This document shows positions 1-35,914 of a stretch of 35,914 nt of DNA, piece after piece. Source of the stretch: an uncultured Gammaproteobacteria bacterium (lineage in GTDB: Bacteria > Patescibacteriota > Patescibacteriia > UBA2196 > GWA2-42-15); the NCBI GenBank assembly GCA_964628705.1, contig CAZVLW010000002.1:1-35914 (forward strand), read 5' to 3'. The stretch's first letter is position 1; every line of letters begins with the position of its first letter. The position numbers were made by a program, and so were the translations under genes. The notes under the pieces are model-generated. The model was not told the DNA's origin. It saw nothing but the letters and a program-made list of their open reading frames with translations, and ran no database searches.

Positions 1-899
1 CGGACCGGCTCGATGCTTTCAGCGAGCGCGACCGCTCGCTCACATTCTTTTACAAAAATTTCCAAATCCACTCCTTCTTCAAAAATTTGATTGGCAAATT
101 CAACTGCTTCTGCAGTTTTGTTTTTAGCCAATAAATCAACAAAATCAAAAATTAAATTCAGATTTGAGCTGGGTAAAATTAAACCCACGTCATCTACGCC
201 AATTTTATCTCTACCCAATGAAAAAACTTGCCCCAGCAAACTTTCCGCGTCTCTCATATAACCACCTGAGCGCAAAGCAATCAGTTTAAATACTTGATTA
301 TCTATGTTCACCTTTTCTTGCTTGGCAATTCGCTCCAATCTTTTAATAATTTCATCTGAAGCAATCTGTTTAAAGTCAAACCGCTGGCAACGTGAAATAA
401 TAGTCTCTGGAACACGGTGCACTTCAGTGGTGCATAAAATAAAAATTGCATGAGCTGGTGGCTCTTCTAATGTTTTTAAAAGAGCATTAAATGCTGAAAT
501 AGACAGCATATGCACTTCATCTATGATAAACACCTTGTATTTTGCTCTATGCGGCGCAAACCTCACATTATCAATTATATTCTCTCTGACATTATCCACT
601 CCAGTATGAGAAGCGGCATCTATTTCAATTAAATCCATTGACTGACCGGTCGCAATTTCTTGGCAAGTGGCACATTTATTGCACGCCTCAGACTCTCCCG
701 ATTTTCTATTTTCACAATTAATCGCTTTGGCGAACAAGCGCGCCGCCGTGGTTTTACCCAATCCTCTGGGACCGCAAAACAAATAAGCATGCACAAAACT
801 GTCATTTTCAATCTCACTTTGCAATGTTAATTTTATCTGTTTTTGGCCTACCATTTGGCTAAATGTAGTAGGCCTATATTTGCGATAAATTGAAGACAT
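1..899 (-). CDS. dnaX: DNA polymerase III subunit gamma/tau, N-terminal part (gene continues beyond window start)
   Basis: Absent from the ORF track because it runs off the window. Minus-strand translation from ATG 899-897 reads MSSIYRKYRPTTFSQMVGQKQIKLTLQSEIENDSFVHAYLFCGPRGLGKTTAARLFAKAINCENRKSGESEACNKCATCQEI..., with clamp-loader Walker A GPRGLGKTT and a Cys cluster. The frame is still open at base 3 (...IFVKECERAVALAESIEPV). Track ORF 629..817 is an out-of-frame shadow. Confidence 0.9.
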   Translation of the reverse strand, partial: MSSIYRKYRPTTFSQMVGQKQIKLTLQSEIENDSFVHAYLFCGPRGLGKTTAARLFAKAINCENRKSGESEACNKCATCQEIATGQSMDLIEIDAASHTGVDNVRENIIDNVRFAPHRAKYKVFIIDEVHMLSISAFNALLKTLEEPPAHAIFILCTTEVHRVPETIISRCQRFDFKQIASDEIIKRLERIAKQEKVNIDNQVFKLIALRSGGYMRDAESLLGQVFSLGRDKIGVDDVGLILPSSNLNLIFDFVDLLAKNKTAEAVEFANQIFEEGVDLEIFVKECERAVALAESIEPV

Positions 900-1026
900 A
901 ATAAGTCAATATAATATAATACATTATCAATCTTAATCTATTATAAATTTAACAAAAACAAACTAATAAAGCAAACAACCCCCACATAGCGGGAGTATTG
1001 TATTTATCTAAATCATATAAATATTG

Positions 1027-2196
1027 CTAAAATTGCTCCAAACCTTGCCTGTCTTGCTCATTATCCAAATCACTATCATCTTGATTTTGGTCATCTTGAT
1101 GAGTTTGATTTATTAAATCTATCATCTTTTTTTGTATATCAGCTGTTTTATCTTGGTTTGGCTCTTGATTTGGCTTATCATACTCAGCTTCACTGGACTC
1201 AGTTTGCCCAATTTTATCAAAAGTATCTAGCGGCTGATTGTCTTTAGGGTTTGCCTCTAACTTAGTTTCAGTTGGCTGGTTTTCCTGCGACTGTGCTCTA
1301 TGAGTAGTTGGGCTAAATTCTTGCTCTTGGCTACCTTCATCTACTTTGGAGTCAAAGCTATTAGCTTTTTGATTATTTTCCAAAAACTCACTCGCGCTGT
1401 CTGAATCACTTTTATCTGCAACTTCATCTTCAGCATCGCTATTGGAATTATCTATCGGCGTACCCCCATCTTGTTGCATTTGGTTTCCGCCCTGATGTGG
1501 GTAATGTGATTGGTTTGGAAGATCCTCTTTAGATAAATCAGCTTGACTTGACTGATTATCTAATGATGGCACACTCTCTTGAGGTGACTCTTGCGATTGG
1601 CTGGATTCTGCTTGCTGGTCCTGCTGTTTTTCTTCTTGAACTAAATAGTCAGGCAATTCATCAGATTTATAAATATTTTCCACAGCCGCCCAAGTGGCAT
1701 CACCCTCTTGGGGAATTAAAATAGTCACCTTGTTCCCTTCTTCACCTTTAAAATAAGTCACTGAAGCTGTTAAAACTTTATACGAACGATTGCCCGCAAC
1801 AACTCTATACTCATTCGTTTCCTCATCAATAGCTAGAGTACCGACTATTCTTTTTCTCTCCAAAAGCTTAATCTGCTTATAGACAAATGATCCATCCGGC
1901 TTAATGGTTAACTTTAACTGGTCTCCTTCAATAAGTTTAGACTTAGAAGCATAATTAGCAGGCACTGAATACTTTTTACCGTCTGGGCCAACCATATTTT
2001 GCCCATCAAAAACTCCTTGAATAATTTTACCCTCATCTCCCTCGGCCATACTGCCACTGGCACTTGCCTTGGCTAAAAACTGCTTCTCTTCTTGACTGCC
2101 CACTAAATCCACCATAATTTTACGCGCTTGTTGAAGTGACAGCTCAGCAGTTTCAATTAAATTTTTTATCTCGTTTAATTTTTTTTCTTTATCCAT
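1027..2196 (-). CDS. hypothetical protein: coiled N-terminus, about 190-aa globular part, and a roughly 200-aa acidic Q/S/D/E/N-rich low-complexity tail
   Basis: 389-codon ORF with ATG start. The N-terminal half looks like ordinary protein (GVFDGQNMVGPDGKKYSVPANYASKSKLIEGDQLKLTIKPDGSFVYKQI...). The C-terminal half is compositionally biased (QQDQQAESSQSQESPQES..., DDQNQDDSDLDNEQD). No family recognised. Confidence 0.6.
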   Translation of the reverse strand: MDKEKKLNEIKNLIETAELSLQQARKIMVDLVGSQEEKQFLAKASASGSMAEGDEGKIIQGVFDGQNMVGPDGKKYSVPANYASKSKLIEGDQLKLTIKPDGSFVYKQIKLLERKRIVGTLAIDEETNEYRVVAGNRSYKVLTASVTYFKGEEGNKVTILIPQEGDATWAAVENIYKSDELPDYLVQEEKQQDQQAESSQSQESPQESVPSLDNQSSQADLSKEDLPNQSHYPHQGGNQMQQDGGTPIDNSNSDAEDEVADKSDSDSASEFLENNQKANSFDSKVDEGSQEQEFSPTTHRAQSQENQPTETKLEANPKDNQPLDTFDKIGQTESSEAEYDKPNQEPNQDKTADIQKKMIDLINQTHQDDQNQDDSDLDNEQDRQGLEQF

Positions 2197-2329
2197 ATTT
2201 TTATTTTTATTTTAACCTTTAATAGTATAGTCGGTATGGCAAAACTTATATTAACTTTAATGTTAAAGCATTTACCATAGCTTATTTATAATAAGTATAA
2301 CCAATATTTTTAAATATGTAAAGATAATA

Positions 2330-3220
2330 TTATTTTGTTGACTCCACTCTTGGCCATAACTCAGACTGGCTTTGATGTAATAATTTTATTCTAACATAAG
2401 CGTCTATCCAGACATACAATCTCAAACCATATAATTCCAACATCCACCATAAATGCTTGATGTGTCTAATATTTTTTTTCCACAAACTAAATCCATAAAA
2501 CACCTCTTTTAAAAAAGAACGCATCACGACCCCTTTCTTCCAAACCACGGGTATCTGGTAACTGCCACCTAAAGTGCGTCTTTTTTGTAATAAAAAATCC
2601 TTCACATTTTGGGGGAATTTTACCGCCACTTGCGCCTCAGCACAATAATTTATCTTGCCACCTTGGTGATAGACCCAATATGATAAGTATTCATCCTCAG
2701 TAATAATATTTTCAGGAAATTGAAAAAGTTGATTATTTTTATATAAGATCTCTTTGTGAATGCAAAACAAATATCCGCTGACTTGTAAAAATTCTCCCTG
2801 CTTGGCACGCCTCGCTCTTAACTCATCGGCCGCTTGAAATAAAATCTTCTGCCACCAACTATATTTACCTTGCCTTTTTTTATCTACTACTGGCCGTCCG
2901 CTTACTAAATCACCCGGGGTGGCTAACAATTTATCTATAGCACCTGATTTTAACATCACATCTCCATCAGTAAAAATCAACTTAGCTCCCTTAGCTTGGC
3001 TGAATGCTAAATTCATAGCATGTGGCTTGCTTAAACCTTTATCTTTAATAGCTTTAACTTGACTGCCAAACCTCCTTGCTGTCTGCAAGGTAGCAGTATC
3101 TGGTGCAATCACTATAACCTCAAAAGACGCCAACTCACTGCTGAGTTGATCTAAAATAAAAGTCAACAAATTGCTGACTGTTTGCGGCTCTTGCTTGGCG
3201 GTAATAATAATGGAATTCAT
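2330..3220 (-). CDS. family 2 glycosyltransferase
   Basis: GT-A layout: N-terminal IIITAKQEP..., then EVIVIAPD, GLSKPHAMNLAF, and the DxD-like FTDGDVML. It starts 14 nt after the pilin-like gene stop, so it is probably co-transcribed. Confidence 0.72.
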   Translation of the reverse strand: MNSIIITAKQEPQTVSNLLTFILDQLSSELASFEVIVIAPDTATLQTARRFGSQVKAIKDKGLSKPHAMNLAFSQAKGAKLIFTDGDVMLKSGAIDKLLATPGDLVSGRPVVDKKRQGKYSWWQKILFQAADELRARRAKQGEFLQVSGYLFCIHKEILYKNNQLFQFPENIITEDEYLSYWVYHQGGKINYCAEAQVAVKFPQNVKDFLLQKRRTLGGSYQIPVVWKKGVVMRSFLKEVFYGFSLWKKNIRHIKHLWWMLELYGLRLYVWIDAYVRIKLLHQSQSELWPRVESTK

Positions 3221-3233
3221 AATTTTAAAAAAA

Positions 3234-4583
3234 TTACTCAGGCACTAAAATCACTGGCTCAGTTACATAACCATTGACAATAAATTCATTGCTATAAGTC
3301 TCATACCCACTTTTACTTACTTCAACAGTGGTAGTCGTATTGCTAAGTGGTGAAAAATAGGACTGTCCCGCACTACTCGTAGTTGAGGTGGCGTTATAGC
3401 CAAGACTATTAGTTACTAAAACTTCAGCTGCCTCAATCGGATCGCCATTTTGATCTTCAACCACAGTCAGTAAACTATGATCTTCAGTGGGTTCTACTTT
3501 AATATCTACCCCTTGACTGTCTAAAGGCATCAGCTCCACCGGCTGTGGCGGATCGCTTTGGGCTATACTAAAACCAGTACTAGTGGGCACGTCTATATGA
3601 TAATCATCCCACTCAATATCTTCCAAATTTACTTGGCCGCTTGCATTGGTGTAAAATGTATCATCAAATTTATAAACCGGCAAACCATCTCCGTCTAAAC
3701 CCTTTCTTTTTTCGCCTCTTATATCAACCGCTATATTAGACAACAAGGTATCATTGATGTCTCTAAGATAAATATACAAATCAGCCAAATAATCAATGGA
3801 AAAACTGGCTGAGGTGGTTTGGCCTTCAAAAACCGTTAAATGTGGCTTATCAGGAGTGGGCAAATCAACTGTAGTATCATAAGTTTGATCAGTTGAATAA
3901 CCGCTTTTTGAAATAAATATTTCATACGACGAGGTAGCCGCTTTAACTCCCGGTAAAATCAAATTGCCTGAGGTATTGGTATAAGTTGTCATGTCCACTA
4001 CCGGATCTACCTTATCATTATAAATATCAATCTGAGCATCCTCTACTGGTTGGCCGCTAACATCATAAACCGTCAAAGCCAAGGTTCCGCCACCGGTTGT
4101 TGTTTCCACCCCTTTAGGTGCAATATCAGTAAAAAATTCAACTGGTGAAACACTAAATTCGCTTTGCCAGCTTACTCTAACTAAAATTCGTTTATAATCA
4201 TTAGTTAAATTATCTGGCGGATCACTTTCGTAGGTGCCGTCAAAATCATCATCTACATAATTCACATTGATGTATACATTGTATTCAATACCGTTGCGCT
4301 CAACTGTTTCGTTTTCAGGAATTTCACCAGCCACCACTCCGCCAATGGTTCCCACATCATCATAAGCTAAATTGCGCGCTATCTCAATTTTTTCATTAGC
4401 TAATTGAGTTGCTCCTATACGCGCCTTATTTTCCCAAGACATCTTCAAAGTTAAATTTATCAATGAATAAATACTAAAAATTGAAAAAGATAAAATAAGA
4501 ATCACTATCAAAACCTCTATCAAAGTAAACCCGGTTTGATGCTGATTGGTTGTATTTCCTTTTTTTGATAAATTAACCAACAT
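3234..4583 (-). CDS. oversized type IV pilin / pseudopilin-like protein with a prepilin N-terminal cleavage/methylation signal
   Basis: Class III signal ...NQHQTG|FTLIEVLIVILILSFSIFSIYSL. The rest is about 400 aa with three segments resembling carboxypeptidase-regulatory-like beta-sandwiches (LTVYDVSGQPVEDAQIDIY..TNTSGNLILPGV..YEIFISKSGY; IYLRDIN..TNASGQVNLEDIEWDDYHIDV; LTVVEDQNGDPIEAAEVLVTN..VEVSKSGYETY). Confidence 0.85.
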   Translation of the reverse strand: MLVNLSKKGNTTNQHQTGFTLIEVLIVILILSFSIFSIYSLINLTLKMSWENKARIGATQLANEKIEIARNLAYDDVGTIGGVVAGEIPENETVERNGIEYNVYINVNYVDDDFDGTYESDPPDNLTNDYKRILVRVSWQSEFSVSPVEFFTDIAPKGVETTTGGGTLALTVYDVSGQPVEDAQIDIYNDKVDPVVDMTTYTNTSGNLILPGVKAATSSYEIFISKSGYSTDQTYDTTVDLPTPDKPHLTVFEGQTTSASFSIDYLADLYIYLRDINDTLLSNIAVDIRGEKRKGLDGDGLPVYKFDDTFYTNASGQVNLEDIEWDDYHIDVPTSTGFSIAQSDPPQPVELMPLDSQGVDIKVEPTEDHSLLTVVEDQNGDPIEAAEVLVTNSLGYNATSTTSSAGQSYFSPLSNTTTTVEVSKSGYETYSNEFIVNGYVTEPVILVPE

Positions 4584-4594
4584 TTAAAAGTTAT

Positions 4595-5827
4595 TTAAAA
4601 TGTTTGAGTCAATGAATACATGGGCATAATAATTGCCACAGCCATCGCGCCTACGCCTAAACCCAAAATCAAAATTAAAACTGGCTCTATAATTGATGGC
4701 AAATTTTCCATCACATTATTTACATCTTCCTCATAAAAAGTGGCTACTTCCTCAAGAGTGGTATCAATCGCACCAGACTCCTCGCCAACTTTAACCATCT
4801 GAATCACTGTGGATGAAAAAAGTTTAGGGTATTCTGCTAAAATTTTATTAATCTGCACACCTTTAGTGATTTTACCTGACACCTCTTCAAGCGCCTGCTG
4901 ATAATAATAATTACCCACCACTTGTGAAGTGATTTCAAAACTTTTCACAATGGAGATATCTGTTTTTAAAAGTGAAGATGTAGTGCGACAAAATCTGGCT
5001 AAATTAATTTTCCTTACAATACCCGACAAAATAGGAATATATAAAAATACCTTATGAAATATTTTTTTACCCGACTCTGAGCGATAATACTTAACAAAAA
5101 CCACTACTAAAATTAAGCTTGCCAATATTACAAAAAATCCATTAGTGGTTATAAATTTACTCACCCCAATTAAAATTTGAGTAGGTAAAGGCAATTCAGC
5201 GTCAAACTCCTCAAAAATACCAATCAACTTGGGTACTACAAAAACCATCATCGCAATGCCAATACCTATCATGGCAATAATCACCACCAAAGGATAAATC
5301 ATAGCCCCTTTTACTTTTGAGATAAGGTCGTGGTCACGTTTCATTTGAGTGTGGAGCTTGCCTAAAACGTCTTCTAAATTACCTGACAACTCGCCTGACT
5401 TAATCATATTGACAAACAGATGATTAAAAATTTTAGGATAAGCCGACATGGCTTCACTTAAAGATACTCCTGACTGCACTTTTTGGGAGATATTAATTAA
5501 TACCTTTTTAAATAAAGAATTTTTAATCTGTTTAGAAATTGTTTTAAAAGCTTGGCTAATAGACAAACCACTCCTAATCATAATCGAAAGATTTTGTACA
5601 AAAAAAATCTTGTCTCGTAGACTAACTGTCTGAAGTTCAATTGCTTTCTCTTTTAACTCAGAGAAAAAATTCCCCTTATCGGGCTTATCGTTATCTTCCT
5701 TATCTTGTTTACTTTCATCTTGATCTCTGTCAACTTCAGATAAATTAAATGCGTCTTCTGACTGTTTATCTTCCGCACTTTCTTGATGCTTACCTTGAGA
5801 GTGTAATTTATCAGTATCAATCGCCAT
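4595..5827 (-). CDS. pilC: type IV pilus / T2SS platform protein (GspF/PilC family)
   Basis: Two T2SSF-type repeats with polytopic membrane segments (..LSIMIRSGLSISQAF.., ..VIQMVKVGEESGAIDTTLEEVATFYE..). It lies directly downstream of the PilB ATPase gene. Confidence 0.9.
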   Translation of the reverse strand: MAIDTDKLHSQGKHQESAEDKQSEDAFNLSEVDRDQDESKQDKEDNDKPDKGNFFSELKEKAIELQTVSLRDKIFFVQNLSIMIRSGLSISQAFKTISKQIKNSLFKKVLINISQKVQSGVSLSEAMSAYPKIFNHLFVNMIKSGELSGNLEDVLGKLHTQMKRDHDLISKVKGAMIYPLVVIIAMIGIGIAMMVFVVPKLIGIFEEFDAELPLPTQILIGVSKFITTNGFFVILASLILVVVFVKYYRSESGKKIFHKVFLYIPILSGIVRKINLARFCRTTSSLLKTDISIVKSFEITSQVVGNYYYQQALEEVSGKITKGVQINKILAEYPKLFSSTVIQMVKVGEESGAIDTTLEEVATFYEEDVNNVMENLPSIIEPVLILILGLGVGAMAVAIIMPMYSLTQTF

Positions 5828-5926
5828 AAAAAAATTAAATTATTACCATAACAGGTAATTGAATAACTATATGATTCTATGACTGATTTTTTAAATCAGC
5901 TAATCTATTTCATTTATTTAATTGAA

Positions 5927-7654
5927 CTATTCCTTACTTACTCTAACTACCTCTTCAATGGTAGTAATGCCATTTTTGGCTTTAATAAAACCATCAATCA
6001 GCAAAGTCTTCATGCCTTGCTCTATCGCCTTTTTATTGATTTCTTCAGCTGAAACATCTTTTAAAACCATATCTCCCACTTCAGGGCTAACCTCCAAAAC
6101 TTCATAAATACCCATTCTGCCTTTATAACCGTCTTTGCATTGATTGCACCCCTCTCCTTTATAAAAAGACAAATCTTGCCATTTTTTTTCATTCTTTTTA
6201 AGCACATCATAGTCCTTATAACTATTGAGTATGGCATCCAAGTCAAAGTACTGATCGATATCTTTAATAGTATTTTTGTCTATTTTATATTTTTTAATAC
6301 AGTTGCTACAAACTTTTCTAACCAATCTTTGCGCTACAATAATATTCACAGTTGAAGCAATCAAAAACGAAGCAATTTTCATATCCTGCAATCTGGGCAA
6401 AGCGGTCGCTGCGTCATTGGTATGCAAGGTAGCCAACACTAAATGGCCGGTCATAGCCGCATTGACTGCTATTTCAGCCGTTTCGGTATCACGAATTTCT
6501 CCCACCATGATAATATCCGGGTCTTGCCTTAAAAAAGCCCTCAAACCAGCGGCAAAAGTATAACCAATCTTCGGATTGACTTGGGATTGATTTAAGCGCG
6601 GCATACGGTACTCAATCGGATCTTCAATAGTGGTAATATTTACTCCCGGCTTATTTAATAAATTTATGATCGTATAAAGGGTAGTAGTTTTACCCGAACC
6701 AGTCGGACCAGTGACCAGCACCATGCCGTTTGGTTTTTTAATATTGCGCTTAATTATCTCCAATGAACGGCCTTGAAATCCCAATTGCTCTAAAGTTAAA
6801 ATACGATTTGATTCATTGAGTAAGCGCATAACTATCTTTTCCCCGTCAAACACAGGTATGACTGAAACACGAAATGATATTTTATATTCATCTGTCTCAA
6901 TTTTAAATCTCCCATCTTGCGGCAAACGATGCTCGTCAATTTTTAAATTTGATAATATTTTAATACGCGCCACTAAACCAGCGTGAATTTTTTTGGGCAG
7001 AGTCATTACATCACGCAAAATACCATCTACGCGATAACGTATTGAAACTTGCTTTTCAGACGGTTCTATATGAATATCAGAGGCGCCCTCAAAAATAGCG
7101 TATTCCAATAAAGTATCCACTACTCTAATAATTGGCAAATCTTCAGCCAACTCCTTTAATTTTTCCGGCTCCCCATCTTTTTTACCTTCAGTTTTACTAA
7201 TTTTTTCAAATTCAGCCTTTAAACTTTTGTGATACTGTTTTAATATGTTATTGATTGAACTGGGGGTGGTACAATACACCTCAATCGGCATCTCAACTTT
7301 CTTTTCAATAAAAGTAAAAGTCTGCAAATCAGTTGGATCCAAAGTGGCCAACTTTAATTTATCCCCTTTTTTATCAAAAGCTACTATCGCGTGTGATTGG
7401 GCAATTGGTTCTGGAATCAGCTGAAGTATATCTTTTCTGACAGTTTCATTTTCTAAATCCACAAAAGGTGTATGATATTTTTCTTTGGCAATTTTCTCAA
7501 AAACCTCCTTTTCATTAATCTCTTCATCAGAAATCAAATATTCCAAAAAATCTATTTTCTTCTCCTTGGCCTCACGCTTAAATTTTTTTATCTGAGCAGG
7601 GCTAAAAATTTTCACGTCTTCAAATATTTTTTCCCAATTAATGTTATCAAACAT
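5927..7654 (-). CDS. pilB: type IV pilus assembly ATPase (GspE/PilB family)
   Basis: Walker A GPTGSGKTTT, Asp box/Walker B DPDIIMVGEIRD, His box ATLHTNDA, tetracysteine motif CSNC...CNQC, and an N-terminal GSPII-like domain. Confidence 0.93.
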   Translation of the reverse strand: MFDNINWEKIFEDVKIFSPAQIKKFKREAKEKKIDFLEYLISDEEINEKEVFEKIAKEKYHTPFVDLENETVRKDILQLIPEPIAQSHAIVAFDKKGDKLKLATLDPTDLQTFTFIEKKVEMPIEVYCTTPSSINNILKQYHKSLKAEFEKISKTEGKKDGEPEKLKELAEDLPIIRVVDTLLEYAIFEGASDIHIEPSEKQVSIRYRVDGILRDVMTLPKKIHAGLVARIKILSNLKIDEHRLPQDGRFKIETDEYKISFRVSVIPVFDGEKIVMRLLNESNRILTLEQLGFQGRSLEIIKRNIKKPNGMVLVTGPTGSGKTTTLYTIINLLNKPGVNITTIEDPIEYRMPRLNQSQVNPKIGYTFAAGLRAFLRQDPDIIMVGEIRDTETAEIAVNAAMTGHLVLATLHTNDAATALPRLQDMKIASFLIASTVNIIVAQRLVRKVCSNCIKKYKIDKNTIKDIDQYFDLDAILNSYKDYDVLKKNEKKWQDLSFYKGEGCNQCKDGYKGRMGIYEVLEVSPEVGDMVLKDVSAEEINKKAIEQGMKTLLIDGFIKAKNGITTIEEVVRVSKE

Positions 7655-7837
7655 AAAAAATTAAATCACTAAACCGATAAATTTATGTTTATCTGGTTAT
7701 ATGGATAAAAAATACAAAAATCAAATATTCACCCATAAAACTATTTGGCACTTGTTTATTCTTTATTATGTATTATACCATAAATTTCAATTTTTACACA
7801 CCTTTACGTCTTGGGTAAAAACATCTATAATTTAAAT

Positions 7838-8200
7838 ATGCCCTTATCTAAACTTAAACTAAAACTATTTAGTAAAAATAAAGTTATTTTAGCGAACTTT
7901 ATCACCTCCACTTTTTTATTTGTTGCCAGTTTGATAATTATCTCTATTTCCATTAAAAGTTCACAAGATTTTATTGTTTTACACTACACTATTTATCTCG
8001 GCATTGACTTAGTTGGACCTTGGTGGCACGCATTTGCTATACCATTCATTGAATTTATTTTAATAGTTATTAACTTTTCTTTAGCATATCTCATCTTCAT
8101 CAGATCTAAAATATTATCTTATCTATTAGCTTTTACCACATCTGCTAATCTTTTACTTTTGGCTATTGTTGCCTACTTAATATCTCTTTTAAACAGTTAA
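7838..8200 (+). CDS. small integral membrane protein (about 4 TM helices), unknown function
   Basis: The track ORF 7811..8200 starts on TTG. The first ATG is at 7838 (MPLSKLKLKLF...). The sequence is hydrophobic throughout and ends 6 nt before mraY. Confidence 0.5.
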   Translation: MPLSKLKLKLFSKNKVILANFITSTFLFVASLIIISISIKSSQDFIVLHYTIYLGIDLVGPWWHAFAIPFIEFILIVINFSLAYLIFIRSKILSYLLAFTTSANLLLLAIVAYLISLLNS

Positions 8201-8206
8201 TTTATT

Positions 8207-9247
8207 ATGGTTGAAAATATTATTAAAATACTCATCCTCACGACACTTTCATTTATTATGGCTTTTGCACTAACCCCAGTGTTAAGCCATTTCCTATACA
8301 AATACAAAATGGGCAAATCTATCCGCCAAACCGGCAAAACGCCTATTTTTTCAAAGCTCCACTCACACAAACAAGGCACCCCCACCATGGGTGGAATTTT
8401 AATTTGGTTTACCACTCTTGTTTTATCTTTAATCTTTTTCTATATTTACCAATTTTCACCAGAATCCATTTTAGCCAACTTAAATTTTCTTTCACGCTCT
8501 GAGACTCTTTTGCCTTTGGGTGTTTTGGTAGCCACAGCCTTAGTCGGTTTTGTAGATGATTTTATAGATGCTAAAAGTAACGGCCAAGGCGGCATTAAAG
8601 CTACTCATAGAATATTTATCTACACTGCCATTGCTATCATTGGCGCGCTTTGGTTTTATTTTAAACTTGATTGGGATATATTTCATATTCCTTTTATCGG
8701 TAACTACAATATTGGCTGGTATTATATTCCAGTCTTTATCATAGTTATTGTCTCCACTGCTTTTTCAGTTAATGAAACCGACGGCTTGGATGGCTTGGCT
8801 GGAGGTACCCTACTCTCCTCATTTGCCGCATTTGGCACTATATCTTTTATGCAAGGCCGCTATGATTTAGCAGCTTTTTGCGGAGTTATCATCGGAGCGC
8901 TCTTAGCTTTTTTGTGGTTCAATATCACACCAGCCAGATTTTTTATGGGCGACACTGGCGCTATGTCACTCGGCATTACGCTGGCTATTGTAGCTATGCT
9001 CACCAATCAAGCGCTACTACTTATTGTTATTGGCTTTATTTTCTTAAGTGAATCTCTATCCGTGATTGTTCAAACAATCTCTAAAAAAATCCGCCATAAA
9101 AAAATATTTAAATCCACCCCCATACACCATCATTTTGAAGCAATAGGTTGGCCGGAGGCAAAAATTGTGATGCGCTTTTGGGTTATTTCAGGCGTGACTG
9201 CAGTTATGGGTATTATATTATTTTTACTTGACACAACTCTTAGCTAA
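8207..9247 (+). CDS. mraY: phospho-N-acetylmuramoyl-pentapeptide transferase
   Basis: MraY/WecA superfamily motifs: GFVDDFID, NETDGLDGLAGG, FMGDTGAMSLG, TPIHHHFE. Confidence 0.93.
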   Translation: MVENIIKILILTTLSFIMAFALTPVLSHFLYKYKMGKSIRQTGKTPIFSKLHSHKQGTPTMGGILIWFTTLVLSLIFFYIYQFSPESILANLNFLSRSETLLPLGVLVATALVGFVDDFIDAKSNGQGGIKATHRIFIYTAIAIIGALWFYFKLDWDIFHIPFIGNYNIGWYYIPVFIIVIVSTAFSVNETDGLDGLAGGTLLSSFAAFGTISFMQGRYDLAAFCGVIIGALLAFLWFNITPARFFMGDTGAMSLGITLAIVAMLTNQALLLIVIGFIFLSESLSVIVQTISKKIRHKKIFKSTPIHHHFEAIGWPEAKIVMRFWVISGVTAVMGIILFLLDTTLS

Positions 9248-9273
9248 AATCCGCAACACAAAAAAATTAAAAA

Positions 9274-9297
9274 CTACCCGGCAAGGGTAGATTTTTA
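9274..9297. terminator. bidirectional intrinsic terminator between convergent mraY and secF
   Basis: CTACCC-ggcaa-GGGTAG hairpin (9274-9290). It is followed by TTTTT on the plus strand and preceded by an A-run, which is a T-run for the minus strand. Confidence 0.5.
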
Positions 9298-9321
9298 AAT
9301 ACTCTTAAAAAATAATTTTTA

Positions 9322-10239
9322 TTATATCTTCTTTTGGCCCAACTTGTGCCATACTACCAGCATGGGTGAAGCCACAAAGATAGACGAATAGGTGCCGAAT
9401 ACTGCACCTAAAATCAACACCAATACAAACTCACTAATAGTACTGCCACCAAAAAAGAAAAGGGCTGAAAGAACTAAAAGTGTTGTCAGAGAAGTATTGA
9501 TGGAACGAGTGATAGTTTGATTGACCGAATGATTGAGCGTTGCCTCAAAGCTCTCTTTCGGATTATGGATTAAATTTTCACGAACTCTGTCAAATACCAC
9601 AATCGTATCATTCACAGAATAACCCAAAACAGTCAACAGCGCAGTAACAAATAAAATACCTACCTCAAAATCCAAATAATAACCGAGTACAGCAAAAATT
9701 CCGGTAATAATTAAAATATCATGTATTAAAGCAAAAATAGCTGACAAGCCATACTTCCAAGAAGCCAGTTGTTTAGATACCCCCTTAAAAGCATACGCAA
9801 TATAGAGTACAATCATCACGAGCACTACAATCATGGCTGTCACAGCTTTATCCTTGAGCTCTCTGCCAATAGCTGGTCCGATTGATTCAAAGCGATTCTC
9901 AACTACCTGTTCATCCCCGTATTTATCTCTCAGCGCACCGAGCAATGCCTGGTGTTCATCTTCACTTAAATCTCTGGTTCTAATTATCAACTCACTTTGC
10001 CCTGTTGGCTGGACTCTCAATTGAGTAATGCCCTGAATATCTTGGCTAACCACATACTCACGCACCGCCCGCGCATCCGGCCTGTTTTGCTTGAAACTCA
10101 ACTCCATTAAAGTTCCGCCGGTAAAATCTATACCCAAATTTAATCCCCAACTGAACAAAGCAAAAACAGCGGCCAGTATTAAAATCCCGGAAATCACGAA
10201 AAATATTTTTCTTTTTTGTATAATTTTGAATTCTTTCAT
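9322..10239 (-). CDS. secF: protein translocase subunit SecF
   Basis: SecF layout and motifs (GIDFTGGTLMEL, VNDTIVVFDRVREN, six TM segments). It lies immediately downstream of secD. Confidence 0.93.
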   Translation of the reverse strand: MKEFKIIQKRKIFFVISGILILAAVFALFSWGLNLGIDFTGGTLMELSFKQNRPDARAVREYVVSQDIQGITQLRVQPTGQSELIIRTRDLSEDEHQALLGALRDKYGDEQVVENRFESIGPAIGRELKDKAVTAMIVVLVMIVLYIAYAFKGVSKQLASWKYGLSAIFALIHDILIITGIFAVLGYYLDFEVGILFVTALLTVLGYSVNDTIVVFDRVRENLIHNPKESFEATLNHSVNQTITRSINTSLTTLLVLSALFFFGGSTISEFVLVLILGAVFGTYSSIFVASPMLVVWHKLGQKKI

Positions 10240-10268
10240 AAAAACTTAATTATAATTACCCTTATTAA

Positions 10269-12026
10269 CTACCTTTTTATCAACCAACTAAATTTATCCA
10301 TCAATTTATTGCTCAGCAAACGTAAAAAAGAACGGCTAATAACAATTGCACTAAACATAGAAATCATAATACCAATCGCCAAAGTCACCGCAAATCCACG
10401 TATAATAGATGTGCCAAACCAATATAAAATAGCACAAGTAATTAAAGTGGACATATTGGAATCCCTAATAGAAGTCCATGCTCTCTTAAAACCAATCTCT
10501 ACTGCGGTGCTAAAACTTTTGCCCCTTCTTAATTCTTCTTTGAGCCGCTCAAAAATCAACACATTAGCATCTACTGCTAAACCAATGGATAAAATAAAAC
10601 CAGCAATACCAGCCAATGTTAACGTAACCGATAAAATTTTAAAAATTGCCAAAACTATTAAAGTATAAATAGATAGAGCCAAAACTGCCAACACACCGGG
10701 TAGTCTGTAAAACAAAATCATAAATAGGGCTACTGCCAAAAGGCCGTACAATCCAGCAGTTAAACTTTTATCTACTGACCGCGCACCTAAAGTCGGACCT
10801 ACAGTTTGCTGGCTAACTAATTTAATAGGCACTGGAAGAGCGCCCGCATTCAATCTCTGTACTAAATCTTTAGCTTCTTTAAGATTAAACCTGCCAGTAA
10901 TCACTGCTCTGCCTCCGGTAATTTTTTCATTCACATTAGGTACAGAAATAGGCTCTCCATCTAAAAATATAGCCACCGGATTGCCTATATTACGTGCTGT
11001 AATTTTCTCAAATAACTCCGCTCCTTCGTCATTAAACTCCAAACTAACTTGGGGATCATTTGTGTTTTGACTATAGGTTACCACTGCTCTGTTTAAATGC
11101 TCGCCTGAGAGTTCAGTATTTTTCCATTGATTTTCTTCAGACAATATATCCTGCTTGCTTTTAGTCCTGATTAAAATATGTGAAGCTAAAACTTCCGTCT
11201 TTGGCTCACCTTCTTGGGGTAGCAATTCATCACTTGATGTCGCGCTCTTGGGTTCCTTAAATTGTCGTTCATCCATTTTTTTAATAATATGATAGCCAAA
11301 ATCTGTCTTTATCGGCTTGGGGGTAATTTCACCCACTTCCAGCTCATCAAAAATAGCTTTTTCAAACTCAACCACAAAATCCCCTCTCCTTGCCCAGCCG
11401 AGTGATCCGCCATTATCTTTAGATCCCGGATCTTCAGAAAATTCTTTGGCTAACTTGTCAAAATTCTCACCTGCTAAAGCTCTCTGATTGATTTCTTCAG
11501 CTTGTTTTCCTGCTTGCTGGTTGTATGTTGCTAACTCTTGTTTTTCTTGCTCTGTTAATTCACGCTCTTCAAGAGCTTCTGGATTTTGTTCTTTAAACTC
11601 CAAAAGTGGAGTTTCTCCAATCATTTCAATAGCTTGATTAACATCACGCACGCCAGCCAGCTCTACAATAATACGATAATTACTCTCTTGATCCTTATTT
11701 GTCTGCACTAAGGGTTCAGACACGCCAAAAGCATTAACTCTTCTTTCTATTACATCACGCACCCCAGCCACCGCAGAGTCCCTGTCTGCCCTTGCTACCT
11801 GTGAAGTGTCTGCCTCATACACCAAATGCGTGCCGCCTTTTAAATCCAAACCTAAATGATAATCAAAACTATTCCAAAAACCAGCCACCGGCACCCAATC
11901 CGGCACTTTAAACGCATCCTCACCGCCATTTAAATTTGCTACGTGATAATCCACTAAAAAGCTAAAAAGCGCTATCAGGATAATAACAAATAGAGTCAAT
12001 CTTAAGTTTTTTTTAGAATAAGACAT
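10269..12026 (-). CDS. secD: protein translocase subunit SecD carrying an inserted parvulin-like PPIase segment in the periplasmic head
   Basis: SecD core: LGLDLKGGTHLVYE, PLLEFK, VAIFLDGEPISVPNV, GALPVPIKLVSQQTVGPTLG, and a C-terminal 6-TM bundle with AVDANVLIFERLKEE. Residues about 148-300 contain NFDKLAKEFSEDPGSKDNGGSLGWARRGDFVVEFEKAIF..ITPKPIKTDFGYHIIKK and later ASHILIRTKS, which are parvulin signatures. Confidence 0.93.
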   Translation of the reverse strand: MSYSKKNLRLTLFVIILIALFSFLVDYHVANLNGGEDAFKVPDWVPVAGFWNSFDYHLGLDLKGGTHLVYEADTSQVARADRDSAVAGVRDVIERRVNAFGVSEPLVQTNKDQESNYRIIVELAGVRDVNQAIEMIGETPLLEFKEQNPEALEERELTEQEKQELATYNQQAGKQAEEINQRALAGENFDKLAKEFSEDPGSKDNGGSLGWARRGDFVVEFEKAIFDELEVGEITPKPIKTDFGYHIIKKMDERQFKEPKSATSSDELLPQEGEPKTEVLASHILIRTKSKQDILSEENQWKNTELSGEHLNRAVVTYSQNTNDPQVSLEFNDEGAELFEKITARNIGNPVAIFLDGEPISVPNVNEKITGGRAVITGRFNLKEAKDLVQRLNAGALPVPIKLVSQQTVGPTLGARSVDKSLTAGLYGLLAVALFMILFYRLPGVLAVLALSIYTLIVLAIFKILSVTLTLAGIAGFILSIGLAVDANVLIFERLKEELRRGKSFSTAVEIGFKRAWTSIRDSNMSTLITCAILYWFGTSIIRGFAVTLAIGIMISMFSAIVISRSFLRLLSNKLMDKFSWLIKR

Positions 12027-12032
12027 AGTTAA

Positions 12033-12056
12033 TAAAAAAATTAACCCCGTTGGGTT
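12033..12056 (-). terminator. weak candidate intrinsic terminator after the GT4 gene
   Basis: On the minus strand AACCC-aacg-GGGTT is followed by AATTTTTTTA. The stem is only 5 bp. Confidence 0.3.
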
Positions 12057-12105
12057 TCACTCTCAGATTATCTTATTTTCCAACTTTAGTCAATATATAA
12101 CAAAA

Positions 12106-13233
12106 TTATATTTGGTTAATAATTTCTAAAGTTTGGCGCCCCGCATGGCTATAAGTCTGGCCGTAATCCAACTCAGCCAATTGGCGCCTGTAATTTTGAT
12201 ATTCTTTTTGATCAACCAAACGCCTCAATATATCAACCAATTCAGCTTTATTTTGGGGTAAAAATTGCCATGCTTTACCGCTCAACCAATCATAACCAAT
12301 CTCTTTAGTTGCCACAAAAGGTATCTTATTTTTTAAACATTCCAACAAACTATTGGGGGAAATATCTGTCAATGACGGAAAAACCACCAAATGCCCTTGC
12401 TTTAATCTTTTTATCAACTCACTACCTATCCTTTTTTGTTCAACCGATACATTTTGAATATTGTTTTGTGATATATGGTCTATCAACTCACCTTTAAGCG
12501 GCCCTTCACCAATGAAATGCAGGCTAAATCCTTTTAAATCCGCTTCTAAAAAAGCATCTAATAAAAAAAATATATTATTTTTATGAATAAATCTACCCAC
12601 AAATAAAATCTCTTTTTGAGGCTGAATTTTATCTAATAATTCCACCTCATGGTTAGCTAAAGGATTGGGGATGATACGTGTCCTCTCTTTAGAGATATAA
12701 TACATTTTAACAAAAATATCTCTTTGAAATTGAGTAGTAAAAATTATTTTATCCACCTGCTTAAAAACCCAATTAATAATCCTAAATCTAAGCTTTTCAA
12801 AACGTAAATGCAAACCTCTTTGATAAAACTCCCGCAAGGTAACTAAATCCCCGGAGCGGGCAATATACCTCTCCCAGATAAAATCCCCGCCTACTCTAAT
12901 CATTATTTTTAAATTAAATTTTTTATTTGCTATCACACTTGGTAGTCCGGCGCTAAAATAATCAAAACAATAAATTACCTCATATTGATTGTTTGATAAA
13001 ACCTGCTTAATAGTCATCCAATAAGCAATATAATTGATTATTTTATTTTGACGTTTTACCCGATATACCTTATATGGTAAATCTTTATCTAACTCATAAC
13101 TCTCTTTATCTGAATAACTTACCACTGCTACCTTATGGCCTAAGCTGGTCATTTCGCGCGCCAACTTATCAGCATAGGTGGCTGGCCCGCCCACTTCTGG
13201 AATAAATATACCGCTGGCTATTAATATTTTCAT
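12106..13233 (-). CDS. family 4 (GT-B) glycosyltransferase
   Basis: The track ORF starts on TTG at 13254. The first ATG, at 13233, gives MKILIASGIFIPEVGGPATYA..., a typical GT4 N-terminus. The C-terminal half has an EX7E-like region (FPSLTDISPNSLLECLKNKIPFVAT). Confidence 0.8.
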   Translation of the reverse strand: MKILIASGIFIPEVGGPATYADKLAREMTSLGHKVAVVSYSDKESYELDKDLPYKVYRVKRQNKIINYIAYWMTIKQVLSNNQYEVIYCFDYFSAGLPSVIANKKFNLKIMIRVGGDFIWERYIARSGDLVTLREFYQRGLHLRFEKLRFRIINWVFKQVDKIIFTTQFQRDIFVKMYYISKERTRIIPNPLANHEVELLDKIQPQKEILFVGRFIHKNNIFFLLDAFLEADLKGFSLHFIGEGPLKGELIDHISQNNIQNVSVEQKRIGSELIKRLKQGHLVVFPSLTDISPNSLLECLKNKIPFVATKEIGYDWLSGKAWQFLPQNKAELVDILRRLVDQKEYQNYRRQLAELDYGQTYSHAGRQTLEIINQI

Positions 13234-13357
13234 AAAAAAATAGTTATATAACAATTCTTAATATAATACAAAAAAAAGAAAAAATAAACCCATCTATGTT
13301 AATATTTGCCAATTACCGCTTATCTAAGCTATACTTGAAATATAACTCTATTGATTT

Positions 13358-14533
13358 ATGCCAACTCATCAAACCACTAAAAAAATTAAAATTTTATACC
13401 TCATCACGCTTAGCCAATGGGGTGGGGCACAAAAATATGTAACAGATTTGGCAAGCTACTCCAAACGCCAACCCAACTTTGAGGTGAGCGTAGCCTTTGG
13501 TGGCGAACAAAATGGACAGCTTAAAACTACTTTAGAGCAAAATCATATCACCACGCACTACCTTCACCATCTACAACGCCAAGTTAATGTATTAAATGAT
13601 TGGCGTGCTTTTTGGCAGATAGTTAAACTGTATCAAACTCTCAAACCCGATATTGTTCACCTTAATTCATCTAAAGCTGGTGCCCTCGGAGCTATTGCTT
13701 CAATTTGCTGTAGGGTTAAAATTAAAAAAATTATCTACACCGTTCATGGCTTGGTGTTGAATGAACCGCTTAATATATTTAATAAAACCTTCTATTGGCT
13801 GGCTGAATGGCTGAGCGCCAAATTTAAAACCCGCCTGATTGCAGTTTCTGAATACGACAAACAAAAACTATTGCATTACAAAATTTGCCCCGCTCATAAA
13901 ATCACTCTTATCCATAATGGCATACGGCTTAAAAATTTAAAATTTTTACAGCAACACCAAGCTCGCCTTGAATTAAAAAAAATGACCACTACCCCGATTC
14001 ATCATAAAACTATTTGGTTGGGCACTGTGGCCAATTTATATCCAGCCAAAGGATTGCCCTATCTAATCCAAGCTATGCGCTATATTAAATCCCAAGATAA
14101 CCATATTGTATTATTTATTATCGGTTATGGTCCACTTAGAAAAAATCTGACCAATTTAACCCACACTTACCAGCTTGAAGGCGAGGTTGTCTTAGTGGGT
14201 GAAATAAAAAATGCTTACCAATACCTAAAAGCTTTTGATCTATTTATCTTACCATCTGTTAAAGAAGGGCTATCTTACACCCTAATGGAGGCCTTAGCCG
14301 CCCAATTGCCCATTCTTACCACGCAAGTTGGTGGCAATGCTGAAATTGTTGAACATCAAAAAAACGGCTTGCTTGTCCAACCACGCCACACCCAACAACT
14401 TGCCGAACAGACACTCAAACTACTCAACCACCCACCGCTATGTAAAAAATTTGCCAAAAACAACTCAAACAAAGCCAAATATTTTGATATCCAAAATATG
14501 TTTACCCAAACTAAAAAAATTTACTTAAATTAA
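13358..14533 (+). CDS. family 4 (GT-B) glycosyltransferase
   Basis: KILYLITLSQWGGAQKYV N-terminus, HLNSSKAG, and the EX7E motif SVKEGLSYTLMEALAAQLPILTTQVGGNAEIV. It is divergent from the other GT4 gene. Confidence 0.85.
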   Translation: MPTHQTTKKIKILYLITLSQWGGAQKYVTDLASYSKRQPNFEVSVAFGGEQNGQLKTTLEQNHITTHYLHHLQRQVNVLNDWRAFWQIVKLYQTLKPDIVHLNSSKAGALGAIASICCRVKIKKIIYTVHGLVLNEPLNIFNKTFYWLAEWLSAKFKTRLIAVSEYDKQKLLHYKICPAHKITLIHNGIRLKNLKFLQQHQARLELKKMTTTPIHHKTIWLGTVANLYPAKGLPYLIQAMRYIKSQDNHIVLFIIGYGPLRKNLTNLTHTYQLEGEVVLVGEIKNAYQYLKAFDLFILPSVKEGLSYTLMEALAAQLPILTTQVGGNAEIVEHQKNGLLVQPRHTQQLAEQTLKLLNHPPLCKKFAKNNSNKAKYFDIQNMFTQTKKIYLN

Positions 14534-14679
14534 ATCAACTTGCGCCTACTGCAATAAATAACAAATAATATAAATATTACTCAACCAAAACGCACGTCCA
14601 CTTATCACCTATAGCACAAATTCAAACCTCTTTTTTGCTTGATTTAAGACACAACAATCTACCACACACTCACCCTTTT

Positions 14680-14896
14680 AACTACTTATTTACTCACACC
14701 GTGAATATATTTCACTTAATTCGTAACTACTTATTTTATTCACACTGAGAATGTATTTTACTTAATTCGTAACTACTTATTTTATTCACACTGAGAATGT
14801 ATTTTACTCAATTCGTAACTACTTATTTACTCACACTGAGAATGTATTTTACTCAATTCGTAACTACTTATTTTATTCACACCGTGAGTATATTTT
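14680..14896. repeat. tandem direct repeat, 45/46-bp unit, about 4.8 copies
   Basis: Units start at 14680, 14725, 14771, 14817 and 14862 (AACTACTTATTT(T)A(T/C)TCACAC(T/C)G(T)GA(G/A)(A/T)AT(G/A)TATTT(T/C)ACT(T/C)AATTCGT). The whole unit repeats with no unique spacers. The last unit runs straight into the palindrome at 14897. Confidence 0.92.
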
Positions 14897-14938
14897 TTGT
14901 CTTTAATTTTGGTCCGATCGGACCAAAATTAAAGACAA
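14897..14938. repeat. 42-bp perfect palindrome, copy 1
   Basis: TTGTCTTTAATTTTGGTCCGA|TCGGACCAAAATTAAAGACAA, two 21-nt arms with no loop. It lies about 77 bp past the stop of ORF 15016..15567 and has no adjacent T-tract on the correct side for a terminator. Confidence 0.95.
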
Positions 14939-15015
14939 GAGGATACGCCATAAAAAAACACAAAAATATATAATCCACGCTAAAATCTTTAAAATAAATT
15001 TTCAAATCAATCCAT

Positions 15016-15567
15016 TTACTTAATTTTAAATATCTGTATATACTTTTCAAATTTATAATCTTCCACGATTTGTTTAATTAAATCATATGACCCGGCATCA
15101 TTTGAAATGAAACAACTTTTTTGGACCAAATCGTAACCTAAATTATATAAACATCTTCTAAATAAAGTCCTGAAGCGCCTTTCTCTTTCTGGTATATCAA
15201 AAATAACTAAATGTTTCAACAATTTCTTATTTTTAACTTTATTTTTATTTTGCTGGCTATAAACGAGCGTTTGAATAAATAAATTTTTCTTATCACCTTT
15301 AGGGGTTAATTTATAATATTTTTTATTACCCTTTTTAATCTCTTTAATATAATTCTGTTTTTTTAAATAAGCCAAAGAGGAATAATACTCTTTCTGCTGT
15401 TTTCTCTGTTTTTGTCGCTCTTTTTTCCTAATTCTCCTACCTCGCCTCACGCTGGCATAAAAATAACCCTCCAATGAATAACTGTCAGCCATACGATCAA
15501 ATTCATCAATAATATTAATAATAGAATTGGCCACAGATAAACTTGCACCTTTTATATTAATCTTCAT
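15016..15567 (-). CDS. wHTH plus Cas2-like (PaaX-middle-domain-like) protein, stand-alone
   Basis: 183-codon ORF with ATG start. The central segment SLAYLKKQNYIKEIKKGNKKYYKLTPKG looks like a winged-helix wing. The C-terminal segment KHLVIFDIPERERRFRTLFRRCLYNLGYDLVQKSCFISN follows the Cas2 beta1-alpha1-beta2 pattern (hhhh(Y/F)DI..R...h...L...G...hQ.S). Fold assignment is by eye only. Confidence 0.6.
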   Translation of the reverse strand: MKINIKGASLSVANSIINIIDEFDRMADSYSLEGYFYASVRRGRRIRKKERQKQRKQQKEYYSSLAYLKKQNYIKEIKKGNKKYYKLTPKGDKKNLFIQTLVYSQQNKNKVKNKKLLKHLVIFDIPERERRFRTLFRRCLYNLGYDLVQKSCFISNDAGSYDLIKQIVEDYKFEKYIQIFKIK

Positions 15568-15804
15568 ATAATTTATTTGTAATTATTTATAATCAAATTC
15601 ACACTTAAACCAAGCTGACTTTTATTTACTATACTAAATTTACTCAATACTGTTCCATTTAAACATCATCAACATACAAAATGTATAATACTTTCCCTAA
15701 AACTGTTCTTAAACTGACTTTACCTTTAAATTCGCATAAAATCATTCTTTTCTGTTTTTAAATATTTATTTATATTTAAATCCACCAACCAAATTTTATC
15801 TTTA

Positions 15805-15852
15805 AACTTGTCTTTAATTTTGGTCCGATCGGACCAAAATTAAAGACAAGTT
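15805..15852. repeat. 48-bp perfect palindrome, copy 2 (contains the identical 42-bp core)
   Basis: AACTTGTCTTTAATTTTGGTCCGA|TCGGACCAAAATTAAAGACAAGTT, about 237 bp upstream of the ORF 15016..15567 start codon. Confidence 0.95.
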
Positions 15853-15868
15853 CATTATAAAAAATAAA

Positions 15869-15892
15869 CACAATCATAGACACAATCATAGA
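15869..15892. repeat. 12-bp tandem duplication
   Basis: CACAATCATAGA x2, immediately outside palindrome copy 2. Confidence 0.85.
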
Positions 15893-15911
15893 CAAAAGTA
15901 GAAAATAGACA

Positions 15912-16004
15912 AAATAATACACTAAGCAACTAAACAAAAGGAAAAATACACCAAAGCAACAAATAATACACTAAGCAACTAAACAAAAGGAAAAATACAC
16001 CAAA
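15912..16004. repeat. 44-bp direct repeat x2 (period 49)
   Basis: AAATAATACACTAAGCAACTAAACAAAAGGAAAAATACACCAAA at 15912-15955 and 15961-16004, separated by GCAAC. Confidence 0.9.
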
Positions 16005-16207
16005 AAAAGTAAACCATACGCAAAAAAAAGGCCATTCACAAAAAACAATACACGAAAAGAATAATAGCAAAACAAAAATATGAATTTTTAAAAAAGCAAC
16101 GAACTAAACAAATCCAAAAGGAATTTCAAACTACCATAATAAACAAATACCCCATAAATAATAAATTAACCCCCGCCAACCTTAGCTTGGCTCTAAACTA
16201 TTTACAA

Positions 16208-18421
16208 CTACTCTTTTATAAAATCTCCCTGATTAATTTTTTTAATAAAATCTGCTACCTGTGCATCTAAATTTTGGCTCACCCCCTTAAGGCGAGAAAT
16301 TACTTGAATGGCTTTTTGATTCTGTCCTGACTCAGCATAATAAATCGCCAAAGTTGAATAATATTCCAATTTATCTGGCTTGAGCTCAATTAATTTTTCC
16401 ATAGTTTTTTCAAAACGCTCATCATATCCCTTATTTTTATAAACTGAAATAAAACGCACTAAATTTTCTTCTTTTTCAAAATAATTAGCGCTGAGCTTTT
16501 TTATTTTCTCTTCCAGCTTGTCTAACAAGTCCACTTTTCCACCAAACAATGCCGCCACATACACATTAATATGAGTTTCTACTACCTCAGGGTTTAACTC
16601 CACTGCTTTATTAAATTGCTCTATGGCTTTATCATACTCACCTTGGTGCACATACGCTTGGCCTATCTGATAATAGGTATGTGCCCTGGTTGGCGCCAAC
16701 TCTACCAATTTATCCTTTGACTCCAAAACTTTATCCACCCTGTTGGTTTGATAATTATATGACTGCAAGTAAAGCTCATTTAAATTGTATCTATACCGAA
16801 CCTGATGCGGATCCATCTCAATAGTTTTTTGCATTTCAGCAATAGCATCGTCAAAAATAGCCTGCCTTTCATAATCAGGCAAATGCCCAGTTTGCTGTCT
16901 GGTAAAACCGGCAAACTCCAAAGACCCCTCAAAACGGGTAAAACTATTATTTCCATCAAGTAATTTATTATAGGACTGATGTGCGTCTTGGGTATATTTG
17001 GCTTTATTTTGAGCAGCCACCACCTGTGCTTGAAGCAAAGTTTTGTTGTCCCGCATAGCTTGAATATTCCAAAGATAACCTAGATGCAACATAACCGCCA
17101 AAATAACTCCTAAAAATAAGATGGTTTTGGGTTGATATTCTAATGTGTATTGCTTGGAGTCAACATGATAATGCGCCACAAAAGCTAACACCGCGATAAA
17201 TACAATATAGGTGGCCAAAGTGTCAAAGACAAACATATTAGCAACAAAATAAGCCACTATTAAAGAAATTAAAATATTTGCCTCAAGCCTGCTAAATTGA
17301 GTTTTTTTCCATAACACATAAACCAAATAAACCAACAAAGCTACATAAAGCAGTGCCCCCACTGCCCCAGTAGTTACTAAATACTCAAAAAATACGCTGT
17401 GCGCTTTATCAAACCAAATTTTAGAATCACTTGACTCATAAATAGATGGTGGAAAATATTTGCTAAAAGCATAGCTATAATCTTCCACCCCCCACCCAAA
17501 AATAGGTCTATCCTGAAATGCTCTAAAAGCAACTCCCCAAGCAGCCAATCTTGTTTGAGCTGTATGGCTTTCCAATGATATGGAGGCAACTCTATTTACA
17601 ATAGGATTCTGCTTGACTACTGGCTTGTCTTTAAAAATAAAAATAAAACCACCAGCTAAAATTATTAGCGTCAACAAAATAGCGCTGAAACGCTTTATTT
17701 TATATTTTTCACTTGGCAAGCTGACAAGATTTAAGATAGCCAAAAGCATAAAACCCAATGCCAAACCGAGTATAGCACCTCTTGTTTGGGTCAATAATAT
17801 AGCTAATATAAAAACTACTGAAGTAATATAATAAAAGACTTGCCACGCTCGCCTGTCCTCTTTAAAGCTCAAATAGATTGATAAAAACAAACTCATAACC
17901 GCATAATTTGCCAAATAAGCCGGATTGCCCAAAGTCGCTCCAATTCGCGCGCCAGCTGAACTCATTGCTTCAAACAATCCCACATATTGCAATAATCCAT
18001 ACAAACTGGTTAGCAAGGAGGCAAACACCACCGCCCTTAAAAACCACTTCCATTCACGCCAACTGGTTAAAGTCAAGCTAAGTAAAATAAAAAACAGCAA
18101 TAAATGTAGCTGCAAAACTATTCCGTCTGCACGCTCAAAATTGCTCCAAAAACTGCGCATAAAACTCACTCCAAAAATAGACGAAACAAGCATTGCCACA
18201 AATAAAGATAAATATATCCACCAAATATAATTTACTTTAAACTCAATTCTTTTGCGTTGATAAAAATAAATTGCCCATACAATCAAAGCCAATAAAACCA
18301 CTACTCTAAAAAACAATACTTTAGAAGTTACATAAGGGTAATAAAAATTATGTGAAAAAACCAAAGGACTAAAAACCGCCGCTCCGAGCAAAAACTGAAT
18401 TGTGCGTTTAAGTAAAATCAT
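16208..18421 (-). CDS. polytopic Wzy_C (O-antigen ligase / O-oligosaccharyltransferase-like) membrane protein fused to C-terminal TPR repeats
   Basis: About 470 aa with 10 or more hydrophobic helices and a Wzy_C-like loop region (LLTQTRGAILGLALGFMLLA). This is followed by about 250 aa of TPR-like repeats (YYQIGQAYVHQGEYDKAIEQFNKAVELNPE, YYSTLAIYYAESGQNQKAIQV). Confidence 0.78.
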   Translation of the reverse strand: MILLKRTIQFLLGAAVFSPLVFSHNFYYPYVTSKVLFFRVVVLLALIVWAIYFYQRKRIEFKVNYIWWIYLSLFVAMLVSSIFGVSFMRSFWSNFERADGIVLQLHLLLFFILLSLTLTSWREWKWFLRAVVFASLLTSLYGLLQYVGLFEAMSSAGARIGATLGNPAYLANYAVMSLFLSIYLSFKEDRRAWQVFYYITSVVFILAILLTQTRGAILGLALGFMLLAILNLVSLPSEKYKIKRFSAILLTLIILAGGFIFIFKDKPVVKQNPIVNRVASISLESHTAQTRLAAWGVAFRAFQDRPIFGWGVEDYSYAFSKYFPPSIYESSDSKIWFDKAHSVFFEYLVTTGAVGALLYVALLVYLVYVLWKKTQFSRLEANILISLIVAYFVANMFVFDTLATYIVFIAVLAFVAHYHVDSKQYTLEYQPKTILFLGVILAVMLHLGYLWNIQAMRDNKTLLQAQVVAAQNKAKYTQDAHQSYNKLLDGNNSFTRFEGSLEFAGFTRQQTGHLPDYERQAIFDDAIAEMQKTIEMDPHQVRYRYNLNELYLQSYNYQTNRVDKVLESKDKLVELAPTRAHTYYQIGQAYVHQGEYDKAIEQFNKAVELNPEVVETHINVYVAALFGGKVDLLDKLEEKIKKLSANYFEKEENLVRFISVYKNKGYDERFEKTMEKLIELKPDKLEYYSTLAIYYAESGQNQKAIQVISRLKGVSQNLDAQVADFIKKINQGDFIKE

Positions 18422-18479
18422 AAAAAAATAAATGAATTAAGTGAATCTTATAAAATGATTTAATAGTTAACGCTTACTG

Positions 18480-19196
18480 TTAGTTGATTTTCGCTCTCAA
18501 TCCATAATCCTCAGGATGGTCTGCCAACCATTTATCCAACTGCCTGTTAGCTTCATCTAAACGCCCGATTTTCACTAAATAACTAATGAGTGCCTTAATA
18601 TAATTTTTATCATCCGGGTTATTTTCCAGACCTTGCTCTAAAACATCTATGGCTTTGCCTTCATCTTCAAAACCGTGGCGGTACAGCTCATGCAGACCTA
18701 AATAGTATTGGAATTTATGCTTTTCACGCTCCAATGCTATTTTATAATACTTTTCAGCTTGCTCTTTGTCTTTAACAAAAGTGCGGTATAAACCCCCTAA
18801 ATTAAAAGGTGATACGCTATTATGCGGATAAGCATGGTTGAACCACTTCCAAATAGTAGCGGCACGCTCATAGTCCCCTACTATCTTTTGCGCCAGAGCA
18901 ACCTCAAGCCAAGCATAGAAATTGTCATTATCATTTAGCTCTTTGCCCGCCTCAATATTTTTTAAAATTTTATCTTTAGCATCAGTAAAGCGTTTAAATT
19001 CCTTTTCTTTTTGATATCCAGTTATGTTGTCCAATTTAACTTCAAATTGCAACACATAATCCAGATCCAATTCTTCAACTTCAGCTTCGGTGTTTTCCAC
19101 TTTACTTTCCGGCAAATAATAAAATTTATAAGCCAAACCTCCGCCGACCAAAAAAATGATAATTACAATTGATATAATAATATATTTTTTATTCAT
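18480..19196 (-). CDS. membrane-anchored TPR repeat protein
   Basis: N-terminal TM segment (YIIISIVIIIFLVGGGLAY), then TPR-like helices (WLEVALAQKIVGDYERAATIW, YYLGLHELYRHGFEDEGKAIDVLEQGLENNPDD). Confidence 0.72.
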   Translation of the reverse strand: MNKKYIIISIVIIIFLVGGGLAYKFYYLPESKVENTEAEVEELDLDYVLQFEVKLDNITGYQKEKEFKRFTDAKDKILKNIEAGKELNDNDNFYAWLEVALAQKIVGDYERAATIWKWFNHAYPHNSVSPFNLGGLYRTFVKDKEQAEKYYKIALEREKHKFQYYLGLHELYRHGFEDEGKAIDVLEQGLENNPDDKNYIKALISYLVKIGRLDEANRQLDKWLADHPEDYGLRAKIN

Positions 19197-19215
19197 AAAA
19201 CAATCTATTAAACAT

Positions 19216-19240
19216 CAAGTTACAAGTTACAAAAAACAAA
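19216..19240. repeat. left arm of a 25-nt imperfect inverted repeat flanking the four-helix-bundle gene
   Basis: CAAGTTACAAGTTACAAAAAACAAA. Its reverse complement matches 19632-19656 at 23 of 25 positions. It abuts the terminal stop codon (19241-19243) of the extended reading frame. Confidence 0.85.
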
Positions 19241-19615
19241 TCAAATATAACGATTACTATAATTAATAATAATTTTAGACAATATGTTTTTTAGTTCTCT
19301 GCACTCTATCCACAAAATTCTTAAATTCCTAATAAAATTTTTATCAGCTTCCGCCAATCATTCCAGCCAGTGCATACATTCCTTAGCTTCCTTGCGGGCA
19401 ATCCTAAGCTTATCTAAAAAATCTTTTTTACCTAATGAATCATTCGCCTCTCTATAATTGGCTCCTATTGCGCCAGCGGATCTTACGGCTTGGCTAGTCA
19501 ATCTATTGTTTATAGAATTTACTGGAATCTTTTTACACACTATAAGAACATCCTTTGCAAATTTAGTAGTCCGCCGCTCTAAATCAAAAGTATGTGGATT
19601 TGATTTATTGGTCAT
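19241..19615 (-). pseudogene. four-helix-bundle protein (23S rRNA intervening-sequence protein family) interrupted by an in-frame TGA
   Basis: Track ORF 19358..19615 (85 aa, ...AVRSAGAIGANYREANDSLGKKDFLDKLRIARKEAKECMHWLE) stops at TGA 19360-19358. The same frame continues LAEADKNFIRNLRILWIECRELKNILSKIIINYSNRYI to TGA 19243-19241. That gives about 124 codons, the usual family length. Confidence 0.7.
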
Positions 19616-19631
19616 CGCTTGTTGATTATTA

Positions 19632-19656
19632 TTTGTTTTTGGTAACTTGTTACTTG
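19632..19656. repeat. right arm of the 25-nt imperfect inverted repeat
   Basis: TTTGTTTTTGGTAACTTGTTACTTG, 16 nt upstream of the ATG at 19615. It contains heptad repeats GTAACTT/GTTACTT. Confidence 0.85.
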
Positions 19657-19744
19657 TTACTTCTATAACTTATACATCCCAATATTCATATATTAGCTTG
19701 CTTGTTAAAAATTTATTTTCATTATACATAAATTTAAACCAAAA

Positions 19745-19786
19745 ATCAAACCCGCCCCGGCTAAAAGCCGGGGCGGAGTTTTTTGT
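19745..19786 (-). terminator. intrinsic terminator of the large surface-protein gene
   Basis: GC-rich hairpin CCGCCCCGGC-taaaa-GCCGGGGCGG (19752-19776), with T/A runs on both sides, 20-30 nt past the stop at 19806. Confidence 0.85.
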
Positions 19787-19805
19787 TTCCTCAAACTAAG
19801 AACAA

Positions 19806-22800
19806 TTAGATTGCCTTAGATGAAGAAAGTGTGTCAAGCATACCATTTACATCATGGCCGTTCATCCACTGAACCGTTGTGGTTGCAGTAGTAGATGTAT
19901 TGCCATATGAAAGGTCTGACCAAACAAAGTCACCATTAGTATCAGCTGCTGCTGTTGAAGCGCCTTCATAGTCAGCGCTCAAATAATCAGCATCGCCGTA
20001 GAGTTGTGTAACTACGCTGTTTGAATTGCTTGAATTAAAGCCACTTACAGTTACTCTCAAGCTATAAGTCTTAGAGCTTCCAGCAGAAATTTGTCTTAAT
20101 TCTCCGCCATAGCCCTGCTTATTAAAGAGAACTGTAAAGATACCGAATCCGTCACCGTATGTAATAGAAGTACCATCAGTTGCTTCGCTGGAAACACGAG
20201 TAGTACCTTCATACACTTCAGGGCTGGATACGCTCACAGTGGTGGTGGTAACCTTGAACTTCATCTTGTAAAGTCCAATTGGACCAACAGAATCAGCCGC
20301 CACAGTAACATCAATTATATCATATGTACCGTCACCGCTTAAGCTATCACCAGAAGCCGCCACTGTCACAGTTGGCTGGCTCTTGACCAAGACATATTCA
20401 GCAAAATTCAAAGTAGCTGAATTGACGCTAGCATTTGAATTCAACAAGGTAACCTTGGAGCTTGAAATGCTTGGCTGAAAGCCGTCCATTGGGTTAGCCA
20501 ATGTAGCTACATCGCCAGATTCGTCAATAACAGGTGTATCAACTACCAAGCTCAACTCATGTGTCTCGCCAACAGGCACTGTATATGGATCAGTTTCCAT
20601 ATTGAAGAGCACTGGGTCAGTTTGGTCAGTTGAAGTAACGCTGGCAGTAGCTACCAAGTCATTGCCTTTATACAGATACATAGCGGCAAATTCATCTGTG
20701 CCACCGCCTTCAACAGCTGCAATGTCAACGTAAAGCTTCTTCACCTTAACATCATCATAAGCGGCTTTCATATTGAATTTACCAATCACCAAACCAGTTT
20801 GATTACCATTAAGGTAACCGTTTTCATACTGGTCAACTCTGGTAATAGTTAGGGTGCCTGCATCAGCAATACTTACAGTTGGACCACTTGTTTCATAAAT
20901 AGTCTCTGTAATAGATTCACCTTCAGCATCCCTTGATGTAATACTATCAGTTGTCTTGAAGTTAAATGAATCAGTGTTGGAAAGGCTTGAAGCTAAGTTA
21001 ACCTTAACATCCAAATATTTGACAGTTCCTTTCTCCACAGTCAAGGTTGGACTGATAGAAAATGTGGCAGTCACGTTAGTGCCACCAGTAGATGAGAGTG
21101 AAGAATCTGGGTCATTGCTAACCGTTACTTCTGTATTGCCATCATAAAGTGCCAAGTTAGACAGCTCGTCTGAGCTCATACCAGTTACCTCAAGCTCCAA
21201 CTTGAGCTGTGAAACAGACACATCACTACCTGACCCAGTTGCATCTAATTGCACAGTTGCTACATCTACGCCAGTAGTGCCTTTAACAGCTGTCATATTA
21301 CCTTCGCTATCCAAGCTGAAAGAGAGCTTGCCAGCTTTAATAGTCATACCGTTAGTAGATGGTGAAGTCATATTGCTGGTAGTTGAATCAGTGATTGATT
21401 GGCCGGAAATAGTGCCTTCAGCAGTTACATAAGTGCTTGGCTTAATGTAGGCATAAATTGTGTCACCTGAAGTAAAATCTGCATTTAGATCAACTTCAAG
21501 TCCAATTTTATGAGTGCCTACGGCAAGTGAAATAGTATCGGTTGAAGTTACACCGCCAGTTGAATTTGGGTCAACTGTGCCGTATGTGTCGCCTGTTTCT
21601 ACATTATAAAATGTAGCATTGGTTATATCAGCATATGCGCTTGAGGCGGATGAATCAGTAATAATATTGGCTTCTAACTCAGTAATATCTACTGGCTCAC
21701 CTTTGACAATAAATAGCCATTGAGCGATTTGCTGATTATCAGCATTTTCTGAGATATCATCTTCATCAAAGTCACCATCTACTTGAACATCTAATGTTCC
21801 GGTGCCGATGGTTAACTCATAACTGTCATCAGTATCCATTGCTGGACGGCTGGATGACAGTCCGCTGTTGTCAGCCACATAGGCGTCGTAAAGCAAATCT
21901 TTGACTACTACGTCACTTTCGTTGTAAATATCCAAATTGATTGTGCTATTGGTGCCGTCTGTAATTTCATTAGCTTTAACCACTAATGTTACATCATCAC
22001 CATAGTCAATTTGATATGGGCTGTCCAACATAAAGCTGACATAGTCGCCTTCTTGGGTGGCTTCAGCTAAAATATCTCCTGTTTCATCCTTAACTAATAG
22101 ATATTTATCAACATCATCTTCATCAGCACTGCCTGATTGCTTGAGGACAAATTTACTCAACTCTACATCTTGATTGGCATCACTTGAGTTGTTGGCTACT
22201 TTAAAGCCAGCCACTTCTACCATGGTGTCGCCCACCTTAGGTGAAGTATCATCAACATAAATAGAGCTTTTATCTGTAATGTCCCAAACAGCTAAAACGA
22301 CAGAAGTATTCAAATTCATCTGATTACCCCAAATTGGCAAACTGCCATTTAGAGTGCCACTCTTGACATCAGCAGCTACCAAGCCCAACTTGGGAGTATT
22401 TCCCGCGTTAGCGCTTGAGCCAACCACACCAGTTACATAAACTTTTTTGGTAGTCCCAGCTGGAACTTCTAAATCACCGCCAAATTTCATCTGGTCATCA
22501 GAATTCCATGAAGTTTTACTAACCCCGATTTGGTCACCAGTAACAGAATCCTCATAGAGTGAAACTGAGGAAATATCATCATCAACTGAGAGTCCTCCGC
22601 GTTCAATTGTCATAGCATCAACTGTCACATCATCAGATGAATTGTTGGTAAAGTCTAACACCAAGAATGGTGCGCGAGCTTCACTTTTAATATAAGTGGT
22701 GGTAGCTGGTGTATCAGCAGAAAGTGAAACACTTACTGTGCCCTCACTTGGAGTAGTTCCTTCAGCAGAGCCGGCCACTGTGGTTAAACCTTCTTCCATA

Positions 22801-23444
22801 TCGGTAATAGAACTGTCGTCACTGTAGCTGGATAAATCATCAGCAGTGAAAATAAAATCCCACTTAAACATATTTGCTTCAAAAGCATCACCAGTAGCAA
22901 CGGGTCGCTTCATATCACCATCAATATAGTAAGTGGTGGCTGAACCCTCTTCTTTGACTAACTGGCCGGTAGGATAAGCTCCTTCTTCTAATGGGTCACC
23001 AATAGTATAGTTTACCCAAAAAGAATCTGGGACATCGTCAATAATTTGGTTCCATTGTTCACCGTAGAGGTCAATGGCATTTGCTTCACTTACAATTGAG
23101 CGTAAAACGCCACCCGGCTCTACCGCGTAAACAGTTGGAACTGTATCAATTTTTACCAACTTGGTTCCTGGGCGATAAGTTACATTACCACCAAGTGGGT
23201 AGCTCTCCATTTCAGATTGTGAAACAGTTACTACGCCGCTAAAATCAGAATACCAAGTCATATATGTCTTCTCATTTGGGAAAACATATCTCTTGCCGCC
23301 GTTTAAATAATAAACTGCGCTGTGATCTTCCATTTTAATAAGATCACCGTCGCTGGCGGCTCGAGCTGTACTACCTGTCAGTGCAACTGAATAAGATAGC
23401 ACCATGGCCAAAGCCATAAATAATACAAAACCTTTTTTAATCAT
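19806..23444 (-). CDS. large secreted Ser/Thr/Asp-rich surface protein (S-layer/adhesin-like), repetitive beta-sandwich-like modules
   Basis: 1212-codon ORF. Signal peptide MIKKGFVLFMALAMVLSYSVALTGSTARA|AS. The N-terminal domain has repeated ..YY(L/I)..G.(K)R(Y/P)(V)... motifs. Recurring modules follow, of the type GTVSVSLSADTP..FLVLDFTNNSSDDVTVDAMTIERGG, AGFKVANNSSDANQDVELSKFVLKQSG and VATVQLDATGSGSDVSVSQLKLELEVTG. No TM or sortase anchor is seen. Confidence 0.85.
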   Translation of the reverse strand: MIKKGFVLFMALAMVLSYSVALTGSTARAASDGDLIKMEDHSAVYYLNGGKRYVFPNEKTYMTWYSDFSGVVTVSQSEMESYPLGGNVTYRPGTKLVKIDTVPTVYAVEPGGVLRSIVSEANAIDLYGEQWNQIIDDVPDSFWVNYTIGDPLEEGAYPTGQLVKEEGSATTYYIDGDMKRPVATGDAFEANMFKWDFIFTADDLSSYSDDSSITDMEEGLTTVAGSAEGTTPSEGTVSVSLSADTPATTTYIKSEARAPFLVLDFTNNSSDDVTVDAMTIERGGLSVDDDISSVSLYEDSVTGDQIGVSKTSWNSDDQMKFGGDLEVPAGTTKKVYVTGVVGSSANAGNTPKLGLVAADVKSGTLNGSLPIWGNQMNLNTSVVLAVWDITDKSSIYVDDTSPKVGDTMVEVAGFKVANNSSDANQDVELSKFVLKQSGSADEDDVDKYLLVKDETGDILAEATQEGDYVSFMLDSPYQIDYGDDVTLVVKANEITDGTNSTINLDIYNESDVVVKDLLYDAYVADNSGLSSSRPAMDTDDSYELTIGTGTLDVQVDGDFDEDDISENADNQQIAQWLFIVKGEPVDITELEANIITDSSASSAYADITNATFYNVETGDTYGTVDPNSTGGVTSTDTISLAVGTHKIGLEVDLNADFTSGDTIYAYIKPSTYVTAEGTISGQSITDSTTSNMTSPSTNGMTIKAGKLSFSLDSEGNMTAVKGTTGVDVATVQLDATGSGSDVSVSQLKLELEVTGMSSDELSNLALYDGNTEVTVSNDPDSSLSSTGGTNVTATFSISPTLTVEKGTVKYLDVKVNLASSLSNTDSFNFKTTDSITSRDAEGESITETIYETSGPTVSIADAGTLTITRVDQYENGYLNGNQTGLVIGKFNMKAAYDDVKVKKLYVDIAAVEGGGTDEFAAMYLYKGNDLVATASVTSTDQTDPVLFNMETDPYTVPVGETHELSLVVDTPVIDESGDVATLANPMDGFQPSISSSKVTLLNSNASVNSATLNFAEYVLVKSQPTVTVAASGDSLSGDGTYDIIDVTVAADSVGPIGLYKMKFKVTTTTVSVSSPEVYEGTTRVSSEATDGTSITYGDGFGIFTVLFNKQGYGGELRQISAGSSKTYSLRVTVSGFNSSNSNSVVTQLYGDADYLSADYEGASTAAADTNGDFVWSDLSYGNTSTTATTTVQWMNGHDVNGMLDTLSSSKAI

Positions 23445-23728
23445 AATATTTCTTTATATTTTTTAGGATTATAGCTTGCCCTTACTTGACGGCTCGAGCA
23501 GTGTTGACTCAATTGGGAAAAACCCAAGAGTCTGCAGCACGGGCTAACTGACCCTTATCTCAAGCCAACTTTCGTCAAATAAATATTTGGCTAACTCATA
23601 ACCCTAAAATTAATCTTATTCCTATCCATCGCCAATTTGGCGCCGACCTTTAAATTTAGGATAGAAAATCTAATAACCCCTCCTTGAATGAAAATTTTAT
23701 CAACTAAAATCCTCATTCAAAAAGGAAT

Positions 23729-24487
23729 TTATTTTTCAGCAACTACTATAAAATATAAATACTCCTGATTTTCTTTATTTTTGACAATATCAAAATCGTC
23801 TTTAACTGCTTTCAAACTTGCAGAAATTGACTGCTGACTTTGCTTGGGCACTAAATATTTTAAAAAATAAAAGAATGGCAACTTGGTATAGATAAAATAC
23901 AACTGATGCAATACCTTCTGCCGCCAGCTCATTGGCTCTAAAGGACGCTGGTAATAAAAATCAATATGGCTAAAATCATTTAGCGTATCCAACAGCTCGT
24001 TTTGTTTGAACTCATAGATATGATATGGATTGGAAATATTTAATCTGCGCGTAGCTGATTTATTCGGCGTAGATAAAATCAATTTGCCATTTGGTTTTAA
24101 GACCCTATAGATTTCCTGAATAAACAATTTTGGATTGTCAAGGTGCTCAATAGTTTCAAAACTTACCACCATTTCAAAACTGTCATCTTCAAACGGCAAA
24201 TCACTCGCCTCCATAACTCTAAAATGCACGTCTTCACCACTATGGCTACTTTTAGCAAAATCTATTGCATCATATGAAATATCGCCCCCCCAAACTTCCT
24301 TAGCTCCTGCTTGCCCCAAGATTTGACTGCCATAACCGCTCCCACAAGCAATATCTAAGACTCTTTTTCCAACTGCGTAACCCGCGGCAAAGCGGTATCT
24401 TATTTTATGTTCTTCATAAATCTCTTTGTCCTGACTATCGGCTTGATCACTTTTTTCATCCAAGAGTATCCTCTCTACTGCTGTCAT
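23729..24487 (-). CDS. class I SAM-dependent methyltransferase
   Basis: Motif I VLDIACGSGYGS, motif post-I GGDIS, and FEMVVSFETIEHL. It starts 3 nt after the stop of the upstream membrane protein gene. Confidence 0.85.
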   Translation of the reverse strand: MTAVERILLDEKSDQADSQDKEIYEEHKIRYRFAAGYAVGKRVLDIACGSGYGSQILGQAGAKEVWGGDISYDAIDFAKSSHSGEDVHFRVMEASDLPFEDDSFEMVVSFETIEHLDNPKLFIQEIYRVLKPNGKLILSTPNKSATRRLNISNPYHIYEFKQNELLDTLNDFSHIDFYYQRPLEPMSWRQKVLHQLYFIYTKLPFFYFLKYLVPKQSQQSISASLKAVKDDFDIVKNKENQEYLYFIVVAEK

Positions 24488-24490
24488 AGA

Positions 24491-25726
24491 CTACTCTAAA
24501 CCGACCTCAAATTTTTGGTCTGAATCATCTGCCTTAGCTCGGCTATCTTGAGCTGGCTTATTTGGCTTACCTGCTTCATCTGCTGATTGTTTATTTTGGC
24601 TATTAGCTGATGGGGCTTGATCTGAACTAACCCTAATAGTATTAGTTACTCCCACATCATCAGTCGTGCTAACCACACCTTCTACATCAGTTGTTAACAA
24701 TTCATCCAATGACCGTTTTTTATGTATCTCACCATACAACATCTCAATAATGGTATTCGTTTCATTTGCCAAGCTTAAACTCAATTTATATTTATTTTGC
24801 TTAATTGCCTGCTTGGCTAACTCTATCTTTTCTTTTATTTGAGCACGCTCATCATCCTCGTTTGTTTCAGCTGTATCTGCCTTAACTGTCTGATCATCTT
24901 CTATCTGCTTTGCTTTTTGTTCCACTGAATCCAAATGCTCCTCCAATTTAGTTTGTAAAACTTTTTCATCCAACCCGTTTTGCCCGCTCTCATGACGCTC
25001 CACAATGACAGCTAAAATGTTTGAATTAACTTTATTAACTTTATCCAAAGTTTCCTCTAAGGCGCTGTCTGCCCCTTGATCAACTATCTGATCTCTAACT
25101 TTGCTCAATTCTTCTTTATAATTACTCATTTTTTCACTCATCGCCAAAGCTGTGGCAGTGTCGTTACCCCTCTCACTATCATCAGTTGATCGGTTTAATT
25201 TCTCCAGACTGCTATCCACTTCGTCCAACTGCTGATTGACTTCTCTGAGGGCTAAAAGCAAAGTATCAGCCTGTTTTTTGCCATCTTTGCCAGCTTGAAC
25301 CAAATAAGCTCGTTGATGGGCTACGCGTTGCAACTCATCCACCCTGTTGTCTAAAAATCTGCCCGCTAACTCAGCCTGTCTAACATAGTCCGTAACCATC
25401 AGACTCTGAGCTTTTTCAATTGCTTTTTTAACTACAAATATAGAATCTCCCGGCATTGAATTTTGCGCGACAGTTACTAAGCCCGCGGAACTAAAAATAA
25501 AAAGCATCACCACAATAGCAAACACTCCAACTGGCCGCCACGCCAAATGCATTCTTTGAAAACTTTGCTGAAATTTAAACCATACATTTTTTAAACTATC
25601 ACCACTCTCACTCTGTTCGGTATTATACCTTCTAATTTTATGCAACATAAAACTCCGAGTTTGCTTCTTCCAAACCCTATCCGGTTTAACCTGTATTTTT
25701 TTTAGTTCATTACGTAAATTCAACAT
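24491..25726 (-). CDS. single-pass membrane coiled-coil protein, candidate anti-sigma partner (DUF5667-like)
   Basis: It lies directly downstream of the ECF sigma gene. There is one TM helix (VGVFAIVVMLFIFSSAGLVTVA) after a roughly 65-aa cytoplasmic N-terminus, then a long helical, charged extracytoplasmic region. The anti-sigma role is inferred from position only. Confidence 0.5.
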   Translation of the reverse strand: MLNLRNELKKIQVKPDRVWKKQTRSFMLHKIRRYNTEQSESGDSLKNVWFKFQQSFQRMHLAWRPVGVFAIVVMLFIFSSAGLVTVAQNSMPGDSIFVVKKAIEKAQSLMVTDYVRQAELAGRFLDNRVDELQRVAHQRAYLVQAGKDGKKQADTLLLALREVNQQLDEVDSSLEKLNRSTDDSERGNDTATALAMSEKMSNYKEELSKVRDQIVDQGADSALEETLDKVNKVNSNILAVIVERHESGQNGLDEKVLQTKLEEHLDSVEQKAKQIEDDQTVKADTAETNEDDERAQIKEKIELAKQAIKQNKYKLSLSLANETNTIIEMLYGEIHKKRSLDELLTTDVEGVVSTTDDVGVTNTIRVSSDQAPSANSQNKQSADEAGKPNKPAQDSRAKADDSDQKFEVGLE

Positions 25727-25773
25727 ATTGATGATGGTTCAAAATTGAACTAAATTTTTATATATAGTAAATT

Positions 25774-26334
25774 TTATAATTCTGGTTTTGATAAATCTCG
25801 CAAGGCGGATTTGAGCTGTTTTATCGCCCTATGGCCAATGGTCCGCACATTGGCTTCAGTTTTTTGCAAAATCTCGGCCACTTCAGCGTTAGACAACTCA
25901 TCTATATACTTTAAGATAACCACATCGCGGTAAACTCCCTTTAGCTCAATCAGTGCTTTTTTTAATTGGTCTATATCTATCTTAATATCAATCCACTCTT
26001 CGGCAGACAAATCATCATTGCTCACGTCAATATGCCCATTAATATCATCTGCCTCGTCAGTTATATTTTGTGAACGATAATAATCTGCAATTTTAAATCT
26101 AGCGATTTTATAAAGTAAAGCACGAATACTGTTAATAGCTTTTTCTCGCTTAGCAGTCTTCCACAATTCCCAAAACACATCTTGGACAATCTCTTCGGCA
26201 GATTCTCTAGAATTTAATTTTAAAAAAACAAATCTGTATATATTATTTATATATTCATCATAAATTTTGGCAAATGATTTTTCATCACCTTGCACAATTC
26301 TCTTCCACAACTTTTGCTCCTGTTTAAATTTCAT
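25774..26334 (-). CDS. ECF-type RNA polymerase sigma-70 family factor
   Basis: Region 2 (IYRFVFLKLNSRESAEEIVQDVFWELWK) and region 4 HTH (LSNAEVAEILQKTEANVRTIGHRAIKQLK). At 186 aa it lacks regions 1 and 3. Confidence 0.88.
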   Translation of the reverse strand: MKFKQEQKLWKRIVQGDEKSFAKIYDEYINNIYRFVFLKLNSRESAEEIVQDVFWELWKTAKREKAINSIRALLYKIARFKIADYYRSQNITDEADDINGHIDVSNDDLSAEEWIDIKIDIDQLKKALIELKGVYRDVVILKYIDELSNAEVAEILQKTEANVRTIGHRAIKQLKSALRDLSKPEL

Positions 26335-26490
26335 TTTTAGACTTCACTTAATTAGTCGTATAAAAATTATTATTGTTACATTAGCTTAAAAATCGCATTT
26401 CGTCAATTAAAATTCTTATAAAAATGGCAAGGATATCCTTGAAAAAAATTAAGATAAATAAAACCTTTTTTAAAAATGGCAAAAAAATTG

Positions 26491-26519
26491 TTGACAAAAT
26501 TTAAAAACAGACATAAACT
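26491..26519 (+). promoter_or_regulatory. candidate sigma-70-type promoter for the HTH gene
   Basis: TTGACA (26491-26496), 17 nt spacer, TAAACT (26514-26519). It lies inside the long version of the track ORF, which argues for the ATG at 26575. Confidence 0.45.
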
Positions 26520-26574
26520 ATTATTAGACAGATTTTCTCAATACAAAATACAACTATACACAAAATTTATTTTT

Positions 26575-26805
26575 ATGTCAACCGAAATTAGAATTTCACC
26601 ATCTACTGCCAGCTTGCTTTTTGGTATTAGTGAGCGCTCTATTAGGCGTGCTATAAGCAATGGGGAATTACCCGTGCTGGTTAAAAATGCCAGATATAAA
26701 ATTGAAATTAGAGATTTATTAAGATGGTCAGAAAAATTACCCAACCGACAAAAAAAAAGAGATAACTACGGCATTGGCCAATACGTAGACACTTGGAGAA
26801 TTTAA
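26575..26805 (+). CDS. excisionase/MerR-like helix-turn-helix DNA-binding protein
   Basis: ISPSTASLLFGISERSIRRAISNGELPVLVKNARYKIEIRDLLRW is an excisionase-family HTH pattern. The track ORF starts at 26476, but the first 33 residues are lysine-rich low complexity and overlap the candidate promoter. Confidence 0.6.
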   Translation: MSTEIRISPSTASLLFGISERSIRRAISNGELPVLVKNARYKIEIRDLLRWSEKLPNRQKKRDNYGIGQYVDTWRI

Positions 26806-26905
26806 TATTTACTACCTTAATTTGTATCCATTATTTTACACCAAATAGTAACAAAAATCCATAAAAAAAATATACTTCAAGTATAATTTTTTTTTCCATT
26901 CATAA

Positions 26906-28702
26906 TTATTCACTCGGGGCAATGCTATAATACTGAAATAAAAATTTAGCCACCTTCGCAAAAGTAGGTGCCGCGGTCATAGCAGAATACTTACCTACCT
27001 TTGGTTTATCTAATCTAACTAAAATAACAAATTTAGGATCTTCAAAAGGTCCAAAACCAACAAATGAATGTATCGTCTCATGCTCACTATAGCCACCCTT
27101 AGCGGCAATCTCGGCAGTTCCTGTTTTACCGCCAACAAAATAACCATCTACTCCAGCCCCTTTGGCATGCCCATTTTTCACCACCGAAACTAAAATTGCT
27201 TTTAAGGTTTGGGCTGAACGTTGACTAATTACTTTATCTTTAGGAATATTTTTTTTTATCTCAACTTTTTCCCCATCTTTTGCTAAATAATCTACTATTT
27301 GCGGGCTAACTTTTACGCCATTATTGACAATAGTTGACATAGCTGTAGCCATTTGCAGAGGAGACACTAATATACCCTGACCATATGAAGCCGTGGCTAA
27401 ATATATGTCTCCTGCCTTATTTAAAGAGCTAATATCTCCAGCCATTTCAGTATTTAACCCAATACCAAGTTTTTTTCCAAAGCCAAATTTATATACATAA
27501 TCACGAAATCTATCAAGGCCAGTTTCTAAAACAATAAAAACAGAACCTGTATTGACTGACTTTTCTAATATTTCAGTCATCGTAATTTTGCCAAATTTTT
27601 CCTCATCAGCATTTTTTATTTTATGCTCACCGATTTCAACAAACCCTTTGTCTTCAAATACATCAGTTGGCTTAATGGCTTGGCTGTCAATACCCGCGGC
27701 CATGGTAATCATTTTAAAAATAGAACCCGGCTCATAACTAGAATTTATTAGAGAATTGGCATATAAACCAACATCCTCAACTTGACTATAATTATTTGGA
27801 TCAAAACTGGGATAATCTACCATTGCCTGAATACGGCCCGTATCTGGCTCCATAACCAAAATTGAACCTTTTTCTGCCTGATAATCTTTGACTGCTTGAG
27901 ATAAAATTTCATAAACTTTGTTTTGAACTATTTTATCCAAAGTCAAGACTATATCAAACCCATTTTGAGTTTCCTTAATTTCTTGCAAAGCATCCGCGAT
28001 AAATTTCCCTTGATTATCCTTAGCCCCAAAAATCCTACCTGCTTCACCAGCCAACTCTTTTTCCCAATAACCCTCAACACCATACTGCCCCACCCTTCTA
28101 TATTGCTGATAACCCAAAAAACCAGTAATTACTCCAGCCACCTCTCTCTCTGGGTAATGGCGCACCCATTCCGGCTCAAAATATATTCCATCTAACTCCA
28201 TTTGCTCTATATCTTGGCGCTCTTGCTTGGTTAAATAATGGGCCAATATTTCATAAGGGTCATTTTGTTTACTTAACTTTGCATAAAACAACTCCCTTTT
28301 TTGTTTACTTTTTTCGCATTTTTCTATCAACTCATCAGGGCTATCTTTATCTATAAGCTCTTGGCACTCACCATCTTTATCATAAAGATAACCCGCCAAC
28401 TGACTGGCTGCTTGGCGCGGCAGCTTAACTTGATTTGGATCAGCTACCAATAGATTTAAATTTTGGTTAATAATAAGAGGTGTCTTGTTGTTGTTTTTGC
28501 TATTATACATATACACCTCTCCCCTTTTTTGTAAAATTTTTTGTTCAATTAAATGCTGGCTTCGCGCTTTTTTTGCATAATATTCACTTTGAATAATTTG
28601 AATATAAAACAACTTAGCTATTATAACAAAAAACACAACAAAAAAAACTACATACAGTAGCTTCATTCTATCCAAGTTTAAAGCTTTTTTACCTTTAACC
28701 AT
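26906..28702 (-). CDS. ftsI: class B penicillin-binding protein (peptidoglycan D,D-transpeptidase, FtsI-type)
   Basis: N-terminal TM plus dimerisation domain. Transpeptidase motifs: SxxK (GSIFK), SxN (SVN), KTG (GGKTGTA). Its position after ftsL follows dcw cluster order. Confidence 0.9.
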   Translation of the reverse strand: MVKGKKALNLDRMKLLYVVFFVVFFVIIAKLFYIQIIQSEYYAKKARSQHLIEQKILQKRGEVYMYNSKNNNKTPLIINQNLNLLVADPNQVKLPRQAASQLAGYLYDKDGECQELIDKDSPDELIEKCEKSKQKRELFYAKLSKQNDPYEILAHYLTKQERQDIEQMELDGIYFEPEWVRHYPEREVAGVITGFLGYQQYRRVGQYGVEGYWEKELAGEAGRIFGAKDNQGKFIADALQEIKETQNGFDIVLTLDKIVQNKVYEILSQAVKDYQAEKGSILVMEPDTGRIQAMVDYPSFDPNNYSQVEDVGLYANSLINSSYEPGSIFKMITMAAGIDSQAIKPTDVFEDKGFVEIGEHKIKNADEEKFGKITMTEILEKSVNTGSVFIVLETGLDRFRDYVYKFGFGKKLGIGLNTEMAGDISSLNKAGDIYLATASYGQGILVSPLQMATAMSTIVNNGVKVSPQIVDYLAKDGEKVEIKKNIPKDKVISQRSAQTLKAILVSVVKNGHAKGAGVDGYFVGGKTGTAEIAAKGGYSEHETIHSFVGFGPFEDPKFVILVRLDKPKVGKYSAMTAAPTFAKVAKFLFQYYSIAPSE

Positions 28703-28712
28703 ATAAAGTCAA

Positions 28713-29066
28713 TTATCTTTTAGCTAAACCTGATTTGGAACCAACCAAGTAATCAACCTCCTCTACGGCCACCATGTCTTGCGCCAAAGCGGCTTGCTTA
28801 ATTCTTTCTATTTTCTGCAACTCAATCAAAGTTAATTCAAAATTTTTATTTATTTTAGTTAAATTTTCTATGCGCTCCTCTAAGTCACTCATTTTATAAC
28901 CAGCAGTAGCTTGATGATTGGCAAACATTACATAATAAGATATTGAAACAACTATTAACAATAGCAAAAATGTATTTAACCAGCTAAAACTAAAAGGTAT
29001 CTGCAATTTAAACCTTTTTTTCTTTTTGGTACAGCTCTTTGATTTTTTTATAAATTTTTTACACAT
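28713..29066 (-). CDS. ftsL: FtsL-like cell division protein (basic N-terminus, one TM, coiled coil)
   Basis: TM segment LNTFLLLLIVVSISYYVMF, followed by the heptad-like MSDLEERIENLTKINKNFELTLIELQKIERIKQ. It sits between rsmH and ftsI. Confidence 0.55.
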   Translation of the reverse strand: MCKKFIKKSKSCTKKKKRFKLQIPFSFSWLNTFLLLLIVVSISYYVMFANHQATAGYKMSDLEERIENLTKINKNFELTLIELQKIERIKQAALAQDMVAVEEVDYLVGSKSGLAKR

Positions 29067-29170
29067 AATGATATCAATTAACCATCAATAATTAACAATA
29101 AATAAAGATTAATCCTTGGCTTTCTTTCACTTATTATAAGCTCTGCTTGCCAAGACTTAGTTAATCCTCA

Positions 29171-29197
29171 CAAGGACATCTCTGCGTTAGCAGGACT
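29171..29197 (+). repeat. truncated copy of the dispersed hairpin repeat
   Basis: CAAGGACATCTCTGCGTTAGCAGGACT matches 35847-35873 (one mismatch) and the reverse complement of 31555-31581 (two mismatches). Confidence 0.8.
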
Positions 29198-29235
29198 TAC
29201 TGCTTACTCCTTACTTCTTACCACTTACTTCTTAC
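29196..29235. repeat. heptanucleotide-period tract, CTTAC x6
   Basis: CTTAC occurs at 29196, 29203, 29210, 29217, 29224 and 29231, an exact 7-nt period. On the transcribed minus strand it reads GTAAGnn x6, starting 3 nt after the rsmH stop codon. Confidence 0.9.
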
Positions 29236-29238
29236 CAC

Positions 29239-30132
29239 TCATCTCTCAACTTTCTTAATTACTCTCATCTTGGCACTCCTACTTTTAGAGTTTTGTCTTA
29301 TTTCCTGATGGCTTGGCACAATCGGCTTTTTAACTAACAACTCTGCTTTACCACTCTTTTTCAAATCCCTAAAAAAATTTTTTACCAATCTATCTTCTAA
29401 TGAATGAAAAGAAATGACTGCCACTCTGCCATGCGGCTCAAGTATATCCAATGCTTGAGGTAGTGCTCGCCCTAAATTGTCCAACTCCTGGTTAACGCTT
29501 ATTCTTAATGCCTGAAAAACTTGCGCTACCGGATTGACTTTTTTTCTTCCACCCTTTCCTCCGCGGATAGATTTTACCAATGCCGCCAACTCTTTGGTGG
29601 TTTGAATTTTTTTATTTTTTCTCCTTTCAAGTATGGCTTTCGCCAAATTAAACGCCTTTGGGTACTCACCATACTCTCTAAAAATTTTTTCTAATTCTTT
29701 TAAAGCAAAATAATTAATAATTTGGCCGGCTGTCAGCTGTTGACGGGACGGATCAAATCTCATATCCAACGGCTCATCCCTTTCAAAACTAAACCCCCTG
29801 CCTGAATCCTCTAACTCAAGCGTAGAGAAGCCCAAGTCAAATAAAATACCGTGAACTGGATAATTAAAACTGTATTCATAAATACGCGATAAATTTACAA
29901 AATTATCATTGACTAAAATTAAATTTGTCAATTCACCTGCTTTAGCTTTAAAATTCAATAATGTCTGGTTATCAGCTTCAATGCCTAAAATCCTACCTTT
30001 AGGCTGGATATGATCCAAGATTGCCAAACCGTGCCCGCCGCCTCCAAAAGTGCAATCAATAAAATTTTCATTTGGCTTGGGATCTAAATAATCAATCACT
30101 TCTTCTACAAGTACTGGTTTATGGCTCAACAT
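29239..30132 (-). CDS. rsmH: 16S rRNA (cytosine1402-N4)-methyltransferase
   Basis: HKPVLVEEV, CTFGGGGH, FDLGFS, ISFHSLEDRLVK. It ends on TGA. Confidence 0.93.
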   Translation of the reverse strand: MLSHKPVLVEEVIDYLDPKPNENFIDCTFGGGGHGLAILDHIQPKGRILGIEADNQTLLNFKAKAGELTNLILVNDNFVNLSRIYEYSFNYPVHGILFDLGFSTLELEDSGRGFSFERDEPLDMRFDPSRQQLTAGQIINYFALKELEKIFREYGEYPKAFNLAKAILERRKNKKIQTTKELAALVKSIRGGKGGRKKVNPVAQVFQALRISVNQELDNLGRALPQALDILEPHGRVAVISFHSLEDRLVKNFFRDLKKSGKAELLVKKPIVPSHQEIRQNSKSRSAKMRVIKKVER

Positions 30133-30184
30133 TTTAATTGAAATTTAATTTAACTTATCAATTAATTTACTTGATTAACTCAAA

Positions 30185-30616
30185 CTATATTCCCAATTCC
30201 AACATATCTTCAGCTGTCTTCTCCACATTTCTTTCACTTTGTTCTTTATAGCTTTGCCACTTTTTTTCATCCCAAATTTCTAATCTATTATAGACTCCGC
30301 CAACAACTACTTTTTTACCCAATCCAGCATATTCCTTTAAATAATCTGGAATTAAAATTCTACCCATTTTATCCAATTTGGCTTGCATAGCACCCATTAA
30401 CATCATTCGGGAAAAACTTCTGGCATTAGCTTGACTTAAAGGTAATTCGGCAATTTTTTTAACTAAGTTTTGCCAATCTGATTTTGTATAAACAAACAAA
30501 CAATTATCTAAACCGCGTGTAATAACTGCCCCTTGCTTAAAAGATTGCCTGAAATTAGCAGGTATAGCCAATCTATTTTTACTATCAACTGTATGTAAAT
30601 ACTCACCTAAAAACAT
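30185..30616 (-). CDS. mraZ: transcriptional regulator MraZ
   Basis: Duplicated SpoVT/AbrB-like halves with DSKNRLAIPANFR and DKMGRILIPDYL. It is the first gene of the dcw-type operon. Confidence 0.93.
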   Translation of the reverse strand: MFLGEYLHTVDSKNRLAIPANFRQSFKQGAVITRGLDNCLFVYTKSDWQNLVKKIAELPLSQANARSFSRMMLMGAMQAKLDKMGRILIPDYLKEYAGLGKKVVVGGVYNRLEIWDEKKWQSYKEQSERNVEKTAEDMLELGI

Positions 30617-30716
30617 AAATATTTTTTTTAATTTGGGCCAATATCTGCCATCAAATAATCAATCCTAAAAAAAGTACAAAAAAACTAAGGATTTCTCATC
30701 CATAGCCAATAGTTAT

Positions 30717-30740
30717 CCACTTTTTCCCACTTTTCCCCAC
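30717..30740 (-). promoter_or_regulatory. candidate MraZ operator: three GTGG(G) direct repeats at 10-bp spacing
   Basis: The minus strand reads GTGGGGaaaaGTGGGaaaaaGTGGataac, immediately downstream of the candidate -10 and about 100 nt upstream of the mraZ ATG. Confidence 0.6.
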
Positions 30741-30749
30741 CTTGCTTTA

Positions 30750-30778
30750 ATTATATACCACTCTTAGCCAAACTTCAA
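30750..30778 (-). promoter_or_regulatory. candidate sigma-70-type promoter of the mraZ operon
   Basis: Minus strand: TTGAAG (30778-30773), 17 nt spacer, TATAAT (30755-30750). Confidence 0.55.
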
Positions 30779-30874
30779 CACTTATCTATGTGGATAAAAT
30801 AATACTACAACTATAACTCAAAATACATCCCTAATCTGCTAAAATACAAGCTACCATTTATTTGATTTTTTTAT

Positions 30875-30908
30875 CAATAAAAAATACGCTGTATAAAATA
30901 CAGCGTAT
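30875..30908 (-). terminator. intrinsic terminator after ORF 30916..31392
   Basis: 10-bp perfect stem ATACGCTGTA / TACAGCGTAT (30884-30893 and 30899-30908) with a 5-nt loop. It is followed on the minus strand by TTTTTATT. Confidence 0.82.
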
Positions 30909-30915
30909 ATGAAAA

Positions 30916-31392
30916 TTAAAGGTGACTTAAAATTCGTATGTAATTCAAAGGTAAAATAAAAGACTCTATGAATTTAAATTCCTCTGTATCAAACAACTGG
31001 CAAATTGCCAATGATTTGTCAGTTTTCATTTTTGCCCCACTTATTTGTATTTTTTGAGATGGGCGATGAATCCAATCTGGAATATTATCCAGAAATAATA
31101 TGAGCATTAGTTGATTATCCAGAGTTATAAAGACTGAATAACCAATGGATCCATCTTCGCTTGAAGTATCTTGGATTTTTGTCTCCTTAATCAATCCACT
31201 CCAAGCCTCTGGGGTATTTTTACTTATAACTTGAAACATTAAATCACCCTGATCAGACAACAGAACGATCTGATCACCCTCCTTGGTGCCTGCCAAAAAA
31301 CTGGCAACCTGTTCTTTCAATCCGGAGCTTTCTTGTACTTTAAAGATACACCCCATTCCTGTAGACTTATTATCCAAGGCAATAAAAAACAT
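30916..31392 (-). CDS. hypothetical protein (158 aa), no recognised family
   Basis: ATG start preceded by a perfect Shine-Dalgarno (AAGGAGGacacagATG) and followed by a strong terminator. It appears to be a monocistronic unit. Confidence 0.7.
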   Translation of the reverse strand: MFFIALDNKSTGMGCIFKVQESSGLKEQVASFLAGTKEGDQIVLLSDQGDLMFQVISKNTPEAWSGLIKETKIQDTSSEDGSIGYSVFITLDNQLMLILFLDNIPDWIHRPSQKIQISGAKMKTDKSLAICQLFDTEEFKFIESFILPLNYIRILSHL

Positions 31393-31479
31393 CTGTGTCC
31401 TCCTTATTTTGTTTTAAATTTTTTACTTTAATTAAATTTTTTCTCCTCTTATCATCCTTACGAGTAATGAAGGGATCTA

Positions 31480-31639
31480 CAAGGACAGTTCTTTAAATTT
31501 TATATTTAAAGGACTGTTCTTGAGCAAAGCACAAAGGATTTAACATCCAAGAACAGTCCTGCTAACGCAGAACTGTCCTTGTGGAGATTGACTAATATTC
31601 TGGTTCAATTCTCCAGAATTGAACCATTAAGATAATTTA
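31480..31639 (-). repeat. dispersed hairpin repeat, longest copy (minus orientation) with nested hairpins
   Basis: CAAGGACAGTTCT (31480-92) and AGGACTGTTCTTG (31510-22), plus their complements CAAGAACAGTCCT (31548-60) and AGAACTGTCCTTG (31569-81). A 12-bp-arm palindrome TGGTTCAATTCT-cc-AGAATTGAACCA lies at 31601-31626. The reverse complement of 31530-31639 aligns with 35818-35890. Confidence 0.85.
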
Positions 31640-31730
31640 GGAGTAACGATGGGAGGAGGAATAAGGAAGGTAAGTGAAAAAAACAATCTATCTATTTCTT
31701 CCCACAAAAGATGACATGGGATAACTTAAT

Positions 31731-32126
31731 TCACTTGTTACTCACACTTATATTTGGTTCTCTGCCATATTCTGGCATAACTGGCTTGAACTTTTTATTT
31801 TTAGTTGGCACTACCTCTAATAATTGCCCTTTTAAATCAGCCCTATTAAAACTAATACCAACTACCGGAATCTGCAGACTCCAACCAAGCACATTGGCCG
31901 CGCTTAAACCAACTCTTAATCCGGTAAAACTGCCCGGCCCTTTAATCGCCACAATACCCTCTAATTGCTGTTTTTTATGGCCCACCATTTGCTCTATTGC
32001 AGGCAGTAATTTTTCAGACTGCCGATATGGCGCTTTAATTTTTTTTCTTTTTAAAAAATTGGCTTGTCTGTCAAATAAGGCCAACTCAATATAATTCGCG
32101 TCTGAAGTATTAATAAATAAATACAT
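31731..32126 (-). CDS. tsaB: short TsaB-like protein (N-terminal ASKHA half of the t6A dimerisation subunit)
   Basis: MYLFINTSDANYIELALFD..., KGPGSFTGLRVGLSAANVLGWSLQIPVVGIS. The track start at 32132 is TTG; the ATG at 32126 is preferred. At only about 131 aa it ends on TGA at 31731-31733. Confidence 0.75.
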   Translation of the reverse strand: MYLFINTSDANYIELALFDRQANFLKRKKIKAPYRQSEKLLPAIEQMVGHKKQQLEGIVAIKGPGSFTGLRVGLSAANVLGWSLQIPVVGISFNRADLKGQLLEVVPTKNKKFKPVMPEYGREPNISVSNK

Positions 32127-32128
32127 AC

Positions 32129-32695
32129 TCAATCCTTTAATATCACATTTAAAACATCTTCCACCCTTTGGTATAGCTCTTCAAAACTGCCAGAATTATC
32201 AACTTTATAATCTGCCATAGCAATACATTTACTCAAATTCTGCTTATGGGGCTCTGTATTTTGCATCTCCCGTTTTTCATCTTCTAAAAATTTATTAAAA
32301 TCTACCCCATCTTTAAGACTACCCCGGTGCTTAATCCTCTCAAATCTCAATTTGGCATCTGCGTCTATAGCTAATAAATAAAAATTTCCCTTATTTTGCA
32401 ACTCTTCAATCTCTGCTGGTGTGCGTAAACTTTCAATCACACAATCCCCGCCGTCTTGTTGTGCTTGCTTATATAGCTCCGTGGCAATATAAGCGGCTCC
32501 GAACTTAGCCCTTAAATCGTTAGCTACTTTCACCATATTATCCCGATTGACTGCCAATCCACGCTGTTTTATCTGTTGGGTAATATAGTCCGACATTGAA
32601 TAGTGCTTAAAACCTTTAGTTTTTTGCAAATATTCAACGATCGTGCCTTTGCCGGCTCCCAAAGTGCCTGTGATGCCAATAATTACCTGTTCCAT
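32129..32695 (-). CDS. P-loop nucleoside/nucleotide kinase-like protein (CoaE / NMP-kinase fold)
   Basis: Walker A GITGTLGAGKGT at the N-terminus. The size (188 aa) and LID-like segment (RFERIKHRGSLKDG) are typical of small kinases. The substrate is not assignable. Confidence 0.6.
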   Translation of the reverse strand: MEQVIIGITGTLGAGKGTIVEYLQKTKGFKHYSMSDYITQQIKQRGLAVNRDNMVKVANDLRAKFGAAYIATELYKQAQQDGGDCVIESLRTPAEIEELQNKGNFYLLAIDADAKLRFERIKHRGSLKDGVDFNKFLEDEKREMQNTEPHKQNLSKCIAMADYKVDNSGSFEELYQRVEDVLNVILKD

Positions 32696-32698
32696 AAC

Positions 32699-33235
32699 TT
32701 ATTTATGACTTTCTAATTTTACCTCACCTTCATTTTTTCTCTCTGGAATATCCTCACTAAAAAGCTTTATTATTTCTTGATTCCACTTCTTATTTTCTTT
32801 ATAAATATCCACTCTAAGCCCGGCGTCTTTGAGATAATCTACTGCTTTCTGATTGCGGTAAATTTTACCAATAACCACACGCTTCACTCCACACGCCACA
32901 ATATATTTAACACAATGAATACACGGGCTGTATTTAGTATATATAGTAGAGCCCACTGTAGAAATTCCACCTTGAACGGCCGCTTGCAGAAGGGCATTAT
33001 GCTCGCCATGAATTGTTCTGACACAATGGCCTTCTTCATACAAATGTCCCGCATCATGGCAATGCGGCAAGCCGGGTGGAGAACCGTTGTATCCGGTAGA
33101 GATAATACGCTTGTCCTTGACTAAAACCGCACCGGCATACAAACGATCACAAGTCCCCCTCTCAGCAATCAATTTAGTAATCGCCATAAAATAATCATCC
33201 CAATTTGGGCGATAATGTTTTTTTTCTTCTGGCAT
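32699..33235 (-). CDS. dCMP deaminase (ComEB/CMP-dCMP deaminase zinc-binding family)
   Basis: Zinc motifs HGEHNA and PCIHCVKYI, plus the typical N-terminal WDDYFMAITKLIAERGTC. Confidence 0.88.
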   Translation of the reverse strand: MPEEKKHYRPNWDDYFMAITKLIAERGTCDRLYAGAVLVKDKRIISTGYNGSPPGLPHCHDAGHLYEEGHCVRTIHGEHNALLQAAVQGGISTVGSTIYTKYSPCIHCVKYIVACGVKRVVIGKIYRNQKAVDYLKDAGLRVDIYKENKKWNQEIIKLFSEDIPERKNEGEVKLESHK

Positions 33236-33266
33236 AAAGAACTTAGTTTTAAATTAAACCGCCTCT

Positions 33267-33530
33267 TTAAGCTGCTTTTTTTTGCCTGCTATTCAAAACC
33301 TCCTCAAGCATAGCCAATTGATCCTGATTAAATTTTAATATTTCGCTATTGGGATCAGTTGGGTTTGCCTTTTCTAAATCTGCAACTTTTTTACTGAATT
33401 CTTCAACCAACTCAGACAACTCCTCAAATGGCATATTTTCAGCCACATTGCGGGAAATCTGTTCACTTTTAAAGAAATCTCCATATCCTTTTTGAAATGG
33501 ACCTGTTTCTGGTGATTTTTCTGGTGACAT
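33267..33530 (-). CDS. small acidic hypothetical protein (87 aa)
   Basis: ORF with ATG start that fills the gap between rplA and the deaminase gene. No recognised motif. Confidence 0.45.
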   Translation of the reverse strand: MSPEKSPETGPFQKGYGDFFKSEQISRNVAENMPFEELSELVEEFSKKVADLEKANPTDPNSEILKFNQDQLAMLEEVLNSRQKKAA

Positions 33531-33575
33531 AATATTTTTTGTTAATTTATAATTAATGTTATTATATCTTAAATT

Positions 33576-34256
33576 TCATTCTACTTCAACTTTAACCGCC
33601 GGGCCCATAGTTGAAGTTAAATGAAGTGATTTAATAAAATATCCCTTAAGACCTGCTGGCTCGGCTTGCTTAACAGCATCTAAAAACACATTAAAATTTT
33701 CTTTTATCTTTTGGCTCTCCCAACTAATTTTACCAATTATTTGATGCAAATTTCCGCTCTCATCATTTTTAAAAGCCACTTTGCCTTTTTTAATCTCCTC
33801 TACGGTTTGTTTCAATTTATCTCCGTCCACTAAAGTGCCCGCCTTGGGTGAAGGCATTAATCCGCGCGGACCTAAAACTTTTGCCGCGCCGGCTAATTTT
33901 TTCATCATCTCAGGCGTAGCAATAGCTACATCAAAATCAATTTTACCAGTTGAGACAATATTTTTTATCAACTCTTCACTACCAATCACATCTGCACCAG
34001 CTTCTTTAGCTTGTTTTTCATCAGTTGCAAAAACTGCCACTTTTTTAATTTTACCAGTACCATGGGGTAAAATCACACTACCCCGAACTGACTGTTCGCC
34101 CTTTTTTGTGTCAATCCCTAAATTCAAATGCACCTCAACTGAACCATCAAACTTAGTCTTAGCGGTTTGCTTAACTAAATCAATGGCTTCTGCTAAACTG
34201 TATTGTTTTTGCTTGTCTATTTTAAGCAATGCATTTTTATATTTTTTGGAGTGCAT
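33576..34256 (-). CDS. rplA: 50S ribosomal protein L1
   Basis: KFDGSVEVHLNLGID, VAVFA, GLMPSPKAGT. It follows rplK. Confidence 0.95.
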   Translation of the reverse strand: MHSKKYKNALLKIDKQKQYSLAEAIDLVKQTAKTKFDGSVEVHLNLGIDTKKGEQSVRGSVILPHGTGKIKKVAVFATDEKQAKEAGADVIGSEELIKNIVSTGKIDFDVAIATPEMMKKLAGAAKVLGPRGLMPSPKAGTLVDGDKLKQTVEEIKKGKVAFKNDESGNLHQIIGKISWESQKIKENFNVFLDAVKQAEPAGLKGYFIKSLHLTSTMGPAVKVEVE

Positions 34257-34344
34257 ATAATGTTAGCTTTATGTGGTGTTAGCGGATAGATGACCAATCC
34301 ATCCTCCCACAAATTTAATTATTCTCTGTATTATTTATTGTCTT

Positions 34345-34770
34345 TTATTTTTCAACTTCCAAACCCATTTGACGGGCTGTGCCTTCAACTATTTTCATAG
34401 CCGCCTCAACGTCATTCGCGTTTAAATCAGGCATTTTAATTTCCGCAATTTCACGAATTTTGTCACGACCCACCTTACCAACTTTTTCTGTATTTGGCTT
34501 GCCTGACCCTTTACTCACCCCGGCCGCTTTTTTTAATAGCTCTGCCGCCGGCGGTGTTTTAAGCTTAAAATCAAATGACCTATCTTCATAAACTGCGATT
34601 TCTACTGGTATCAACTCTCCGCCTTTATCTTTAGTAGCTTCATTAAATTTATTACAAAAATCTTGAATATTTAATCCGTGTTGACCTAAAGCAGGGCCAA
34701 CCGGCGGAGCTGGATTGGCCGCACCTGCTTTGATTTGTAGTTTAATAGTTGTTTCTATTTGTTTAGGCAT
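34345..34770 (-). CDS. rplK: 50S ribosomal protein L11
   Basis: [35 protein letters not shown] is the canonical L11 N-terminus. Confidence 0.95.
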
Positions 34771-34819
34771 AATTTAAATGTTAAATAATAAATGATTAGA
34801 TGGTTAGCTATAAAATATA

Positions 34820-34859
34820 CTTACTCCTTACTTCTTGCCCCTTATTTCTAATTCCTAAT
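34820..34859. repeat. heptanucleotide-period tract (CTTAC-like x6) in the nusG-rplK spacer
   Basis: CTTAC, CTTAC, CTTGC, CTTAT, CTAAT and CTAAT at 34820, 34827, 34834, 34841, 34848 and 34855, an exact 7-nt period. It starts 6 nt past the nusG stop on the transcribed strand. Confidence 0.8.
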
Positions 34860-34865
34860 TTTTTA

Positions 34866-35414
34866 TTACAATTTTTTAATTTGTAAAAAATCCAACTCCA
34901 CAGGCGTTTCCCTGCTAAACATTTGCACCAAAACTTTGACTTTACCACGCGCCTCATCCACTTCTGAAACCTTACCTTCCATATCCTTAAAGGGTCCATC
35001 CGTAATTCTAACCGCCGTTCCTTGAGTTACATTAATCTTATATTTTGGCTCTTCAACACCCATGCGCTTCTGCAACTCTTCAATTTCTTTATCAGACAAC
35101 GGAATAGGAGATGTACCAGAACCAATAAAACCAGTCACATTAGGCGTATTTCTCACTACATACCACGACTCATCATCCACAATCATCTGCACTAAAACAT
35201 AACCCGGAAATATCTTTTCCCTAACCTTATGGCGCTTGCCGCCCTTTATTTTAATTTTATTTTCTGTAGGCACTAAAACTTGAAAAATTTTATCACCCAC
35301 ATCCATTGAATCAATTCTCTGTTCTAAGCTTCTCTTAACATTATCTTCATAACCAGAATAGGTATGTAATACATACCATCTTTTTTCGCCTTGGTGTAAT
35401 GTTTGTCTTGGCAT
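34866..35414 (-). CDS. nusG: transcription termination/antitermination factor NusG
   Basis: KRWYVLHTYSGYEDNV NGN domain and a C-terminal KOW (GTAVRITDGPFKDMEGKVSEVD). Confidence 0.95.
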   Translation of the reverse strand: MPRQTLHQGEKRWYVLHTYSGYEDNVKRSLEQRIDSMDVGDKIFQVLVPTENKIKIKGGKRHKVREKIFPGYVLVQMIVDDESWYVVRNTPNVTGFIGSGTSPIPLSDKEIEELQKRMGVEEPKYKINVTQGTAVRITDGPFKDMEGKVSEVDEARGKVKVLVQMFSRETPVELDFLQIKKL

Positions 35415-35456
35415 ATTAAATAAATAATATTAAATTATAAAAATATTCAAAATATT

Positions 35457-35639
35457 TTAAATTACAAATTCTAATATCTTGTTAAAAATAAAATCCATCA
35501 ACCCTAAAAAGGCGGCCACTGCCAATGAAAAAGCAATCACTAAAATAGTGTAATTAGTGGCTTGTTTTTTAGTAGGCCAAACTACTTTTTTAACCTCTTT
35601 TTTAGAATCTTTAATATATTGCACTAATTTTGCAAACAT
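35457..35639 (-). CDS. secE: preprotein translocase subunit SecE
   Basis: The ATG at 35639 gives MFAKLVQYIKDSKKEVKKVVWPTKKQ plus a single TM. The track start at 35648 is TTG. The gene sits directly upstream of nusG. Confidence 0.85.
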   Translation of the reverse strand: MFAKLVQYIKDSKKEVKKVVWPTKKQATNYTILVIAFSLAVAAFLGLMDFIFNKILEFVI

Positions 35640-35755
35640 AAATAACAAAAAATTAATATATTGATTTATGAATTATCTTTCCCAAAATTTAATTACTCAA
35701 AAATAATAAATAATAATATTTTTTAATAAAAACAGACCTTGCGGCCTTCATATCC

Positions 35756-35784
35756 ACTATAACTTATATCGTCATATATGTCAA
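35756..35784 (-). promoter_or_regulatory. candidate sigma-70-type promoter upstream of secE-nusG-rplKA
   Basis: Minus strand: TTGACA (35784-35779), 17 nt spacer, TATAGT (35761-35756). Confidence 0.5.
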
Positions 35785-35817
35785 GTAAACAAGCTTGGAT
35801 ATCTCCCCCATCAGCCG

Positions 35818-35914
35818 TAAATTATCTTAATGGTTCAATTTCCCCACAAGGACATCTCTACGTTAGCAGGACTGTTCTTGGGTGTTAAATCCCCTTGCAC
35901 AAGGACAGTTCTGC
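35818..35914 (+). repeat. dispersed hairpin repeat, copy running off the window end
   Basis: TAAATTATCTTAATGGTTCAATTTCCCCACAAGGACATCTCTACGTTAGCAGGACTGTTCTTGGGTGTTAAATCC..., then a second unit start CAAGGACAGTTCTGC at 35900. It aligns with the reverse complement of 31530-31639. Confidence 0.85.

What the first reader, a model, noticed from the sequence alone, without database searches (positions are those of the whole stretch)
14534..16207. Stand-alone wHTH-Cas2-like gene boxed in by twin perfect palindromes with outward tandem-repeat arrays
A 1.7-kb gene-poor island lies between two convergent envelope genes (GT4 ending at 14533, Wzy_C-TPR ending at 16208) in an otherwise tightly packed genome. 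It holds one 183-codon ORF. The C-terminal half (KHLVIFDIPERERRFRTLFRRCLYNLGYDLVQKSCFISN) follows the Cas2 / PaaX-middle-domain ferredoxin-fold signature. It is preceded by a very basic linker and a winged-helix-like segment. The window has no cas1, no other cas gene and no spacer-bearing array. The ORF is bracketed by the same perfect palindrome, TTGTCTTTAATTTTGGTCCGA|TCGGACCAAAATTAAAGACAA. One copy lies about 77 bp past the stop (14897-14938). The other lies about 237 bp ahead of the start (15805-15852, extended there to 48 bp). Direct-repeat arrays sit immediately outside each palindrome: 45/46-mer x4.8 on the left, 12-mer x2 and 44-mer x2 on the right. The palindromes lack the T-tract of intrinsic terminators. 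This symmetric repeat-palindrome-gene-palindrome-repeat layout suggests several readings: a self-contained cassette with hairpin or cruciform recombination sites, an autoregulated module whose wHTH protein binds the palindromes or iteron-like repeats, or a relic of a small replicon or mobile element. I know of no described system with this layout.
Basis: partly seen in the sequence, partly recalled or inferred. Interest (0 to 1): 0.72.

Follow-up and report, generated by a model that had tools for sequence, protein, structure and literature searches.

The report
Cas2-like regulator bracketed by palindromes
A small DNA-binding protein that databases usually label as the CRISPR protein Cas2 sits between two copies of its own roughly 40-bp palindromic site, an arrangement conserved across hundreds of Patescibacteria (CPR) genomes, and it most likely works as a self-regulating repressor, not as part of CRISPR or a mobile element.

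Summary
A 183-aa ORF (15016-15567, minus strand) lies between two identical 43-bp perfect palindromes, with tandem repeats outside them. The protein is a MarR/PadR-like winged helix fused to a Cas2/PaaX-middle-type ferredoxin domain.

The layout is not a local oddity. The family has at least 405 clusters (50% identity) at E<=1e-30. In 81 loci from Patescibacteria, 66 have a site on both sides of the gene and 75 have at least one.

Each site has three parts:
- a family-wide core, ACGR|YCGT;
- a loose linker at positions 5-11;
- a locus-specific box at positions 12-17, which is the same in all four half-sites of a locus but differs between loci and paralogues.

At upstream sites a -10-like hexamer sits at +17/18 on the gene side, so the site overlaps the promoter. 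A few orphan sites with the same box and core lie in other intergenic regions. Two abundant members keep one genomic context in every place examined, and IMG/VR viral contigs hold none.

Best reading: a cognate dimeric repressor with twin operators around its own gene and a small regulon. The window's tandem repeats are not conserved in the family. A nuclease or recombination role at the core is not excluded.

The parts
15016..15567 (-). 183-aa wHTH + Cas2/PaaX_M-like protein, a divergent member (about 25-34% identity to relatives) of a large Patescibacteria family
   Evidence: ORF list. Pfam PaaX_M E=8.7e-12. cas2 TIGR01573 25.6 bits. Profile search found 4322 relatives, 405 at E<=1e-30. Invariant D124, E127, S151, G159.
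15250..15546 (-). N-terminal winged-helix region (aa 8-106): helix 8-26, long basic helix 33-70 ending in the recognition helix (…YYSSLAYLKKQNYI), beta-hairpin wing 74-87, helix 89-106
   Evidence: AlphaFold model. A family profile matches the MarR-type regulator YetL 7wze and the wHTH of 3cta. Weak PadR and PaaX N-terminal hits.
15022..15216 (-). C-terminal Cas2-like ferredoxin domain (aa 118-182), with the FDIPE motif (D124, E127) and a basic helix ERRFRTLFRR
   Evidence: Beta-alpha-beta-beta-alpha-beta topology. Foldseek top hits are Cas2 6jhz, 2ivy, 3exc, 5zyf (prob 0.97-1.0); E. coli PaaX 8a39 aligns over 125 columns.
15805..15852 (.). Upstream site: perfect 24+24 palindrome, dyad centre 15828|15829, core CCGA|TCGG, box CTTTAA at positions 12-17. 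The centre is 261 nt from the ATG, the longest distance of 69 loci.
14895..14940 (.). Downstream site: perfect 21+21 palindrome (14897-14938; 23+23 with one mismatch), dyad centre 14917|14918, 98 nt past the stop. It lies between two convergent genes, so there is no promoter for it to control.
14679..14896 (.). 46-bp tandem repeat x4.8 abutting the downstream site. It is specific to this locus, lacks the box and core, and is not a conserved part of the system.
   Evidence: TRF. No comparable arrays at 80 other loci.
15864..16004 (.). A-rich repeats outside the upstream site: 12-mer x2.6 (15864-15894) and exact 44-mer x2 (15912-15955, 15961-16004). Specific to this locus.

Best explanation
The ORF encodes a 'mini-PaaX': a MarR/PadR-like winged helix fused to a Cas2-like domain, without PaaX's C-terminal domain.

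Proposed mechanism (inferred):
- The protein acts as a dimer, held together by the Cas2-like domain, on a bipartite palindromic site of about 34-42 bp.
- The conserved core ACGR|YCGT at the dyad is read by conserved parts of the protein.
- The locus-specific 6-bp box 12-17 bp out on each arm is read by the variable recognition helix.

Shown from sequence:
- Two copies of the cognate site bracket the gene.
- In most family members the upstream copy covers the -35/spacer region of the gene's own promoter, with the -10 starting at +17/18 from the dyad. Binding there would shut off the gene's own transcription (negative autoregulation).
- The downstream copy has no promoter signature.

Further inference:
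- The downstream copy is most likely a second operator that cooperates with the first, by looping about 690 bp of DNA or as a roadblock.
- A few further copies in front of neighbouring or distant genes form a small regulon.
- Paralogues in one genome carry different boxes, which keeps them orthogonal.

The window's copy is an atypical, divergent member. It has perfect twin sites, but the upstream one lies 261 nt from the ATG and unrelated tandem repeats lie outside both sites.

Not shown: binding itself, the oligomeric state, looping and repression are all inferred.
For: **Fold.** PaaX_M E=8.7e-12. Typical members also pass Pfam's Cas2 cut-off. The AlphaFold and Foldseek results match Cas2 and the first two domains of E. 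coli PaaX. The N-terminus matches a MarR-type regulator.

**Conserved layout.**
- A 34%-identical homologue, P0002, has its own twin CGATCG-centred palindromes.
- 66 of 81 loci have sites on both sides and 75 of 81 have at least one.
- Long palindromes are 22 times denser within 300 bp of the gene than in the flanks.
- The dyad score at CGRYCG cores is bimodal: chance cores score <=13 and real sites >=16.

**Recognition-type anatomy.**
- The core is invariant across the family.
- The box at positions 12-17 is identical in all four half-sites in about 60 of 65 loci, yet has low information content across loci.
- The linker at positions 5-11 is loose.
- Orphan sites keep box and core while the linker varies freely.
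- Arm identity is 0.81 within a locus against 0.34 between loci.
- Paralogues in one genome have different boxes.
- Box distance correlates with recognition-helix distance given the Cas2 domain (r=0.21, 0 of 2000 permutations reached it), and the converse does not hold.

**Promoter overlap.** A hexamer matching TATAAT at >=5 of 6 positions starts at +17/18 on the gene side of the upstream site in 17 of 69 loci, against 2-3 in each of three control orientations.

**Extra sites.** They lie on the promoter side of adjacent genes in L018, L011, L058, L085, L099 and L108.

**Stability.**
- Context and orientation are fixed in 8+10+10 places.
- Neighbours are housekeeping genes.
- Viral contigs hold no relatives.
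Against: - A repressor does not need an operator past its own stop codon. The downstream neighbour is co-directional in 37 loci and convergent in 37, so the downstream site does not serve a neighbour's promoter. Looping or a roadblock is conjecture.
- Many sites are perfect palindromes, and 67 differences between the two copies of a locus are mirrored on both arms (about 1-2 expected by my rough estimate from the counts). A protein dimer alone does not require this. It points to hairpin or cruciform selection, or to template-switch homogenisation.
- The catalytic-position Asp and a Glu (FDIPE) are invariant, which hints at retained metal binding or nuclease activity.
- The gene's GC is below the flanks in 74 of 80 loci.
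- Extra cassettes are bounded by a third site, and one module is inverted between conserved neighbours.
- Some orphan sites seem to lie between convergent genes (L103, L100).
- In the window itself the upstream site is 261 nt from the ATG, with no clear promoter next to it.
- The Mantel test is confounded by phylogeny.
Confidence: 0.6

Rival explanations
1. Cassette recombination system. The palindromes are site-specific recombination sites with a 6-bp symmetric overlap (CGATCG), as in dif modules or integron attC. Strand exchange would be done by a Xer-type tyrosine recombinase, or by the Cas2-like protein itself, with the wHTH protein giving site specificity. Genes between sites would be excisable or invertible cassettes, and orphan sites would be empty or solo sites.
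For: - Extra genes are bounded by a third copy of the same site: a RelE/ParE-like pair in L085, a DUF4258-like toxin in L058, and LexA-type wHTH ORFs in L011 and L018.
- L085 has three tandem sites.
- Solo sites lie in short intergenic gaps.
- The module is inverted between conserved Xer and Band_7 neighbours in L056 compared with L025, L029 and L117.
- A Xer-type recombinase is the commonest neighbour, in 12 of 80 loci.
- The island is absent at the GT4 junction of the nearest relatives.
- The gene's GC is low.
- Palindrome symmetry is maintained.
Against: - There is no presence/absence, context or orientation polymorphism in 28 places of three abundant members.
- Orthologous modules stay next to gyrB or xer across species.
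- One host Xer could not read the different arms of paralogous sites in a genome.
- The conserved parts (8-bp core plus box at 12-17) do not fit an 11-6-11 Xer site.
- Cas2 folds have no known strand-transfer chemistry.
- The GT4 relatives are only 56% identical and have a different downstream gene, so the 'empty site' is not clean.
Confidence: 0.15
2. REP/RAYT-like arrangement. The protein is a domesticated site-specific nuclease that cuts or nicks at the conserved core. It maintains or disperses a low-copy family of palindromic elements, and its gene is flanked by two of them as a remnant of the ancestral mobile unit.
For: - The gene is flanked by cognate palindromes, each paralogue has its own repeat variant, and there are dispersed orphans.
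- The Cas2 catalytic-position Asp plus a Glu and a Ser are invariant.
- Some Cas2 proteins are metal-dependent nucleases (PDB 4es1-4es3 appear among the structural matches).
- Palindrome perfection is maintained.
Against: - Copy number is low: 9 extra sites in 382 kb of flanks, 6 of them local, and only 2 in the 36-kb window.
- In orphan sites the linker is free, so the hairpin is not conserved while box and core are. That pattern favours duplex recognition.
- There is no HUH/Y1 or other transposase chemistry.
- The upstream site is positioned on the promoter.
Confidence: 0.1
3. RNA-level element. The palindromes are transcribed as 5' and 3' hairpins that stabilise, terminate or process the mRNA, possibly cut or bound by the Cas2/VapD-like domain acting as an RNase.
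For: - Long stems flank the coding region, and the terminator scan flags 15807-15850.
- Cas2, VapD and GhoS folds include RNases.
Against: - G-T and A-C mismatches are balanced on the sense strand (39 vs 55 upstream; 53 vs 51 downstream), so there is no wobble signature.
- Symmetry is strictest in a 6-bp box and relaxed in the stem middle.
- Orphan sites have asymmetric linkers.
- The -10 lies at the outer edge of the upstream site, so much of that site is not transcribed.
- There is no family-wide T-tract.
- No Rfam family matches.
Confidence: 0.05

Closest known systems
PaaX (phenylacetate catabolon repressor; Pfam PF07848 + PF20803 + PaaX_C; PDB 8a39)
   Same: It has the same first two domains in the same order: an N-terminal winged helix, then the Cas2-like middle domain (PF20803 E=8.7e-12; Foldseek aligns 125 columns to 8a39). 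From my own knowledge, PaaX is a repressor that binds palindromic operators at its target promoters.
   Different: - It has no PaaX C-terminal domain: 183-200 aa against about 305-316.
- TIGR02277 scores 26 bits against a cut-off of 264.
- No paa genes are nearby.
- The operator is a 34-42-bp bipartite palindrome with a CGATCG core.
- Twin copies bracket the regulator's own gene.
- It is restricted to Patescibacteria.
Cas2 (CRISPR adaptation; PF09827 / TIGR01573)
   Same: It has the ferredoxin-like beta-alpha-beta-beta-alpha-beta fold, with Cas2 structures as top Foldseek hits. The Asp at the end of beta1 is conserved (FDIPE). Typical members pass Pfam's Cas2 cut-off. Pipelines name many of them 'CRISPR-associated endonuclease Cas2'.
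   Different: - It is fused to a winged helix.
- There is no cas1, no other cas gene and no CRISPR array in the window.
- No Cas family appeared among the 25 families most often matched by 150 neighbour proteins.
- The flanking 'repeats' are two operator-like palindromes about 690 bp apart, not a repeat-spacer array.
MarR/PadR-type autoregulated winged-helix repressors
   Same: A wHTH dimer acts on a dyad-symmetric operator that overlaps its own promoter.
   Different: - Dimerisation is presumably through a Cas2-like domain.
- The operator is about twice as long, with half-site boxes about 29 bp apart plus a conserved central core.
- A second operator lies beyond the stop codon.
REP elements with their RAYT genes
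   Same: The gene is flanked by its own palindromic repeats, each paralogue has its own repeat variant, and there are dispersed intergenic copies.
   Different: - There is no HUH/Y1 domain.
- Copy number is very low.
- Orphan sites conserve box and core, not the hairpin.
Acinetobacter dif modules (pdif/XerCD) and integron cassettes
   Same: Small genes, including toxin-antitoxin pairs, are bounded by repeated palindromic sites and sometimes occur in series. A Xer-type recombinase is often next door.
   Different: - No mobility is seen in populations.
- Site anatomy does not fit 11-6-11.
- Arms differ between paralogous modules of one genome.
- The modules are chromosomal and sit among housekeeping genes.

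Membership tests
Cas2 (CRISPR-Cas adaptation protein) | Cas2 ferredoxin-like fold and a profile match above the curated cut-off | tested here: met
   TIGR01573 25.6 bits against 24.5 for the window protein. PF09827 30.0 and 24.2 bits against 23.8 for P0066 and P0003. Foldseek top hits are Cas2.
Cas2 (CRISPR-Cas adaptation protein) | Conserved metal-binding Asp at the end of strand beta1 | tested here: met
   D124 in FDIPE is invariant in 88 sequences. It aligns to position 8 of the cas2 model. Equivalence to the catalytic Asp is inferred from the alignment register.
Cas2 (CRISPR-Cas adaptation protein) | Encoded with cas1 next to a CRISPR repeat-spacer array | tested here: not met
   No cas gene other than the ORF's own hit among 30 window proteins. 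No spacer array. No Cas family in the top families of 150 neighbours.
Cas2 (CRISPR-Cas adaptation protein) | Small single-domain protein (about 80-120 aa) | tested here: not met
   183-210 aa with an N-terminal winged-helix region.
PaaX family repressor | Central Cas2-like domain PF20803 | tested here: met
   E=8.7e-12, 45.4 bits against a cut-off of 24.
PaaX family repressor | N-terminal PaaX winged helix (PF07848) | tested here: inconclusive
   PF07848 E=0.21, below the cut-off. The structural alignment to 8a39 spans the wHTH plus the middle domain.
PaaX family repressor | C-terminal PaaX_C domain and a full-length equivalog score | tested here: not met
   The protein ends with the Cas2-like domain. 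TIGR02277 scores 26.4 bits against a cut-off of 264.55.
PaaX family repressor | Controls paa (phenylacetate) genes and responds to phenylacetyl-CoA | tested here: not met
   No paa genes in the window or among the neighbours. Effector binding is not testable with these tools.
Autoregulated wHTH repressor (MarR/PadR type) | Dyad-symmetric operator overlapping its own promoter | tested here: met
   At family level, a -10-like hexamer starts at +17/18 of the upstream site in 17 of 69 loci against 2-3 in each control orientation. This is not evident in the window's own copy.
Autoregulated wHTH repressor (MarR/PadR type) | The protein binds that operator and represses transcription | not testable with these tools
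   Needs EMSA or footprinting and reporter assays. Indirect support comes from box/recognition-helix covariation.
REP/RAYT | HUH-Y1 (IS200/IS605-like) nuclease domain | tested here: not met
   No such Pfam hit.
REP/RAYT | Tens to hundreds of dispersed cognate palindromes per genome | tested here: inconclusive
   9 extra sites in 382 kb of flanks. Orphans were seen in 20 of 25 metagenome contigs chosen by one site pattern. No complete genome could be scanned.
Xer/dif modules or integron cassettes | Cassettes found in different contexts or orders (mobility) | tested here: not met
   Context and orientation are constant in 8+10+10 places. There is one evolutionary inversion, in L056.
Xer/dif modules or integron cassettes | Site made of two recombinase-binding arms around a 6-8-bp overlap, read by one recombinase | tested here: inconclusive
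   A 6-bp symmetric centre exists. However, the arms differ between paralogous modules in one genome and symmetry peaks at positions 12-17.
Intrinsic terminator | GC-rich hairpin followed by a T-tract, acting in RNA | tested here: not met
   No wobble-strand bias. The upstream copies are on the promoter side. There is no family-wide T-tract.

The most novel reading that the evidence does not exclude
The protein is not only a repressor but an active, sequence-directed enzyme. The two winged helices clamp the locus-specific boxes and the Cas2-like dimer, with its invariant Asp and Glu, nicks or cuts the conserved CGATCG core. That would make 'site-gene-site' a self-bracketed, domesticated DNA element. 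It would be a Cas2-fold counterpart of RAYT/REP, or the specificity subunit of a Xer-driven cassette system. It would also be a living example of a Cas2-like protein paired with its own palindromic repeats outside CRISPR, which bears on how Cas2 and palindromic repeats first became associated.
Probability: 0.12. Interest if true: 0.9.

Novelty: new variant of a known kind. Interest (0 to 1): 0.62.

Why it matters
- **Misannotation.** Thousands of small Patescibacteria (CPR) proteins are auto-annotated as 'CRISPR-associated endonuclease Cas2', PaaX, PadR or hypothetical. This analysis shows they form one family with a recognisable cognate DNA site. That corrects a systematic misannotation in genomes that mostly lack CRISPR.
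- **A testable regulator-operator pair.** CPR bacteria have few known regulators and almost no genetics. Each paralogue comes with its own readable 6-bp box, which gives a natural specificity code that can be tested in vitro or in E. coli.
- **Use of the Cas2 fold.** The family documents the Cas2 fold as the dimerising or core-reading module of a DNA-binding protein, linking PaaX and Cas2.
- **Open design question.** The near-universal second site beyond the stop codon, the self-perfecting palindromes and the invariant acidic residues are not explained by standard repressor logic. If the protein turns out to cut or recombine DNA, the system would be a new kind of element.

Tried and rejected
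- **Word-index protein search** with the window protein found only 3 proteins. The exhaustive profile search was needed.
It was redone with 13.
- **phmmer of the window protein against PDB** gave only chance hits. The family profile against PDB found MarR-type wHTH proteins but not Cas2 by sequence.
- **Rfam**, at gathering and E-value thresholds, gave nothing but chance hairpin matches to miRNA models.
- **The promoter scan of the island** was at shuffle level.
- **PHROGs** gave no match, and **IMG/VR** held no relatives.
- **Literature searches** on PaaX + Cas2-like, on Cas2 + winged helix + Patescibacteria, and on PaaX + CPR found no paper.
- **The one metagenome scan was mis-specified.** It was meant to census the P0002 site, but I wrote a 7-nt linker where that site has 6. 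It therefore sampled a different box class (ATTACA). It was still informative, because it revealed the orphan sites.
- **Empty-site test at the GT4 / Wzy_C junction.** The nearest relatives are only 56% identical and have a PMT_2 gene there. The island is absent, but the comparison is not clean.

Rejected readings:
- **Generic high-copy REP:** only 2 sites in the window, and 9 extra in 382 kb of flanks.
- **CRISPR-like array:** no spacers and no cas1.
- **Centromere or iteron role for the tandem repeats:** not conserved, no box, no partition ATPase.
- **RNA hairpin:** no wobble bias.
Full report
**1. What is in the window**

The finding is accurate. A 183-codon ORF (15016-15567, minus strand) is the only sizeable ORF in a 1.67-kb gap. 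The gap lies between a GT4 glycosyltransferase ending at 14533 and a Wzy_C-TPR gene ending at 16208.

The sequence TTGTCTTTAATTTTGGTCCGA|TCGGACCAAAATTAAAGACAA occurs at 14897-14938 and 15808-15849.
- The shared stretch is 43 nt at 100% identity.
- The upstream copy is a perfect 24+24 palindrome at 15805-15852.
- There are no other copies in the window with up to 3 mismatches, and none in 100 shuffles.

Outside the palindromes lie tandem repeats:
- a 46-bp repeat x4.8 at 14679-14896;
- a 12-mer x2.6 at 15864-15894;
- an exact 44-mer x2 at 15912-16004.

The island has 22-30% GC against 36-43% around it. The rest of the window is core chromosome: SecDF, ribosomal proteins L1 and L11, NusG, MraZ/MraW, a penicillin-binding protein and type IV pilus genes. 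It has no cas gene and no spacer array. The closest GT4 homologues (56% identity) are from Candidatus Kuenenbacteria.

**2. The protein**

- Pfam gives PaaX_M ('PaaX central Cas2-like domain') at E=8.7e-12 over aa 119-181.
- NCBIfam cas2 TIGR01573 just passes its cut-off, at 25.6 against 24.5 bits. The full-length PaaX model is far below its cut-off.
- An AlphaFold2 model built on 88 relatives (pLDDT 82) shows two helices, a beta-hairpin wing and a further helix, followed by a beta-alpha-beta-beta-alpha-beta domain.
- Foldseek's best PDB matches to the C-terminal domain are Cas2 structures: 6jhz, 2ivy, 3exc and 5zyf. E. coli PaaX (8a39) aligns over 125 columns covering both domains.
- A family profile matches the MarR-type regulator YetL over the N-terminal region.

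So the architecture is a MarR/PadR-like winged helix plus a Cas2-like domain. This equals PaaX without its C-terminal domain.

Across 88 relatives D124, E127 (motif FD[IV]PE), S151 and G159 are invariant. The basic helix (R)KRxWLR is nearly so. The window protein is a divergent member with about 25-34% identity to the others. It lacks the usual C-terminal TKxGSL tail and has F in place of the near-invariant W.

**3. The family**

An exhaustive profile search of 1.84 billion representatives returned 4322 proteins at E<=1e-3 and 405 at E<=1e-30. Nearly all are 185-210 aa and match end to end.

A scan of one genome per species found 174 relatives through two peptide patterns. The 80 loci kept are nearly all labelled as Patescibacteria-type MAGs (Wolfe-, Lipton-, Nomura-, Jorgensen-, Colwell-, Portnoybacteria, Paceibacterota, and MAGs labelled Saccharibacteria). 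Several genomes carry two or three paralogues.

Pipelines name these proteins 'CRISPR-associated endonuclease Cas2', 'PaaX', 'PadR' or hypothetical. None occurs in IMG/VR viral contigs, and PHROGs has no match.

**4. The key result: the bracket of palindromes is a family trait**

The first homologue examined was P0002, at 34% identity. It has its own twin palindromes, TCAATTACATATCTCACGA|TCGTGAAATATGTAATTGA upstream and a near-copy downstream.

Across 81 loci I scored dyad symmetry over 24+24 nt around CG[AG][TC]CG cores. In the flanks more than 350 bp from the gene the scores are bimodal: chance cores score <=13 and real sites >=16.
- 69 loci have a site scoring >=14 upstream.
- 72 loci have one downstream.
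- 66 have both and 75 have at least one.
- Most of the remainder have weaker twins or a different centre, for example CATATG in L071.
- Long palindromes are 22 times denser within 300 bp of the gene than elsewhere (1.85 against 0.084 per kb).

Dyad centres lie 24-119 nt before the ATG in most loci, and a median of 47 nt past the stop. Centre-to-centre spacing has a median of 688 bp and a range of 599-911 bp. The window is the extreme on both upstream distance (261 nt) and spacing (911 bp).

**5. Anatomy of the site**

- **Positions 1-4** from the dyad are A-C-G-R | Y-C-G-T in essentially all sites. CGATCG is commonest, followed by CGGCCG, CGGTCG and CGACCG. The window has the rarer C at position 4.
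- **Positions 5-11** vary and often break symmetry.
- **Positions 12-17** are almost never asymmetric. They are identical in all four half-sites of a locus in about 60 of 65 loci. Across loci, and between paralogues of one genome, they differ, with information content of 0.02-0.6 bit.
- **Beyond position 18** symmetry decays.

Arm identity is 0.81 within a locus against 0.34 between loci.

Groups of loci that share a box share a recognition-helix motif:
- ACTATCC goes with KQ[KR]YYNL[IL]YKLK;
- GTTTACTA goes with RKKRLxxFISKMKHDGLI;
- TGTCAAG goes with RRFYAMVRYLEQDG.

A partial Mantel test links box distance to recognition-helix distance given the Cas2 domain (r=0.21; 0 of 2000 permutations reached it). 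The converse is not significant (r=0.04). The linker tracks the Cas2 domain instead (r=0.16). I treat this as weak support, because phylogeny inflates such tests.

This pattern of conserved core, free spacer and strict variable box is what bipartite recognition of duplex DNA by a symmetric dimer looks like.

**6. Promoter overlap**

I looked for hexamers matching TATAAT at >=5 of 6 positions. On the gene-proximal side of upstream sites they start at +17 or +18 from the dyad in 17 of 69 loci. In the three control orientations the counts are 2, 3 and 3.

That places the dyad near -28.5 of the promoter, so the site covers the -35 and spacer region. In the gyrB-adjacent clade the arm runs up to the ATG, and TGgTAAACT lies at -15 to -7 from the start codon. 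That is the geometry of a leaderless mRNA.

Downstream sites have no such signal. The downstream neighbour is co-directional in 37 loci and convergent in 37. The second site therefore serves the bracketed gene, not a neighbour's promoter.

**7. Sites elsewhere**

In 382 kb of flanks more than 350 bp from the gene there are only 9 real sites. Six are extra copies of the local site, and each lies on the promoter side of an adjacent small gene:
- a LexA-type wHTH ORF in L011 and L018;
- a DUF4258-like toxin in L058;
- a RelE/ParE-like pair in L085, which is preceded by three sites 89 and 98 bp apart.

A metagenome scan with ATTACA-N7-ACGATCGT-N7-TGTAAT returned 25 contigs (my linker length missed the intended P0002 site).
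- Five contigs have the site next to a family gene.
- About 20 carry single orphan sites in short intergenic gaps between housekeeping genes.
- Most of those gaps are tandem or divergent, and two are apparently convergent.
- In the orphans box and core are kept and the linker is free.
- On L108 an orphan with the same box lies 3.2 kb from a bracketed family gene and 40 nt before a gene start.

So the sites are not a high-copy REP and not exclusive to the gene. They look like a small regulon.

**8. Tests of the other readings**

*RNA hairpin.* G-T and A-C mismatches are balanced on the sense strand, and Rfam finds nothing.

*Mobility.* P0002, P0282 and P0307 are each seen in dozens of assemblies. 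Each keeps one context and one orientation in 8, 10 and 10 places, with twin sites throughout. Orthologous modules stay next to gyrB in one clade and next to a Xer-type recombinase in another.

Some signals still point to a recombination history:
- The module is inverted between conserved Xer and Band_7 neighbours in L056, compared with L025, L029 and L117.
- The gene's GC is below its flanks in 74 of 80 loci, with a median difference of -7.9 points.
- The island is absent at the GT4 junction of the nearest, though distant, relatives.
- 67 differences between the two copies of a locus are mirrored on both arms, against about 1-2 expected by my rough estimate from the counts.

That last point shows that palindromic symmetry is actively maintained. 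The cause could be hairpin or cruciform selection, or template-switch homogenisation of quasi-palindromes (a mechanism I cite from my own knowledge).

*Tandem repeats.* Nothing comparable flanks the sites at the other 80 loci. The window's repeats contain neither box nor core, so they are a local feature.

**9. Interpretation**

The best-supported account is a cognate DNA-binding autoregulator.
- A dimer reads the core and the two boxes.
- The upstream site occludes the gene's own promoter.
- The downstream site acts as an auxiliary operator, through a loop or a roadblock.
- A few further operators lie elsewhere.
- Paralogues are kept orthogonal by box divergence.

Binding, oligomeric state, looping and repression are inferred, not shown. 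I give this 0.6.

The features it does not explain are the universal downstream site, the perfected palindromes, the invariant Asp and Glu, the site-bounded neighbour genes and the low GC. These leave about 0.25-0.3 for recombination-site or nuclease readings. The most novel version of those would make this a Cas2-fold analogue of RAYT/REP, or a specificity factor for Xer.

The window's own copy is an outlier. It is a divergent protein with perfect and identical twin sites, but the upstream site lies far from the ATG with no clear adjacent promoter.

**10. Comparison and novelty**

- It is not a CRISPR Cas2: the fold and the Asp are met, but context and size are not.
- It is not a true PaaX: the middle domain is met, but the C-terminal domain, the full-length score and the paa context are not.
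- It works most like a MarR/PadR-type autorepressor, with an unusual domain, an unusually long bipartite operator and a second operator past the stop codon.

I found no paper describing it. I rate it a new variant of a known kind, with interest 0.62.

Noticed in passing
L010, L015, L016, L025-L027, L029, L031, L034, L060 (upstream); L013, L056 (downstream); L117-L126: A Xer-type tyrosine recombinase is the commonest direct neighbour of the module, in 12 of 80 loci. It scores 231 bits on the archaeal XerA model against a cut-off of 220, and it also flanks the abundant member P0282. Single-recombinase Xer systems often sit next to their near-palindromic dif site, so the relation of these sites to dif is worth checking.
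   Followed up: partly
L056 1431-4581 compared with L025, L029, L117: The module is inverted relative to both conserved neighbours. L056 has Band_7(-), module(+), Xer(-), where the others have Xer(+), module(+), Band_7(+). This is the outcome expected from recombination between the two palindromic sites.
   Followed up: partly
L085 1860-2090 and 2338-2804: Three copies of the local site lie in tandem, 89 and 98 bp apart. They are followed by a two-gene RelE/ParE-like pair (assignment by eye; no Pfam hit), then the usual site-gene-site module.
   Followed up: partly
L011 3799-4251 (-) and L018 3712-4215 (-): Homologous 150-167-aa ORFs lie between the module's downstream site and a third copy of the site. 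They have a LexA-type wHTH and an uncharacterised C-terminal half that looks GIY-YIG-like by eye.
   Followed up: partly
L096, L098-L107, L109-L116 (metagenome contigs): Single orphan sites (TATTACAC…ACGATCGT…GTGTAATA) lie in short intergenic gaps between housekeeping genes. Five come from one assembly (FWPV01). One (L110, centre 1108) appears to lie inside a long aminoacyl-tRNA-synthetase-like ORF.
   Followed up: partly
80 family loci (L009-L088): The family gene has lower GC than its flanks in 74 of 80 loci, with a median difference of -7.9 points and a maximum of -15. It is unclear whether this reflects the Lys-rich protein or a foreign origin.
   Followed up: no
window 14679-14896 and 15864-16004: A 46-bp repeat x4.8 and A-rich 12-mer and 44-mer repeats abut the two sites. 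They are unrelated in sequence to the sites and are not seen at other loci. Their origin and function are unknown.
   Followed up: partly
public annotations (P0282, P0308, P0317, P0345, P0372 and others): NCBI and JGI pipelines name many members 'CRISPR-associated endonuclease/endoribonuclease Cas2'. One is assigned to a 'Lokiarchaeia' MAG and one to a 'Deltaproteobacteria' MAG. These are likely binning or annotation artefacts.
   Followed up: no
window 31601-31626, 31485-31517, 30882-30910, 26863-26893, 19752-19776: Other short palindromes are present in the window, for example TGGTTCAATTCTC|CAGAATTGAACCA and a GC-rich hairpin at 19752-19776. None has the CGRYCG core, and they are probably terminators or unrelated operators.
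   Followed up: no
L117 3600-4140 (P0282 locus): A 540-bp gap with no called gene follows the module, beyond its downstream site, in all ten population variants.
   Followed up: no
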